64,000 nt of DNA. Origin: Bacillota bacterium (GTDB lineage Bacteria; Sysuimicrobiota; Sysuimicrobiia; Sysuimicrobiales; Segetimicrobiaceae). The translations under genes were made by a program, and so were the position numbers. Location of the stretch: assembly GCA_021324295.1 (NCBI GenBank), contig JAJPJJ010000082.1, forward strand, positions 96,316 through 160,315. Direction: 5' to 3'. Below are positions 1 to 64,000 of this stretch, piece by piece. The stretch's first letter is position 1. Every line of letters begins with the position of its first letter. The notes below the pieces were generated by a model. That model was not told the origin of the DNA. It saw only the letters and a program-made list of their open reading frames with translations, and did no database searches.

Positions 1-942
1 CTCCCGCAGCAGCTCGTCCCACGCGAGCCGCTCGCGGGCGGGATCGACCAGCGGCCTCACGCGCTCGCACCCCTCCGCCAGCGCCCGGTAGAAGGCCGCA
101 TCCGTCTCCGCGCGCCGCAGCAGCTCGGCGAGCGCGCCGGTGTCCTCGACCGGGAAGTACCCGGGATACTCGGCGCCCAGGATCCCCATCGAGCCGGGGA
201 TCCGCGAGGCGAGCACGGGCACGCCGGAGGCGATCGCCTCGGAGAGCGCGTTTGCGCCGCCCTCCGTGCGCGAGCTGAGGACGAGGAGCCGGCTGCCCGC
301 GAGGATGCGCAGCGCCCGCCAGCGCGGGCGCTCGCCGAGCCAGCGATAGCGGGGGTTGTCGGCCTGCTCGGCGAGGGCCTCCCGCTCCATCTCGGGGCTC
401 AGCGCGGCTCCCAGGTGCACGATGCGGATCCGGGAGGAGGCGGGGAGCATCCGGGCCGCCCGCGCCGCGCGCAGCGGGTCCTTGACCGGCCGCAGGTGCG
501 CGAGGACGCACACGTCGAAGGTGCCCGCCCGCGGCGCCCGCGCGCCCGGCGGCGGCGTGGCGGACTGGTAGATCACCCTGGCCTTGTCGTGCAGGTGCGC
601 CGGGAGCTGCGCGATGCCCAGCGGCTGCAGCAGCACGAGCCGGGAGGCCATCTCCAGGGCCTGCTGCGCGAGCGGGTCGGTGTCCAGGTCCCCGTAGAGA
701 TCGGTGCCGGTCAGGACCACGACGAGCGGCCCGCCGGGGTGCCGGTCGCGGTAGCGCGCCGCGGATGAGAAGCTGCGCCGCGCGTGGAGCGCCACCAGCA
801 GGTCGCAGCGGTCGTCGCGGTACTCCTCGCGGACGGCGACCCGGTGCCCGAGCGCCCGGAGGATGCGCGTCCACCGGATCGCGGTGACCCGGTTGCCGCT
901 GCGCGAGCCGGGCGGGGCCGGCGTGATCAGGCAGACGCGCAT
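1..942 (-). CDS. senB: Selenosugar synthase SenB (TIGR04348-type glycosyltransferase), 3' end runs off the window
   Basis: Manual translation from ATG at 942 (absent from the ORF track because it is open at the edge): MRVCLITPAPPGSRSGNRVTAIRW...ALHARRS...LTGTDLY...HLRPVKDP...SSRTEGGANALSEA. These are SenB/GT-B motifs. The gene lies directly downstream of senA. Confidence 0.9.
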   Translation of the reverse strand, partial: MRVCLITPAPPGSRSGNRVTAIRWTRILRALGHRVAVREEYRDDRCDLLVALHARRSFSSAARYRDRHPGGPLVVVLTGTDLYGDLDTDPLAQQALEMASRLVLLQPLGIAQLPAHLHDKARVIYQSATPPPGARAPRAGTFDVCVLAHLRPVKDPLRAARAARMLPASSRIRIVHLGAALSPEMEREALAEQADNPRYRWLGERPRWRALRILAGSRLLVLSSRTEGGANALSEAIASGVPVLASRIPGSMGILGAEYPGYFPVEDTGALAELLRRAETDAAFYRALAEGCERVRPLVDPARERLAWDELLRE

Positions 943-1005
943 CTCAGCGGCGCTACGCTGCCCGGCACCCCGCGGCCGCGCCCGAGACAGAGACCCACCG
1001 GTCCT

Positions 1006-2370
1006 TCAGCCGCCCGCCCTGCAGGTGCGGAATCCCGCCAGCACGTCGCGCCGGTCCGGCGTGAAGTAGTTGCGCCAGGTGTTGCGCAGCATCCGCGAGC
1101 GCGTCGCCCAGCAGCCCCCGCGCAGGACCTTCCGCGTCCCGAACCAGGGCTCGGAATACTCCTTGTACGGATCCGGGGTGAAGCCCGGATAGGGCAGGAA
1201 CGTGCTGCTCGTCCACTCCCAGACGTTGCCGATCATCTGCCGGCATCCGAACGCGCTGTCGCCCGCGGGAAGGGCGCCGACATCCAGACAGCCCATGGCC
1301 TGCCAGTCCAGGTTCGCGCGCCGCGGCGTCGGGGGCTCGTTCCCCCACGGGAAGCGCCGCTTCGCACCGGACAGCCGTGCGCCGCCCGGCCCCGGATCCG
1401 ACGCCGCGGCGGCTTCCCACTCCGCCTCCGTCGGCAGCCGGCGGCCCGCCCACCGGCAGTAGGCGTCCGCCTCGTACCAGTTGACGTGAATGACCGGGCG
1501 GTGCGGCTCGAGCGCGCGCCACTCGTCGAAATCCCGGCGCAGCCAGGCGCCGGCGTCGCGCCGCCAGTACACCGGATGCTCCGCGCGGGCCTGCTCGCGC
1601 CACGCCCACCCGTCCTCGCTCCACAGCTCACGCCGCCGATAGCCGCCGTCGTCCACGAACGCCGCGAACTCGGCCTGGGTGACGGGCGCGCGCGCGATCG
1701 CAAACGGCCCCACCTCCACCGGGTGCGCCCACTTCTCGTTGTCGAAGACGAACGGCTCGTCCGGCGTGGCGCCCAGCGCGAGCGTGCCGCCCGGCACCTC
1801 CACGTCGCCCGGGAGCGGCCCACCACCGGCCGCGCCCCGGGGATCGCGCTGTCCGAGCTCCCGCGCCGGGGCGTCCGATCCGGCGCCGGTGCGAAACAGG
1901 CGCGGCGCGGGATACGCCAGCGTCTGCCGCGTGTAGGTGAACGCCTCCGTGTGCATATCCTCGTGGAACACCGTGTAGAGGACGTGGTACGCCAGCTCCG
2001 GACCCGGCGCGCCACGGGCGAGCACCTCGCACACGCGGTCCCGCACCGCGCGCATGTAGGCCAGGGTCTCCTCGCGGGACGGCAGCGGCAGGTCCCATCG
2101 CGCGTCGTGCGGCACCGCCATCGAGTCGTACAGCGCGTCCGCATCGGCGCGGATCGGTTGCTCGCCGCACACGTGCCGCAGGACCCACTTCTCCTGGAAC
2201 CACGCCATGTGCCCGATCTCCCAGAGCATCGGGTTGACGATCGAGAGGCGCGGCCCCATCAGTTGCTCGTCGGTGAGATCGGCGACCAGCTCAAACGTGC
2301 GCTCGCGAGCATCCCGCACGTACTCGGCCAGGTCCTGCGCGGTCACGGTGGCATCGAGGGGGAGGACCAT
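1006..2370 (-). CDS. senA: Selenoneine synthase SenA (EgtB-like DinB plus FGE-sulfatase non-heme iron enzyme)
   Basis: NPMLWEIGHMAWFQEKW, iron motif HEDMHTE (HxxxHxE), FGE domain RLPTEAEWE, GNVWEWT, RGGCW, AGFRTC; adjacent to senB; GGAGG RBS upstream. Confidence 0.9.
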   Translation of the reverse strand: MVLPLDATVTAQDLAEYVRDARERTFELVADLTDEQLMGPRLSIVNPMLWEIGHMAWFQEKWVLRHVCGEQPIRADADALYDSMAVPHDARWDLPLPSREETLAYMRAVRDRVCEVLARGAPGPELAYHVLYTVFHEDMHTEAFTYTRQTLAYPAPRLFRTGAGSDAPARELGQRDPRGAAGGGPLPGDVEVPGGTLALGATPDEPFVFDNEKWAHPVEVGPFAIARAPVTQAEFAAFVDDGGYRRRELWSEDGWAWREQARAEHPVYWRRDAGAWLRRDFDEWRALEPHRPVIHVNWYEADAYCRWAGRRLPTEAEWEAAAASDPGPGGARLSGAKRRFPWGNEPPTPRRANLDWQAMGCLDVGALPAGDSAFGCRQMIGNVWEWTSSTFLPYPGFTPDPYKEYSEPWFGTRKVLRGGCWATRSRMLRNTWRNYFTPDRRDVLAGFRTCRAGG

Positions 2371-2741
2371 CAGCGACCTCCTAGGGGAGCGCTCGGCCGG
2401 GGCCGCGGGCAGTCCGCGGGCCTCCTGGACGAAAACGCTGGAGGCTTAGGCGGCGTCCGGCGGCACTCCTTCCCGGCCCACCCGGTGGGCGCCGCGGGGA
2501 GGAGCGCTGCTCCACCGCGATGCCCGGGCCGCGCGCGCGGTCCCCGGGGACGCGCCCGTTCCCATCCGTCCCGCGCCCGGGATCGCTCGCAGGGGACGAA
2601 GGACGCCGGCTGCAATGCCCGGCGGAGGCCGGACATCGCGCTGCACGCACGCCAGCACGCCATCGCGCCGGGTCTGGCAGCGGGTGCGGAGGGGCAGGGC
2701 CGGCCCGGGCGCCCGTCCGGGGTCCGGCGCACGGTGGACCC

Positions 2742-3824
2742 CTACAGGCCGAACGCGTGCGCGAGCAGCCCCGCGAGCAGCCCGGTGGCCGCGGTCAGGC
2801 CGCCCAGGAGCGCGAGCACGCGCACGGGGAGCACGCGCGCGAGCATGAGCAGAGACGGCAGGCTCACCGGCGCGAGCGTCAGCAGCAGGACGCCGGCCGG
2901 ACCGGCCCCCACCCCGGCCGCCAGCATCGTCTGGATGATCGGGATCTCGCCCGCCGTGGGAATGACGAAGAGCGTCCCCAGGACCGCGAGCGCCGCGAGG
3001 ACGAGGGGATCGCCGCCCAGGTGCAGGCCGCCGGATGGGAAGAAGAACGCGCGCGCCGCCCCCAGCAGCGCAACCATCACGATGTACTCGGGCGTGAGGC
3101 GCACCGCGAGTCGCAGCAGGCTGCGCAGCCAGCTGGACGCCCCAGGCTGTTCTCCCGCCTCCGCGGCGGTCCGCGGCGGAACCTCAGGCGCGGCGGCGTC
3201 CGGGGCGTTCCGGCCCGTCTGCGCGACGAGGCGGGATGCCAGGAGGGCGCCGCCGAGGACGAGCGCGACGCCCAGCGCCACCCGCAGGGCCGCCCAGGGC
3301 CAGCCGAGCGTCAGCACGATGAAGGCCAGGACGGCGGGATTCAGCGTGGGGTTCCCCAGCCACAGCGCTGCCGTGCTGCCGATCGAGGCTCCCTTCTTCC
3401 GGAGGCTCACGGCCACCGGTGCGGCGCAGCACGTTCACATCATGCCCGGCAGCGCGAGCACGCCGCCGAGCACGGACGAGCGCAGGGTCCCGCTGCAGAG
3501 CACACGGGTCAGCCAGTCGCGGGGGAGCAGCGTCTCGATCGTGGCGGCCAGCAGCAACCCGAGCACCCACGCCTGCCACACCGACTTGAAGTAGCTCTGC
3601 GCGTACTGGATGGCGGCAGCCACCGATGGCGAGGGCGCCGCGACGCCGGTGCTGAAGACGATGTTGCTGCCGATCGAGTGCCGGACGGCCGCGGCGAGGG
3701 CCCGGTGGAAATACGGGTTCCACTTGACGATGAACAGCCCTAGGACCGCGATCGCGAGCAGGACGCCGAGGCCGCGCAGGTGTTCCGGAAGCCGGCCCGG
3801 TGCCGTCGCCGCTCGATCTTCCAT
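2742..3824 (-). CDS. YraQ/DUF318-family permease with an in-frame TGA at codon 130, putative selenoprotein (360 aa if read through)
   Basis: ORFs 3435..4145 and 2742..3416 are in the same frame, separated only by TGA at 3435-3437. Joined they read ...VKWNPYF...YFKSVWQAWVLGLL...LALPGMM*TCCAAPVAVSLRKKGASIGSTAALWLGNPTLNPA...FVIPTAGEIPIIQ..., matching the YraQ pattern LPGMMCTCCAAPV. Confidence 0.85.
3399..3419 (-). promoter_or_regulatory. Candidate bacterial SECIS element
   Basis: mRNA +16..+36 after the UGA is CCGG-U-GGC-[CGUGA]-GCC-U-CCGG: two stems, a U-U mismatch, and an apical loop starting at +24 with G in position 2. Folded by eye only. Confidence 0.55.
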
Positions 3825-3881
3825 ACTCAGCCTGTCCCCCTGCCCTCCGCACGGGCGCGCCGGAAGCACCGCCCGCGCTCC

Positions 3882-3940
3882 CTTGAGCAAACCATACCGA
3901 GTTGGTATGCTACGCTCAAGCGTCCTACCGATTCGGTATG
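3882..3940. promoter_or_regulatory. Twin LysR-type operator (T-N11-A palindromes) between the permease and the LysR gene
   Basis: CATACC-GAGTT-GGTATG (3893-3909), flanked symmetrically by CTTGAGC/GCTCAAG, and TACCGA-T-TCGGTA (3926-3938); centres 31 bp apart. Confidence 0.7.
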
Positions 3941-3969
3941 TCCCTCGGACGCACCGAGGGGATCGCCAG

Positions 3970-4884
3970 ATGGAGGAGCCGAGCGAGCTCCAGGCGTTTC
4001 TGCGCGTGGCCGCCTGCGGCAGCCTGACCGCCGCGGCCCGGGAGCTCGGCCTCACCCAGCCCGGCCTGAGCCGCCAGATGCAGAAGCTGGAGCGGCGGCT
4101 CCAGGTGTCCCTCTTCGCGCGGACCCCCGCCGGCGTCACCCTCACGCCGGCGGGCGAGCGGTTCCGGGCCTACGCCGAGGAACTGCTGGCACGTCACCGG
4201 CAGCTGCTCGACGAGCTGCGCGGGACGGAGGCCGGCCTCGCGGGCACGCTGCGCGTGGCGGCCAGCACGACGCCGGGAGAGTTCCTCGTGCCGCGGCTCG
4301 TCGCGGAGTTCACCGGACGCCACCCGGACGTGCGGCCGGTCGTCTTCACCGCCGACTCCGAAGAGGTCACGAGCGAGCTGCTCGAGCGACGCTGGGACGT
4401 GGGCTTCGTCGGCGCGCGGATCAAGCGGGACGGGCTGCGCTTCGATCCGGTGGCGGACGACGAGATCGTCCTCGCCGTGCCGGCGCACCACCCGCTGGCC
4501 CCGGCGGCGGAGGTCCCGCTCGGGGCGCTCGCCGGTCAGCGCTTCGTGGACCGAGAAGGCGGCTCCGGCACCCTGCTGAGCGTCCGCCGCGCGCTGGCCG
4601 AGCGCGGGCTCCAGCTTCCACCGTACCGGGTGAGCATGACGCTTACCACGACGCAGGCGATCGTGTCGGCGGTGCGGGCCGGCTACGGGATCGGGTTCGT
4701 GTCCTCGATGGCGCTCGCGGATCGCCCAGATGGGCGCGTCGTGGGGGTGCGCCTCGCGGGCGTCCCGCTGCGCCGCACGCTCTACATGGTGCGCGAGAAG
4801 CGGCGGGTCCTCTCCCCCGTCGCGCGCCGCTTTGCCGAGTTCGTCCTCGCTCGGTCCGCGCCGCCGGGCCGGCCGTCGCGCTGA
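3970..4884 (+). CDS. LysR family regulator, CysL-like / selenium-metabolism-associated type
   Basis: HTH GSLTAAARELGLTQPGLSRQMQKLE; substrate domain AASTTPGEFLVP, REGGSGT, AVRAGYGIGFVS; divergent from the TGA-containing permease. Confidence 0.88.
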   Translation: MEEPSELQAFLRVAACGSLTAAARELGLTQPGLSRQMQKLERRLQVSLFARTPAGVTLTPAGERFRAYAEELLARHRQLLDELRGTEAGLAGTLRVAASTTPGEFLVPRLVAEFTGRHPDVRPVVFTADSEEVTSELLERRWDVGFVGARIKRDGLRFDPVADDEIVLAVPAHHPLAPAAEVPLGALAGQRFVDREGGSGTLLSVRRALAERGLQLPPYRVSMTLTTTQAIVSAVRAGYGIGFVSSMALADRPDGRVVGVRLAGVPLRRTLYMVREKRRVLSPVARRFAEFVLARSAPPGRPSR

Positions 4885-4942
4885 TCGCCCGCGCTTTTGC
4901 GCGCACGAGCGCGGCGTCACCGGGGCGCCCGCGCCGCCAGTG

Positions 4943-4956
4943 TATAATGGCTGGCG
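4943..4956 (+). promoter_or_regulatory. Perfect -10 TATAAT placed for a leaderless start at GTG 4956
   Basis: TATAAT at 4943-4948, in-frame GTG at 4956, no Shine-Dalgarno sequence visible. Confidence 0.5.
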
Positions 4957-5711
4957 TGGACCAGCATGCGGTGCCGGCGATCGCCGTCGAACAGCTCACC
5001 AAAGCATTCGGCCGGCTCGTGGTCGTGGACGACATCTCGTTCTCGGTTGCCCCGGGGGAGATCGTCGGGTTCCTCGGCCCGAACGGGGCCGGCAAGACCA
5101 CCACGCTCGCGATGCTGCTCGGGCTGCTGCGGCCGACGCGCGGCCGTGTGCGGGTCCTCGGCCTTCCGATGCCGCAGGCGCGCCAGCGGGTCCTCGCGCG
5201 CGTGAACTTCACGTCGCCCTACGTGTCGCTGCCCGGCAACCTCAGCGTGCGCGAGAACCTCACGGTGTTCGCCCGCCTCTACGGCGTGCGCAACGCGCGG
5301 TCGCGGATGGAGGGGCTGCTCGCCCGGTTCGGCCTCGCCGGGATGGAGGGCCGCACCACCGGCCGCCTCTCCTCGGGAGAGAGCACGCGGCTCGGGCTCG
5401 TCAAGGCGCTGCTCAACGATCCGCAGGTCCTGTTCCTCGACGAGCCGACGGCCAGCCTGGATCCGGACGGCGCGGAGCGCGTGCGCGAGATCCTGCGGCA
5501 GATCCGCGCGGAGCGCGGCATGACGATCTTCTACACCTCGCACAACATGCAGGAGGTCGAGCGGTTGAGCGACCGGATTCTCTTCCTCCATCGCGGCCGT
5601 GTGATCGCCGAGGGACCGCCCCGCGACGTGCTCCGGCGGTTCGAGCGCGACACGCTCGAGCGCATGTTCCTCGACCTCGCCCGCGAGGGCCAGGAGGTGA
5701 GCGCCCCGTGA
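4956..5711 (+). CDS. ABC-2 type exporter ATP-binding protein (alternative start ATG 4947)
   Basis: Walker A GPNGAGKTT, signature LSSGE, Walker B FLDEPT, H-loop SHNM. Confidence 0.9.
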   Translation: MDQHAVPAIAVEQLTKAFGRLVVVDDISFSVAPGEIVGFLGPNGAGKTTTLAMLLGLLRPTRGRVRVLGLPMPQARQRVLARVNFTSPYVSLPGNLSVRENLTVFARLYGVRNARSRMEGLLARFGLAGMEGRTTGRLSSGESTRLGLVKALLNDPQVLFLDEPTASLDPDGAERVREILRQIRAERGMTIFYTSHNMQEVERLSDRILFLHRGRVIAEGPPRDVLRRFERDTLERMFLDLAREGQEVSAP

Positions 5712-6574
5712 GCGCCGTGCGCGCGGCCGCTCCGGGGCCGACCTCCCCGGTCCCGCCGGCGGAGATCGCGCTGCGGCCCGGGATCAGCGCCGGCCGGATC
5801 GTGGCGCTCCTCCTCCGGCAGCTCTTCCTGTACCGGCGGAGTATGATCCGGTCGCTGGAGATCATCTACTGGCCGGTCCTGGACCTCCTCGTCTGGGGCT
5901 TCCTCAGCGTCTACGTGGCCCGGCTCCGCGGGGGCGCCGGCGTCGCGGTGGCGTTTCTCATCGGCGGGATGATCCTGTGGGACATCTTCTTCCGGGTCCA
6001 GCAGGCGATCTCGGTGTCGTTCCTGGAGGACGTGTGGACGCGAAATCTGGTCAACGTGTTCGTGAGCCCGATCAGCACGGTCGAGTTTCTGCTGGCGACG
6101 ATGCTGCTGGGCGTGATGAAGATCGTGGTCATCGGGTTCCTGCTGGCCGCGCTCGCGCTGGCGCTGTACGCGTTCAACATCTTCCAGTATGGGCTGGGCC
6201 TCCTGCCGTTCGTCCTCAACCTGATCCTCGCGGCGTGGGGGATGGGGATCATCACGACGGCGCTGATCCTCCGCTTCGGGCAGGGCGCCGAGGCGCTGGC
6301 GTGGGCGCTGGCGTTCCTGTTCCAGCCGTTCTCCGCGGTGTTCTACCCCGTGGCGGTCCTCCCGCCCGCGCTGCAGGCTGCCGCCTGGATCCTGCCGACG
6401 ACGCACGCGTTCGAGGGGATGCGGGCGGTCCTGGCCGGGCGCGCGGTCCCGTGGGCGCACGTCGGGTGGGCGGCTGTGGAGAACGCGGTGCTGCTGGGCC
6501 TGGCCGCCGCGGTCTTCGCCTGGGTGATGCGGATCGCCCGCGAGACCGGGCTGCTGCTGCGGACCGAGGGGTAG
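5708..6574 (+). CDS. ABC-2 type exporter permease
   Basis: Six hydrophobic segments, FSAVFYPVAVLP...ILPTTHAFEGMR; GTGA overlap with the ATPase stop. Confidence 0.88.
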   Translation: MSAVRAAAPGPTSPVPPAEIALRPGISAGRIVALLLRQLFLYRRSMIRSLEIIYWPVLDLLVWGFLSVYVARLRGGAGVAVAFLIGGMILWDIFFRVQQAISVSFLEDVWTRNLVNVFVSPISTVEFLLATMLLGVMKIVVIGFLLAALALALYAFNIFQYGLGLLPFVLNLILAAWGMGIITTALILRFGQGAEALAWALAFLFQPFSAVFYPVAVLPPALQAAAWILPTTHAFEGMRAVLAGRAVPWAHVGWAAVENAVLLGLAAAVFAWVMRIARETGLLLRTEG

Positions 6575-6750
6575 CCAGCCACGTCCGCGATCGCCGCACC
6601 CAGCGCCGGCGCAAGCGGCTCCTCCGGCGACGGACGCGTCCGGACGCGGGCTTCCGATTTGACTGTGCGCAGGGAAGCCCGGGGATGCGCCGAATGTCCT
6701 TGCGCGGGCTTGCGGCGACGGCGTCCGCCGGGGGTGCCCGAGGCGAAGCT

Positions 6751-8412
6751 GTGCTGACGGTCAGGCAGGCGTTGGAGCTCGACGTGCTCCGGGACGTGAA
6801 GGTCGTCGCGGGCGGCGCCGGCCTCGACCTGCAGATTCGCTGGTGTCACATCATCGATAACCCGGAGATTGTCCAGTGGATCCAGGGCGGCGAGTTGCTC
6901 CTGACCACGGGGTATGGCTGGCCGGAGGTCGAGCAGACGAGCCGCCGCACCATCCGGGCGCTCAACGCGAAGAGGCTGGCGGCGATTCTCTTCGACCCTG
7001 GTCCGTTCCTCGGCGAGATTCCGGCCAATGTTGTAGACGAAGCGGCCCGTCTCTCGCTGCCAGTCCTCGTCGCTCCACGCAAACTGCGGTTTGCCGACGT
7101 CACGGAGGCCGTCGGGCGGGAGCTGATCCGGCGGCAATACGAAATGATCGAACGCGCCGACCGCTATCATCGTCAGATCACCGCGGCAGCGGTGGAGGCG
7201 CGGGATCTCAACGATATCGCCCGGACGGTCTCGCGGTTGACGCGCCGCTCCGTCACGATCGAGGATGCGGACTGCCGGCCGCTCGCGCACGCCGATGGCG
7301 GGCAGGGGCCCGCCGCCGCGCAGGCGGCGGGCGGGCCTGCCTCCGGCTCCGTACCGGCGCTCCGCAGCTGCCGCGCCGCGGAGACCGTCCGCGAGCGTCT
7401 GCGCAGCACCGACGGCGCCATGCGGCTGGCCGGCCGCGCGGCCTGCGCGATCCGGGCCGGCAGCGAGTTGCTCGGGTATCTGTGGATCCTGGAGGGCGCA
7501 GCACCTCTCGGCGATCTGGAACTGCGTGTTGCGGAGCACGGTTCTATGGTCGCCGCCTTGCACATTCTGCGACAGCGGTCGCAAGCGGCGGTTGAGGCGA
7601 GAATCGGTCACACCGTCGTCGACGCGCTGATCCGCGGAGACGTGCCGGAGGAAGACCTGATCGAGCGGGCGCGGCTGCTTGGGTACGACCCGGGGGACCG
7701 CTATGCCGTGATGATCGTCTCGCTCGCGGACCGCGCGGGACGCAGCCGGAAGTGGCCGCTCAGCACCCGGGAGGAATACTACCGGCGCGAGCGCGCCTCG
7801 CAGATCGTGCGCCGGCTGCTCGGACAAGAGCGGCTTCCCGTTCTGTCCACCTACTCGCTCAACCGTATCGTCTGTCTGCTCCCCGTCGGACGGATGACGG
7901 GGAGCGACGGGCTGCGCCGGTTTGCGCGTCTCGTGCACGAGCATCTTCACGGAGCGGGCGGCGTGGCGCCGCTGCTGATCGCGGTAGGGAGCGCCCACGC
8001 CGGGTTGTCGGGCGTTGCCAAGGCGTATTGGGAAGCCGACCGTGCGATCGGCATGGCGAAGGGGACCGATCGTGTCTTGTTCTTCGAGGATCTGACGCTC
8101 GCGCATCTCTTGGCGCAGATCTCCGACTCCGCATCCCTGCAGGCCGCGTATGTCCGGACCCTCGGCGAGGTGCTGGCCGGTCCGGATGGCCGCGCCGTGC
8201 GCGAAACGCTGTGGGCCCTTGTTGACTCGGGATTCAATCGGGAGGCCGCGGCGGCGGCGTTGGGCATTCACCGGAACACCATTCGGGCCCGTATCCAGCG
8301 AGCGCAGGCCTTGCTTGGCCGGTCCCTGGACGAACCGGCGATCCGTCGTGATCTCGCGGTCATGAAGGAGATCGAACATCTGTTGGATACCGCGGCCCGT
8401 CCTGCGACTTAG
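6751..8412 (+). CDS. PucR/CdaR family transcriptional regulator (start approximate)
   Basis: N-terminal PucR domain VVAGGAGLD...WIQGGELLLTTG; C-terminal HTH AAAALGIHRNTIRARI. Confidence 0.88.
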   Translation: MLTVRQALELDVLRDVKVVAGGAGLDLQIRWCHIIDNPEIVQWIQGGELLLTTGYGWPEVEQTSRRTIRALNAKRLAAILFDPGPFLGEIPANVVDEAARLSLPVLVAPRKLRFADVTEAVGRELIRRQYEMIERADRYHRQITAAAVEARDLNDIARTVSRLTRRSVTIEDADCRPLAHADGGQGPAAAQAAGGPASGSVPALRSCRAAETVRERLRSTDGAMRLAGRAACAIRAGSELLGYLWILEGAAPLGDLELRVAEHGSMVAALHILRQRSQAAVEARIGHTVVDALIRGDVPEEDLIERARLLGYDPGDRYAVMIVSLADRAGRSRKWPLSTREEYYRRERASQIVRRLLGQERLPVLSTYSLNRIVCLLPVGRMTGSDGLRRFARLVHEHLHGAGGVAPLLIAVGSAHAGLSGVAKAYWEADRAIGMAKGTDRVLFFEDLTLAHLLAQISDSASLQAAYVRTLGEVLAGPDGRAVRETLWALVDSGFNREAAAAALGIHRNTIRARIQRAQALLGRSLDEPAIRRDLAVMKEIEHLLDTAARPAT

Positions 8413-8433
8413 CGTTCGATCTGGCTACCGGTC

Positions 8434-8481
8434 CTGTGCAGACCGCACAGATCGAGGCGACTGGGTGGTGCGACGGGCACC
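8434..8481. promoter_or_regulatory. Tandem GTGC-N5-GCAC palindromes, probable operator for the adjacent PucR-family regulator
   Basis: CTGTGC-AGACC-GCACAG (8434-8450) and GGTGC-GACGG-GCACC (8467-8481), centres 32 bp apart, upstream of the catabolic operon. Confidence 0.6.
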
Positions 8482-8542
8482 TTGAATCTTCAGTCCCGGA
8501 CGCGCACTGTGGTTAAGGAACGTCCGGTCCACGGTCAGTGAC

Positions 8543-9676
8543 ATGCTGCGAAGCGCCCGGAGGTCGGTCGCGACGTTCGAGCCGGTAGGGCGGCTGGCGC
8601 TGCCCGGCGGCGGCCAGATCGTCGTGGAGGGGCCGTACGCGTATGTGGGACACATGGCGCCACCCCACGGCACATCGATTCTCGACGTTGCGGATCCCGC
8701 CCAGCCCCGCGTGCTCGCGCAGCTGCGCGTGCCGGACGACATCCATTCGCACAAGGTGAGGGTCGCCGATGACCTGATGCTCGTGAACTACGAGCGGTAC
8801 CCCGAAGGCGACCGCACCCGCGCCCCCGATGTGGGGCTCAAAGTTTTCGATGTCATCGACCGGCGCCGGCCGCGCGAGATCGCGTTCTTCCGCACCACCG
8901 GCCGGGGCGTGCATCGCTTCGACCTCCGCGGCACACATGCGTTCCTCTCCACCGAGTGGCCTGGATTCCGGTCGAACATCCTCCTGATCGTCGACTTCGC
9001 AAACCCGGTGCATCCCGCAGTGGCGGGGCACTGGTCCTTTCCCGGTCAAGAGGCGTCCGCATCCTGTGAACCGCTGCCGGCTGACCACTGGGTGCATCTC
9101 GCCCTCGCTCGCGGCGACCGCGTGTACGCAGCGTGCGGCCACGCCGGCGTGATGATCGTGGACATCTCGGATCTCCAACGCCCGCGCACCGTGGGCGGGA
9201 TCGCGTGGGATCCGCCCTACACGGCGCCGACCCACACGTTTCTCCCCGTGCCGCATCCGATTCGGAACCGGCGGTTTGCCGTCGTCACGGACGAAGACGT
9301 GACGGACGATGTGCTCGAGGATCCGCCGGCATTCATGTGGGTGCTGGACATCACGAACGAGCGGCGGCCAGTTCCTGTGGCAACCTATCATGTCGATCCG
9401 GCTGGCCTCGCCGTGCCGGGACAGCGGTTCGGGGCGCATCAGCCGTGGGAGCACATTCGCGAGGACAACATCGTCTTCGTCGCTTGGTTCAGCGGGGGGG
9501 TGCGAGCGGTCGATATCTCCGATCCCTACCGGCCCCGCGAGGTGGCCGCCTACGTCCCGCCCCCGGGACGGGGACGGCCGGTCGCGCAGACCAACGATGT
9601 GTTCGTGGATCGCCGGGGGCTCGTCTATGCCATCGACCGGCACGAGGGGCTGACCGTGCTCGAATTTCATCGCTAG
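8543..9676 (+). CDS. LVIVD-repeat beta-propeller protein, His-rich
   Basis: Repeated motifs SILDVADPAQP, LIVDFANPVHP, MIVDISDLQRP, RAVDISDPYRPRE; His motifs HSHK, GVHR, PTHT, FGAHQ; no signal peptide evident. Confidence 0.8.
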   Translation: MLRSARRSVATFEPVGRLALPGGGQIVVEGPYAYVGHMAPPHGTSILDVADPAQPRVLAQLRVPDDIHSHKVRVADDLMLVNYERYPEGDRTRAPDVGLKVFDVIDRRRPREIAFFRTTGRGVHRFDLRGTHAFLSTEWPGFRSNILLIVDFANPVHPAVAGHWSFPGQEASASCEPLPADHWVHLALARGDRVYAACGHAGVMIVDISDLQRPRTVGGIAWDPPYTAPTHTFLPVPHPIRNRRFAVVTDEDVTDDVLEDPPAFMWVLDITNERRPVPVATYHVDPAGLAVPGQRFGAHQPWEHIREDNIVFVAWFSGGVRAVDISDPYRPREVAAYVPPPGRGRPVAQTNDVFVDRRGLVYAIDRHEGLTVLEFHR

Positions 9677-9752
9677 GGGAACCGGCTTCCGACCGTGCGT
9701 TCCACCGGGGGCGCGTGGCGGGCGCTCAACGTGTGACGAGGAGGGGGAGCCT

Positions 9753-11069
9753 ATGCTGCGTTGCGGCCGTCTTGCAGCCGGAGCCGTCGCGGTCCTGGCA
9801 ATCTCTTTCGTTGTGGGGCTTCCGCGGGGAGCCGACGTTTCGCCGGCCGCTGCGGCGGTCGCCGGCTGGGTGCTACCCACCGGACCGGTCACGCTCACCG
9901 AATGGGACGGCGGCGACGGCACGAAGTCGGCGTTGTTGCGCGAGTTGATCGCAGACTACGAGAAACTCCATCCGAACGTCAAGGTCAACTTCGAGACCGA
10001 CGTGAAATCGCTGAAGGTCGCCGCGGCGATCGCCGCGGGCACGGCGCCCGAGATCTTCGAGGCCTCGGACGCGAACCTTCAGAAGTACATCGCCGCCAAG
10101 GCGGTGGAGCCACTCCCGCCGGCGGCCTGGGGGCAGTCGAGCGTTGACGGCGTCCTTGCACTCTACCTGCCCCACGTCCTGGACGCCGTGACCGCGGGCC
10201 ACAGCCTGTACGCGGTGCCGGACCAGCTGAACGCGCACAGCCTGTACATCAACAACCGGATGTTCCGCGCCGCCGGTCTCGATCCGGCAAAGGGTGCGCC
10301 GAAGACCTGGGACGACGTGGCGCGTCTCAACAAAATCCTCACGAAGAAGCAGGGCGACCGGGTCACGCAGAAGGGTTTCGAATTTCGCTACATCTGCGAC
10401 GACGGGCACTGGCAGGCGCACGTCTTCCATATCCTCGTCTACCAGGCCGGCGGCGACGTCATCAAAGACGGCAAGCCGGTGTTCAACAGCGAGGCGGGCC
10501 TGAAGGCCCTTACGACCTGGAAGTCGCTCGTCGTGGCGCCCGCCGTGACCTCGAACACCTGCTCATCCCCGTACCAGGACTTCGCCGTCGAGCAGGACGC
10601 GATGACCTTCGCCGGCCCGCACGTCGGCAAGATCGTCGAGCAGATCAACCCGGCAATGAAGGGAAATTACACCGTCGTGCCCCTGCCCCAGATGCGGCCC
10701 GATCACCCCGCCACGCTCATCTACTCGTTCAATTGGACCGTCAACGCGCGAGCCTCGGCGGCCCAGAAACGCGTGGCGTGGGACCTCATCCACTTCATGA
10801 GTTCGAAACCCGAGATGTGGTGGCAGCGCATTCAATTCCTGCAGGGCACCCGGGGCTGGCTCACGATGCCGGTGGCGCGCAACACACCGTTCATGTCCGC
10901 CTTCACGCACGATCTGTCCGTCGGCCGGCCGCTGGGACGCACGACCTACTACGCCGACCTTCAGACGATCATCGCGCGGATGGTGGATCGCGTGATCCTG
11001 AAGGACGTGGACCCGAAGACCGCGCTCGCCGAAGCATCGGACGAGTTCACCAGGGCGATCTCTAAGTAG
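9753..11069 (+). CDS. Carbohydrate-type (CUT1) ABC transporter substrate-binding protein 1
   Basis: Signal peptide; YEKLHPNVKV, LYAVP, LYINNRMFRAAGLDP...PKTWDD. Confidence 0.88.
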   Translation: MLRCGRLAAGAVAVLAISFVVGLPRGADVSPAAAAVAGWVLPTGPVTLTEWDGGDGTKSALLRELIADYEKLHPNVKVNFETDVKSLKVAAAIAAGTAPEIFEASDANLQKYIAAKAVEPLPPAAWGQSSVDGVLALYLPHVLDAVTAGHSLYAVPDQLNAHSLYINNRMFRAAGLDPAKGAPKTWDDVARLNKILTKKQGDRVTQKGFEFRYICDDGHWQAHVFHILVYQAGGDVIKDGKPVFNSEAGLKALTTWKSLVVAPAVTSNTCSSPYQDFAVEQDAMTFAGPHVGKIVEQINPAMKGNYTVVPLPQMRPDHPATLIYSFNWTVNARASAAQKRVAWDLIHFMSSKPEMWWQRIQFLQGTRGWLTMPVARNTPFMSAFTHDLSVGRPLGRTTYYADLQTIIARMVDRVILKDVDPKTALAEASDEFTRAISK

Positions 11070-11078
11070 AGTCGCCGG

Positions 11079-12086
11079 ATGGACGCGGTCGACGTCCACT
11101 TCCACGTCGTGCCGCCGGAGTTCTACGAGGCGGTGCGGCGCGGAATGTTCCGCGACTCGGTGGAGATCGAGCGCCGTGGCGGCGTGGAGCGCATGGTGTA
11201 CCACGCGCCGGCCGGGGTGGTGCTGGAGCCGGACGCGGAGATCGATGCGCGGTGCTCGGATGCTCGCCTGATGCTCCAGGGCCTCGACCGGCGGGGGTTG
11301 GACGCGGCGGCGGTCGGGCCGTCGCCGGGCCAGTTCTACTACTGGGCCGATCCCGATCTGGCGGACCAGATCGCGCGCGTGATCAACGACGGTATTGCGG
11401 TCCTGGCGAAGGCGCATCCGGACCGGATGTTCGGCATCGGCACGCTGCCGATGCAGGACGGCGCGCGCGCCGTCCGAGAGCTCGAGCGCGCCGTGACCCG
11501 CCTGAACCTAAGGGGCTTCGAGATCTGCACGCACATCAACGGGCGCGACCTGGACGATCCGGCGTTCGCCCCGGTGTTCGCCGCGGCCGCCCGGCACGAC
11601 GTCCCGATCTTTCTGCACCCGCAAAACTGGGGCGACATGCGGCGTCTTCGGGACTACCACCTGTGGAATCTCGTCGGCTTCCCGGCGGAGACGGCCCTCG
11701 CCGCCACGCGTCTGATCGCGGGGGGCGTGTTCGAACGCCACCCGGACCTGAAGATCATCCTCGCGCATGGCGGCGGGTACTTCCCGTATCAGATCGGCCG
11801 CCTCGACCACGGATACAAGGTGCGCGCGGAGCTCCACGATCGCCTGCCGAAGCCCCCGAGCGCCTACCTGGCGGGGATCTACTGCGACACGCTGACCCAC
11901 AACACTGCGGCGCTGCGGTTCCTCGTCGAGCGCCTCGGGGACGACCACGTGGTGATCGGCACCGACTACCCCTTCGACATGGGGGACGAGTCGCCGATCG
12001 AGACGGTGCGCGCCTGCCGGCTGGGCGCGGAGCGGGAGGCCAGGGTGCTTGGCGGCAACCTGTTGCGCCTCCTGCGCGTGGCGTAG
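11079..12086 (+). CDS. Amidohydrolase_2 family protein (ACMSD-like decarboxylase/hydrolase), paralogue 1
   Basis: DVHFH metal motif, GTLPMQD, FLHP, LAHGGGYFPYQIGR, GTDYPFDMG. Confidence 0.88.
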   Translation: MDAVDVHFHVVPPEFYEAVRRGMFRDSVEIERRGGVERMVYHAPAGVVLEPDAEIDARCSDARLMLQGLDRRGLDAAAVGPSPGQFYYWADPDLADQIARVINDGIAVLAKAHPDRMFGIGTLPMQDGARAVRELERAVTRLNLRGFEICTHINGRDLDDPAFAPVFAAAARHDVPIFLHPQNWGDMRRLRDYHLWNLVGFPAETALAATRLIAGGVFERHPDLKIILAHGGGYFPYQIGRLDHGYKVRAELHDRLPKPPSAYLAGIYCDTLTHNTAALRFLVERLGDDHVVIGTDYPFDMGDESPIETVRACRLGAEREARVLGGNLLRLLRVA

Positions 12087-12089
12087 GCG

Positions 12090-13094
12090 GTGTGGCTGAC
12101 GCGTGCTGGGCCCCCCGCCGTCGCCGGCGGGTCCTCCGCGCGGGCGGAGCGGATCGGCGGGGGCGCCCCGCATCGCCTTCCCGTTCCCACGGTGCCCCGC
12201 GCCGCGCGGGCGGCGCGATGGCTGCGGTCGGCGGAGGTCCGGCACCAGGCGTGGGGCTACCTCTTCCTCGCGCCGATGTTCCTGCTGCTGGTCGTCTTCA
12301 AGTTCATCCCGATGATTCAGGCGCTCTACCTCAGCCTGACGACTTATGATCTGTTGAGTCCACCGCGGTTTGTCGGGCTGCGCAACTACATGACGCTGCT
12401 CGGTGATCCGCTTTTCCACCAGTCGGTCGGTGTCACCGTCTACTATGTCTTCGGTACCTGCGGGTTCATCTGGTTTCTCTCGCTGGCGATGGCGCTGATC
12501 TTCAACGCGCCCCTACCCGGGAAGAACCTGCTGCGGACCATCTATTTCCTTCCGGCAATCGTCCCCGTCGTTGTGTACGCCGTGATCTGGCAGTTCCTGT
12601 TCCACCCGTACGGCCTGCTGAACGTTGCGCTTCACGCTGTCGGTCTCCCGGCGATCCACTGGCTCACGGACACCCGGGCGGTGATGCCGGGGTTCATCCT
12701 CGCCGCCCTGTGGCGGTTTGTCCCGTACTTCATGATCGTCTACCTTGCCGGGCTACAGAACATCCCGCACGAGTACTACGAAGCCGCCGCGATCGACGGC
12801 GCGGCCGGGGTACAGGCGTTCCGGTACGTCACCCTGCCGCTCCTGCGTCCCACGATCCTCCTGGTGGTGGTCGTCTCGATCATCCTGATGTCCAAGGTGT
12901 TCACGAACGTGCTGATCATCACCGGCGGCGGCCCGGACGGAGCCACACGGGTGCTGTCGCTGTTCATCTACCAGACCGGGTTTCAGTTCTTCAAGATGGG
13001 CCTCGCCAGCGCGGCCTCGATCTTCCTGCTCCTGGGGACGATGACGTTCACACTCCTGCAGCTACGGCTCTTCCGCGACGATGCCCGCGGGTAG
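12090..13094 (+). CDS. Carbohydrate ABC permease (MalF-like; start uncertain)
   Basis: EAA motif YLAGLQNIPHEYYEAAAIDGA; TGGGP. Confidence 0.9.
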   Translation: MWLTRAGPPAVAGGSSARAERIGGGAPHRLPVPTVPRAARAARWLRSAEVRHQAWGYLFLAPMFLLLVVFKFIPMIQALYLSLTTYDLLSPPRFVGLRNYMTLLGDPLFHQSVGVTVYYVFGTCGFIWFLSLAMALIFNAPLPGKNLLRTIYFLPAIVPVVVYAVIWQFLFHPYGLLNVALHAVGLPAIHWLTDTRAVMPGFILAALWRFVPYFMIVYLAGLQNIPHEYYEAAAIDGAAGVQAFRYVTLPLLRPTILLVVVVSIILMSKVFTNVLIITGGGPDGATRVLSLFIYQTGFQFFKMGLASAASIFLLLGTMTFTLLQLRLFRDDARG

Positions 13095-13914
13095 GCGCCA
13101 GGATGCGCTCTACTGGTGCGGCGTCCTGCTGGTCGCCGGCTGGGGGCTCGTGCAGCTGGCCCCCATTCTCTGGATGATCTCGACATCGCTCAAGCCACTG
13201 CGCGAGGTCTTCGCGCTGCCGATCCAGTGGGTTCCGCGACCGCCGCAGTGGGCGAACTACCCGGAGGCCTGGAACCACTTTCCGTTCGCCCGCTATTTCG
13301 CCAACAGCTTCATCGTCTCGGCGTCGGTCACCGTGCTGAACGTCCTTCTGGCCGGCATGGCCGGGTACAGCCTCGCCAAGTACCGGTATTTCGGGCAGCG
13401 GGCGTTGTTCATCGCCGTCCTGAGCACGCTCATGCTGCCGATCGAAGTGTTGATGGTGCCGACGTTCCTCATCGTGAAGAGCCTCGGCTGGCTCAACACG
13501 TATCAGGGGCTCGTCATCCCGGTCGTCGCCGACGCGTTCGGCATCTTTCTGATGCGGCAGTACCTGTTGAGCCTGCCGGATTCGCTGGTCGAGGCGGCCC
13601 GCATCGACGGGGCCGGCGAACTCGGTACCTACTTTCGCATCGTCGTGCCTCTGTCGTGGCCCGCCGTCCTCACCCTTGCGATTTTCACGTGGCGGGAGAC
13701 GTGGGACGCGTTCGTGTGGCCGTTCATCATCATCACCGACGACAGCCTGCGCACGGTGCCGATCGGCCTGCAACGGTTTCAGGAGCAGTACGTGACCACC
13801 TACAACTCCGTGATGGCGATTTCGACCGTGGCGATGATCCCGATGGTGCTGCTGTTCTTCTTCTTCCAGCGCGCGTTCATTCGCGGGATTGCGCTGTCCG
13901 GTCTCAAGGAATGA
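13081..13914 (+). CDS. Carbohydrate ABC permease (MalG-like)
   Basis: LPDSLVEAARIDGAGE; FFFFQRAFIRGIALSGLKE. Confidence 0.9.
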   Translation: MPAGRRQDALYWCGVLLVAGWGLVQLAPILWMISTSLKPLREVFALPIQWVPRPPQWANYPEAWNHFPFARYFANSFIVSASVTVLNVLLAGMAGYSLAKYRYFGQRALFIAVLSTLMLPIEVLMVPTFLIVKSLGWLNTYQGLVIPVVADAFGIFLMRQYLLSLPDSLVEAARIDGAGELGTYFRIVVPLSWPAVLTLAIFTWRETWDAFVWPFIIITDDSLRTVPIGLQRFQEQYVTTYNSVMAISTVAMIPMVLLFFFFQRAFIRGIALSGLKE

Positions 13915-14981
13915 CGTCCGGCGAAGCCAAGGTGCCCCCGATGCGACCGACCGAGCTTCCGAGCGCGACGCAGAGCCCGAGGTTCTCGGGCATCCGGACG
14001 TTCATGCGGCTGCCCTGGGCGGCGCCTCCTGCCGCGGATGGTTCGCCGATATCACGCGACGGTTTAGAGGAAGGCGCCTCACCGCCGGCTGAGCCTTCGG
14101 CCAGCCCGGCCCGGCGAGAGGCCGGCGCCGAGGTGGCGATTCTTGGCATCCCCTTTGATACGGCTGCGAGCTTCCGGACCGGCGCCCGCTTCGGGCCCTC
14201 GGCTATCCGCGACATCTCGGTGTTGCTGCGGCCGTCCAACCAGTTCCACCGGATCAACGCCCTCGAGACCCTCCGCGTCGTCGACCGGGGCGACGTCGCC
14301 GTCGTGCCCGGCGATATCGCCCGCACCTACGTAAACGTGGAGGCGGAGTGGGCAGCGTGCGCAGCGGCCGGAATCGTGCCGATCGGGCTCGGCGGCGATC
14401 ACTCCGTGACGCTCGGCGAACTGCGCGGGCTGGCCGCGACACGCGGCACGCTGGCGCTCGTCCAGTTCGACTCGCACTCCGATACGTGGGACAACTACTG
14501 GGGCGTGCGGTACACGCACGGCACGGTCTTCCGGCGGGCGTGCGAGGAGGGGCTGCTGGATACGGCGCGGTCGATCCAGATCGGACTGCGCGGAAGCGAG
14601 TACGCGCCCGGAGACCTCGACGATACCCGGCGGTTGGGCTTCGAAGTCCTCCTGGCGCAAGATCTCGCGCCGATGTCCCCGGCCGAAGTCGGCGCGGTGA
14701 TTCGGCGCCGGGTGGGTGCCGGACCCGCGTTTCTGTCCTTCGACATCGATTTCTTCGACCCGGCGTTCGCCCCCGGCACCGGCACGCCCGAAGCCGGCGG
14801 GCCAACGAGTGCTTTCGGACTGCAGGTGCTCCGTCAACTGGCCGGCATTCCGTTTGCGGGGTTCGACGTGGTGGAAGTCCTACCGGCGCACGATCCGACC
14901 GCGATCACATCACTGCTGGCTGCGACCGTGGTCTTCGAATTCCTGGCCCTCGTCGCGCTGTCGAAGCCGGCGGTGCGCTGA
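13911..14981 (+). CDS. Ureohydrolase (agmatinase/guanidinobutyrase family)
   Basis: GARFGPSAIR, GGDHS, FDSHSD, HGT, SFDIDFFDP, APGTGTP Mn-binding motifs; ATGA overlap with the permease. Confidence 0.9.
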   Translation: MTSGEAKVPPMRPTELPSATQSPRFSGIRTFMRLPWAAPPAADGSPISRDGLEEGASPPAEPSASPARREAGAEVAILGIPFDTAASFRTGARFGPSAIRDISVLLRPSNQFHRINALETLRVVDRGDVAVVPGDIARTYVNVEAEWAACAAAGIVPIGLGGDHSVTLGELRGLAATRGTLALVQFDSHSDTWDNYWGVRYTHGTVFRRACEEGLLDTARSIQIGLRGSEYAPGDLDDTRRLGFEVLLAQDLAPMSPAEVGAVIRRRVGAGPAFLSFDIDFFDPAFAPGTGTPEAGGPTSAFGLQVLRQLAGIPFAGFDVVEVLPAHDPTAITSLLAATVVFEFLALVALSKPAVR

Positions 14982-15198
14982 CCCAGTGCCGTGCTGGAAG
15001 GACGACGGTTACTCCGGGCAGGGCCACGACACCTGCGGCGGGACGCGCAGCCAGATCGTGAGGGCCCGAGCCCAGCGTTGGGAGGCCCTACGCATCGTGC
15101 CGTATCCTCCTCACGGGACCGAGGTCATTTCCTATGCGCCCGCCATTGCGTTCAGCCAGCACTGCTGCGGTGATTAATTTCTGCGGCGGAGGTGTGGT

Positions 15199-16209
15199 TT
15201 GAGACCGAGAGTGTTTGTCAGCCAACCGATCCCGGAACCCGCCCTGGACATGCTGCGTGAGGTCGCGGAGGTAAGCATGTTCCCGCGTCTCGATCGCAAC
15301 ATGAGCGAAGACGAGTGGATCATGGCCGCCCAGCGCGCGGACTACCTCTTCGTGATGGGCGGGAACATCATCACCGCCAACGTTATCAAGGCCAACCCGA
15401 AACTCAAGGGCATCGCGATGGTGCACCGGCGGCTGCCAACCAACAACGCGATCGACCTAGATGCCGCGCGGGCAGTTGGCGTGCCCGTGGTCTTCCAGTA
15501 TCCCTGGGAGCCGGTGTACGATCGGATCGCGGAGGCGACCTGTGATTTGACCATCGCGATGATCCTTGACCTGGCCTACCGGTTGTCGGACGCCGACCGC
15601 TACACGCGATCAGGCCGGCCGCTGCAGGAGCACACCATGGCGCTCATGGGCATCGGCGTCACAGGGAAGATCGCCGGGCTCCTCGGCCTCGGCATCGTTG
15701 CGCGCAAGATGGTGCCGCGCCTGCGCGCGTTCCGGATGCACGTGCTGTACACGAAACGCACGCGGCTTGCGCCCGAGGAGGAGCGCGCGCTCGGCATCGA
15801 GTGGGCGGACCAGGGCGAGATCCTCAGGCGCAGCGACTTCGTCTGCCTGGAGTACGACTACAATCCGAGCAACCACAAGATCATCGGCGAGCGGGAGTTT
15901 GCTATGATGAAGCGCACCGCGTATTTCATCAACACGGCACGGGGTCGGCTCGTTGACGAACCGGCGCTCGTGCGCGCCCTCCAGAACCGGACCATCGCGG
16001 GCGCCGGCCTAGATGTCTTCTGGCACGAGCCGCCGGGATCGCCGGAGATGGCGCCGAGCCCGGAGTTCTTCAAGATGGACAACGTCGTACTGGCGCCGCA
16101 CAACGGGGGCGCGACCTGGGACGCGCGCACAGAGCTGACGAGGGCGACGGCACGCCAGATCATCGCGCTGATCGCGGGGGAGCGTCCGGAGGGACTGGTG
16201 ACGGACTGA
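15199..16209 (+). CDS. D-2-hydroxyacid dehydrogenase (glyoxylate reductase-like), TTG start
   Basis: GLLGLGIVA Rossmann motif followed by YTKRTR; INTARG, GLDVF..EP, APHNGG catalytic residues; GGAGGT RBS. Confidence 0.88.
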   Translation: MRPRVFVSQPIPEPALDMLREVAEVSMFPRLDRNMSEDEWIMAAQRADYLFVMGGNIITANVIKANPKLKGIAMVHRRLPTNNAIDLDAARAVGVPVVFQYPWEPVYDRIAEATCDLTIAMILDLAYRLSDADRYTRSGRPLQEHTMALMGIGVTGKIAGLLGLGIVARKMVPRLRAFRMHVLYTKRTRLAPEEERALGIEWADQGEILRRSDFVCLEYDYNPSNHKIIGEREFAMMKRTAYFINTARGRLVDEPALVRALQNRTIAGAGLDVFWHEPPGSPEMAPSPEFFKMDNVVLAPHNGGATWDARTELTRATARQIIALIAGERPEGLVTD

Positions 16210-16213
16210 GCCG

Positions 16214-17218
16214 GTGAGGTCGCTCGACGTCCACTTCCACGTTGTTCCCCCGGCGTTCGCGGACGCCGTGCGCCGGGGCGTCTTCGTCGCGGCGGTGCAC
16301 ACCGAGCGCTCGGGGGGTGTGGAGCGCATGGTCTACCACGCCCCGCCGGACGTCGTCCTCGAGCCCGGCACGGCACTCCGGCCGGATCTGTACGACGAAC
16401 GGCTCATCCTTGAGGGGGTGACCCGGCGGGGCCTGGACGTAGCCGTGATCGGGCCGTCGCCGGAGGAGTTCTACTACTGGGTTGAGCCGGCGCTTGGAGC
16501 GCGCATCGCTGCGGCCCAAAACGACGGCATGGCGGAACTGGTCCGGGCGCACCCGGACCGCTTCGTCGGGCTGGCCACGCTGCCGATGCAGGACCCTGAG
16601 CGGGCCGCTGCAGAGCTCGACCGGGCGGTGACGGAGTTGGGGCTGCGCGGCGCGGAGATCTGCACCCACGTCAACGGCCGCGACCTCGACCATCCCGGCC
16701 TGCGGCCGGTGTACGCGGCGGCGGAGCGGCTCGCCGTCCCGCTGTTTCTGCATCCGCAGAACTGGGGCGACATGCGGCGGCTTCAGGACTACGCGCTGTG
16801 GAACCTCGCCGGGTTTCCGTTGGAGACGGCGCTCGCGGCCTCGCGTCTCATCATGGGTGCCGTCTTCGAGCAGTTCCCGAGGCTCCGCGTCATCCTCGCG
16901 CATGGCGGAGGGTACCTGCCGTACCAGGTCGGCCGGCTCGACCAGGGTTACGCCGCGCGGCGCGCGGCGAAGGGGCGGCTGCGGCGCCGTCCCAGCGAGT
17001 ATCTCGCGAACCTGTACTGGGACAGCCTGACGCACAACGCCCTGTCCCTGCGGTTCCTGCTGGACCGCGTAGGCGACGGCCACGTCGTGATCGGCAGCGA
17101 TTATCCGTTCGACATGGGGGACGCGCGGCCGGTGGACACCGTGCGTGCGCTGGGGCTTCCCCAGGACGTCGAAGAGAAGGTACTGGTCAAGAACCTCGCG
17201 GGGTTGCTGGGCCTGTGA
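16214..17218 (+). CDS. Amidohydrolase_2 family protein (ACMSD-like), paralogue 2
   Basis: DVHFH, ATLPMQD, LHPQNWGDMRRL, GSDYPFDMG; closely similar to 11079..12086. Confidence 0.88.
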   Translation: MRSLDVHFHVVPPAFADAVRRGVFVAAVHTERSGGVERMVYHAPPDVVLEPGTALRPDLYDERLILEGVTRRGLDVAVIGPSPEEFYYWVEPALGARIAAAQNDGMAELVRAHPDRFVGLATLPMQDPERAAAELDRAVTELGLRGAEICTHVNGRDLDHPGLRPVYAAAERLAVPLFLHPQNWGDMRRLQDYALWNLAGFPLETALAASRLIMGAVFEQFPRLRVILAHGGGYLPYQVGRLDQGYAARRAAKGRLRRRPSEYLANLYWDSLTHNALSLRFLLDRVGDGHVVIGSDYPFDMGDARPVDTVRALGLPQDVEEKVLVKNLAGLLGL

Positions 17219-17292
17219 GCGGCCAGACGCGGCGCGCCGCGGCATCGGCGTCATCCGGCAGCCGGACTGCGGGAGAGTAAGGAGGGATTGGC

Positions 17293-18600
17293 ATGCGGAG
17301 ATCGCGCCTCGTACTGGTCGCCACGCTGCTGGCGGTCGTCCTGTCCGCCTTGCTGCTCGGCAGCGGGGGACGGGCCGCGCGTTCGGCTCCGCCGGGCTTC
17401 CCGACGGGGAGCATCACGCTCACGATGTTCGGCAGCGACGAAGCGCCGGGGTTCCACGTCGAAGAACGTCTGATTGCCGAGTGGCAGCAACTGCATCCGA
17501 ACGTCACCGTGCAGGCGCAGCAGACGCCCCTGGGGCCGGGGTTCCAGAAGCTGTCCACGCAGCTGCCGAGCGGCGGCGGACCGACCCTGTTCGCCGTCTT
17601 CGAGCCGTGGATCGAAGGCTTCGTGCCGTACATGGTGCCCGCGATCCCGGCGGCATTCGGCTTGGCCAGCATGCGGCAGATCTACGATCTTTACCTGCCG
17701 CATTCGCTGGATGCGCAGAGCCGTGGCGGGGCGATCTACTGCCTCCCGAACTCCGCTCCGGCCTGGAGCCTTCTTGTCAACAAGCCGCTGTTTACCGCGG
17801 CGAGTCTCCGGATCCCGGAGGACATCCCGCGTACATGGGCACAGGTCGCCGCCCTGCAGAAGAAACTGACCAAGTACGACGCGAACGGCCAGCTGGTCCG
17901 CCGCGGTTTCGGTATCCGGTACACCGCCGGCCCCCAGTGGTACGCGATGCTGTTCGTAGCGACGGTCGAGTCGCAGGGCGCCCGGGTGCTGGACCGGGAC
18001 GGCACGCCGCTGCTGACCTCTCCCGCGGCTGCCAACGCGATGCGGGTCTTCCAGGAGAACGCCGTTGCCCCGACGATCACGAAAGACGTGCAGACGTCGC
18101 CCTACCAGGACTTCGCCGATGGGCTCGACGTGATGTCCTACGGAGGGGCGAACGCCGTGAGCTTCGCGATCCGCCTCAATCCGGATCTGAAGGGCAACGT
18201 CTACGTCTCGCAGCTGCCGAGCCTCTCGGGGAAGCCCGGCGGGTCGCCGAAGTACTCGTTCGACTACTGCGTCAACAAGAACGCGTCCGCCGCGGAGCAG
18301 TTCGCGGCGTGGAGCCTCATCGATTACATCACGAGCCACGGCGTGGTGCGCTTCATGAACACCGGAAGCATCACGCCGCGCAAGAACGTCTTCGAGGCGC
18401 CCGAGGTCAAGAGCACCCCCTTCATCGAGGTATTCAAGAACGAGCTGATCTACGCCCAGCGGTTGCCGCAGACCCGGCATTGGGGCCAGCTGCAGGCGGC
18501 GATTCAGAACGGCGTGCAGAAGGTGGTGTTCAAGAACGTCCCCGTCCCGCAGGCGCTGCAGGAAATGCAGCAAGAGTACCTGCAGGCGATCGGCAAGTAG
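17293..18600 (+). CDS. Carbohydrate-type ABC substrate-binding protein 2
   Basis: Signal peptide; LHPNVTV, IPRTW, SPYQDFA shared with binding protein 1; GGAGG RBS. Confidence 0.88.
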   Translation: MRRSRLVLVATLLAVVLSALLLGSGGRAARSAPPGFPTGSITLTMFGSDEAPGFHVEERLIAEWQQLHPNVTVQAQQTPLGPGFQKLSTQLPSGGGPTLFAVFEPWIEGFVPYMVPAIPAAFGLASMRQIYDLYLPHSLDAQSRGGAIYCLPNSAPAWSLLVNKPLFTAASLRIPEDIPRTWAQVAALQKKLTKYDANGQLVRRGFGIRYTAGPQWYAMLFVATVESQGARVLDRDGTPLLTSPAAANAMRVFQENAVAPTITKDVQTSPYQDFADGLDVMSYGGANAVSFAIRLNPDLKGNVYVSQLPSLSGKPGGSPKYSFDYCVNKNASAAEQFAAWSLIDYITSHGVVRFMNTGSITPRKNVFEAPEVKSTPFIEVFKNELIYAQRLPQTRHWGQLQAAIQNGVQKVVFKNVPVPQALQEMQQEYLQAIGK

Positions 18601-18676
18601 GCGTTCGAAGAGAGGAGCGTAATCGTCCCGACTCCGGAAGCCCCGCCAGTCTCGAGCCGGGACCCCGCGACGCCTC

Positions 18677-19618
18677 GTGAGCGGCGAACGCATCGTACGC
18701 GTTGCCGTCGCCGGCTGGCCGGCGGAGCCATTCTGGACCCGCGTGCGCCGGCGGTGGCTTGGCCCCACCCAGCCTTGGTGGGGGGCCGCGTTCACCGCGC
18801 CGGTCCTGGTGCTGCTGGTGTGCTTCAAGTTCTGGCCGATGAGCTACGCTGCGTGGCTCAGCCTGACGAACGCCTCCCTGACGGACCGGGCCCGGCGCTT
18901 CATCGGCGTGTCCAACTACGTGCGCCTCTCGCACGACACGACGTTCATCGGCGCGCTGGAGACCACGGCGCGCTACGTCGGCGCCACCATCGCGGTGTCG
19001 ATGGTCCTCGGGCTCGCCCTCGCCGTGCTGATCAACCAGAAGGTCCCCGCACGGGGAGTGTTCCGTACGCTGCTCTTCCTGCCAGCCGTCGTGCCGCTCA
19101 TCGTCGTGCCCATCCTATGGCAGTTTCTCTTCCACCCCTACGGCCTGGTCAACAACGCGCTGAAAGCGCTCGGGCTGCACCCCGTGAACTGGCTGCTCTC
19201 GCCCCAGGGCGCGGTGGGAGCTCTCGTGGTGGCGACGGCCTGGCGGCTAACCCCGCTGTGCATGGTCATCTACCTGGCCGGACTGCAGTCGATCCCGGGC
19301 GAATTGTACGAAGCCGCGAAGGTCGATGGCGCGGGCGCCGTGCGGCGGTTCCAGTCAATCACGCTGCCCATGCTCAAGCCAACGCTCCTCGTCGTGGTCG
19401 TGTTCGCCATCACGTTGACCGTCCAAAACTTCGTGCTGGCCCTCGTCATGACGGGCGGAGGTCCCGATAACGCCAGCACCACGCTGTCGCTGTTCGTCTA
19501 CCAGACCGGCTTCCTGGGGTTCCAAATGGGCTACGCATCCGCGGCCGCCCTCGTGATGCTGTTGATTATCGTCGCCTTTACGGTGGTGAGCCTCCGTGCC
19601 TTCAGGATCGAGGAGTGA
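18677..19618 (+). CDS. Carbohydrate ABC permease (MalF-like)
   Basis: YLAGLQSIPGELYEAAKVDGA; TGGGP. Confidence 0.9.
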   Translation: MSGERIVRVAVAGWPAEPFWTRVRRRWLGPTQPWWGAAFTAPVLVLLVCFKFWPMSYAAWLSLTNASLTDRARRFIGVSNYVRLSHDTTFIGALETTARYVGATIAVSMVLGLALAVLINQKVPARGVFRTLLFLPAVVPLIVVPILWQFLFHPYGLVNNALKALGLHPVNWLLSPQGAVGALVVATAWRLTPLCMVIYLAGLQSIPGELYEAAKVDGAGAVRRFQSITLPMLKPTLLVVVVFAITLTVQNFVLALVMTGGGPDNASTTLSLFVYQTGFLGFQMGYASAAALVMLLIIVAFTVVSLRAFRIEE

Positions 19619-19624
19619 GGACCG

Positions 19625-20473
19625 ATGAGCTCGGCGACCACCGCCGTCCGCTTGCGAGCGCACGCTGCGACGATCGCGCTGCTGCTCCTGCTCACCGGGG
19701 TGACCGTCGTCTTTCTGGTACCAATCTTCTGGATGGTCTCGACGTCGCTGAAGTCGAACCAGCACGTCTTCGACCTGCCGATCCAATGGTTCCCGCGTCG
19801 GCCGCTCTGGAGCAACTATCCGACCGCGTATGCCACTGTCCACTTCACGCGCTACCTTGTGAACAGCGCGATCGTGACGGGAAGCGTCACCATCCTGAAC
19901 GTGGTGCTCTCGGCCCTCGCCGGTTACGGCCTTGCGAAGTACCGCTTTCTCGGCCGTCACGTTCTGCTGCTGCTCATTCTCGCGACCTTGATGCTGCCGC
20001 TAGAGGTAGTCATGGTGCCCCTCTACCTCACGGTGCAGCACCTGGGCTGGCTCAACAGCTACCAAGGCATGGTCGTTCCCGTGTCCGCGAACGCGCTCGG
20101 AGTGCTGATGATGCGGCAGTATTTCCTGTCGCTGCCCGATGATCTGATCGCCGCCGCGCACATTGACGGCGCGGGCCACCTCGGCACCTTCCTTCGCATC
20201 GGCGTCCCGCTGGCCTGGCCGGCACTCCTGACGGTCGCGATTCTGATCTTCCAGTCGACTTGGGACGACTTCGTGTGGCCGTTTCTCGTCATCAGCAGCC
20301 CGTCGAAGGCAACCGTTCCGCTCGCCGTGCAGTCGTTTCAGTCTGCCGAGACGTCGAACTTCCCGATGCTGATGGCCGTGTCGTCGATCGCCTCCGTGCC
20401 GCTGACGGTGCTCTTCTTCGTGTTTCAGCGCCAGATCATCAGCGGCGTTGCGACGACAGGGATGCGGCACTGA
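19625..20473 (+). CDS. Carbohydrate ABC permease (MalG-like)
   Basis: LPDDLIAAAHIDGAG; FQRQIISGVATTGMRH. Confidence 0.9.
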   Translation: MSSATTAVRLRAHAATIALLLLLTGVTVVFLVPIFWMVSTSLKSNQHVFDLPIQWFPRRPLWSNYPTAYATVHFTRYLVNSAIVTGSVTILNVVLSALAGYGLAKYRFLGRHVLLLLILATLMLPLEVVMVPLYLTVQHLGWLNSYQGMVVPVSANALGVLMMRQYFLSLPDDLIAAAHIDGAGHLGTFLRIGVPLAWPALLTVAILIFQSTWDDFVWPFLVISSPSKATVPLAVQSFQSAETSNFPMLMAVSSIASVPLTVLFFVFQRQIISGVATTGMRH

Positions 20474-21165
20474 TGCTGCGGCACACGGCGCTCTTCCTCC
20501 ATCGGGACACGATTACCGAGGACCAGAAGCTGGCGATGCTACGGGGGCTCGCCTTCCTGCGCATGGAGTGCGCCGGGGTGCGCGCAGGCGACTACGGCCA
20601 GGACCTCCTAGGCGGTTCGAGCCCGCTGCTCGCGGTGCCGCCGTGGCAACGCACCCCGCGCTGGCGCGCGCGCCGGGAAGGACCCCCGAGCAACTACGAC
20701 GTCGCGCTCCACCTCGACTTCGACGACGACACCGCCTTGGCGCGGTACCTTGCCGACGAACGGCGCGTCGCCATCGAGCGCTGCAACGCCGCCGTCAATA
20801 TCCCGGAGCTGACCGCGCGCATCGAGTGGCGATACGAAGGGGCGCCGTTAATCCGCCGCGGGTTTGTCCGCCATACGGCGATGTTCGTCTGGGCCGACGA
20901 GGCGGACCCCGCCGCGCGTTCGCGCGCTCTCTCGGCCGCCCGGGGCCTCGCCAGGGCCCCGGGCGTCGTGTCCGTCGTGGCGGCCGAGGACGTGGGTGGC
21001 CCCGCGGCTAACTTCGATTGGGTCCTGGACGTGCAGATGCAAGATGCGGCGGCTGCCCGCGCCCTGGTCGAGGGTCCCTGGTACGCCGGCGCGATGGGCA
21101 TCATCGCACCCGCGACCAAGTACGAGTGGACCGCGCGGGTCACGCACGTGATGCGGGGCTACTAG
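20473..21165 (+). CDS. Tandem Dabb (dimeric alpha/beta barrel)-like protein A
   Basis: Two repeats beginning LRHTALF and VRHTAMF, GDYGQD, NYDVALHLDFDD; TGATG coupling to the permease. Confidence 0.65.
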   Translation: MLRHTALFLHRDTITEDQKLAMLRGLAFLRMECAGVRAGDYGQDLLGGSSPLLAVPPWQRTPRWRARREGPPSNYDVALHLDFDDDTALARYLADERRVAIERCNAAVNIPELTARIEWRYEGAPLIRRGFVRHTAMFVWADEADPAARSRALSAARGLARAPGVVSVVAAEDVGGPAANFDWVLDVQMQDAAAARALVEGPWYAGAMGIIAPATKYEWTARVTHVMRGY

Positions 21166-21169
21166 TTCG

Positions 21170-21811
21170 ATGACGATCTCGCCGGTCCTGCGCCGCGTGG
21201 TCCTGTGGCGCTGGAGTGCGCGAGCCACCCCGGAGCAACGGCTCAGGGCTAAGGAGGGGCTCGCCTACATCAGCTATGCGAGCCCTGTCGACGCCGTGGA
21301 TTTCGGGGAAGACCTCGGCCTGTCCGGCGGCACGCACTACGATCTCGTGCTGCTTCGGGATCATCGCGACAAGGCGTCCTGGGACGAGTACAACCGTGAC
21401 GCTCACCACTACCGGGTCGGCGGGTTCATCGATACGATCACCCAAGAAGGCAAGACGGTGCGGGCCGACTACGTTTACAAGGGCCCGACGTCGGTGCGGG
21501 GTCGGGTGCGCCATCTGGCGCTCTACGCGTGGCGCGAGGGGCTTGACGAACGGGAGAAACGGGAGGCGCGCCGGGCGCTCGCGGGCCTGCGCGTCGCATG
21601 CGATGTCATCTTCGCGCTCGAGGTGGCCGACGATCTGGGGTGGGCCACGGTTGGAAGGGCCGATCTCGTGCTGGAGGTGCACTTCCCTGACGAGAACGGC
21701 GCCCGGGCATTCCTCGGGCACCCGGCATACCGCGAGGCCGCCGAGCTGCTCGCCGGGCTCACGCGCCCAGAGCGAACGGCCACGATCCAGCATCGAATGA
21801 AGATGGGGTGA
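21170..21811 (+). CDS. Tandem Dabb-like protein B
   Basis: RRVVLWRW...DFGEDLG...HYDLVL; second repeat VRHLALYAW...DLVLEVHFPD...GHPAY. Confidence 0.65.
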   Translation: MTISPVLRRVVLWRWSARATPEQRLRAKEGLAYISYASPVDAVDFGEDLGLSGGTHYDLVLLRDHRDKASWDEYNRDAHHYRVGGFIDTITQEGKTVRADYVYKGPTSVRGRVRHLALYAWREGLDEREKREARRALAGLRVACDVIFALEVADDLGWATVGRADLVLEVHFPDENGARAFLGHPAYREAAELLAGLTRPERTATIQHRMKMG

Positions 21812-21872
21812 CCTCAGCATGAGGAGGACCGCCAGCCGGGGTGACAAGGTGGATGCCCGGCAAGGCCTGATG

Positions 21873-22565
21873 CTACGGCCCCCGCATGATGTGCGAGACG
21901 CGTGCCGTCCACTCGTACTTCGTCGCGGCGGCCACCGCTTCCATGGCCCGCGCATAGTACGGACCCCCGAGCAGCTGTTCCACTGCGGCGCGATCCGGCA
22001 ACTGCACGTCCAGGATCCAGTCGTAGTTGCTGACCAGCCGCCCGACGTTGTGGCCCACCGCGACCGCCTCCACACCCGGCGCCTTGCTGAGGGCCCGAAC
22101 GGCGTTGAGCGCCCGCTGCTTGGCCTGTTCCGACATGCCGTCGGCCCAGACGAACATCGCCACATGCCTGAGGTGTCCCCGCCGCGTCGGCATCTCGCCG
22201 TCCAAGTACCAGTCCACTCGGGCCGTCAGCTCGTCCCAGGACACCGCTCCGTTGAACGCCGAGGCAGCCCTATGGGCGGGGTGCGGGCCGTACTGGCGGT
22301 ACGCGTCCCAGTCATCGAAATCGAGGTGGAGCGCCACGTCGTAGTTGGCCGGAGGACCATCCTTTCCGCACCTCCAAACGGGCATCGCCTCGAAGGGAGG
22401 CGGGTCATCGAATCGCCGGGAGCCGCCGAAGACATCGTCGCCGTAATCGCCCGACCGCACCATCGGGCACTCCATGCGGACGTAGGCCAAGCCCTTCAGC
22501 ATCTCCGCCTGCAAGGTCGGTGTGGTCGTATCGCGCAGCCGCCAGATCACAGAGTGACGCAACAT
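21873..22565 (-). CDS. Tandem Dabb-like protein C (paralogue of protein A, convergent)
   Basis: MLRHSVIWRL...GDYGDD...NYDVALHLDFDDW...HPAH...TKYEWTARVSHIMRGP. Confidence 0.65.
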   Translation of the reverse strand: MLRHSVIWRLRDTTTPTLQAEMLKGLAYVRMECPMVRSGDYGDDVFGGSRRFDDPPPFEAMPVWRCGKDGPPANYDVALHLDFDDWDAYRQYGPHPAHRAASAFNGAVSWDELTARVDWYLDGEMPTRRGHLRHVAMFVWADGMSEQAKQRALNAVRALSKAPGVEAVAVGHNVGRLVSNYDWILDVQLPDRAAVEQLLGGPYYARAMEAVAAATKYEWTARVSHIMRGP

Positions 22566-22822
22566 GACACGAATATTTCTCGTCGGTGCGCGGCGCGGTC
22601 CTGCGTGCGCGCGGCGGCCGGGCCTGAAGGGACACGGCCGCGGCAGCGCAGGCGACCGTCGATCATGTGGCTGCCCGCTGCGCATGTGATGATTTACGCC
22701 GTAGGGGTCGGCTCTGATTTCACGATTGTCCGCGACGGCGTCCGCGGACACAGGCGGGGAGGCGACCGATAGCCGTCGAAGGGAAGACTGCGGGATACCG
22801 CGGGAGGGCCGGGGGGAGTCAG

Positions 22823-23818
22823 ATGCCATTGGGATGGGGAATTATCGGGACCGGCGGCTTTGCCGGCAGCGCCACGGCGCCCGCGATCAACGCCCTCGGC
22901 ACGGAAGGGTCGCTGATCGCCGTCGTCAGCCGCGACCGCGGCCGCGCCGAGGCGTTCGCGAAGCAGCACGGGGCGTGCCGAGCGTACACCCACTACGCGG
23001 ACCTGCTGCGCGACCGCGAGGTCGACATCGTCTATATCTCCACCCCCAACGCGCTGCACGCCGAGCACGCCATCGCGGCCGCGCGGGCCGGGAAGCACGT
23101 GCTCTGCGAGAAGCCGCTGGCCACGAGCGTGGCGGATGCGCGCCGAGTTGTCGAGGCGTTCGAGGCGGCCGGGCTCAAACTCGGCACCCACTTTCAAACG
23201 CGCCATCACACTGCGTTCGCCGAGACGAAGCACCTGCTCGACCGGGGGACGATCGGCGACGTGATCCTCATCCAAATCGAAGTGAGCTCAGGGACGAACC
23301 AGCTGCGGAGCTGGCGCGCCGACCCGCAGCTCGCCGGTCTCGGCTCGATCAACAACATCGCCGTCCATCCGTTCGATCTGCTGCGGTACCTGCTCGGGTC
23401 CGAGGTGCGCGAGGTGGTTGCGATGACCGACGTGGGCCGCAGCACCGAATTGGAGCGCATGGTGCTCGCGCTGCTGCGATTTCAGAACGGGACGCTGGCG
23501 TACGTCAACGCGAACCAGCGGGTCCCGCACTTTCAGCCCGACATCGACATCTACGGCACCGATGGTCGCGTCGTCGGCATCGACTGCACCCGGCCCTTCC
23601 GCGAGGGCGAGCTGCGTGTCCTGACTGCGGCGGGAGAGCAGGTCACAAAGCACTCGAGCAAGGACGCCGTCGTGCGATCGGTGGCGGCCTTCAATGACGC
23701 CGTCAAGCACGACCGCGAGCCGAATGCCTCGGGGCTCGATGGCCTCCGTAGCGTGCAGCTGACCGACGCCGTGATCCAGTCGGCCCGGGAGGGGCGGCTC
23801 GTCGAGGTGACCTACTGA
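22823..23818 (+). CDS. Gfo/Idh/MocA family oxidoreductase
   Basis: GIIGTGGFA, VYISTPNALHAE, GKHVLCEKP. Confidence 0.9.
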   Translation: MPLGWGIIGTGGFAGSATAPAINALGTEGSLIAVVSRDRGRAEAFAKQHGACRAYTHYADLLRDREVDIVYISTPNALHAEHAIAAARAGKHVLCEKPLATSVADARRVVEAFEAAGLKLGTHFQTRHHTAFAETKHLLDRGTIGDVILIQIEVSSGTNQLRSWRADPQLAGLGSINNIAVHPFDLLRYLLGSEVREVVAMTDVGRSTELERMVLALLRFQNGTLAYVNANQRVPHFQPDIDIYGTDGRVVGIDCTRPFREGELRVLTAAGEQVTKHSSKDAVVRSVAAFNDAVKHDREPNASGLDGLRSVQLTDAVIQSAREGRLVEVTY

Positions 23819-23836
23819 TTGACACGGGGGGGCGCG

Positions 23837-25087
23837 GTGACCGGCACCCATCGTTCGCAGATCGCTTGGTCACGCGGCCCGGGGGCCACCGGCTACGAGG
23901 CGCGCGTCGATATGGGGCGCCTGCGCGCCGGGCGGGTCGCGCGCGCGGCAGGCTATGACCGTCTCGGATCTCGATGCGGTGCTGGTCCGGAAGGAAGAGA
24001 ACGTCCGGTACCTCACGAGTTTGCGGCCGCAGATCATCGCCGGCAAGAACGGTGTTCTCAACGGTGCGCTCTGCACGCAGGACGGGACTGTGGCGCTGCT
24101 CATCTCCGGCGGCGATCGCGACCGTGCCGAGGCCTCGATGCCCTAGATCGCCGACTGGGAGACGATTCCGATCCTGGAGGAGCCGGGTCTCATCCGGCGC
24201 GCCGCGGTCGAGATTATCCCGGGGGCTGTTGCGCCGACGGGGCCTCCGCGGCGCGCGGATGGGGATCGATCTGGCGAGCAAGCTGCTCATGGACGCGCTG
24301 GGCGACACCTGCGCTGATATCCGGTGGGTGGACGGTGACGTGGCGATGCAAGGCGGCCCGGCGCATCAAGACGGCCGACGAGCTCGCGCTGATCGAGGAG
24401 GCGACTGCGATCGCCGAGGCGGTCACGGCCAGCGCCGTCGCCGCCGTGCACGAAGGGGTGTGCGAGTGTGACGTGGCCGGCGAGGCGCTGCGGGCGCTCT
24501 ACCGGCTCGGCGGCGAATATGCGCACGTAACGGCGCCGTTTGTGGCCAGTGGCGAGCGGATGTCGCCGCCGACCCGGCTCGCCACGGACAAACTGATCCG
24601 CGCAGGCGACCTCGTGTTCATCGACATCGGCGCAATGTGGAACGGCTACTTCGGGGACGTCGGCCGGACGGTAGTCTGCAGTGAGCCGTCGCCCGAGCAG
24701 CGGCGCATCTACCGGGCGGTATGGGACGGCCTGCAGGCCGGCATTGCGGCGATGCGGCCGGGCGCTACCAACGCCGAGGTCACCGCCGCGATCCGCGCCC
24801 GGGCCGCGTCCCACGGCCTCGGCGGCCGCTTCCTGAGCCTCTTCATCGGCCACGGCATCGGGTGCAGCTCTAACGAGCCGCCGTACATCGACGAGCTCTT
24901 CCCCGGCGCGGCGACCGTGACGCTGGAAGCCGGGATGGTGTTCGCGCTCGAGCCGCTGATCTGGCTGCCCGGGGTGCCGGGAGGCGGCGGGGTCCGGCTG
25001 GAAGATATGGTGGCCGTGACGGAGGCGGGGGGGGCGGCGTATCTCGCGGAGTCCCTACTGCGCGACGCTGCTGGCGTGATGGTGTAA
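23837..25087 (+). pseudogene. Xaa-Pro/creatinase-like M24 family peptidase, disrupted
   Basis: Homologous segments lie in different frames (LDAVLVRKEENVRYLT; GIDLASKLLMDAL; RRIKTADELALIEEA...DIGAMWNGYFGDVGRT...GHGIG...EP...VRLED). There is an in-frame TAG at 24144-24146 and at least three frameshifts. Confidence 0.82.
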
Positions 25088-25303
25088 ACAGCAGGAGCGA
25101 TCTTTGCGGTCGAGCCGTCGACGCCACCCACACCACCGGTCGGGAGGCACCGCGAACGAAGGGAGGCACGTCGACGACCACCATTTGCTGCGGAAGCGCA
25201 CTTTGTTGCAACCCCGACGCCTGCCAAGCTATGGTCCGGGGAAGTTTGCGGCGCATCATGTTGGAGCGGTACTAAGCGGCGCCGTGCGGGAGCGTCCTCG
25301 CTC

Positions 25304-26062
25304 GTGACGCCAGCATCCTCCCCCGTCCGGCGGCCGGGTTCCGTGCCCGGGCCGCAGGTGCTCGCCGGGACGTCCGGGTTCGCGTTCGCCGAGTGGAAGG
25401 GCGGCTTCTACCCGCCGGAGCTGCCGGGCGACCGGATGCTCTCGCACTACGCGGCCCACCTGCCCACCGTCGAGATCAACGTCTCGTTCTACCGCATGCC
25501 GACCGAGGCGATGCTCACGGCGTGGGCGGCGCAGACGCCGGGCGACTTTCGCTTCGCGATCAAGGCGCACCGCCGGATCACGCACACGAAGCGGCTGCGC
25601 GACGTGGACCAGGACGTCCGCTGGCTCTATGAGCGGGTCGGCACGCTCGGCGACCGCCTGGGCCCGGTGCTGTTCCAGCTCCCGCCGTCGCTACGGAAGG
25701 ATCTGCCCCTCCTCCAGCAGTTCCTGGCGTCGCTCCCGCCCCTGCCGTATGTGGCCGTGGAGTTCCGCCACGCGACCTGGCACGACGACGCGGTCTACGA
25801 TGCGCTGCGCACGTATCGCGCCGCGCTGTGCATCGCCGAAGACGACGACTCGTGCGCGCCGCTCGTGCACACCGCGCCGTTCGGATACTACCGGCTGCAC
25901 CGCCTGCGGTACACTCAGGCGCAGCTGGCGGGCTGGGCCGAGCACCTGAGCGCGGCCGCGGACCTCCGCCCGGTGTTCTGCTACTTCACGCACGAGACCG
26001 GGCCCGAGGCGGTGGCGTACGCGCGGCGGCTGATGGAGCTCGCCGGCCGCCCGGCGCGCTGA
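25304..26062 (+). CDS. DUF72 (YecE/YunF-like) protein
   Basis: GTSGF...WKGGFYP, VEINVSFY, FAIKAHRRITH, GPVLFQLPPS, VEFRH. Confidence 0.9.
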   Translation: MTPASSPVRRPGSVPGPQVLAGTSGFAFAEWKGGFYPPELPGDRMLSHYAAHLPTVEINVSFYRMPTEAMLTAWAAQTPGDFRFAIKAHRRITHTKRLRDVDQDVRWLYERVGTLGDRLGPVLFQLPPSLRKDLPLLQQFLASLPPLPYVAVEFRHATWHDDAVYDALRTYRAALCIAEDDDSCAPLVHTAPFGYYRLHRLRYTQAQLAGWAEHLSAAADLRPVFCYFTHETGPEAVAYARRLMELAGRPAR

Positions 26063-26096
26063 AGCCCTCCCGCTCCTCGCGGCGCGCGCCGGTTTC

Positions 26097-26112
26097 TGCT
26101 AGGATCGTCTCG
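26097..26112 (+). promoter_or_regulatory. Extended -10 (TGcTAGGAT) just before the ligD GTG, probable leaderless transcript
   Basis: TG at 26097, TAGGAT at 26100-26105, start codon at 26112, no RBS visible. Confidence 0.5.
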
Positions 26113-28769
26113 TGGGCCTGAGGGAATACCGGCAGAAGCGGCGGTTCGAGCGGACCCCGGAGCCGCGCGGCGCCGCGCGCGCCGCCGCAGGCGCGTCGCG
26201 TTTCGTCGTGCAGGAGCACCACGCGCGCCGCGTGCACTGGGACTTCCGCCTGGAGATGGAGGGCGTGCTCCGCTCGTGGGCGGTGCCCAAGGGGCCGTCG
26301 CTCGATCCCGCCGACAAGCGCCTGGCGGTCGCGGTGGAGGACCACCCCCTCGAGTACGCGGAGTTCGAGGGCGTGATCCCGGAGGGCAACTACGGCGCCG
26401 GCACCGTGATGCTGTGGGACCGCGGGACGTACGCGTGCCGCGAAGGGGATCCGGCCGAGGCGTTCCGGCGCGGCAAGATGACGCTCGTCCTCTCCGGCCA
26501 CAAGTTGCGCGGCGAGTTCCACTTCGTGCGCACGAAGCGCAACGAAGGGCGCGACTGGTTGCTCTTCAAGGGGAAGGACGAGTTCGCGAGGACCGGTTTC
26601 TCCCCGCTCGGGACACGCTCGGTGGCCAGCCGGCGATCCGTGGAGGAGATCCGCGCCGACCGCGGCGCCCGCTGGACGCCGGCGCGGCGCGGTCGGCGAT
26701 CAGCCCGCGACGAGGACCCGGCCGACCCGTTTCCAGCGCCGTTCCGGCCGATGCTCGCGCAGCCGGTCGAGCGGCCCTTCGACCGTCCCGGCTGGCTGTT
26801 CGAGGTCAAGTGGGATGGCGTCCGCGCCCTGGCGTTCCTCCGACGCAGCGGCGCGGCGCAGGAGGTCTCCCTCTACAACCGCGCCGGGCGGCGCCTCAAC
26901 GCCCGGTTTCCCGAGATCGTGGACGCCGTCGCGGCGCTGGACGAGCAGAGCATCGTGCTGGACGGCGAGATCGTCGCCCCGGACGAGCGCGGCCAGCCGA
27001 GCTTCGCGCGGCTGCAGCACCGGCTGCATCGGGACGCGGACGCCGGCCCGCCGCACATCCCGGTCGTCTACGCGGTGTTCGATTGCCTGTATCGCGGTGG
27101 GCGCGATCTGCGCGCGCGCCCGCTGGCCGAGCGCCGACGCGCGCTCGAGGAGGTGCGGCTCACCCAGGGGATCGTCCGGGGCGACGTGGTCGAAGGGAAG
27201 GGGCTCGCTCTGTTCGACGCGGTGCGGGCGCACGGGCTCGAGGGGATCGTCGCCAAGCGGGGGGGCAGCCCCTACCGGCCCGGCGTGCGGAGCCCCGACT
27301 GGCAGAAGGTCAAAGTGCGGCACACGACCGAGGCGGTCGTCGGCGGCTTCACTAGGGGGAAGGGGCGCCGGGCCGCCACCCTCGGCGCGTTGATCCTGGG
27401 CCAGTACGACGGGGAGGGCCGGCTCGTGCACATCGGCCAGACAGGCGGCGGGTTCGCTGAGGCCGACCTCCGCCTGGTCTCCGCGCTGCTCGAGCCGCTC
27501 GTGCAAGACACGTGCCCGTTTGCGCGCCGGCCGCGGCCGGCCGCCCCGACGACGTGGGTGCGGCCGCGGGTCGTCGTCGAGGTCGAGTACGCGGACCGCA
27601 CGCCGGACGGGATGCTGCGGTTCCCGGAATTCGTGAGGGTGCGAGACGACGTCCCTCCGCAGGAGGCGCGGCTGCCCGCCTCCACGGCGGCGCAGCCCGG
27701 GGCGGCCGGCCCCCGGGAGCGAGGCGCGGGAGCGGGGAGCGCGGGGCCCGAGGGACTTGCCTTCACCAACCTGTACAAGGTCTTCTTTCCGGCCGCCGGG
27801 TACACCAAGGCGGACGTCATCGACTATTACCGGCGGATCGCCCGGTACATCGTGCCGCACCTGCGGGATCGCCCGCTCACGCTGCGGCGCTTCCCGAACG
27901 GCATCGACGGCGAGGACTTCTTCCAGAAGGACGTCACCGACGCGCCCGCGTTCGTCCGGACGGAGCGGCTGTGGTCCGACCAGGGGGAGCGGGACATCCG
28001 CGCGATCATCGGCGCCGACGAGCCGACGCTCCTGTGGCTCGTCCAGCTCGGCTGCATCGAGATGCACGCGTGGTTCTCCCGGACCACCCCGGTCGAGGCG
28101 CCCGGGCGGGGGGGGCCGGGCCTGGCGTTCGCCGGCTCGGCGGCCGCGCTCGAGCACAGCGTGCTCAACTACCCCGACTTCATCGTCTTCGACATCGATC
28201 CGTTCCTGTACCCGGAGGGCCAGGCGCCGGTGAGACGCCACGGCGAGCTGGATCCCGACTACACGCGCCGCGGCTTCGAGGCGGCGCGCCGCGCGGCGCT
28301 GTGGCTCGGCGAAGCGTTGGAGTCGGTGGGCCTCCGGGCGTTCGCCAAGACGTCCGGGAAGACCGGGCTGCACGTCTTCGTCCCCATCGAGCGCCGGCAC
28401 ACGTACGACGTGACGCACGCCTTCGCCAAGACGATGGCCGGGTGGCTCGCCGACCGGCACCCCGAGGAGTTGACCGTCGCGTGGGCGGTGCGCGAGCGCG
28501 CGGGCAAGGTCTTCCTCGACTACAACCAGAACGCGCGCGGCAAGACGCTGGCGAGCGTCTACAGCCTGCGGCCGGTCCCGCAGGCGACCGTGAGCGTGCC
28601 CGTGACGTGGGACGAGTTGCGCCGGGGATTCGATCCGCTGCAGTGGACGATCGCGACGGTGTTCGAGCGGCTCGAGCGCGTCGGCGATCTGTGGGCGGAC
28701 ATCCTGCGCAGCGCGCAGAGCCTCGACGATCCTCTCGCGCGCGTCGCCCGCGCCCGCGAGGCCGGCTGA
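26112..28769 (+). CDS. ligD: NHEJ DNA ligase D (phosphoesterase, ligase and polymerase domains)
   Basis: PE domain FVVQEHHARRVHWDFRLE, WAVPKGPS; ligase EVKWDGVR, LDGEIV, EGIVAKR; polymerase RFPNGI, FDIDP, KTSGKTGLH, FLDYNQN. Confidence 0.95.
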   Translation: MGLREYRQKRRFERTPEPRGAARAAAGASRFVVQEHHARRVHWDFRLEMEGVLRSWAVPKGPSLDPADKRLAVAVEDHPLEYAEFEGVIPEGNYGAGTVMLWDRGTYACREGDPAEAFRRGKMTLVLSGHKLRGEFHFVRTKRNEGRDWLLFKGKDEFARTGFSPLGTRSVASRRSVEEIRADRGARWTPARRGRRSARDEDPADPFPAPFRPMLAQPVERPFDRPGWLFEVKWDGVRALAFLRRSGAAQEVSLYNRAGRRLNARFPEIVDAVAALDEQSIVLDGEIVAPDERGQPSFARLQHRLHRDADAGPPHIPVVYAVFDCLYRGGRDLRARPLAERRRALEEVRLTQGIVRGDVVEGKGLALFDAVRAHGLEGIVAKRGGSPYRPGVRSPDWQKVKVRHTTEAVVGGFTRGKGRRAATLGALILGQYDGEGRLVHIGQTGGGFAEADLRLVSALLEPLVQDTCPFARRPRPAAPTTWVRPRVVVEVEYADRTPDGMLRFPEFVRVRDDVPPQEARLPASTAAQPGAAGPRERGAGAGSAGPEGLAFTNLYKVFFPAAGYTKADVIDYYRRIARYIVPHLRDRPLTLRRFPNGIDGEDFFQKDVTDAPAFVRTERLWSDQGERDIRAIIGADEPTLLWLVQLGCIEMHAWFSRTTPVEAPGRGGPGLAFAGSAAALEHSVLNYPDFIVFDIDPFLYPEGQAPVRRHGELDPDYTRRGFEAARRAALWLGEALESVGLRAFAKTSGKTGLHVFVPIERRHTYDVTHAFAKTMAGWLADRHPEELTVAWAVRERAGKVFLDYNQNARGKTLASVYSLRPVPQATVSVPVTWDELRRGFDPLQWTIATVFERLERVGDLWADILRSAQSLDDPLARVARAREAG

Positions 28770-28904
28770 AGCCCGCGCCGGGCCCGCGACGCGGACCTCG
28801 GGCCATCGTCCGCTGCGGGAGATCCGGCCGGTCCCGGCGAACCTGCTCAGGGGCCCCCCCGCGGGCGCAGCCCGCGCGATGGAGCACGCCGAGGAGGAGG
28901 ACCG

Positions 28905-29852
28905 ATGCCGGAGCACGCCAGGTACGTCTGGTTCGACGGAGCGATCGTGCCGTGGGAGGAGGCGCGCGTGCACGTCTCCACCGCGGCCGTGCTCCGCGGC
29001 GCCAACGTGTTCGAGGGCGTCCGCGCCTACTGGAACGCCGACGAGCGCGAGCTGTACATCTTCCGGGATGCGGCGCACATGGCCCGCCTCTGGAACTCCG
29101 CCAAGATCATGCGGATGTCCCCGCCGTGGACGCAGGAGGAGCTCAGCGAGGCGGAGGTCGCCGTGCTGCGCGCGAACGCGTTCGAGGGCACCGTGTGGTT
29201 CCGGCTCACGCTGTACGTCGGCGAAGGCGAGGAGCGCGGAGGATCGGACGGACAGGTGCGCATCGGCGGGTTCATCCTGCCGCGGCTGTCCCCGCGCTCG
29301 AAGGGTGTCAGCGCGGGCGTCGACTCGTGCGTCAGCACGTGGACGCGCATCGGCGATGCCTCGGTGCCGCCGCGCGTGAAGGCGGGCGCCAACTACCACA
29401 ACGCCAGCCTGGCCTGGATGGAGGCGCGCCTTGCCGGGTACTCGGGCCAGCCGATCATGCTCAACGAGAGGGGCAAGGTCGCGGAAGGCCCCGGCGCCTG
29501 CCTCATGATGGTGCGGGACGGCCGGCTCGTCACGCCGCCGGTCACGTCTAACATCCTCGAGTCCATCACGAGAGCGACGCTGCTGGAGCTCGCGCGCGAC
29601 GCCGGCATTCCCACGCAGGAGCGGGAGATCGACCGGACGGAGCTGTACGTCGCCGACGAGGCGTTCTTCTGCGGGAGCGGCGCGGAGATCACCCCGATCA
29701 ACTCGGTGGATCGCTACCCGGTGGGGACGGGCCGCCCCGGCCCGCTCACGCGGCGGCTGCAGGACCTCTACTTCTCCGTCGTCGAGGGGCGCGTGCCACG
29801 GTACCGCGACTGGCTGACGCCGGTGTACCAGCGGGCCACGACGCCGGCCTGA
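28905..29852 (+). CDS. Class IV PLP aminotransferase (branched-chain amino acid transaminase-like)
   Basis: VFEGVRAY, KAGANY, EGPG, ILESITR, ADEAFFCGSGAEITP. Confidence 0.88.
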   Translation: MPEHARYVWFDGAIVPWEEARVHVSTAAVLRGANVFEGVRAYWNADERELYIFRDAAHMARLWNSAKIMRMSPPWTQEELSEAEVAVLRANAFEGTVWFRLTLYVGEGEERGGSDGQVRIGGFILPRLSPRSKGVSAGVDSCVSTWTRIGDASVPPRVKAGANYHNASLAWMEARLAGYSGQPIMLNERGKVAEGPGACLMMVRDGRLVTPPVTSNILESITRATLLELARDAGIPTQEREIDRTELYVADEAFFCGSGAEITPINSVDRYPVGTGRPGPLTRRLQDLYFSVVEGRVPRYRDWLTPVYQRATTPA

Positions 29853-29900
29853 TCGGCGGCGGGCACCGGCGGGCGACCGCCGGGCGCCGGGAGGACAGCG

Positions 29901-30818
29901 ATGCGTACCGGGATCGTCCTGCCGCAGATCGGCCCCGCATCCAGCCCCGAGGCGATCGTGCGCGCGGCGCAGCGCGCCGAGGCGCTGGGCTACGACGGCG
30001 TGTGGGTCACCGACCGCCTGCTCTATCCGCTCCAGCCGCAGACGCCGTATCCGGGGACCCCGGACGGGTCGCTGCCCGCCGTGTACCGGCGCGTCTTCGA
30101 CCCGCTCGAAACGCTGGCGCTCGCCGCGGCTCACACCCGCCGGGCGTCGCTCGGGACCAGCGTGCTGGACATGCCCTTCTACAATCCGGTCGTGCTCGCC
30201 CGCCGGTTGACGACGCTGGACGTGCTCTCGGGCGGCCGCCTGCGCGTCGGGCTGGGCCAGGGGTGGTCCAAGGACGAGTACGACGCGGTCGGGATCGCCC
30301 CGCAGAGGCTGGGGCGGCGGGCCGACGAGTTCATCCAGGTCCTCACGGCGATCTGGACGACCGACCCCGTCGAGTTTCACGGCCGCTTCTTCCACGTCCC
30401 GCGGTCCATCATCCAGCCCAAGCCGGTGCAGAAGCCTCACCCTCCGCTCTACCTCGCCGGGTACGTCCCCAGCGCGCTGAGGCGGGCGGCGACGCTCGCC
30501 AGCGCGTGGCATGTCGTGGGCGTGCCGCTCGACGGCATGCGGCAGATGAGCGAGGCGCTCAGGACGATGGCCAGGGACGCGGGCCGGGACCCCGCGACCG
30601 TGGAGGTCGTCGTGCGCGCCAACCTGCACATCACCGAGGCGCCGCTCGGCCCGGACCGGTGGATCTTCACCGGCACGCTCGACCAGATCCGGGAGGACGT
30701 CGCGGCCACCCGGCAGCTGGGGGCGGCCGAGCTGATCTTCGACCCGACGTTTTCCCCGGGCGTCGACTCGGAGCGGGAGTTCGTCGCGGCGATGGAAACG
30801 ATCCGCCGGCTGGTGTAG
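29901..30818 (+). CDS. LLM-class (luciferase-like, possibly F420-dependent) oxidoreductase
   Basis: AEALGYDGVWVTD, LGTSVL, LDVLSGGRLRVGLGQGW, PKPVQKPHPP. Confidence 0.88.
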   Translation: MRTGIVLPQIGPASSPEAIVRAAQRAEALGYDGVWVTDRLLYPLQPQTPYPGTPDGSLPAVYRRVFDPLETLALAAAHTRRASLGTSVLDMPFYNPVVLARRLTTLDVLSGGRLRVGLGQGWSKDEYDAVGIAPQRLGRRADEFIQVLTAIWTTDPVEFHGRFFHVPRSIIQPKPVQKPHPPLYLAGYVPSALRRAATLASAWHVVGVPLDGMRQMSEALRTMARDAGRDPATVEVVVRANLHITEAPLGPDRWIFTGTLDQIREDVAATRQLGAAELIFDPTFSPGVDSEREFVAAMETIRRLV

Positions 30819-30822
30819 GCCT

Positions 30823-31725
30823 TCACCCTCCGCCGCCGGCCGGCCCGGCGCGAGCGGCGGCGGGGCCCGCCGTCCACTGGACGACGAACTCGGCCCCAAG
30901 GAGAAAGCTGCACGCGAGGGCGTAGACCCAGACGAGCAGCGCCATGATCGCCTGGAGCTGATGATACAGCGTCGCGAAGTCCGCGACGCGCGCCAGGTAC
31001 AGGCTCAGCGCGTACGCGATGCCGTGCCAGACCGCGGTGGCGACGATGGCCCCCGGCCAGGCGTCGCTCCAGCGGACGTACGCGTTGGGCAGGAACCGGT
31101 ACCCGGTCCAGAAGATCGCGAACTGCGCCAGCGCGGTGGAGACGGTCAGCACCCGGCCGGTCCCCGCCGGCGGCCGCCGCGGCCACCCGAGCAGATACCC
31201 GATCTCGCTGTAGCGGATCAGGCGGAACACGAGGACGGTGGCGATCAGCATCCCGAGGAAGATCAACAGCGACAGCGCCATCGTGAGGATGCCGACGAGG
31301 AACCGCAGGTGAAAGATGCGGCCCCGGACCTCCCACACGCGGTCCAGGGCCACCTGCAGGGCGGCGAAGACGCCGGTGGCCGCCACGGTCAGGCTCAGGA
31401 GCCCGACCACACCGAGCGTGCGCTGCTGGCTATACGCGTCCCGGATCGCGCGCAAGAGGAGGTCCGCATCGCCCAACCCACCGAACAGCCGCCCGATGTT
31501 GCGGGCGACCGCCGCGGCGGGGAACACAACCTGCAGGCCGATGAGCAGCAGGACGGCCAGCGGCAGCAGGGAAAACAGCGCGTAGAAGCCGATCGCCGCC
31601 GCGGAAAAGAGATCGCCGTGCCGCCAGAAGCCGAGGACCGCGCGCCCGAACGCCAGCGTGACGCGCCGCGGCAGGGCGAGCGCCACACGGGTCTGGCGGC
31701 GCGTAGCCGGCGTCTCCCGAACCAT
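30823..31725 (-). CDS. YihY/BrkB family membrane protein
   Basis: AAAIGFYALFSLLP, ALDRVWEV, YRFLPN, LLVWVY...FLLGAEF. Confidence 0.85.
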   Translation of the reverse strand: MVRETPATRRQTRVALALPRRVTLAFGRAVLGFWRHGDLFSAAAIGFYALFSLLPLAVLLLIGLQVVFPAAAVARNIGRLFGGLGDADLLLRAIRDAYSQQRTLGVVGLLSLTVAATGVFAALQVALDRVWEVRGRIFHLRFLVGILTMALSLLIFLGMLIATVLVFRLIRYSEIGYLLGWPRRPPAGTGRVLTVSTALAQFAIFWTGYRFLPNAYVRWSDAWPGAIVATAVWHGIAYALSLYLARVADFATLYHQLQAIMALLVWVYALACSFLLGAEFVVQWTAGPAAARAGPAGGGG

Positions 31726-31804
31726 GCCTTCTCCTTTTTTTCCCTGGGCCGCCCCCGGCCGGGCGCTCACCGCCCCAGGCGCCGGGGCTCTCCGGAGGTG
31801 CTGT

Positions 31805-33400
31805 GTGCGTAAGCGCACGAGCCTGGCTGCGATGCTCCCAGCGAGCGTCCTTGTGGCGTGGCTCCTCCTGGTGCTGCCGCGGCCGGCCCTCCCCGCGCCC
31901 TCGGGTGAGGAGGGCGGGATCCTGACGTTCCACGGCGACGCCGCGCGCACCGGGTGGAACGCCGGCGAGCGCACCCTCACGCCGTCCACCGCGCGCGGCC
32001 TCCACAAGCTGTGGACCGCGGCGCTCGAGGGCGAGATCTACGCGGAGCCGCTGGTCGTGCCGGGCGTCGCGATGCTGGGACGCGTCCGCACCGTCGTCTA
32101 CGCGGTCACCGAGCGCGACCTCGTCTACGCGCTCGACGCGGCCGACGGGAAGCGCCTCTGGGGGCCGGTCTCGCTCGGCGACCCGGTCCCCCTCGCGAGC
32201 CTCCCGTGCGGGAACATCGATCCCGTTGGGATCACGAGCACGCCGGTCGTCGATCGGAGCGCCGGCACGCTGTACGTTGCCGGGCTGACGAGCCCCGACG
32301 GGGGGCGCCGCAAGATCTACAAGATCGGCGCGCTCGACATCAAGAGCGGCGCGCTGCGGCCCGGGTGGCCCGTGGAGATCGCGCCCGCGGCCGCCTCCCG
32401 CCGGTTCGACCCCGGCGTTCAGCAGCAGCGCGGCGCGCTCACGCTGCTGCGGGGGGTGGTATACGTCCCATTCGGCGGCTACTTCGGCGACTGCGGCGAC
32501 TACCACGGGTGGGTTGTCGGCGTCCCCGTCGCCGACCCTCACAAGCAGGAGGCCTACGTGACCCCCACGCAGCGCATGGGGGGCATCTGGGCGGCCGGCG
32601 GGATCGCCGCCGACCCGGACGGCAACCTGTACGCGGCCACAGGAAACAGCGAGTCCACCGGGCGCGTGGACTTCGGCAACAGCGTGCTCCGCCTCGCCAC
32701 CTCTCCGCTCCGGTTCTCGGTGGCGCCGCGCGCCTACTTCACCCCGAGCAACTTCGTCTCCCTCAACCAGAGCGACACCGACCTGGGGTCCACGGCGCCG
32801 CTCGTGCTGCCCGATCAACCGGGCACGTCGACGCCGCGCCTCGTCTTCATCGCCGGGAAGCAGGGGGTCGGGTACTTGATCAACCGGGACGACATGGGCG
32901 GGCGCGGCCGCGGCGACGGGATCACGGGCGAGAGCACGTACAGCCGCTGCGTCTTCGGGACCTGCCAGGGTGGAGGGCCCCAGGTGTTCTCGGCCACCGC
33001 GTACTGGGACGGCGGCCCTGCCGGCCGCCTGATCCTGGTCCCCGGCCATGGGAGCCAGCCCGCCCCGTGCCGGGGGACCGGCGGCGTGGTGGCGCTGCGC
33101 ATCGGCGCGGCGCCGGGCTCGCGCGCCGCGACGTTCACCGTCGCCTGGTGCAGCCCATCGATGCGCGACCCGGGGGCCCCATCCGTCACGGGCGCGGGGC
33201 CGGACGGCGGTCTCGTGTGGGTCGTGGATCGCGGCGCGGGCGCGCTCTACGCGCTCGATGCGCGCACAGGCGCGGAGGTCTACGTCTCCCGCGGCGCGGA
33301 CGCGCTCGGCGCGGCCCACCAGTTCATCACGCCGGCCGTGTGGGGCGGGCGCGTGTACGTCGGCGCGGGCCACGAGGTCGTCGCCTACGGGCTGCGGTAG
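31805..33400 (+). CDS. Secreted PQQ-like beta-propeller repeat protein
   Basis: Signal peptide; TFHGDAARTGWN, VYALDAADGKRLW, GITSTPVVD, GGIW, DLGS, ALYALDARTG; GGAGGTG RBS. Confidence 0.78.
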   Translation: MRKRTSLAAMLPASVLVAWLLLVLPRPALPAPSGEEGGILTFHGDAARTGWNAGERTLTPSTARGLHKLWTAALEGEIYAEPLVVPGVAMLGRVRTVVYAVTERDLVYALDAADGKRLWGPVSLGDPVPLASLPCGNIDPVGITSTPVVDRSAGTLYVAGLTSPDGGRRKIYKIGALDIKSGALRPGWPVEIAPAAASRRFDPGVQQQRGALTLLRGVVYVPFGGYFGDCGDYHGWVVGVPVADPHKQEAYVTPTQRMGGIWAAGGIAADPDGNLYAATGNSESTGRVDFGNSVLRLATSPLRFSVAPRAYFTPSNFVSLNQSDTDLGSTAPLVLPDQPGTSTPRLVFIAGKQGVGYLINRDDMGGRGRGDGITGESTYSRCVFGTCQGGGPQVFSATAYWDGGPAGRLILVPGHGSQPAPCRGTGGVVALRIGAAPGSRAATFTVAWCSPSMRDPGAPSVTGAGPDGGLVWVVDRGAGALYALDARTGAEVYVSRGADALGAAHQFITPAVWGGRVYVGAGHEVVAYGLR

Positions 33401-33530
33401 GCCGCCTGCCCGCTGTGCGTGGGAGGCGGCGGGACGAGCAAGCAGGGGAAACTGCCCCGGCCGTGAACAAATGGGCCGGAGCGCGCGGGGCACGCTGATG
33501 CCCCACATCGCGTCGACGGGGAGGGGGCGT

Positions 33531-34724
33531 ATGTGGAGGATCTCCGCCTGGGCCATCGCCGCGGCCCTCGGCGCCGTGCTCGCCGCGCCGGCGCCCCCGG
33601 CGCCGGGAGCCGGCGCGGGGCTCGTGTTCGGCGTCGTCCTCGTCGGCCCGCGCAACGATCACGGGTGGAGCGAGGCGCACTTCATCGCGGGCCAGTACGC
33701 GGAGAAGAAGGTCCCCGGCGCGCGGATGGTCTACGTGGACAACGTCAACCCGGCCGCCAAGCCCGGGGTGACCGTCCCCCAGATCGTCGACGACATGGTC
33801 TCCAAAGGGGCGCGGCTCGTCCTCACGACATCGGACGACTTCAAGGACGGGACCCTTGAAGCGGCCCGGATGCACCCGCAACTACCCATCATCAACGTCT
33901 CGGGCGACCACGCCTGGAAGGCCGGCCGCGACTACAAGGCGCCGCCCAACGAGAGCAACTTCATGGGCCGGATGGAGTACATGAAGATGGTCGCCGGCTG
34001 CGCCGCGGCGCTCACGACGCGGACCGGGAAGCTCGGGTATCTCGGCCCGCTCGTCAACGACGAGACCCGGCGGCTGGCCGACTCGGCCTACCTGGGCGCG
34101 CGGTACTGCTGGGCCACGTATCTCAGGAAGAGCCCGGCGAGCCTGCGGTTCAAGGTGACGTGGATCGGGTTCTGGTTCAACATCCCCGGCCAGACGCTCG
34201 ATCCGACCAAGGTCGCCGACGACTTCTACAACACGGGCTTCGATGTGGTGATCTCCGGCATCGACACGACGGAGGCGCTGGTCGAGGCGAACAAGCTGGC
34301 CAGGGCGGGGAAGCGCGTGTGGGCGGTCCCGTACGACTTCAAGGGCGCCTGCCGGGAAGCGCCGGCCGTCTGCCTGGGCGTCCCCTACTTCAACTGGGGG
34401 CCGGCCTACGTCAAGGCAATCACGCTGGTCCGCGACGGCGCCTACAAGCAGTACTGGGATTGGAACGGCCCCGACTGGAAGAACATCAACGATCCCGACA
34501 CCTCCGCCGTCGGCTTCGAGCGGGGGCCCGCGCTGAGCGCCGCAGCCAGCGCCAGGCTGGACGGGCTGATCAGGGGGATGGGCGCCGGCTCGATCGTGCT
34601 GTGGAAGGGGCCGCTGCGGCTCCAGGACGGCTCGCTCTACCTCCGGGCGGGCCAGGTGGCGAGCGATCAGCAGGTCTGGTACATGCCGCAACTCCTGCAG
34701 GGCATGGAAGGGCCGAGCAAGTAG
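33531..34724 (+). CDS. BMP family (purine nucleoside-type) ABC substrate-binding protein
   Basis: VLVGPRNDHGWSEAH, WIGFWF, PYFNWGP. Confidence 0.88.
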   Translation: MWRISAWAIAAALGAVLAAPAPPAPGAGAGLVFGVVLVGPRNDHGWSEAHFIAGQYAEKKVPGARMVYVDNVNPAAKPGVTVPQIVDDMVSKGARLVLTTSDDFKDGTLEAARMHPQLPIINVSGDHAWKAGRDYKAPPNESNFMGRMEYMKMVAGCAAALTTRTGKLGYLGPLVNDETRRLADSAYLGARYCWATYLRKSPASLRFKVTWIGFWFNIPGQTLDPTKVADDFYNTGFDVVISGIDTTEALVEANKLARAGKRVWAVPYDFKGACREAPAVCLGVPYFNWGPAYVKAITLVRDGAYKQYWDWNGPDWKNINDPDTSAVGFERGPALSAAASARLDGLIRGMGAGSIVLWKGPLRLQDGSLYLRAGQVASDQQVWYMPQLLQGMEGPSK

Positions 34725-34784
34725 TGCTCCCCCTCGCGGCGCTCCCTGCGCCGGCAGCGGCGCGGTCGTCCGTGGGGCAGCCGC

Positions 34785-36248
34785 ATGCGGGTCGAGCTGA
34801 GGGACATCCATAAGTCGTTTGGCCCGGTGCGGGCGAACGACGGCGTGAGCCTCACGGCGGACGCCGGGACCATTCACGGCATCCTGGGCGAGAACGGCGC
34901 GGGCAAGAGCACGCTGATGAAGGTCCTGGCCGGGATCCTCCAGCCGGACCGCGGAGAGATCCTCCTCGATGGAGCCCCGGTGCGGATCTCCTCGCCCGCG
35001 GCGGCGATCCGGCTCGGCATCGGGATGCTGCAGCAGGATCCGCTCGACTTCCCCTCGCTCAGCGTGCTCGACAACTTCCTCCTGGGCAGCCCCGGCGGTC
35101 TCGTCCTGGATCGCCGGCGCGCGCGCGACGCGTTGCGGCGACTGGGGGCCCGCTTCGCCTTCGCCCTCGATCCGGATGCGCGCGGCGAGGACCTCACCGT
35201 CGGCGAGCGCCAGCAGCTCGAGATCCTCCGTCTGCTCCGGCTCGGCGTCCGGGTCCTCATCCTCGATGAGCCGACGACGGCGATCTCGGCGTCCCAGCGA
35301 GGTCAGCTGTTCGCCGCGCTCCGCGCGATGGCCGCAGACGGCAAGGTCGTGTTCTTCGTGTCGCACAAGCTCGAAGAGGTCCAGGAGCTCTGCGACGCGG
35401 TCACCGTCCTGCGGCGCGGCCGGGTGGCCGGCGAGGCGGCGATGCCCGCCGAGACCGGGCGGCTGGTGCAGCTCATGTTCGGCCAGGAGCCGCCGCGCGT
35501 AACCCGAGCCCGGCTGCCCCTCGGCCCCCCGGTGCTCGAGCTCGCCGACGTCACGGCGAGCGACGCCCGCCTGACGCTCGAGCACGTGTCGCTCCAGGTC
35601 CGCGCCGGGGAGGTCGTCGGGCTGGCGGGCCTGGAAGGCAGCGGCCAGCGGCTGTTCCTCCACGCGTGCGCGGGGCTCGCGCCGGTGACGCGCGGCCGCG
35701 TGCGCATCGCGGGCCGCGACCTGACCGGCCGCTCCTACGCGCAGTTCCTCGCCGCGGGCGGTGCCTACCTGCCGGCCGGCCGCCTCGGCGAGGGGCTCAT
35801 CCCCGGCCTCACGCTGACCGAGCACGCTGCTCTCGCGGGCCGCCACGGCACCCTGTTTGTGGACTGGCGCGCCGCGGCGCGCGCCGCCGCCCGCCACATC
35901 GGGGAGCTCCATATCCGCGGCACGCCTCGCACCGACGTGCAGGCCCTCTCCGGTGGGAACCAGCAGCGGGCGCTGCTGGCGTTGCTGCCGGACCACGTCT
36001 CCGTCCTCCTCATGGAGCACCCCACCCGTGGCCTGGACCTCGAGTCCGCGGAGGAGATCTGGCGCCGGCTGCTCGACCGGCGGGCGCGGGGAACCGCGAT
36101 CGTGTTCTCTTCCTCGGATCTCGACGAGCTGCTGGCGCGCAGCGACCGCATCCTGGTGTTCTCCGGCGGGCGCGTCGCCGGCCCCCTGGATGCCCGCGAA
36201 GCCACGGTGGAGCGTCTGGGCGAGCTGATCGGGGGGAAGGGCGTCTGA
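34785..36248 (+). CDS. Nucleoside/simple-sugar ABC ATPase (two-domain)
   Basis: GENGAGKSTL, LILDEPT, SHKLEEV, LSGGNQQ, PTRGLD. Confidence 0.9.
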   Translation: MRVELRDIHKSFGPVRANDGVSLTADAGTIHGILGENGAGKSTLMKVLAGILQPDRGEILLDGAPVRISSPAAAIRLGIGMLQQDPLDFPSLSVLDNFLLGSPGGLVLDRRRARDALRRLGARFAFALDPDARGEDLTVGERQQLEILRLLRLGVRVLILDEPTTAISASQRGQLFAALRAMAADGKVVFFVSHKLEEVQELCDAVTVLRRGRVAGEAAMPAETGRLVQLMFGQEPPRVTRARLPLGPPVLELADVTASDARLTLEHVSLQVRAGEVVGLAGLEGSGQRLFLHACAGLAPVTRGRVRIAGRDLTGRSYAQFLAAGGAYLPAGRLGEGLIPGLTLTEHAALAGRHGTLFVDWRAAARAAARHIGELHIRGTPRTDVQALSGGNQQRALLALLPDHVSVLLMEHPTRGLDLESAEEIWRRLLDRRARGTAIVFSSSDLDELLARSDRILVFSGGRVAGPLDAREATVERLGELIGGKGV

Positions 36249-37312
36249 GGGACGGGGGCTCCATCCGATGGGCCGGCGCGGTCCGCAGTATCGGGGCCGG
36301 CCTCGCCGGCATCGCCGCAACGGCCGGCGTCGGTGCTGCGATCCTCGCGGTGCTGGGGGCGTCTCCCGTAGAGGCCTACCGGCTGATCGTCGCCGGCGCG
36401 CTGGGACAGCCCGAGCGCGTCGCGTTCGTGCTCTCCGCCTGGGCCCCTCTGCTCCTCGCGGCGGCGGGGTTGCTCGTCACCTTCGCCGCCGGCCTCTGGA
36501 ACATCGGGGTCGAGGGGCAGGTGCTCCTGGGCGCGGTGTTTGCGACCGGGGCGCTCCGAGCCCTGGGACACCTGCTCCCGCCCCCGGGCGCGGTGCTCCT
36601 CGCGGGCCTCGCCGCGGTCCTGGGGGGCAGCCTGTGGGCGTTGCTCGCGGGGGCGCTGCGCGCCTACGGCAACGTGAACGAGATCTTCGGCGGGCTGGGG
36701 CTCAACTTCATCGCCGGCAGCCTGACGGTCTACCTGGTGCTCGGTCCGTGGGCCCGGCCCGGCATCGCCTCCACCAGCGGGACGCTGCCGTTTGCGCCGT
36801 CGTTGTGGCTGCCGACGATCCCGGTCCCGCCGCTTGAGGTCCCCGGCGAGGTGTTCCTCGGCATCGCGGCGATGGGCGCGGTCTCCGTCGCCCTCCGCGG
36901 AACCTACTTCGGCCTGCATCTCGCTGCGATCGGGAGAAGCCTGCGGGCGGCGCACCTTCGGGGGATCCCCACCACCCGGGAGATGCTGCGGGCGTTTGCG
37001 GCCTGCGGCGGGCTCGCCGGGCTCGCGGGGTTCGTGCTGGTCACCGGCGCGCACTCGCGCCACCAGCTCTTCCCCCTGATCTCGGGAGGGGACGGGTTCC
37101 TGGCGATCCTCGTGGTGCTGCTCGCCGGCCGCAGCGCCCTGGCGTGCATCCTCATCTCCGGGGCGTTTGCGGCGATCTCGATGGGGAGCCTGCAGCTGCC
37201 GCTCGCGATGCAGCTCGACTCCTCGATGGGCGGGGTCATTCAGAGCCTGCTCGTGCTGTGCGCGATCCTCCTCCGGGGCCTCCGGGCGCGGCTCGTCTCT
37301 CGGGAGGGATGA
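36245..37312 (+). CDS. Nucleoside ABC permease 1 (start uncertain)
   Basis: AGLWNIGVEGQ, NVNEI, GDGFLAILVVLL. Confidence 0.85.
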   Translation: MRDGGSIRWAGAVRSIGAGLAGIAATAGVGAAILAVLGASPVEAYRLIVAGALGQPERVAFVLSAWAPLLLAAAGLLVTFAAGLWNIGVEGQVLLGAVFATGALRALGHLLPPPGAVLLAGLAAVLGGSLWALLAGALRAYGNVNEIFGGLGLNFIAGSLTVYLVLGPWARPGIASTSGTLPFAPSLWLPTIPVPPLEVPGEVFLGIAAMGAVSVALRGTYFGLHLAAIGRSLRAAHLRGIPTTREMLRAFAACGGLAGLAGFVLVTGAHSRHQLFPLISGGDGFLAILVVLLAGRSALACILISGAFAAISMGSLQLPLAMQLDSSMGGVIQSLLVLCAILLRGLRARLVSREG

Positions 37313-37345
37313 GCGATCGACATCCTCGTCCTCGCCGCCGCCGTC

Positions 37346-38302
37346 GTGGCCGCCTCGCCGCCCGTCGTCTTCGCGGTGCTCGGCGAGACGCTCGCGGAGC
37401 GGTCGGGCGTCATCAACCTCTCCCTCGACGGGCTGCTCCTGCTCACGGCGATGGTCGCCTTTGCCGCGGCGCGGGCCACGACCACCCTGCTCGCGGGCTT
37501 TGCCGCCGCGATGGCCGTCGGCGCCCTGGTCGGCCTCGTGGTCGCGGTGGCCAGCCTGACCCTCCGTCAACACCAGGTCGCCGCCGGCTTCGTGTTGACG
37601 CTGCTCTGCCAAAACCTCGCCTACGTCCTCGGCGCCCCGGTCGCCCACCTCCCCGGCCCCCAGGTGGCGCACCTTCCGCTGCCGCTGTTCCGGAACTGGC
37701 CGGTCCTCGGGCCGGTGCTCTTCAGCCAGGACCCGCTGGTCTACCTGAGCATCGCCGCGACCGCGGCCGCCTGGTGGTACCTCGCCAAGACGCGGCCCGG
37801 GCTGGTCCTGCGGGGCGCTGGCGAGCGGCCGGCCGCCGCGCTGGCCCGCGGCATCCACGTCACGCGGGTCCGGTACCTGTACACGCTCGCGGGCGGCGCG
37901 CTCGTGGGGCTCGGCGGGGCGGCGTTCTCGCTCGCGGTCAAGCCGGGGTGGAGCCGCCCGTACGGCATCGAGGGCACCGGCTGGATCGTGCTGGCGATCG
38001 TGATCTTCGGGAACTGGGACCCGCTGCGCGGGGCGGCGGGCGCGTACCTGTTTGTCCTGCTCCAGACGCTGGCGACCGTCCTGCAGAGCCTGATGCCGCG
38101 CGTGCCCACCCAGGTGTTCCCCACGCTGCCGTTCCCGCTGATGATCCTCGCGCTCCTGCTCGTGACCGTGGGGAACTCCGAGTGGGTCCAGCGGGGGCTC
38201 CGCCGCCTGCCCGCCGGGACCCGCCGCGGCGTCGTGCGCGTCCTCCGCGCGCTGCAGGCATCGCCCCCGGCCGCGCTGGGGGTCCCGCTCGAGCAAGAGT
38301 GA
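37346..38302 (+). CDS. Nucleoside ABC permease 2 (true start may be ATG 37309 with a 1-nt indel)
   Basis: LGETLAERSGVINLSLDG, GAGERPAAA, GTGWIVLAIVIFGNWDP. Confidence 0.87.
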   Translation: MAASPPVVFAVLGETLAERSGVINLSLDGLLLLTAMVAFAAARATTTLLAGFAAAMAVGALVGLVVAVASLTLRQHQVAAGFVLTLLCQNLAYVLGAPVAHLPGPQVAHLPLPLFRNWPVLGPVLFSQDPLVYLSIAATAAAWWYLAKTRPGLVLRGAGERPAAALARGIHVTRVRYLYTLAGGALVGLGGAAFSLAVKPGWSRPYGIEGTGWIVLAIVIFGNWDPLRGAAGAYLFVLLQTLATVLQSLMPRVPTQVFPTLPFPLMILALLLVTVGNSEWVQRGLRRLPAGTRRGVVRVLRALQASPPAALGVPLEQE

Positions 38303-38498
38303 GACCGCGCGCTACCGCATGATCTCCCGAGTCTGCGGGGGGTGCGGACAGACGGATCGGCCGCGGGGGTGCCCCGCGCGTGCGGTCGCGGAACGGCCTC
38401 CCGCCCCAACGCATCGCGGGAGCACGGCGATCCGTTGGGGGCCCCGGGAGGGCGCGCAGCGCGGGCCCGCCGCCCCCTCGAAATCGCGCGACGCCGCG

Positions 38499-40600
<2,102 letters not shown>

Positions 40601-40631
40601 GGTCCCCGCGATCGCCTTTCCGCTCAGTGGC

Positions 40632-41126
40632 CTACGGCGTCAGATTCGCCGGGATCAGCCGCTCCACGATGAGGACATCGCGCCAGGCCCCATCGAGGCG
40701 CCCGTGCTTCTCGTAGCGGCCGACCTCGCGGAACCCGACGGACCGCAGAAGCCGCAGGCTGGCCGTGTTCTCCGGGAAGACGCGGGACACGAGCTTCCAG
40801 AAGCCGGCGCGCTCGGCCTCCCGGATCAGCGCCTCCATCGCCAGACGGCCCGCGCCGCGCCGCCGCGCGGCGCGGGCCGCGTACACGGAGAACTCCGCGA
40901 TCCCCGCGTAGCACGTGCGCGGCCGGTACGTGGACGTGGAGGCGAAGGCGATGATCCTGCCCTCTTCCTCGACGACGACGATCGGGTGCACGCCGTCGAA
41001 CCAGCCGCGCACGTCCTCGGGCGTCCGCGGCTGCGTCTCGAACGTGGCGGCGCGGTCCTCGATGCCCTCGTTGTAGATGCGGGCGATCGCGGGCGCATCG
41101 TCGGGTCCGGCGGGCCGGGCGCGCAT
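40632..41126 (-). CDS. GNAT N-acetyltransferase, PAT/ArsN1-like (phosphinothricin/arsinothricin type)
   Basis: IYNEGIEDRAATFET, YRPRTCYAGIAEFSVY, FPENTASL, KHGRLDGAWRDV. Confidence 0.8.
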   Translation of the reverse strand: MRARPAGPDDAPAIARIYNEGIEDRAATFETQPRTPEDVRGWFDGVHPIVVVEEEGRIIAFASTSTYRPRTCYAGIAEFSVYAARAARRRGAGRLAMEALIREAERAGFWKLVSRVFPENTASLRLLRSVGFREVGRYEKHGRLDGAWRDVLIVERLIPANLTP

Positions 41127-41142
41127 CGGGCTTCGGGCTCGC

Positions 41143-41910
41143 TCAGAAGTAGTTGGACGTGATCCCCCCGTCCACGACCATCACGCTGCCGTTCACCCAG
41201 GTGGACTCGTCGGAGGCCAGATAGAGGGCCATGCTGACGATGTCGTCCGGGCGGCCGAACCGGCCCATCGGGATCCGGTCGAGGCGGCGCTTCCGGGCCT
41301 CGGGGTTGTTGAGCAGCCACGACGTCAGGAGCGGCGTCTCGATCGGGCCGGGCGCGATCGCGTTGGTCCGGATCCCGCGCGGACCGAACTGAACGGCCAG
41401 GGACTTCGTGAGCGCGAGCACCCCGCCCTTGCTCGCCGTGTACGCGTCCTGGGGCACCGTGCAGCCGACGAGCGCGACGAAGGAGGCGACGTTGATGATC
41501 GAGCCGCCGCCGCCACGCAGGAGCTCCGGGATCCCGTGCTTGCAGCAGAGGTAGATGCCTTTGAGGTTGACCGCCATCACCTGGTCCCAGACCGCCTCCT
41601 CGACATCGACGACGGAGCCGTCCTGCTCGGGGAAGATCCCGGCGTTGTTGTAGAGCACGTCGAGCCGGCCGAAGCGCTCCACGGTGCGCCGGACCATGGC
41701 GCGCACGTCGCCTTCCTTCGAAACGTCGGCGCGGACGAACAGGGCGTCCCCGCCGTCCCGGGCGATGCGGGCGGCGGTCTCCTCGCCCCCCTCGGCGGCG
41801 ACGTCAACCGCGGCGACGCGCGCCCCCTCGCGGGCGAAGGTGAGCGCGGCGAGGCGCCCCATGCCGCTCCCGGCGCCAGTGATCAGGACCACCTTGTCAC
41901 GGAGCCGCAT
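41143..41910 (-). CDS. Short-chain dehydrogenase/reductase
   Basis: TGAGSGMG, YNNAG, YTASKGG, PGPIET, RIPMGRFG. Confidence 0.92.
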   Translation of the reverse strand: MRLRDKVVLITGAGSGMGRLAALTFAREGARVAAVDVAAEGGEETAARIARDGGDALFVRADVSKEGDVRAMVRRTVERFGRLDVLYNNAGIFPEQDGSVVDVEEAVWDQVMAVNLKGIYLCCKHGIPELLRGGGGSIINVASFVALVGCTVPQDAYTASKGGVLALTKSLAVQFGPRGIRTNAIAPGPIETPLLTSWLLNNPEARKRRLDRIPMGRFGRPDDIVSMALYLASDESTWVNGSVMVVDGGITSNYF

Positions 41911-42107
41911 GCATCACCCCTCCGGCGTGGCCTGGTGCTTTGGTACACCCCCGGCGGCAGATGGCGGTGCGGCGGGGGGCCGCCCCCGGCTCCGCGCCGA
42001 CGCGGTCTGCAATTTGGCGCGGCGGTCCGCTAGAAGCGACCGCGTCGAACGTCCGCTCCGGGCGGGTCCCCGTGCCCTCTCCGGACCGCCACCGGATGCG
42101 CCCAGGG

Positions 42108-43490
42108 CTAGATCCGTTCGAAGTTGCGCGCGAGCTCCCAGCACGTGACCGCCCGGTCATACGCCTGCTGCTCGAGGCGACCGGTGTGCACGTAGTGCTC
42201 GACGACCCGATCGCCGAACGCCTCTCGGGCGATCTCGCTGCGCTCCAGCTCCGCGAGCGCCTCGCGCAGCGTCCCGGGCACGCGCGGGAGCCCCTCGGCC
42301 CGGTAGGCGTCCCCTTCCACGATCGCCGGCGGCTCGATCTCGTGCTCGATGCCCCAGAGCCCGGCCGCGATCGTCGCGGCGAAGGCGAGGTAGGGGTTGG
42401 CGTCGGCTCCCGGAATCCGGTTCTCGATCCGCAGGCTCCGGCCCGACCCCGTCACGCGGAACCCGCATGTCCGGTTGTCGTGGCTCCACACCGCGAACAC
42501 CGGCGCGAACGTCCCCGCCATGTAGCGCTTGTACGAGTTGACGTACGGTGCGAAGAAGTACGCGAGTTGCCGGGCGCCCGCGAGCTGGCCGCCGAGGTAG
42601 TGCCGGAACAGCGGCGACATCCCGAGCGGCGTTGCCCCCTCGTGCCAGAAGAGGTTGCGCCGGCCGTCCCGATCCCAGAGGCTGCTGTGCACATGGCAGG
42701 AGGATCCGGCGGCATCGGGCCGCCACTTCGCCATGAAGGTGATCGCGACCTGGTTGAGCGCGGCGATCTCCTTGGCCGCCTGCTTGAGGATCGTATGCCG
42801 GTCCGCCATCTCCACCGGCGCGGCGTAGCGCAGGTTGATCTCGTGCTGACCGGAGCCCCACTCGCCCTTGCTGAACTCGACGGGCACGCCGGCGGCGTCC
42901 AGGCCGGAGCGGATCTGCCGGATCAGCCACTCCTCCTTGGTGCCCTGGAGGATGTGGTAGTCCTCGCTGTACTGGCCATACAGCTCGAGATCGTGGTAGT
43001 GCTTCCTCCGGGCGCTCTCGTAGGTCTCCCGGAAGATATAGAACTCGAGCTCGGAGGCGATCATCGGGAGAAAGCCGCGCGCGTGCGCGCGCTCCACCTG
43101 CCGCCGGAGGATCTGGCGCGGCGACTCCGGCACGGGCTCGCCCGAGTCGTCCACGACATCGCAGAGCACGAGCGCCGTCCGCTCGAGCCACGGCACCGGG
43201 CGCAGGGTGCCGAGATCGGGCTGGAGCCGCACATCGTGGTACCCGGTGTCCCAGCTCGTGAGCCGGTAGCCCGGCAGCGGCTCCATCTCGACGTCGCACC
43301 CCAGCAGGTAGCTGCACGCGTGGGCGCCGTCCCGGGCCACCTCGTCGACGAAGAAGTGCCCGGTGACGCGCTTGCCCATCAGGCGCCCCTGCATGTCCAC
43401 CATCGCCGCGACGACGGTGTCGATCTCGCCGGACGCGACCTGCGCCCGCAGGTCGTCCAGGGTCAGCCGGCCACGCATCGCCTCGCTCAT
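42108..43490 (-). CDS. Glutamine synthetase-family gamma-glutamyl-amine ligase (GlnA4/PuuA-like)
   Basis: DMQGRLMGKR, SWDTGYHD, ASELEF, KGEWGSGQHEIN, GSSCHVHSSLW, NSYKR, DNRT, ENRIPGADANPY. Confidence 0.88.
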   Translation of the reverse strand: MSEAMRGRLTLDDLRAQVASGEIDTVVAAMVDMQGRLMGKRVTGHFFVDEVARDGAHACSYLLGCDVEMEPLPGYRLTSWDTGYHDVRLQPDLGTLRPVPWLERTALVLCDVVDDSGEPVPESPRQILRRQVERAHARGFLPMIASELEFYIFRETYESARRKHYHDLELYGQYSEDYHILQGTKEEWLIRQIRSGLDAAGVPVEFSKGEWGSGQHEINLRYAAPVEMADRHTILKQAAKEIAALNQVAITFMAKWRPDAAGSSCHVHSSLWDRDGRRNLFWHEGATPLGMSPLFRHYLGGQLAGARQLAYFFAPYVNSYKRYMAGTFAPVFAVWSHDNRTCGFRVTGSGRSLRIENRIPGADANPYLAFAATIAAGLWGIEHEIEPPAIVEGDAYRAEGLPRVPGTLREALAELERSEIAREAFGDRVVEHYVHTGRLEQQAYDRAVTCWELARNFERI

Positions 43491-44572
43491 CCGGCGTCCG
43501 CCTCCCCTCCCGTCCCCGGACCCCGTCCCGGCCGCGGTCCCTCCCCGGGCGGCGCGGGCCGGACACCCCTGCTTCCATGAGATCGGCGCGGAACCCTCTG
43601 GTGCGGCCGATCCGGCGCGCGCGGCGCCCGCCCGCCGCCGGCGGGCAGGAGCGCCAGGAACGCCGCCACCACCGGCGAGAGCGTCCGGTCTCGGTGGTAG
43701 ATGAGCGAGAAGTCCAGGTGGAGCGGCTCGCGCAGGGGCCGACCGGCCAGGCGCCCCGTTGCGAGCTCCTGCGCGACGGCGGCCTGCGCCATGATGCCGA
43801 CCCCGATCCCGTCGGCGACGGCGCTCTTGATCGCCTCGTTGCTCTCCAGCTCCATCGCGGGGAGGGCCTCCAGGCCGTGCCGCTGGAACGCCCGCTCGAT
43901 CATGCGGCGGGTCGCCGACCCCGGCTCCCGCAGGATGAGCGGGTACGCGTGCAGCTCCTGCATCGTCACCGCGGGGCGGTGGGCGAGGGGGTGCCCTGGG
44001 GGGAGGATGGCCAGCATCCGGTCGCGGATCAGCGGCAGCGACCTCAGGTGGGGGTTCTCGCACGGTCCCGCGATCACCCCCGCGTGGAGGGTGAAGTCGA
44101 GGACCTGCGCGAGGATCGTGTTCGAGTTGCCGACCGACAACCTCACCCGCACGCCCGGGTAGCGCTGCTTGAACCGGTCGAGGAGGTCCGCGATGTAGTA
44201 GGCGCCCGCCGTCCGGCTGGCGCCGACGTGCAGGCGGCCGGTCCGCAGGCCCGCGACGCTGTCCATCGCGTCGCGCGCGGCGTCGAGGAGGTGGAAGATC
44301 CTCTGCGCAAAGACGTCCAGGGTGCGGCCGGCGTCCGTGACCACGACGCGCCCGCCGACGCGGTCGAAGAGCGCGAGGCCGAGATCGCGTTCGAGCCGGG
44401 CGATCTGCTGGGTGACCGCGGGCTGGGTGACGCCGATCTGCCGGGCGGCCGCGCTGAAGCTCCGGAGGCGCGCGACGAGGTGGAACGTCCGCAGGGGAAC
44501 GAGGGGGAGGGGGCGGACGGCCGCGCGGCGCCGCGCGCGCGGCGCCGCGCGGCTACCGGGGTGCACTTCCAT
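43487..44572 (-). CDS. LysR family regulator (CysL-like)
   Basis: SFSAAARQIGVTQPAVTQQIARLE; REPGSATR; SNEAIKSAV. Confidence 0.88.
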   Translation of the reverse strand: MEVHPGSRAAPRARRRAAVRPLPLVPLRTFHLVARLRSFSAAARQIGVTQPAVTQQIARLERDLGLALFDRVGGRVVVTDAGRTLDVFAQRIFHLLDAARDAMDSVAGLRTGRLHVGASRTAGAYYIADLLDRFKQRYPGVRVRLSVGNSNTILAQVLDFTLHAGVIAGPCENPHLRSLPLIRDRMLAILPPGHPLAHRPAVTMQELHAYPLILREPGSATRRMIERAFQRHGLEALPAMELESNEAIKSAVADGIGVGIMAQAAVAQELATGRLAGRPLREPLHLDFSLIYHRDRTLSPVVAAFLALLPAGGGRAPRAPDRPHQRVPRRSHGSRGVRPAPPGEGPRPGRGPGTGGEADAG

Positions 44573-44637
44573 AAGGAATGCTAATCGAGATCGCCATACC
44601 TGCTTATTTGACATTATCGGGGCGCGCCCTCTAGGAT
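44571..44637 (+). promoter_or_regulatory. LysR box plus sigma70-like promoter of the CoA-transferase operon
   Basis: ATAAG-GAATG-CTAAT (T-N11-A, 44571-44585); TTGACA at 44608-44613; TAGGAT at 44632-44637 (18-bp spacer); AT-rich patch in a GC-rich background. Confidence 0.65.
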
Positions 44638-44678
44638 GGGGGCGCAGGCCGTCCGCCGTGGAGGCGCGCGCCACCCGC

Positions 44679-45671
44679 ATGCAGCCGCGGACCACACCCA
44701 GGCAGGCCGAGAAGGTCATGACCGCCGCCGAGGCGGTCTCCCGCTTCGTGCGTCCCGGCTCGACCGTGGGGATGGGAGGTCAGAACATCGGTCGCTGCCC
44801 CGTGGCGCTCGCGCACGAGATCATCCGTCAGCGCATCGGTGAGCTCACCGTGGTCGGCTGCAACCTCTCGATCTCGATGGACCAGCTCGTCGGTGCCGGC
44901 CTCGTCCGGCGGACGATCTGCGGCTCCGGGAACCTGGAGCGGTTCGGGACGACGTTCTGCTGGAGGCGCGCGATCGAGGACGGGACCCTCGAGGTGGAAG
45001 ACTACAGCCACCTGGCGATGGTCACCCGGTTCCTGGCCGGCGAGATGGGCGTGCCGTTCATGCCGACGCGGAGCCTGCTGGGTTCAGATCTGCTCCGCGC
45101 GGCAGAGAAGGTCGCGCCCGCGGGCGGTCTGGGCGGCACCGCCGGCCGGACAGCGCCACCGACCACGCCGCATCCGGATCGACCCGTGGTGATCGACAAC
45201 CCGTGGAATCCCGGGGAGCCCGTGGTGCTGGTCCCGGCCCTCCGGCCGGACGTCAGCATCGTCCACGTCCAGCGCGCCGACGCCGTGGGCAACGTCGTCA
45301 TCGAGGGATTCGCGACCCACGAGCCCGAGATGATGCGCGCGTCGCGCCACGTGGTCGTGAGCTGTGAGGAGCTGGTGCCGAACGACGAGATCCGCGCGCA
45401 TCCCGAGCAGACGACCGTCCCGTTCGTCCACGTGAGCGCGGTCGTCGTGCAGCCCTTCGGCGCGTACCCGACGTCCACGTACCGGTACTACGACTACGAT
45501 CCGGTCCACGTCGCCGCCTACCAGGCGGCGGCGCGGGGCGGCGCGGGGGCGGTGCGGGAGTATCTCCGCGCGCACGTCTGGCAGTGTGCCCGCTTCGATG
45601 ACTACCTGCAGCGCGCCGCCGGGCGGGAGCGGCTCGAGGCCCTCAGGCGGGCGATGCAGGAGATGGTGTAG
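44679..45671 (+). CDS. CoA transferase subunit A (glutaconate CoA-transferase-like)
   Basis: ALAHEIIRQ, GVPFMPTRSLLGSDL, VPALRPDVSIVHVQRAD..GN, PFGAYPT. Confidence 0.85.
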   Translation: MQPRTTPRQAEKVMTAAEAVSRFVRPGSTVGMGGQNIGRCPVALAHEIIRQRIGELTVVGCNLSISMDQLVGAGLVRRTICGSGNLERFGTTFCWRRAIEDGTLEVEDYSHLAMVTRFLAGEMGVPFMPTRSLLGSDLLRAAEKVAPAGGLGGTAGRTAPPTTPHPDRPVVIDNPWNPGEPVVLVPALRPDVSIVHVQRADAVGNVVIEGFATHEPEMMRASRHVVVSCEELVPNDEIRAHPEQTTVPFVHVSAVVVQPFGAYPTSTYRYYDYDPVHVAAYQAAARGGAGAVREYLRAHVWQCARFDDYLQRAAGRERLEALRRAMQEMV

Positions 45672-45675
45672 GGCG

Positions 45676-46476
45676 ATGCCCGCGCCGCCCGGTTACTCTC
45701 GCCAGGAGCTCATGGTGATCGAGGCGGCCCGGCACGTCAGGGACGGCGACGTGGTCTTCGTGGGGACCGGCCTCCCGCTGCTGGCGGCGACGCTCGCCCA
45801 GCGGACGCACGCGCCCAACGTGGTCTGTGTGATCGAGAGCGGGGTGATCGCGCCGCGCGTCCGCCCGACGCCGGTCTCGGTCTCCGATCCCAAGGTGATG
45901 TACCGGGCGGTCCGGCTGGGCACGCTGCGGGAGGTCCTGGGGTGCCTGCTGCAGCGCGGCCTCGTCGACCTGGGGTTCCTCGGGGGCGCGCAGATCGACC
46001 GCTACGGCAACATCAACTCGACGGTGATCCACTCCCCCGGCGGGATGAAGCGGCTGCCGGGCAGCGGGGGCGGCAACGACATGGCGTCCCACTGCCGCCG
46101 GCTGCTCGTCATCACCCGGCACGAGCGCCGGCGGTTCCCGGAGCGGTGCGACTACATCACGAGCCCCGGGTTTCTCGACGGCCCGGGCGCGCGCGAGCGT
46201 GCGGGCCTGAGCGGAGACTTCGGGATCACCGTGGTCACGGACCTCGCGGTGCTGGAGAACGATCCGGAGACCTGCGCGCTGCGGATCGCGCAGCTCATGC
46301 CCGGCATCACGGTGGACGCGGTGCGCGCGCAGACGGGCTTCGCGCCGGGGGTGGCGCCGGGGGTGCGCGAGGTCGCGCCGCCGGCCCCGGAGGTTCTCGG
46401 CGTGCTCCGCGACGAGGTGGACCCCGACCGCGTCTATCTGAGGGAGGACGAATCCGTATCCGCGGCAAGGAGGTAG
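45676..46476 (+). CDS. CoA transferase subunit B
   Basis: VFVGTGLP, IESG, LGGAQIDRYGNINST, LPGSGGGND, DYITSPG. Confidence 0.87.
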   Translation: MPAPPGYSRQELMVIEAARHVRDGDVVFVGTGLPLLAATLAQRTHAPNVVCVIESGVIAPRVRPTPVSVSDPKVMYRAVRLGTLREVLGCLLQRGLVDLGFLGGAQIDRYGNINSTVIHSPGGMKRLPGSGGGNDMASHCRRLLVITRHERRRFPERCDYITSPGFLDGPGARERAGLSGDFGITVVTDLAVLENDPETCALRIAQLMPGITVDAVRAQTGFAPGVAPGVREVAPPAPEVLGVLRDEVDPDRVYLREDESVSAARR

Positions 46477-46481
46477 CGCGC

Positions 46482-47339
46482 ATGCCACCCGCATCTCCCG
46501 TGGATGGCCGGGAGCCGTTCCACTGGCGGACGTCGATCGCCTACAAGACCAGGGAGAAGATCGTCGTCCGGGGCTACGATCTCAACGAGCTCGTGGGGAA
46601 CATCAGCTTCGCGGAGATGGCGTACCTCGTCTGGCGGGGCGAGCTGCCGCCGCCGGCGCACGGCCGGATGCTAGACGCGCTCCTCGTCAGCATGGCCGAA
46701 CACGCGTTCTCGCCGTCGTCGGCCGCGTGCCGCTTCGTGGCCTCGGGCGGGGTCCCCCTGCACGTCGGGGTCGCCGGCGGCATGCTGGCGATTGGGACCT
46801 ACCACGGCACCGCGGACCGGCCCGCGGGGCTGTTCAAACAGGCGGTCGAGCGGATGGACCGCGAGCATCTCGACATCACGGAGGCGGCGCGCCGGGTGGC
46901 GGGCGACGCGCGCCGGGCGGGGCAGCGGCTCCCGGGGTTCCACCACCCGCAGCACATCCAGGACCCGCGCACCGCGCGGCTCCTGGCCCTCTCCGACCGG
47001 TACGGGATCTCGGGCACCTACGTGGCGATGGCGAGGGCCATCGAGGCCGCGACCGAGGAGTTCTGGGGCCGCCGCATCTTCCTCAACGGGCCGGGGGCGG
47101 TGGGCGCGATCTGCCTGGATATGGGCTTCGACGTCGAGCTCATCAAGGGCGTCTTCCTGCTTTCGCGGACGGTCTCCCTGGTCGCGCACACCTACGAGGA
47201 GCAGCACCGGGAGAAGGGGTGGCGGGCCTCGGTGAACGCCTCGACGGTCCAGCCCCTCGACCTCTCCCTGCAGCGGCCCGAGTTCTACGACGGCCCGCCG
47301 GACCGGGCGCTGCCCCGGGACCGCGGCGCCGGAGCCTAG
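46482..47339 (+). CDS. Citryl-CoA lyase-like / citrate synthase-fold small enzyme
   Basis: IVVRGYDLNEL, EHAFSPS, IGTYHG, RLPGFHHP...DPR; LNGPGA in place of the usual NVDG. Confidence 0.78.
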   Translation: MPPASPVDGREPFHWRTSIAYKTREKIVVRGYDLNELVGNISFAEMAYLVWRGELPPPAHGRMLDALLVSMAEHAFSPSSAACRFVASGGVPLHVGVAGGMLAIGTYHGTADRPAGLFKQAVERMDREHLDITEAARRVAGDARRAGQRLPGFHHPQHIQDPRTARLLALSDRYGISGTYVAMARAIEAATEEFWGRRIFLNGPGAVGAICLDMGFDVELIKGVFLLSRTVSLVAHTYEEQHREKGWRASVNASTVQPLDLSLQRPEFYDGPPDRALPRDRGAGA

Positions 47340-47344
47340 GCGCG

Positions 47345-48820
47345 ATGCGCCTCTCGATCCTCGAGGAGGTCCCGCGCGGCCGGTTGTTCATCGGCGGCGA
47401 GTGGGTGCGGGCCGCCTCCGGCCGCTCGTTTCCGACCTACAACCCCGCCACCGGGGAGATCCTGGACCGCGTGCCGCTCGCCGAGGAGGCCGACGTCGGG
47501 CGCGCCGTGGACGCGGCCCGGGCCGCGCTTCCGGCGTGGGCCGCGACGCCGGGCCCCGAGCGCGGCGCCCGGCTGCGGGCCCTCGCCGCGGCTCTGCGCG
47601 AGCACCGGCAGGAGTTCGCGCGCCTCGACGCGCTCAACTCCGGCAACGTCATCTCCGGCATGCGGCGGGACGTGGAGTGGGCGGCCGAGTCGCTGGAGTA
47701 CTTCGCCGGGCTCATCCCCGAGTTGAAGGGCGAGACGCTGCCGGAGGAGCCGACGGCCTTCTCCTACACCGTCCGCGAGCCGTTCGGGGTCGTCGGCAAG
47801 ATCAACCCATTCAACCACCCGATCCGGTTCGCGGCCGAGAAGCTCGCGGCTCCGCTCGCCGCCGGCAACACGGTCGTGGTGAAGCCGCCCGAGCAGGCGC
47901 CGCTCTCCTCGCTGGCCCTGGCCCGGGTGCTCGCCGGCATCTTCCCGCCGGGGGTCGTGAACATCGTCACCGGGGACGGCCCAACGACCGGCGCGGCCCT
48001 GGTGCGGCATCCCCTCGTGCGGCGGATCGCGCTGATCGGGTCCGTCGAGGCGGGGCGCGCGGTGATGCGGGCGGCGGCCGCGGAGCTCAAGACGGTCACC
48101 CTGGAGCTGGGCGGCAAGAACCCGATCATCGTGCTCCCGGACGTCGACCCGGACGAGGCGGCGGCCGCCGCCGTGGCCGCGATGAACTTCAACCGCGCAG
48201 GCCAGTCGTGCAGCAGCACGTCCCGCGCGTTCGTCCACCGGCGGCTCCACGACGCCTTCGTGGAGGCCGTGAGGTGCCGCCTCGCCCGTCTGCGCCTGGG
48301 GCTCCCGGAGCACGACGAGAGCGAGATGGGTCCGCTCGTCTCGCGCGAACAGCACGAGCGGGTGCTGGGCTACATCGAGGCCGGCCGGCGCGAGGGTGCG
48401 CGCCTCGTGTGCGGCGGCGGCGTGCCCGACGATCCCACCCTCCGCCGGGGGTTCTTTGTGCAGCCGACGCTGTTCGACGGCGTGCGACCGGAGATGCGCA
48501 TCGCGCAGGAGGAGATCTTCGGGCCCGTGCTGGCGGTGCTCGCCTGGGACGATGAGGAGGAGATGCTCCGCCAGGTCAACGGCGTGATCTACGGGCTGAG
48601 CGCGGCGATCTACACGCGCGACTACGCCGCGGCGCACCGGCTCGCCCGGCGGATCGAGGCCGGGTACATCTGGGTCAACATCCCGGGCGGCCACGCCCTC
48701 GGCTCGCCGTACGGCGGCCTCAAGCAGAGCGGGATCGGGCGGGAGGAGTGCCTGGACGAGCTGCTGAGCTACACGCAGGTCAAGAGCGTCCGCATGCGCC
48801 TGCCCGCAGGCCCAGCGTGA
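47345..48820 (+). CDS. NAD(P)-dependent aldehyde dehydrogenase (PhdK-like subfamily)
   Basis: PFNHP, KPPEQAPLS, LELGGKNP, GQSCSS (catalytic Cys), EEIFGP, GGLKQSG. Confidence 0.92.
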   Translation: MRLSILEEVPRGRLFIGGEWVRAASGRSFPTYNPATGEILDRVPLAEEADVGRAVDAARAALPAWAATPGPERGARLRALAAALREHRQEFARLDALNSGNVISGMRRDVEWAAESLEYFAGLIPELKGETLPEEPTAFSYTVREPFGVVGKINPFNHPIRFAAEKLAAPLAAGNTVVVKPPEQAPLSSLALARVLAGIFPPGVVNIVTGDGPTTGAALVRHPLVRRIALIGSVEAGRAVMRAAAAELKTVTLELGGKNPIIVLPDVDPDEAAAAAVAAMNFNRAGQSCSSTSRAFVHRRLHDAFVEAVRCRLARLRLGLPEHDESEMGPLVSREQHERVLGYIEAGRREGARLVCGGGVPDDPTLRRGFFVQPTLFDGVRPEMRIAQEEIFGPVLAVLAWDDEEEMLRQVNGVIYGLSAAIYTRDYAAAHRLARRIEAGYIWVNIPGGHALGSPYGGLKQSGIGREECLDELLSYTQVKSVRMRLPAGPA

Positions 48821-48836
48821 GGGAAGGAGGATCACC

Positions 48837-50222
48837 ATGCCCGGCCCGGTAACGCAGCGTACAGGCCAACCGCTTTCCGCGTCCGTCGCCTCCCGCGTGC
48901 TGGAGGACGACCGGCGGTACCTCCTGCACTCCTGGTCGGCGCAGAAATCGCGCCGGCCGATCGTCATCGCCGGGGGACAGGGGGCGATGTTCTGGGACGC
49001 CGAAGGGAGGCGGTACCTCGATTTCGCCTCCCAGCTCGTGAACGTCAACCTGGGGTTTGGGCATCCCCGCGTGGTGAGGGCGATCCAGGAGCAGGCGGCG
49101 GAGGTGTGCTACGTGGCGCCGGAGTTCGCGAGCGGCCCCCGCAGCGCGCTCGCGCGCGCCGTGGCCGAGGTGACGCCGGGGGACCTCAATCGCGTGTTCT
49201 TCACAACCGGCGGCGCCACGGCGAACGAGGCGGCGATCCGGATGGCGCGGCTGGCCACCGGCCGCCAGAAGGTCATCACCCGGCGCCGCAGCTACCACGG
49301 GGCGACCGCCGGGGCGCTCTCGGTCTCCGGGGACCCGCGGCGGCGGGGCGCCGAGCCGGGGGTGTGGGGGACCGTGGTCGCGGAGGACCCGTTCTGTTAT
49401 CGCTGCCCGTTCGGCCTGGAGTATCCCGCCTGCGGCATCCGCTGCGCCGACCACATCGGGGAGATCATCGAGTTCGAAGATCCGGACACCGTGGCCGCGG
49501 TCATCGTGGAGACGATCACCGGGAGCAACGCCCGCATCGTGCCTCCGCCCGAGTACTATCCGCGCCTGCGGGAGATCTGCGACCGCTACGGCGTGCTCTT
49601 GATCTGCGACGAGGTGATGGCCGGATTCGGCCGCACCGGCCGGTGGTTTGCGATCGACCACTACGGCGTCGTCCCGGACATGATGACGCTCGGCAAAGGG
49701 ATCACGTCCGGGTACGTGCCGCTCGGGGCCGTCGCCGTGTCGGACCGCGTGGCGTCCTTCTTCGAGTCGAACGTGCTGCTGACCGGTGCGACGTACAGCG
49801 GCCACCCGCTCGCCTGCGCGGCGGGCGTGGCCACCCTGGCCGCGTACCACGAGGAGGGGCTCATCGAGCGCGCGCGGGTTCTCGGGGAGCGCTTGATCGC
49901 GCGGCTGGCCGAGATCGGGGAGCGCCACCCCGCCGTGGGCGACGTGCGGGGGAAGGGGCTCTTCGCCTGCATCGAGCTGGTGCGCGACCGCGCCACCCGG
50001 GAGCCGCTGGTGCCGTGGACGCCCCGCGGGGCGCAGGAGAAGCACCCGGCGATCTCCGCCACGCTGCGGGCCATGCTCGAGCGCGGCGTGTACGCCTACG
50101 CGAAGTGGAACATGATCATGCTCGCGCCGCCACTCGTCATCACCGAGGCCGAGCTCGAGGGGGGCCTCGACGCGATCGACGCGGCGCTGGCGGTAGCCGA
50201 CGAGCATGCGGGCCGCACGTGA
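48837..50222 (+). CDS. Class III PLP aminotransferase (omega-amine/taurine-type)
   Basis: YLDFASQLVNVNLG, SYHGAT, DEVMAGFGRTG, GKGITSGYVPLG, TYSGHPLAC. Confidence 0.9.
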   Translation: MPGPVTQRTGQPLSASVASRVLEDDRRYLLHSWSAQKSRRPIVIAGGQGAMFWDAEGRRYLDFASQLVNVNLGFGHPRVVRAIQEQAAEVCYVAPEFASGPRSALARAVAEVTPGDLNRVFFTTGGATANEAAIRMARLATGRQKVITRRRSYHGATAGALSVSGDPRRRGAEPGVWGTVVAEDPFCYRCPFGLEYPACGIRCADHIGEIIEFEDPDTVAAVIVETITGSNARIVPPPEYYPRLREICDRYGVLLICDEVMAGFGRTGRWFAIDHYGVVPDMMTLGKGITSGYVPLGAVAVSDRVASFFESNVLLTGATYSGHPLACAAGVATLAAYHEEGLIERARVLGERLIARLAEIGERHPAVGDVRGKGLFACIELVRDRATREPLVPWTPRGAQEKHPAISATLRAMLERGVYAYAKWNMIMLAPPLVITEAELEGGLDAIDAALAVADEHAGRT

Positions 50223-50251
50223 GGCCCGGTCCGTCGGGGGAGCACCCTCTC

Positions 50252-51346
50252 GTGAGCGGGCGTGCGCGCGTGGTCCTGCTCGGCATCGACGGGTGCCCGG
50301 CTGAGCAGCTCTCGCCGTCCCTCACGCCCCGCCTGTGGGCGATGGGCGCGGACGGCGGGCTTACGCTGTCCGGCCGCGCTCCCCTGCCGTCTTCGACGTA
50401 CCCGTGCTTCGCCACGCTGCTGACCGGCTGCCTGCCGTCCCGGCACGAGGTCCGGGCGACCGCCCGGCGGCCCGGCGTCGTGCCCGGTTGGGCGGGGCAG
50501 CCGCAAGTGGCTGTGCCGACGCTCTTCGACGCGTGCCGCGCCGCCGGCCTGCAAAGCGCCGCGGTCCAGGGCGACCACCTGCTGCACGCCGTTCTCCGGA
50601 CCGAGGCCGCCGACGTGACCTGGCCGCCGGGCGGGGTCCCGCCGCCCGGGGTTCCCCTGGATGCCCACGGGTACCCGACCAACGCGGCCGTCCGCCCGCA
50701 TCTGCTCGCCGCGGCCCGCGATCCGGCGATCGACTTCCTCTTCGGCCATCTCAACGAAGGCGATACGCTCGGCCACGACCTCGGCCCCGATGCGGCCGCC
50801 GCGCGGGCGAGCTACGCGGAGGCCGATCGCATCGCCGGGGAGCTGCTCGATGCGCTGCGGCCCGCGTGGACGCGCACGGTCGTGATCGTCCTGTCCGACC
50901 ACGGGATGGAGCCCCGCACCGGCCGGGCTCCGATCGACCTGCTGAACTCACCCCCCGTCCGCGCGCTCGTGGCGGACGTGCTCGGCGACGGCGGCGCCGC
51001 GCTGGTGCGGCCGCGCGACGGGGTCACGCCGCGGGATGCCGGGGCGGCGCTGGCGGACGTCCCCGGGGTCGCGGGATGGGGGGGCGGCGACCCGGGGCCG
51101 ATCGTCGCCGAAGCCCAGCGCGGGTGGATCTTCGCGACGCCGAGGCTCCCGCTCCGGGGATTCCACGGCGGGCCGGCAACGGCCCGCACCTTCGCCGTGG
51201 TCGGCGGAGGCCACCGGGCGGTGCCCGCGCTCGCTCGGTCGATGGCGGCGCGGCCGCCGCACCTGGCCGATTGGGCGCCTACGATCGCCCGGCTCCTGGG
51301 CCTCGAGATGCCCGGAGCCGACGGCCGGTCGCTGCTGGAGGAGTAG
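50252..51346 (+). CDS. Alkaline phosphatase superfamily (NPP/PhnA-like) hydrolase
   Basis: GIDGC, PSSTYP (Thr nucleophile position), DTLGH, LSDHGM, GFHGG. Confidence 0.8.
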   Translation: MSGRARVVLLGIDGCPAEQLSPSLTPRLWAMGADGGLTLSGRAPLPSSTYPCFATLLTGCLPSRHEVRATARRPGVVPGWAGQPQVAVPTLFDACRAAGLQSAAVQGDHLLHAVLRTEAADVTWPPGGVPPPGVPLDAHGYPTNAAVRPHLLAAARDPAIDFLFGHLNEGDTLGHDLGPDAAAARASYAEADRIAGELLDALRPAWTRTVVIVLSDHGMEPRTGRAPIDLLNSPPVRALVADVLGDGGAALVRPRDGVTPRDAGAALADVPGVAGWGGGDPGPIVAEAQRGWIFATPRLPLRGFHGGPATARTFAVVGGGHRAVPALARSMAARPPHLADWAPTIARLLGLEMPGADGRSLLEE

Positions 51347-51633
51347 GGGTGCCGGGCCGGACGCACGCCGCAGCTGAGGAGGATTTTCGCCCCCCCGGGA
51401 AAAGTAAGGTGGCCACAGCCGGACCGGGCGCGATGGTGCACAGGCCGTTGCGTCCACTCGTTCCCCCGGGCCGGACGGTCTCGGACCGTCCACCGGGGCC
51501 TCCGCCGCACCCCGGTAGGCTGCGGACCCGCGGGCATGACCCGATCCCATCGCAGGCGCAGGACCGGGCGTGGTGACGGGGCGGGATCGAGGGCAACAGG
51601 GCAGCATGCAGTGAGCACGGGAGGGGGTGGGGG

Positions 51634-52878
51634 ATGCGTATCGTCAGACGATTGCTGCTGATCGGCGTCGTCGCGGTGGTGGGTGCCGGGATGATCCTGG
51701 TCCCGGTCAAGACGTTGCTGGGCGCGGCGGAACCCATCAAGCTCGGCTGGGTGGGGCCGCTGTCGCCGCCGGGCGGGTACGCCGATGGCCAGCTCATGAA
51801 GGACGCGGCGACGCTCGCCGTCGATGAGATCAACGCCAAGGGCGGGGTGCTCGGCCGGCCCATCCAGGTGAGCTATCAGGACACGCGCGGCCTGCCCGAA
51901 GAGGGCACCGCCGCCGCGGAGCGGTTGATCTCCCAGGAGCACGTCGTCGCCATCATGGGCGAGTTCCACAGCTCGGTGTTCCTGGCCGAGATGGAAGTGG
52001 CCCACAAGAACGGGATCCCGATCGTGGCCGTCGATGTCTGGGCCAACAAGATCACGGCTGCGGGCTATCCCGAGGTGTTCCGCGTGGCTCCCTGCCAGGC
52101 GCTCATCGCGACGCAGTGGGGCAACTGGATGGTGGCGGCGGGCTTCAAGAACGTCGCCATCATCTACGAGAAGACCGACGGCGGGCAGAGCGCCCGGGAC
52201 GTCCTGCTGCCGATCCTGCAGGCACACGGCGTCCGCTACGACGTCGTCGGCGCCGACCTCAACCAGACGGACTTCACGGCGCAGATCGAGCGGTTCAAGA
52301 CCCACACCCCGCCGTACGATCTGTTCCACACGATCTACAGCGAAGCGGGGCTCTACCCGATGGTGCAGCAGGCCCACAGCGCCGGGTTCGCGCCGACGGC
52401 CCGCACGGGCATCAGCAACACCGGCGGCCCGGCGACGACCCCGACGTTCTGGAAGAACGTGGGCGACGCGGGGAAGTACCTCGTGACCGAAGTGGTCGGG
52501 CTCCCCAAGGCCAAGTGGAACAACATCACCCGGGCGTTCGTGGCGAACTTCACCAAGCGGTTCAACAGCCCGCCGACCCCGCAGGCGATCGAGAACTACG
52601 ACGCGACGTACATCATCGTGGACGCGATCAAGCGCGCCGGGGGCACCGATCCCAAGGCCCTCATCGCGGCGCTGGAGAAGACGACGTGGGTCGGAGGCCG
52701 CGGCAAGTACTCGTTCGCGACGGATCACAACCCCGACTGGCACTACCACCAGTTCGTCGACGCGCCCGTGAACCTCGTCCAGTTTGACAAGGTCGGCCAG
52801 ACCCCGGATGACGCGCCGGTCGTGTGGCCGAGGAGCCTCGCGACCGTGCAGTATACGTACAAGCGGCCGCCGCAGTGA
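51634..52878 (+). CDS. Branched-chain amino acid-type (HAAT) ABC substrate-binding protein
   Basis: Signal peptide; EPIKLG..GPLS, AVDEINAKGGVLGRP, YDATYII. Confidence 0.9.
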   Translation: MRIVRRLLLIGVVAVVGAGMILVPVKTLLGAAEPIKLGWVGPLSPPGGYADGQLMKDAATLAVDEINAKGGVLGRPIQVSYQDTRGLPEEGTAAAERLISQEHVVAIMGEFHSSVFLAEMEVAHKNGIPIVAVDVWANKITAAGYPEVFRVAPCQALIATQWGNWMVAAGFKNVAIIYEKTDGGQSARDVLLPILQAHGVRYDVVGADLNQTDFTAQIERFKTHTPPYDLFHTIYSEAGLYPMVQQAHSAGFAPTARTGISNTGGPATTPTFWKNVGDAGKYLVTEVVGLPKAKWNNITRAFVANFTKRFNSPPTPQAIENYDATYIIVDAIKRAGGTDPKALIAALEKTTWVGGRGKYSFATDHNPDWHYHQFVDAPVNLVQFDKVGQTPDDAPVVWPRSLATVQYTYKRPPQ

Positions 52879-52989
52879 CCCGCGGCCCGCTCCGGTAACG
52901 CCAGCGTCGTGGGGAGGCCGGCACTCACGGGCCTGCCGTGGGGGCACGGCCTCCCCCGCCGTTCCATCGCGCGGAGCCGACGCCCGTAG

Positions 52990-53889
52990 ATGGACTATCT
53001 CCTCATCCAGGTCACCAACGGGGCCATCATCGGCATCATCTACGCTCTGATCGCCGTCGGCGTCACGATCATCTTTTCCATCCTGAAGATCGTCAACTTC
53101 GCGCACGGCGATCTCTACATGCTCGGCGGCTACACCGCGTACTACATCGTCACCTTCCTCGGCGTGCCGCCGCTCGGGGCGCTGTTCCTGTCGATGGCGG
53201 GGCTCTTCCTCTTCGGCATCGTCCTGGAGCGGCTGTTCCTGACGCCCCTCTATAGCGATCGCACCGAGCGGAAGGACGAGTACGGGCTCATCGTCACCTT
53301 CGGCCTGGCGTTCTTCCTGCGCAACACCGCCCTCATCGTCTTCGGCCCGTTCCCGCTCCGGCCCCCGTCGTTTGTGCCGGGCGTCGTGCACGTCGGGGGT
53401 CTGGCCGTGACCAACGACCGGATCGTCGCCGGGGCCGTCGGGGTGCTCCTGATCCTCGCGCTCCTCTACTTCATGCATCGGACGATCTGGGGGCAGGCGC
53501 TGGATGCGGTGAGCCAGTCCCGGGACTCCGCGGCGATCGTCGGCATCAACCCGCGGCGGTTCAACTCGCTGGCGTTCGGGGTCGGCGCCGCCCTCGCGGC
53601 CGCGGCGAGCGCGCTCATCGCGCCGATCTACTCGCTCTCCCCCGGCATGGGGGTGCTGCCCAACATCCAGGCTTACGTCATCGTGATCCTGGGCGGCATG
53701 GGCTCGGTGCTCGGCAGCATCGTGGCCGGGATCCTCCTCGGGGAGGCGGAGGGCCTCTTCACCGCGTTCTTTCCGGATCCGACGCGGGCCCTCGCCTACA
53801 CCAACGCCTTCGGCGTGCTCGTGCTGATGATCGCCCTGATCCTCCGGCCGACCGGGCTCTTCGGCCGACGCCACGTGCGGATGGAGTAG
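52990..53889 (+). CDS. livH: HAAT ABC permease (LivH-like)
   Basis: IVNFAHGD, ILGGMGS, LRPTGLFG. Confidence 0.88.
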   Translation: MDYLLIQVTNGAIIGIIYALIAVGVTIIFSILKIVNFAHGDLYMLGGYTAYYIVTFLGVPPLGALFLSMAGLFLFGIVLERLFLTPLYSDRTERKDEYGLIVTFGLAFFLRNTALIVFGPFPLRPPSFVPGVVHVGGLAVTNDRIVAGAVGVLLILALLYFMHRTIWGQALDAVSQSRDSAAIVGINPRRFNSLAFGVGAALAAAASALIAPIYSLSPGMGVLPNIQAYVIVILGGMGSVLGSIVAGILLGEAEGLFTAFFPDPTRALAYTNAFGVLVLMIALILRPTGLFGRRHVRME

Positions 53890-53892
53890 GAC

Positions 53893-54867
53893 GTGCGCGG
53901 GCTCCACATCTACATCGCGCTCGCCGTCGCGGTCCTGTCGTTGGTCTCCGCGCGCACCCTCAACGCGTACTGGATGCACGTCGCGATCATCGCGATGTTC
54001 TACGGCATCCTGGCGTCGAGCTGGTCGCTGCTGGCCGGGTACGCAGGGCTGTTCTCGCTGGGCCACATGGCGTTCGCCTCGCTCGGCGGCTACACCTCGG
54101 CGCTCCTCGTCCAGTGGTACCACATCCCGATCCCGCTCGGGATGGCCGCCGGCGTGGCGCTGTGCACCGTCGCGGGGGGCCTGATCGGGTGGGTCTGCCT
54201 GCGCATGAGCGGCCCGTACCTCGCGATCTTCACCCTGGGGTTCTCGGAGATCGTGCGGATCGTGCTCTCGACCGAGGACCAGGTCACCGCCGGCATGGCC
54301 GGGCTGCACACGGCCCCGCTGTTCCGCGCGCCCACGGACCTCCCCTACTACTACACGGCGTTCGGTCTGCTTCTTTTCGCTCTCGCGGTGCTGATCCTCA
54401 TCACCCGGTCCCGGTGGGGACTCTTCCTCCGCGCCCTGCGGGAGGACGAGCAGGCGGCGGCGGCCTGCGGGGTGGCGGTCGCGCGGTTCCGGATCCTCGC
54501 GTTCGCCATCGCGAGCGGGCTCGCCGCGCTCGCGGGCGGCTTCTACGCGCACTACATCGGCATCCTCACCCCGAGCCTCGGCTCGCTCGACCTCATGGCC
54601 GTGGTCGTCGTGATGGCCGTGATCGGCGGGATGGAGCGGATCCCCACCGCGGTCGGCGGCGCCTTCGGCATCGAGGTGCTCCAGGAGACGCTGCGGGCCT
54701 ACGGGCAGTGGCGGCTCGTCCTGTTCGGCATCATCCTGCTGCTCACGATGCGGTTCGCGCGGAACGGCCTGCTCACGCCGTTGTGGAGGCTGCTCACCGG
54801 GATCGGCGAGGCACGGCGGCCGGCGCCGGCGCCGCGGGGCATCGGCCCCGAGGGGTCGCGGCCGTGA
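53893..54867 (+). CDS. livM: HAAT ABC permease (LivM-like)
   Basis: GYAGLFSLGH, GPYLAIFTLGF, ALREDEQAA, VIGG. Confidence 0.88.
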   Translation: MRGLHIYIALAVAVLSLVSARTLNAYWMHVAIIAMFYGILASSWSLLAGYAGLFSLGHMAFASLGGYTSALLVQWYHIPIPLGMAAGVALCTVAGGLIGWVCLRMSGPYLAIFTLGFSEIVRIVLSTEDQVTAGMAGLHTAPLFRAPTDLPYYYTAFGLLLFALAVLILITRSRWGLFLRALREDEQAAAACGVAVARFRILAFAIASGLAALAGGFYAHYIGILTPSLGSLDLMAVVVVMAVIGGMERIPTAVGGAFGIEVLQETLRAYGQWRLVLFGIILLLTMRFARNGLLTPLWRLLTGIGEARRPAPAPRGIGPEGSRP

Positions 54868-55589
54868 CCGGCGACGTGCTCGTGCGGGGCGAGGGGCTCC
54901 GGAAGCGGTTCGGCGGCATCGCCGCCGTCGACGGCGTCGACTTCGCCGTCGCCCGCGGCGATCTCATCGGCCTCATCGGCCCGAACGGCTCCGGCAAGAC
55001 GACGCTCATCAACCTGCTCACCGGCCACCTCGCGCCCGACGCCGGAACGGTCGTCCTCGGGCGCGCCACGGTGGCCGGGGCTCCGCCGTACGTCTTCGCG
55101 GGGCTCGGCGTGGCGCGGACCTTCCAGCTGACCCAGCTCTTCGGCCGCATGACCGTGCTCGAGAACATGCTGGTGCCCGGGCTCACCCGTCCGCATTCGA
55201 CGTGGCCGGGGGCGGCCGCGCGCGCCCGCGCGTATCTGGACTTCCTCAACCTGTCGCACGTGATGCATCTGGAGGCGAAGAACCTCTCCGGCGGCCAGCA
55301 GAAGCTCCTGGAGCTCGGACGGGCGCTCATGCTCGAGCCGACGCTCCTATTCCTCGACGAGCCGTTCGCCGGCGTCCACCCGCACCTGCGGGACGAGCTG
55401 ATCAAGCGGATCCAGGAGCTGCACGCCTCGGGCCGCACGTTTGTCGTCGTCGACCACGATATGGAGTCCATCCTGCGGATCGCGCGGCGCCTGGTCGTGA
55501 TGGCGCGGGGGCGGAAGATCGCCGACGGGCCGCCGGGGGACGTGCGGGGGGACGCCGCGGTGCTCGCGGCGTACGCGGGGCTCCAATGA
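54864..55589 (+). CDS. livG: HAAT ABC ATPase (LivG-like)
   Basis: GPNGSGKTT, ARTFQ, LSGGQQK, LDEPFAG. Confidence 0.88.
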   Translation: MTGDVLVRGEGLRKRFGGIAAVDGVDFAVARGDLIGLIGPNGSGKTTLINLLTGHLAPDAGTVVLGRATVAGAPPYVFAGLGVARTFQLTQLFGRMTVLENMLVPGLTRPHSTWPGAAARARAYLDFLNLSHVMHLEAKNLSGGQQKLLELGRALMLEPTLLFLDEPFAGVHPHLRDELIKRIQELHASGRTFVVVDHDMESILRIARRLVVMARGRKIADGPPGDVRGDAAVLAAYAGLQ

Positions 55590-56335
55590 CGCCGGCCGCT
55601 CCGGCCCCCTGGCTCGTTGCGCGGGACCTCGTCGCGGGGTACCTGCCCGGGATCAGCATCCTGCGCGGGGTCTCGGTCGAGGCCGTGCCGGGGCAGGTCC
55701 GCTGCGTGCTCGGGCCGAACGGCACGGGCAAGTCCACGCTGCTCAAGGCACTGTTCGGGTTCCTGCCGCCCTGGGAAGGCGAGGTCGAGGTGGGCGGCCG
55801 CCGCGTCACGGGTCTCCTCCCGCACGAGATGCGCCTGCACGGCGTGGTCTACCTGCCGCAGCGCCCCAGCATCTTCCCCTACCTGTCGGTGGAGGTGAAC
55901 CTGCGGCTGGGGGCGTGGCAGTACAGGGGCCACCGGGGCCGGGTCGAGGAACTGGTCGGGCGCGCGGTCGAGCGGTTCCCGATCCTCGCAGAGAAGCGAC
56001 GCCAGCCCGCGGGCACGTTGAGCGGCGGGCAGCAGCGGCAGCTCGAGCTCGCCCGGAGCCTCATGCACGACCCGACCGTCTTCCTGATCGACGAGCCGAC
56101 CGCCGGCATCGAGCCGCGGGTGGCGGCGCAGATCTACGGCCTCATCAAGGACCTCGCCGCGCACGGCAAGGCGGTCCTGCTCGTGGATCAGAACATCAAG
56201 CGCGCGCTCGAGATCGCCGACTACGTGTACGTGATGCGCACGGGCACCGTGCTGTCCGAGGGCTCGAGGGAGACGTTCGGCGGCGACACGGAGGCGCTCG
56301 TCGCCCGCTGGCTGTACGCGAGCGGGAGCACGTAG
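55586..56335 (+). CDS. livF: HAAT ABC ATPase (LivF-like)
   Basis: GPNGTGKST, AGTLSGGQQ, IDEPTAG, VDQN. Confidence 0.88.
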   Translation: MTPAAPAPWLVARDLVAGYLPGISILRGVSVEAVPGQVRCVLGPNGTGKSTLLKALFGFLPPWEGEVEVGGRRVTGLLPHEMRLHGVVYLPQRPSIFPYLSVEVNLRLGAWQYRGHRGRVEELVGRAVERFPILAEKRRQPAGTLSGGQQRQLELARSLMHDPTVFLIDEPTAGIEPRVAAQIYGLIKDLAAHGKAVLLVDQNIKRALEIADYVYVMRTGTVLSEGSRETFGGDTEALVARWLYASGST

Positions 56336-56364
56336 ACGGGCCGGCGCCGGCCCCCCGGCGCGGC

Positions 56365-57729
56365 CTACGCGCCGCGTTCGACCTCCGCGAGGGACTCGTC
56401 GAGGATGTCGAGCGCCCGGTCCAGCTCCTCGCGCGCGATCACGAGCGGCGGCGCGAGGGTGAGGATGTTGCCCATCGTGACCTTGAGGCTCAGCCCGCGG
56501 GCCAGCGCCGCGTACATCACCGCCTCGGCCTCGTCGACCGCGCGCTCCCGCGTCGCGCGGTCCCGGACGAGCTCCGCGCCCAGCAGCAGCCCCAGCCCGC
56601 GCACGTCGCCGATGAGCGGGTGCGCGGCCTGCATGCTCCGCAGGCGCGCGAGCGCGCGGTCCCCCAGCTCGCGTGCGCGGCGCAGCAGCCCGTGCTCCTC
56701 GATGTAGGCGAGCGTCGCGAGCGCCGCGGCGCAGGCGACCGGGTTCTTCTCGTGCGTGTAGTGGCCCAGCGCCCGGTCGGGGGCCACGTCGAGGCCCGTG
56801 CGCGCGATCACCGCGGCGAGCGGGAGGATCCCGCCGCCGAGGCCCTTGCCGATCACGAGCACGTCCGGGACGACGCCGAACTGCTCGCAGGCGAACATCG
56901 TCCCGGTGCGGCCGAGCGCCGTGGGGATCTCGTCGAGGATGAGCAGCGTCCCGTGCCGGTCGCACGCGCGCCGGACGGTCTGCCAGAACTCCGGGTGCGG
57001 GATCGAGGGCGTGCTGCGGACCGTCTCGGCCACGACCGCGGCGACGTCGCCTTCCTTGTCCAGCACATACTCGATGTAGCGGGCGCAGGCGAGGTCGCAT
57101 CCCCCGCGCGCGTGGCACCCCCAGACACAGCGGTACGGGTCGGGCGGGGGGACGTGCTCGGTGCCGGGCAGCAGCGGGCCGGCGCCCCCGCGGAAGATCT
57201 CCTCGCCGCCGACGGAGATCGCGTCGAGCGACGCGCCGTGGAAGGAGTCCCACATCGAGATCGTCTTGTGGCGGCCCGTGGCAACCCGTGCCAGCTTGAG
57301 CGCGATGCCGATCGCCCCGGTGCCGCTCGGGCAGAAGAGCACCTTGGTGAGGTCTCCCGGGGCGAGCGCGGCCAGCCTCCGCGCCAGCGCGACCGCCGCC
57401 CGGTTGGTGTAACGCCGCGGACAGAAGCTGAGCTCGTCGAGCTGCGCCTTGATCGCCGCGATGACCTCGGGGTTGGCGAACCCCACCTGGTGGACGTAGT
57501 TGCCGTGGAAGTCCAGGTACCGGCGGCCCTGGAGATCCTCCACGTAGGCGCCCGCGCAGGCGCGCAGCGCGTTGAGGCACGGCGTGGAGAGGGCCTGGTG
57601 GACGAAGTAGCGCGCATCCTCGTCGAGCAGCGCGCGTGTCCCGGCGTCCAGCGACGCGGCCTGCCACCGGGCGCGTCGCGGGGAGATGTTGAGGTCTCCT
57701 TCGGACCGCAGGCGTGAGAGGTCGCTCAT
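56365..57729 (-). CDS. pbfA: (R)-1-hydroxy-2-aminoethylphosphonate ammonia-lyase (class III PLP fold)
   Basis: Characteristic N-terminus RSEGDLN..P.R..W...ED.RYFVHQALSTPCL, DFHGNYVHQ, PRRYTN, WDSFHGASLD, GHYTHEKNP, as I recall for the PbfA family. Confidence 0.8.
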   Translation of the reverse strand: MSDLSRLRSEGDLNISPRRARWQAASLDAGTRALLDEDARYFVHQALSTPCLNALRACAGAYVEDLQGRRYLDFHGNYVHQVGFANPEVIAAIKAQLDELSFCPRRYTNRAAVALARRLAALAPGDLTKVLFCPSGTGAIGIALKLARVATGRHKTISMWDSFHGASLDAISVGGEEIFRGGAGPLLPGTEHVPPPDPYRCVWGCHARGGCDLACARYIEYVLDKEGDVAAVVAETVRSTPSIPHPEFWQTVRRACDRHGTLLILDEIPTALGRTGTMFACEQFGVVPDVLVIGKGLGGGILPLAAVIARTGLDVAPDRALGHYTHEKNPVACAAALATLAYIEEHGLLRRARELGDRALARLRSMQAAHPLIGDVRGLGLLLGAELVRDRATRERAVDEAEAVMYAALARGLSLKVTMGNILTLAPPLVIAREELDRALDILDESLAEVERGA

Positions 57730-57917
57730 GGCCGTATCCTCCGGGTCGGCGCGCCGGGATGCCGGCGCGCGCGGGATGCGGTTTCGGAGCCGGTCGTGGG
57801 CAGGAGGAGATTCGCCGTGCGCCCCCCAACGGCACTATTCGGCGCCCTGGCGGCGCGCTCATGCGCGCCGCCAGGGCCCCCGGCGTCCGAAGGCAGGAGG
57901 GAAGGGAGGGTGCACGC

Positions 57918-58343
57918 ATGCCGTCCGCTGCGGGCCCGCGTCTGGTGATCCGCCTCAAGCGCGCCTACGATCCCCCGTCGCCCGGCGACGGGCCGAGGGT
58001 GCTCGTGGACCGCCTCTGGCCCCGCGGCGTGGGCAAGGACCGGTTGAAGATCGACGCGTGGCTGCGGGAGATCGCGCCGAGCGCCGCGCTGCGGCGGTGG
58101 TTCGGGCACGATCCGGAGAAGTGGGACGAGTTCCGCCGGCGGTACCGAAAGGAGCTCGCGGCCAAGCGCGCGCTGCTCGACGACCTCGCGCGCCACGCCC
58201 GCGGCGGGAAGCTGACGCTCGTGTACGGCGCCCGCGACCCCGAGCACAATCAGGCGGTGGTGATCAAGGAGGTGCTCCAAGGGGGACCCCCCTCCGCGGC
58301 GCGGCCGGCCCGCCCGCCGCGCGGTACCGCACGGAGACGATGA
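57918..58343 (+). CDS. DUF488 (YeaO-like) protein
   Basis: KRAYDPP..DG.RVLVDRLWPRGV, IAPSAALRRWFGH, LVYGARDPEHNQA. Confidence 0.9.
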   Translation: MPSAAGPRLVIRLKRAYDPPSPGDGPRVLVDRLWPRGVGKDRLKIDAWLREIAPSAALRRWFGHDPEKWDEFRRRYRKELAAKRALLDDLARHARGGKLTLVYGARDPEHNQAVVIKEVLQGGPPSAARPARPPRGTARRR

Positions 58344-58359
58344 CCGCGCCGGCGCAACC

Positions 58360-60096
58360 GTGACCGGCGGCCTCGGGACGCGGCGGGAGGGCCTGGCCCG
58401 GCTCGCCGGGGGACGGTTCGATGTGCTCGTGATCGGCGGAGGCATCACCGGCGCCGGGGTCGCGCTGGAGGCGGCGGCGCGGGGGCTGTCGGTCGCGCTC
58501 GTGGAGCAGCAGGACTTCGCGGAGGGCACGAGCAGCCGGTCCACGAAGCTCATCCACGGCGGCCTGCGGTACCTTCCGATGCTGGATATCGCACAGGTCC
58601 GCGAGGATCTCGAGGAGCGCGGCCTGCTGCTGCGGAACGCGCCGCACCTGGTCCGGCCGCTGCCGTTCGTGCTCCCCCTCTACGCGGGCGCCCGGCGGCC
58701 CCTCGGCCTGCGGCTCCCCGCTCTCCTCCGCCCCCTGCTCCCGGCCGGGATCGCCTGCGGCCTGTGGGCGTACGACGTCCTCGCCGGCCGGCCGGTCCCC
58801 CGCGCCGCGTCTGCCGATCGCGGCGCCGGGCTGCCGCGGCACCGCCGGCTGGCGCGCGACGCGCTCGCCGCGCTCGCCCCGCATCTCCGCCTCGAGGGGC
58901 TGCGGCGGGCGTATCTCTACTACGACGCCGTGACCGACGACGCCCGGCTGGCGATCACCGTCCTGCGCACGGCCGCGCGGCGGGGTGCCGTCGCCGTGAA
59001 CTACGTGCGCGCCGAGGCGCTCGTCACAGAGGGCGGACGCGTCGCCGGCGCCCGCGCGCGGGATGTCCTGTCGGGCACGCGCTTCACGGTCGCGGCGGGG
59101 ACGACGGTCAACGCGACCGGCGTGTGGGCCGAGTCGGTCGCCGCGCTCGCCGGGCCGCCCGCCTTCCGGGTCCGGCGCGCCAAGGGCGTGCACCTGGTCG
59201 TCGCCAGAGCGCGCCTGCCGCTCGCCCGCACGGGCGTGGTGCTGCCGGAGACCGACGACGGGCGGCTCGCATTCCTCGTGCCCTGGCAGGGCGCGGTGCT
59301 CCTCGGGACGACCGACACCGAGTGGACCGGCCCGCCCGACGCGCCGCCGGCGTGCGACGCGGACGCGGCGTATCTGCTCGAGCACGCGTCGCGGTTTCTC
59401 GACGTCCGCCTCGCCCGCGACGACCTCCTCGGCGCGTACGCGGGCCTCCGCCCGCTCGTGAGCCCGGCCCGGTCGGGTGCGGCGAGCGCGCGCCTCTCAC
59501 GCCGGCACGTGGTCGTCCCGTCGCCGGCGGGCCTCGTCACGGTCGTGGGCGGCAAGCTCACCACGTACCGGCGGATGGCGGAGGACGTGATGCGCTGCGT
59601 GGCCTCCCCCGCCCGCGCCGCCCCGTCCGTGACCCGGACGCTCCCGCTCGAAGGCGCCGAGGGCCTGGCGGACGCCCTGCCGGGCCTCCGGGCGCGGGCC
59701 CGGGCGCTCGGGGTGTCCCGCCGCACGCTGGTGCACCTGGTCCGATCCTACGGCACCGGGAGCGCGGCGATCCTCGACCTCATCGCCGACCGTCCGTCCC
59801 TCGGCGAGCCCCTCGCGCCGGGCTGCCCGCACGTCGCCGCGGAGGCCGTCGCCGCCGTCCGGGACGAGATGGCGGTGACGATCGCGGACGTGCTGATGCG
59901 CAGGACGCGGCTCGCCCACCTCCTGCCGCGGCAGGGGCGCGAGATCGCGGGGCGCGTGGCCGCGCTGGTGGCCGGGGAGCTCGGGTGGTCCCGTGAGGTG
60001 CAGGCGGACGCGGTGGATCGCTACGCGCGGGCGGCGGCGTCGCTCGTCGCGCCCGGGGAGGCGTCCTCGTACAGCGGTGCAGGGGGTCCGTGGTAG
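58360..60096 (+). CDS. glpD: FAD-dependent glycerol-3-phosphate dehydrogenase/oxidase
   Basis: GGGITGAG, GTSSRSTKLIHGGLRYL, NATGVW, KGVHLV, GTTD, AGLRP, GGKLTTYRRMAE. Confidence 0.9.
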   Translation: MTGGLGTRREGLARLAGGRFDVLVIGGGITGAGVALEAAARGLSVALVEQQDFAEGTSSRSTKLIHGGLRYLPMLDIAQVREDLEERGLLLRNAPHLVRPLPFVLPLYAGARRPLGLRLPALLRPLLPAGIACGLWAYDVLAGRPVPRAASADRGAGLPRHRRLARDALAALAPHLRLEGLRRAYLYYDAVTDDARLAITVLRTAARRGAVAVNYVRAEALVTEGGRVAGARARDVLSGTRFTVAAGTTVNATGVWAESVAALAGPPAFRVRRAKGVHLVVARARLPLARTGVVLPETDDGRLAFLVPWQGAVLLGTTDTEWTGPPDAPPACDADAAYLLEHASRFLDVRLARDDLLGAYAGLRPLVSPARSGAASARLSRRHVVVPSPAGLVTVVGGKLTTYRRMAEDVMRCVASPARAAPSVTRTLPLEGAEGLADALPGLRARARALGVSRRTLVHLVRSYGTGSAAILDLIADRPSLGEPLAPGCPHVAAEAVAAVRDEMAVTIADVLMRRTRLAHLLPRQGREIAGRVAALVAGELGWSREVQADAVDRYARAAASLVAPGEASSYSGAGGPW

Positions 60097-60291
60097 ACGA
60101 GGCCGTCCCTGGCCAGCCCCACACCCCTTCCGCTCTCCCGGCCGCTCCGGCGCCGTGCCCGCGAGCGCCGGCGCCGCTCGGCGGGCCGGGCGCACCGGTG
60201 GACCTGTTGCGGCGTGGAGTCCCTGGGCATATTGTGCAAGGTGATACCGCAGCGCGTGGCTGGATCAACGGAAACCGGGAGGCACAAGCCC

Positions 60292-61383
60292 GTGGATCCG
60301 ACGCTCATCGCCGTCGTCGCCCTGGCCCTGTTCTTCGACTTCACCAACGGCTTCCACGACGCGGCCAACGCCATCGCGACCAGCGTATCCACGCGGGCGC
60401 TCACCCCTCGGATCGCGGTCGCCTTTGCCGCCCTGCTCAACTTCGCCGGCGCCCTCATCTCGGTCAAAGTCGCCACGACGGTGGGGCAGGGCATCGTCCG
60501 CCCCGAGGCGGTGACCCTCAAGGTGGTGCTCGCCGGCGTGGGGGGCGCCGTCACCTGGAACCTGATCACGTGGTACGCGGGCCTGCCCACCAGCTCGAGC
60601 CATGCCCTCATCGGCGGCCTGATGGGCGCCTCCGTCGCCGCCGTGGGACCGGATACCGTGCGCTGGGGCGGCCTCGTCGAGAAGGTGCTGATTCCGTCGG
60701 CCCTCTCGCCCGTCCTGGGGGTCGGCGCGGCGGCGGCGGTTGTGGTCGGGATCACCTGGCTCGTGCACCGGCAGCGCCCTGGCCCGGTGAACGCGGGGTT
60801 CCGGCGCGCGCAGATCCTGTCCGCCGGGTTCGTGGCCCTCGCGCACGGCACCAACGACGCGCAGAAGACGATGGGCGTGATCGCGCTCGCCCTCGTGGCG
60901 GGACACCCACGCGCGCAGTTCCACGTGCCGCTTTGGGTGATCACGAGCGCCGCCGCCGCGATGGCCGCCGGCACGTACTCCGGCGGGTGGCGGATCATTC
61001 GCACGCTCGGCCAGCGCGTGGTGAAGCTCCACCCCTACCAGGGGTTCGCGGCGGAGACGGCGACCGCGGCGATTCTCTTCACCACCGCCCAGCTCGGCTT
61101 CCCGGTCTCGACCACGCACGCGATCAGCGGCTCCGTGCTCGGCGCCGGCGCCGTCCAGCGCTTCTCCGCCGTGCGCTGGGGGATCGCTCAGGATATCATC
61201 GCCGCCTGGCTGCTCACGATCCCGGCGGCGGGGGCCGTGGCGGGCCTCATGGAGCTGGTCAGCCGGGCGCCGGAAGGGTCCACGATCGTGTTCGGCCTCA
61301 CCGTGGTGATCGCCGCCCTCATCGCCGGCGCCCGGGTCCGCCGAGATCGGCTTCGTGTGGCCGAGCAGCCGCAGCCACCGTAG
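60292..61383 (+). CDS. pit: Inorganic phosphate transporter (PiT family)
   Basis: NGFHDAANAIAT, PTSSSHALIGG, HGTNDAQK, PVSTTH. Confidence 0.93.
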   Translation: MDPTLIAVVALALFFDFTNGFHDAANAIATSVSTRALTPRIAVAFAALLNFAGALISVKVATTVGQGIVRPEAVTLKVVLAGVGGAVTWNLITWYAGLPTSSSHALIGGLMGASVAAVGPDTVRWGGLVEKVLIPSALSPVLGVGAAAAVVVGITWLVHRQRPGPVNAGFRRAQILSAGFVALAHGTNDAQKTMGVIALALVAGHPRAQFHVPLWVITSAAAAMAAGTYSGGWRIIRTLGQRVVKLHPYQGFAAETATAAILFTTAQLGFPVSTTHAISGSVLGAGAVQRFSAVRWGIAQDIIAAWLLTIPAAGAVAGLMELVSRAPEGSTIVFGLTVVIAALIAGARVRRDRLRVAEQPQPP

Positions 61384-61484
61384 CGTTCGTTGCCGATCGC
61401 CGGCGCCCGGGACGGAGGGGCGGGAGCTGCCCGGGCCGGCCGGCGCGGCGCGCTCTGCGATCGGAGATCCCAAGGAGGGCCCGC

Positions 61485-62102
61485 ATGGTGCTGCAACTGT
61501 TTCCCAGGGAAGAGAGCTTCTTTGTGCTGTTCAACCGGGCCGCGCAGAACGTGCTCCGGGGCGGCCAGATGCTCCGCGAGCTCTTCGACGACTATCGCGA
61601 CGTCGAGCAGCGAGCGGAGGCGATCAAGGCGGTGGAAGAGCAGGGCGACGAGATCACCCACGACCTCATCGACCGGCTCAACCGCACGTTCGTCACCCCG
61701 TTCGATCGGGAGGACATCTACGACCTCGCCAAGCAGATCGACAACGTGCTCGACTGGATCGAGGCCGCGGCCGCGCGGATGGCCGTGTACCGGATCCCTC
61801 AGCCGACCCGCGAGGCCCGGGAGCTGGCGCACATCATCGTCAACGTCTGTGAGGTGATCGTAGAGGCCGTGGGCAATCTCCGGAAGCTCGACCGGCTCGA
61901 CGGCCCGATTCAGGAGATCAACCGCCTGGAGAACCTCGCGGACCACCTCCAGCGCGATGCCGTGGCCGCCCTCTTCACGGACAACGTGAACCCGGTCGAC
62001 GTGATCAAGTGGAAGGACGTCTACGACACCCTGGAGGAGGCCACCGACCAGGCGGAAGACGTGGCGAACGTGCTGGAGAGCATCCGTACGAAGCAGATGT
62101 GA
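61485..62102 (+). CDS. DUF47 / Pit accessory protein (PhoU-like)
   Basis: EEQGDEITH, TFVTPFDREDI, INRLENLAD, IKWKDVYDTLEEATD. Confidence 0.9.
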   Translation: MVLQLFPREESFFVLFNRAAQNVLRGGQMLRELFDDYRDVEQRAEAIKAVEEQGDEITHDLIDRLNRTFVTPFDREDIYDLAKQIDNVLDWIEAAAARMAVYRIPQPTREARELAHIIVNVCEVIVEAVGNLRKLDRLDGPIQEINRLENLADHLQRDAVAALFTDNVNPVDVIKWKDVYDTLEEATDQAEDVANVLESIRTKQM

Positions 62103-62208
62103 GCCGGCGGCGCCTGCGCCGCGCGGTGCGGGGGGCGTGTTTGCGCGCCGTCGCCCCCGTGGTACGCTTGGGCCGAGATGGGCCGCGTGCGGGGAGCGGG
62201 GTAAGCGG

Positions 62209-62895
62209 GTGGGGGACAGGATCTTGCTCGTCGACGACGAGCGGGCGATCGTCGAGTCCCTGCGCTACGCGTTAGAGCGGGAAGGCTACGAGGTCCTCGA
62301 GGCCGCGGACGGCAGCGAGGCGGTGCGCCTCGCCCGCGCGCAGCCTCCCGACCTCGTCCTGCTCGACATCATGCTCCCCGGCATGAGCGGGTTCGAGGTC
62401 TGCCGGATTCTCCGCCAGGAGTCCTCCGTGCCCATCCTCATGCTCAGCGCACGCGCAGACGAGCCGGATCGCGTCGTCGGCCTCGACCTGGGCGCAGACG
62501 ACTACATCACGAAGCCGTTCAGCCTGCGCGAGGTCCTGGCGCGGGTCCGGGCGGCGCTCCGGCGCTCCAGAGCCGCCGGGGCGGGCGGCGCGCAGGATGA
62601 GATCCTGCGCGCCGGTGAGATCGCTATGGATCTGGCGCGCCATGAGGTGACGGTGCAGGGCCGGGGCATCGCGCTGCCGCCTCGACAGTTCGACCTCCTC
62701 CGCGCGTTCCTCGCCAACCCGGGGCGGGTGCTGACCCGCGAGCTGCTGCTGCAGAAGGTGTGGGGCTACGACTTCGGCGGCGACGACCGGACGGTCGACG
62801 TGCACGTCCGCTGGCTCAGGCGCAAGCTCGCGGAGGCAGGATCGCGAACAACCATCGAGACCGTCCGGGGCGTGGGCTACAAGCTCATAGGATAG
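62209..62895 (+). CDS. OmpR-family response regulator (PhoP/PhoB/RegX3-like)
   Basis: LLVDDE, LLDIMLPG, GADDYITKPF, RTVDVHVRWLRRK, ETVRGVGY. Confidence 0.9.
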   Translation: MGDRILLVDDERAIVESLRYALEREGYEVLEAADGSEAVRLARAQPPDLVLLDIMLPGMSGFEVCRILRQESSVPILMLSARADEPDRVVGLDLGADDYITKPFSLREVLARVRAALRRSRAAGAGGAQDEILRAGEIAMDLARHEVTVQGRGIALPPRQFDLLRAFLANPGRVLTRELLLQKVWGYDFGGDDRTVDVHVRWLRRKLAEAGSRTTIETVRGVGYKLIG

Positions 62896-62896
62896 C

Positions 62897-64000
62897 ATGC
62901 CGCTCCGTCGCGCGCTGACCCTCGCGTTGCTGATCGAGGCCGCGCTCGCCGCCGCCGCCGCGGCGGCCGCGCTGGCGCTCATGGGGCCCCCTGCGCCGCC
63001 CGCGGGACCCGTGCTGGCGCTGGCGGGAGGATTGGCCGGGGGCCTCGTGGGCGCGCTCGCGCTGGGGGGCCGGCTGGCCACGGCGGTGCGGCGCCCGCTG
63101 CGGAAGATCGCGGCGGCGGCGTGGCCCGGGGCCGAAGGACGCCTGCGGCCCGTCCCCTTGGCCGAGGCCTCGTTCGCGGAAGGCCGCGAGACCATCGCCG
63201 CCTTCAACGTGATGGCCGCGCACCTCGACCGGACGATCGACACGCTGGCCCAGGGCAAGAACACGCTGGAGTCGGTGCTGGCGCACATGAGCGACGCCCT
63301 GCTGATCCTCGATGCCCGGGGCGTCCTGACGCTCATCAACCCGGCGGCGGAGCGGATCTTCGGGGTCGCCGCACCCCTCGTCGCCGGGCACCGCCTGATC
63401 GAGGTGCTCCGCCACTTCGAGCTGGACGCCCTGATCCGGGAGGCGGAGCGCGAGCGGGCCCCGGTGGCGCGCGAGCTCGTGGTCCACCGCCCTCAGCACC
63501 GCGTGCTCCGCGTCCAGGCGAGCCCGGTCCGCGGGCGGCGGGGAGAGTTCCTCGGGACGGTCGTCGTGGCGCAGGACATCACCGACCTGCGCCGGACCGA
63601 CCTCGTCCGGCAGGAGTTCGTCGCCAACGTATCCCACGAGCTGCGGACCCCGCTCGCGGCGCTCCGGACCCTCGCCGAAGCGCTGCTCGACGGGGCGGCC
63701 GGCGACCGAGAGGTCGGGCCGCGGTTTCTCAACCAGATCGTCGCCGAGGTCGATCGGCTGACGCTGCTGGTCAACGACCTCCTCGATCTCTCTGCGATCG
63801 AGAGTGGCAGGGCCAAGATGGAGATGGCGCCCGTGCCCCTCGGCGAGATGGCCGAGGACGTCGCCGCCAAGTTTCGGCCGGTAGCGGATCGCCGCCGGAT
63901 CGCGTTGCGGCTCGAACCGCCTGCCGGTCCTCTCCTCGCCTGGGGGGACCGCGAGCGCCTCGCGCAGGCCGTGGCCAACCTCGTCGACAACGCCGTCAAG
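62897..64000 (+). CDS. PhoR-like HAMP-PAS histidine kinase, truncated by the window end
   Basis: Manual translation from ATG 62897: two TM segments, PAS region (LINPAAERIF), FVANVSHELRTPL (H-box), NLVDNAVK (N-box) at the edge. Confidence 0.88.
   Translation, partial: MPLRRALTLALLIEAALAAAAAAAALALMGPPAPPAGPVLALAGGLAGGLVGALALGGRLATAVRRPLRKIAAAAWPGAEGRLRPVPLAEASFAEGRETIAAFNVMAAHLDRTIDTLAQGKNTLESVLAHMSDALLILDARGVLTLINPAAERIFGVAAPLVAGHRLIEVLRHFELDALIREAERERAPVARELVVHRPQHRVLRVQASPVRGRRGEFLGTVVVAQDITDLRRTDLVRQEFVANVSHELRTPLAALRTLAEALLDGAAGDREVGPRFLNQIVAEVDRLTLLVNDLLDLSAIESGRAKMEMAPVPLGEMAEDVAAKFRPVADRRRIALRLEPPAGPLLAWGDRERLAQAVANLVDNAVK

What the first reader, a model, noticed from the sequence alone, without database searches (positions are those of the whole stretch)
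2742..3824. Candidate selenoprotein membrane transporter (YraQ/DUF318 permease, GMM-U-TCC) upstream of the selenoneine genes
Seen in sequence: the permease is split into two same-frame ORFs by a single TGA (3435-3437, codon 130), reading CCG GGC ATG ATG TGA ACG TGC TGC GCC GCA CCG GTG. Both halves are otherwise intact, giving a normal-length protein of 360 aa. Established: YraQ-type permeases carry MMCTCC here, so the TGA sits on a conserved Cys. SenA/SenB need selenophosphate from SelD/SenC, the same donor used to make selenocysteine (Sec). Inference: UGA is decoded as Sec, giving a U-x-C-C site in a transporter that could import inorganic selenium or handle selenoneine or selenosugars. Standard gene callers would split it or call it a pseudogene. 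I recall related permease selenoproteins in SAO-type clusters, but I know of no description of one linked to senAB.
Basis: partly seen in the sequence, partly recalled or inferred. Interest (0 to 1): 0.92.

Follow-up and report, generated by a model that had tools for sequence, protein, structure and literature searches.

The report
Selenocysteine permease beside selenoneine genes
A membrane transporter gene that gene callers split at an in-frame TGA is very probably a real selenocysteine protein, and it belongs to an unnamed transporter family that sits next to selenium-handling genes in many bacteria, which makes it a testable candidate for a dedicated selenium transporter.

Summary
Window 2742-3824 (-) is one 360-codon frame of a PF03773/ArsP_1 permease, broken only by TGA at 3435-3437 (GMM-U-TCC).

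UGA is very probably read as selenocysteine:
- The genome has tRNA-Sec, selA, selB and a Sec-type selD.
- The same codon is TGA in 4 other genomes of its phylum, 8 sampled Chloroflexota and 75 metagenome contigs. Homologues down to 41% identity otherwise carry Cys there.
- Sec forms have a hairpin 15-33 nt after the TGA (92% paired, compensatory changes). Cys forms lack it (51%).
- The window's own hairpin is a different, thermodynamically unremarkable variant.

Context: a divergent LysR_Se-like regulator, then permease, senA, senB and egtD.
- Sec-form genomes carry SenA in 5 of 5 (own phylum) and 4 of 8 (Chloroflexota). Cys-only genomes do so in 0 of 13.
- 55 of 80 Cys-form loci lie within 6 kb of selD and/or mnmH (selU).

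So the whole family looks selenium-linked. I read it as a selenium-species transporter, probably uptake feeding SelD. Export is not excluded and no function was tested.

It is not a member of the SO_0444 or SaoE families. I found no description of it in print.

The parts
2742..3824 (-). Permease CDS: 360 codons plus a TAG stop, ArsP_1/PF03773 superfamily, read through one UGA
   Evidence: single frame; Pfam 87.3 bits; GC3 high on both sides of the TGA.
3435..3437 (-). In-frame TGA, proposed Sec130
   Evidence: The same codon is TGA in G019, G017, G011 and G002 and TGY in 6 paralogues or orthologues. It is TGA in 75 of 80 pattern-matched metagenome loci that read on as the permease. It is TGA in 8 Chloroflexota genomes.
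3426..3437 (-). U-T-C-C motif (residues 130-133), the family's invariant C-[TS]-C-C. It lies at a break between two membrane helices in the model.
   Evidence: C130, C132, C133 invariant. (AF2: helices 114-127 and 131-143, break at 128-130, block pLDDT 84-91).
3399..3419 (-). Candidate SECIS hairpin of this gene: CCGG-U-GGC / loop CGUGA / GCC-U-CCGG, 18-38 nt after the U of UGA
   Evidence: present in the MFE and centroid folds. The same form occurs in G019, L147, L163 and L165. Energy is not exceptional (z +0.74).
2937..2969 (-). Second invariant motif FVIPTAGEIPI (residues 286-296), at a second helix break
   Evidence: F286-E293, P295, I296 invariant. (helices 273-286 and 291-302, break at 287-290).
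3825..3969 (.). Divergent intergenic region with two 15-nt palindromic boxes (3895-3909 and 3926-3940, 31 nt apart). These are possible LysR operator sites (inference).
   Evidence: The boxes were not found in 21 related loci.
3970..4884 (+). LysR-family regulator, closest to the selenium-metabolism-associated LysR model but below its cut-off
   Evidence: NF040786, 231 bits, cut-off 250. (HTH_1 plus LysR_substrate). The start codon was read. Relatives at 59-67% identity lie beside the Sec-permease in L212 and L213.
2371..2741 (-). 371-nt GC-rich spacer between the permease stop and the senA start. Co-transcription is not shown.
   Evidence: senA ATG at 2370 with an AGGAGG site upstream. No Rfam family. 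No terminator pattern.
1006..2370 (-). senA (selenoneine synthase)
   Evidence: NF041186, 533 bits, cut-off 420. (DinB_2 plus FGE-sulfatase).
1..1005 (-). senB (selenosugar synthase). Its last codons lie beyond the window edge. egtD follows outside the window.
   Evidence: TIGR04348, 398 bits, cut-off 300. (egtD TIGR03438, 380 bits, at G000:C63:95306-96220, minus strand).

Best explanation
The gene encodes a full-length, 360-residue selenoprotein permease. UGA-130 is read as selenocysteine with the help of a hairpin just downstream. This gives a U-T-C-C cluster at a break in a membrane helix, the likely substrate site of a secondary transporter of the ArsP_1 (PF03773) superfamily.

The protein belongs to an unnamed subfamily with the motifs PGMM-[C/U]-[TS]-CC and FVIPTAGE. 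As a whole, that subfamily is tied to selenium use:
- Cys forms lie beside selD and mnmH (selU).
- Sec forms lie beside selD, LysR_Se-like regulators or senA-senB.

Here it heads a cluster of permease, senA, senB and egtD, opposite a LysR_Se-like regulator.

The most likely job (inferred, not shown) is to bring a thiol-reactive selenium species, such as selenite or selenide bound as an S/Se-Se-S adduct, into the cell and pass it towards SelD. SelD would then supply SenB/SenA, as well as Sec and selenouridine synthesis.

What is shown: the frame, the conservation, the hairpin, the Sec machinery and the gene linkage. What is inferred: the substrate, the direction of transport and the relay to SelD.
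For: **Sec decoding**
- tRNA-Sec scores 72.6 bits and ARAGORN reads anticodon tca.
- selA, selB at 357 bits and selD at 393 bits are present. selD itself carries a TGA in VACAG-U-ASK.
- In the genome's own phylum, 5 of the 14 permease matches in 94 genomes carry TGA at the same codon, in 4 genera at 45-65% identity. 6 carry Cys and 3 are distant F-C-S-C-C forms.
- 51 of 76 short database homologues end exactly at ...P[GS]MM.
- 75 of 80 metagenome loci holding the TGA pattern read on as the permease.
- 8 of the 15 permease-bearing genomes among 401 Chloroflexota have the TGA at this codon, down to 41% identity.
- The hairpin at +15..+33 is paired in 92.2% of 408 cells over 51 distinct Sec sequences. 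21 cells in 3 pairs have changes on both sides, and 0 of 500 shuffles reach this. Some of these swaps change the protein (V..L to L..V, and P..V, L..E).
- The same columns in 85 Cys forms are 50.9% paired, no better than the slid controls.

**Selenium linkage**
- senA, senB and a LysR_Se-like gene lie in the window. egtD lies just beyond it.
- In the own phylum, SenA was found only in the 5 Sec-permease genomes plus one partial hit in G062, although selB is in 85 of 94 genomes.
- In Chloroflexota, SenA is over its cut-off in 4 of 8 Sec-permease genomes against 3 of 393 others (Fisher p = 2e-6; relatives are not independent). A fifth genome, G159, has a senB fragment abutting the permease.
- Three different gene orders join the permease to sen genes.
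- SenA is over its cut-off in 0 of 13 Cys-only genomes.
- 55 of 80 Cys-form loci hold mnmH (44) and/or selD (26) within 6 kb: Gammaproteobacteria 8 of 8, Betaproteobacteria 39 of 53, Alphaproteobacteria 3 of 4, Bacilli 4 of 6.
- selD lies directly upstream of 6 metagenomic Sec forms.
- Reviews of 2022 and 2026 and a 2024 research paper state that no dedicated selenium transporter is known (passages read).
Against: - No experiment. Sec insertion, substrate and direction of transport are all untested.
- The window's own hairpin is no more stable than shuffled sequence (-14.1 kcal/mol, z +0.74). It is a minority form seen in only 5 sequences, so it has little covariation of its own.
- Raw folding energies do not separate Sec from Cys forms (means -16.7 and -17.6, p = 0.08). 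The Cys set is richer in G+C.
- The characterised relatives in the superfamily are described as exporters: SO_0444 and SaoE as efflux transporters and ArsP as an organoarsenical exporter family (passages read).
- Only 4 of 75 metagenomic Sec loci show senA or senB nearby, although many of those contigs are short.
- 4 of 8 Chloroflexota Sec-permease genomes lack a SenA hit over the cut-off, and 3 of 7 SenA genomes lack the permease.
- On the tree, only 4 independent Sec/Cys contrasts exist, and the link to sen adjacency is not significant (p = 0.5).
- selD is in 298 of 401 Chloroflexota, so finding it in 14 of 15 permease genomes says little.
- The Cys-form sample is dominated by Burkholderiaceae (53 of 80), which are close relatives.
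- A 371-nt spacer separates the permease from senA, so an operon is not shown.
- The LysR regulator is below its family cut-off (231 against 250).
Confidence: 0.55

Rival explanations
1. It is a real selenoprotein permease that works as an exporter. It would push selenoneine, a selenosugar or surplus reactive selenium out of the cell, as ArsP exports organoarsenicals and SO_0444 exports Cu/Zn. The Sec codon would ensure that the pump is made only when selenium is plentiful.
For: - The characterised or named relatives are described as efflux systems (passages).
- Biosynthetic clusters often carry a product exporter (general knowledge).
- The permease is tightly linked to senA-senB in three gene orders.
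- SenA co-occurs with the Sec form only.
- The fold search lists ArsB, an arsenite efflux pump, at Z 9.7 among the top matches.
Against: - Cys forms sit beside selD and mnmH in 55 of 80 loci, and none of those 80 loci has sen genes within 6 kb. A selenoneine exporter has no obvious role there.
- Sec forms occur in genomes with no SenA hit: G099, G124 and G148.
- The top fold matches also include importers such as Pho90, DASS/INDY and TRAP, so the fold gives no direction.
Confidence: 0.25
2. It is a real selenoprotein permease for a soft metal or metalloid (Cu, Zn, Hg, As) unrelated to selenium metabolism. Sec would simply be a better ligand that selenium-rich organisms can afford, and the gene neighbours would be coincidental.
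For: - The weak best NCBIfam matches are to SaoE (53 bits) and SO_0444 (47 bits).
- The CxC/UxC motif is the metal-type motif discussed for those families.
- Neighbours of some Cys forms are unrelated: aldo-keto reductase, glyoxalase, DoxD-like, radical SAM.
Against: - Linkage to selD/mnmH recurs across four bacterial classes.
- Linkage to sen genes occurs in at least 4 separate clades of the tree.
- The match with SenA is patchy within genera yet exact: 1 of 6 genomes in genus g5 and 2 of 7 in g6, the same genomes for both genes.
- No ars, mer or cop genes were seen next to it in the window.
Confidence: 0.1
3. The TGA is a true stop. The gene would be a pseudogene, or two separate small proteins (129 aa and about 224 aa) as gene callers predict. 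A variant of this idea: the UGA acts mainly as a selenium-sensing brake on expression of senA and senB downstream.
For: - Gene callers split it (P0122 and P0002).
- The window's hairpin is weak on energy.
- No RNA or protein data exist.
Against: - TGA is kept at one codon in more than 85 sequences at 41-100% identity, with both halves conserved and coding-like.
- Cys sits at that codon in all full-length relatives.
- A covarying hairpin is specific to the TGA forms.
- The 371-nt spacer before senA argues against tight translational coupling in this genome.
Confidence: 0.05

Closest known systems
SO_0444 family Cu/Zn efflux transporter (NCBIfam NF033936), the one ArsP-type family listed with selenoprotein members (U-S-C)
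   Same: - Same Pfam superfamily (PF03773).
- By Haft & Gwadz (passages), Sec replaces the first Cys of the conserved C-x-C motif in some members. Here U-T-C-C replaces C-T-C-C, and distant homologues in the same phylum align F-C-S-C-C to it.
- The 2026 review lists that family as 'UxC'.
   Different: - Scores only 47 bits against a cut-off of 300, so it is not a member.
- It has a different extended motif, PGMM-U-TCC, and a second motif, FVIPTAGE.
- Its gene neighbours are selenium genes (sen, selD, mnmH, LysR_Se-like), not metal genes.
- That U130 is equivalent to the U of U-S-C is inferred from alignment. It was not checked against an SO_0444 sequence.
SaoE (NF040736), efflux transporter of the SAO locus
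   Same: ArsP-type permease with a conserved Cys motif. It is the best though weak NCBIfam hit (53 bits).
   Different: - The cut-off is 325 bits, so it is not a member.
- Haft & Gwadz state that SaoE contains no selenoproteins.
- No SAO genes were seen here.
ArsP organoarsenical exporter (TCDB ArsP family)
   Same: - Same Pfam family name.
- A Cys pair in a membrane helix is used for a thiophilic substrate (recalled, from no call).
   Different: No ars genes nearby, selenium genes instead, and Sec in place of Cys. ArsP's own sequence was not compared here.
YedE/YeeE (candidate selenium or thiosulfate transporter), linked to SelD by comparative genomics
   Same: - A membrane protein with conserved pore Cys residues that is linked to selD-bearing genomes and proposed as a selenium transporter of unknown direction (Lin et al. 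2015, passages).
- The 2026 review lists a Sec-containing YeeE/YedE variant.
   Different: - An unrelated family (PF04143).
- The present family is not mentioned in that paper: 0 hits for 'permease', 'COG0701' and 'DUF318'.
sen cluster (senA, senB, senC) of selenoneine biosynthesis, Kayrouz et al.
   Same: senA and senB are over their family cut-offs and are followed by egtD. [quoted passage not shown]
   Different: - No senC is adjacent here. The only selD lies on another contig.
- The transporter here is a Sec-containing ArsP_1-type permease.
- Which family the preprint's transporter belongs to is shown in its Supplementary Fig. 1, which I could not see.

Membership tests
Bacterial selenoprotein (UGA read as Sec) | In-frame UGA with conserved coding sequence on both sides | tested here: met
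Bacterial selenoprotein (UGA read as Sec) | Cys at the aligned position in homologues, and UGA recurring in independent genomes | tested here: met
   Cys is invariant in the 14 full-length relatives aligned with the query and in 80 of 80 genome-contig loci. TGA occurs in 5 genomes of the own phylum, 8 Chloroflexota genomes and 75 metagenome loci.
Bacterial selenoprotein (UGA read as Sec) | SECIS stem-loop shortly downstream of the UGA | tested here: inconclusive
   For the family it is met: 92.2% paired with compensatory changes in Sec forms against 50.9% in Cys forms. For this gene, a variant hairpin at +18..+38 is present and shared by 5 sequences, but its z-score is +0.74.
Bacterial selenoprotein (UGA read as Sec) | tRNA-Sec, SelA, SelB and SelD in the genome | tested here: met
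   tRNA-Sec; SelA; SelB, 357 bits; SelD, 393 bits.
Bacterial selenoprotein (UGA read as Sec) | Selenium shown in the protein (75Se or mass spectrometry) | not testable with these tools
   No RNA or protein data. No RNA holder was listed.
Pfam PF03773 ArsP_1 (predicted permease) | Score over the gathering cut-off | tested here: met
   87.3 bits against 32.3.
NCBIfam NF033936 SO_0444 family Cu/Zn efflux transporter | Score over the curated cut-off (300 bits) | tested here: not met
   47 bits. Cys-form relatives score 36-52 bits.
NCBIfam NF040736 SaoE | Score over the curated cut-off (325 bits) | tested here: not met
   53.3 bits. Relatives score 32-57 bits.
Selenoneine (sen) gene cluster | SenA and SenB over their cut-offs and adjacent to each other | tested here: met
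   NF041186 at 533 bits (cut-off 420) and TIGR04348 at 398 bits (cut-off 300).
Selenoneine (sen) gene cluster | SenC (a SelD homologue) inside the cluster | tested here: not met
   The only selD over its cut-off is on contig C90. egtD and an aminotransferase follow senB instead.
NCBIfam NF040786 selenium-metabolism-associated LysR | Score over the curated cut-off (250 bits) | tested here: not met
   231 bits. It is the best of 50 LysR models but falls below the cut-off.
Ion-transporter-type (elevator) fold: Pho90, ArsB, DASS | Structural match clearly above background | tested here: inconclusive
   VIA-align gives Z 10.7 for 8r33_A (rmsd 6.1, 274 aligned) and Z 9.7 for 10tp_A (rmsd 6.5, 272 aligned). 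This is under the tool's caution level for helical proteins. Foldseek found nothing at E<=1e-3.

The most novel reading that the evidence does not exclude
This PGMM-[C/U]-x-CC permease family could be the dedicated prokaryotic selenium uptake system that reviews say has not been found.

Under this reading, its Cys/Sec triad at a helix break captures selenium as a covalent S/Se-Se adduct and hands it on to the Sec/Cys loop of SelD. Selenoneine producers, which need selenium in bulk, have repeatedly switched the first Cys to Sec and recruited the gene into sen clusters under a LysR_Se-type regulator. The Sec codon would also tie synthesis of the transporter to selenium supply.
Probability: 0.35. 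Interest if true: 0.9.

Novelty: new variant of a known kind. Interest (0 to 1): 0.8.

Why it matters
**1. An unannotated selenoprotein family.** Public annotation truncates it. 51 of 76 short homologues stop at the Sec codon, and two NCBI records among them are named 'hypothetical protein'. No NCBIfam model reaches its cut-off on the six family members scanned. Gene callers and selenoproteome surveys would gain a frequent soil-metagenome family.

**2. A testable candidate for an open question.** A 2022 review, a 2026 review and a 2024 research paper state that no dedicated high-affinity selenium transporter is known in prokaryotes (passages). This family is linked to selD, mnmH and sen genes across several phyla. 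Its Cys-form members occur in cultivable soil bacteria, which makes the question directly testable by ordinary genetics.

**3. A missing piece of the selenoneine clusters.** It adds a transporter and a regulator to these clusters. That is relevant to how producers obtain stoichiometric amounts of selenium.

Tried and rejected
**Steps that led nowhere or gave weak answers**
- Raw folding energies of the 36 nt after the codon do not separate Sec from Cys forms (means -16.7 and -17.6 kcal/mol, p = 0.08). The Cys set has 82% G+C against 72%. Only z-scores (-1.74 against -0.31) and the pair counts discriminate.
- The window's own hairpin has z +0.74.
- Rfam finds no family in the 64 kb window.
- No promoter or terminator pattern lies in 2300-4100.
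- The palindromic boxes between the permease and LysR were not found in 21 related loci.
- Clustering the neighbours of 80 Sec-form loci found no universal partner. The largest recurrent sets have 6 loci each: selD, senA, senB and an ORF antisense to selD.
- The independent-pairs test of Sec state against sen adjacency has only 4 contrasts (p = 0.5) and is underpowered.
- The SelD profile in Chloroflexota is uninformative (298 of 401; 14 of the 15 permease genomes).
- The 'family' search repeated genomes already covered.
- The PDB holds no relative by sequence, and Foldseek found none at E<=1e-3.
- No RNA holder was listed for the stretch, so expression was not examined.
- The script printed the tree and then stopped on a naming error. 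The count of changes was obtained.

Supplementary Fig. 1 of the Kayrouz preprint, which shows the 'putative selenate transporter', and the supplementary tables of Lin et al. 2015 may bear on the novelty claim, and I did not see them.

**Explanations considered and rejected**
- Pseudogene or split gene: see the rival explanations.
- A genetic code with TGA as a sense codon throughout: rejected because TGA aligns only to Cys, and the genome has the Sec machinery.

**Unpublished genomes.** The counts include genomes flagged unpublished.
- G062: the partial SenA hit without a permease.
- G135: a Cys-form fragment with no SenA over the cut-off, and SelD present.
- G034, G241, G269, G323 and G368 enter only the selB, selD and SenA tallies.
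Full report
**Observation.** On the minus strand, window 2742-3824 is a single frame of 360 codons. It runs from ATG (3824) to TAG (2742-2744) and is broken only by TGA at 3435-3437, codon 130, within CCG GGC ATG ATG TGA ACG TGC TGC. Third-position G+C stays at 0.87-1.0 on both sides of the TGA. The product matches Pfam ArsP_1 (PF03773) at 87.3 bits against a cut-off of 32.3. Its NCBIfam matches are far below cut-off: SaoE at 53 of 325 bits and SO_0444 at 47 of 300 bits. Gene callers split it into 129-aa and 224-aa proteins (P0122 and P0002), recorded on 10 and 7 contigs. Contigs from three studies carry the stretch with no listed change at the TGA. Two of them may be the source of this DNA and one (X6) is independent.

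**Is the UGA read as selenocysteine?** The genome (4.0 Mb, 129 contigs, 96% complete) has the full machinery:
- one tRNA-Sec (72.6 bits, anticodon tca). The weaker Rfam hits are tRNA-Ser;
- selA and selB (357 bits);
- selD (393 bits), which itself carries a TGA in VACAG-U-ASK.

The phylum holds 94 genomes in one order, and 12 of them have a permease match.
- Five matches carry TGA at exactly this codon: G000, G019, G017, G011 and G002, in four genera at 45-65% identity.
- Six matches carry Cys (MMCTCC).
- Three distant matches read F-C-S-C-C.
- G011 and G017 each hold one Sec copy and one Cys copy.

Outside the phylum the pattern repeats.
- The query (its U read as C) and 14 full-length relatives share invariant P126, M128, M129, C130, C132 and C133 (G127 is nearly invariant) and the motif FVIPTAGE.
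- All 80 of the best genome-contig loci have TGY at this codon.
- 51 of 76 short homologues end exactly at ...P[GS]MM, as expected if gene callers stop at the Sec codon.
75 of them read on through the TGA as the permease, at 44-66% identity. 5 are chance matches.
- In an even sample of 401 Chloroflexota genomes, 15 have the permease. 8 of those carry the TGA at the same codon, including a clade at only 41% identity that reads FF-U-SCC.
- A quick maximum-likelihood tree of 97 rows interleaves Sec and Cys forms. It needs at least 8 changes, 4 of them forced by well-supported branches. The Sec and Cys rows were collected in different ways, so their proportions carry no meaning.

**SECIS.** Most Sec forms have an 8-bp hairpin, GCCCCAGU-GGC-ACUGGGGC, starting 15 nt after the U of UGA.
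- Over 51 distinct Sec sequences, 92.2% of 408 cells are paired. 21 cells in 3 pairs have changes on both sides, and 0 of 500 shuffles reach this. Sliding the partner drops pairing to 35-62%.
- Several of the swaps change the protein while keeping the stem: V-A-L to L-A-V, P-A-V and L-A-E.
- The same columns in 85 Cys forms pair in 50.9% of cells, no better than the slid versions.
- Chloroflexota Sec forms carry other compensating versions, such as CCCGGU/ACCGGG against GCCAGU/ACUGGC with a GGUC loop.

The window's gene, together with G019, L147, L163 and L165, has a different hairpin: CCGG-U-GGC(C) / loop / (G)GCC-U-CCGG at +18..+38. It appears in both the MFE and the centroid fold. Its energy, however, is ordinary for this G+C content (-14.1 kcal/mol, z +0.74). 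For this particular gene the SECIS evidence is therefore weak, and the case rests on the family.

**Anatomy.** An AlphaFold2 model built from the 15-row alignment has mean pLDDT 77 and pTM 0.81. It places M128, M129 and U130 in a break between helices 114-127 and 131-143. The second invariant motif lies in a break between helices 273-286 and 291-302. Paired helix breaks of this kind are typical substrate sites of secondary transporters (general knowledge). No solved relative was found by sequence or by Foldseek. VIA-align ranks elevator-type ion transporters first: Pho90 at Z 10.7, ArsB at 9.7, and INDY/DASS at 8.4-8.6. That is below the tool's caution level for helical proteins, and the list mixes importers and exporters.

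**Context in the window.**
- Downstream on the same strand lie senA (1006-2370, 533 bits) and senB (1-1005, 398 bits).
- Just outside the window come egtD (380 bits) and then a class V aminotransferase.
- A 371-nt spacer separates the permease from senA, so co-transcription is not shown.
- Upstream and divergent lies a LysR regulator (3970-4884). Its best model is the selenium-metabolism-associated LysR, at 231 bits against a cut-off of 250.
- The 145-nt intergenic region holds two 15-nt palindromic boxes 31 nt apart.
- No selD/senC is adjacent.

**Link to selenoneine genes.**
- *Own phylum.* SenA was found in G000, G002, G019 and G017 over the cut-off, and in G011 as two halves at contig ends. 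These are exactly the five Sec-permease genomes. There is also one partial hit in the unpublished, fragmented G062. selB is present in 85 of 94 genomes, so this is not merely the Sec trait. Within genera the match is patchy but exact: 1 of 6 genomes in g5 and 2 of 7 in g6.
- *Adjacency.* The order permease-senA-senB holds in G000, G017 and G011. It does not hold in G019 or G002.
- *Chloroflexota.* SenA is over its cut-off in 7 of 401 genomes, and 4 of those 7 are among the 8 Sec-permease genomes (Fisher p = 2e-6; relatives are not independent). G159 has a senB fragment abutting the permease at a contig end.
- *Gene orders.* They differ between genomes: senA-senB-permease in G147 and L162, and permease divergent from LysR-senA-senB in G129.
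- *Cys-only genomes.* SenA is over its cut-off in 0 of 13.

Against a simple 'sen accessory gene':
- only 4 of 75 metagenomic Sec loci show senA or senB nearby, and just 26 and 28 of the 75 have at least 1.5 kb of flank beyond the gene end and before the gene start;
- three Sec genomes of the 41% clade lack SenA;
- the independent-pairs test is underpowered (4 contrasts, p = 0.5).

**The wider selenium link.** In Burkholderia anthina, the Cys-form permease directly follows mnmH, the tRNA 2-selenouridine synthase (562 bits), and a LysR gene. Of the 80 Cys-form loci, 55 hold mnmH (44) and/or selD (26) within 6 kb:
- Gammaproteobacteria 8 of 8;
- Betaproteobacteria 39 of 53;
- Alphaproteobacteria 3 of 4;
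- Bacilli 4 of 6, plus 1 of 3 unclassified Bacillota;
- Chloroflexota 0 of 3, Actinomycetota 0 of 2, and the one Eremiobacterota-labelled record 0 of 1.

Six metagenomic Sec forms have selD directly upstream, and G147 and G129 have selD in or near their sen loci. The family as a whole, Cys and Sec forms alike, is therefore tied to enzymes whose only shared need is a supply of selenium. This is why I favour uptake or delivery to SelD over export of selenoneine. The named relatives in the superfamily are described as efflux systems, so export keeps real weight.

**Comparison with what is known.** Haft & Gwadz (bioRxiv 2022, passages read) report that SaoE has no Sec and that the related SO_0444 family has U-S-C members. 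A 2026 review lists SO_0444 as 'UxC' and names no other ArsP-type selenoprotein (passages).

My searches found no paper on Sec in this family, nor on its linkage to selD/mnmH/sen:
- UPF0718, YraQ, PF03773, DUF318 or ArsP together with selenocysteine;
- COG0701 with selenoprotein;
- selenocysteine-containing permease with SECIS;
- selenouridine synthase, selD and permease;
- ybbB, selD and permease;
- selenoneine, SenA, permease and selenocysteine.

Passage searches inside individual papers agree:
- Lin et al. 2015 has 0 hits for 'permease'.
- The BSepDB paper has 0 hits for 'permease' or 'transporter'.
- The Kayrouz preprint mentions 'a putative selenate transporter' near some sen clusters, but shows it only in a supplement I could not see.

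No NCBIfam model reaches its cut-off on the six family members scanned. Only papers held in the library were searched.

**Verdict.** That this is a real selenoprotein is very likely (about 0.9). It is not a member of SO_0444 or SaoE but of an unnamed, selenium-linked subfamily of ArsP_1. The best-supported mechanism is transport of a selenium species, probably inward, through a U/C-x-C-C site. Here it serves selenoneine synthesis under a LysR_Se-like regulator. Substrate and direction are inferred, not shown.

Noticed in passing
window 3895-3909 and 3926-3940: Two copies of a 15-nt palindromic box (TACCGAGTTGGTATG and TACCGATTCGGTATG), 31 nt apart, lie between the permease and the divergent LysR gene. 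They may be a LysR operator. They were not found in 21 related loci.
   Followed up: partly
G000:C63:95306-96220 (just outside the window; L037 8991-9905) and L037 7731-8972: egtD (380 bits, cut-off 291) directly follows senB, and a class V aminotransferase follows egtD. The weak best matches of the aminotransferase include PhnW and EgtE-like lyases. The cluster is therefore permease, senA, senB, egtD and possibly the aminotransferase.
   Followed up: partly
L049-L128 (genome-contig loci of Cys-form permeases): 55 of 80 Cys-form loci carry mnmH/selU and/or selD within 6 kb. Examples are LysR-mnmH-permease in Burkholderia, selD-mnmH-permease in Paraburkholderia, and selD divergent in Dyella, Luteibacter and Hyphomicrobium.
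   Followed up: yes
G000:C90:137275-138198 (L038): The genome's SelD is itself a selenoprotein, with TGA in VACAG-U-ASKLSP. Most SelD hits listed for the Chloroflexota sample also carry one TGA.
   Followed up: partly
G000:C106:122441-125543 and G000:C42:40034-42869: There are two selA/selB sets. The C106 selA matches in two pieces in different frames, so it may be frameshifted. The second set may be a paralogue or may come from the 4.7% contamination.
   Followed up: no
window 2371-2741: A 371-nt GC-rich spacer separates the permease stop from the senA start. It has hairpin-prone stretches, no Rfam match and no T-rich terminator. In G017 and L182 the two genes almost abut.
   Followed up: partly
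window 4730-8412: Two long overlapping plus-strand ORFs. One has an ABC-2 membrane domain (residues 370-568 of 4730-6574). The other is a PucR-type regulator (5977-8412). The true starts were not worked out.
   Followed up: no
L213 (G129:C1:22788-35837): In this Chloroflexota genome the Sec-permease is flanked on one side by LysR-senA-senB (divergent). On the other side lie an EgtB-like gene (362 bits on the SenA model, below its cut-off) and, further on, selD. Ergothioneine-type and selenoneine-type genes sit together.
   Followed up: partly
window 8543-9676: An ORF with LVIVD repeats (Pfam PF08309), followed by a sugar-type ABC transporter binding protein at 9753-11069. Neither is related to the finding.
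   Followed up: no
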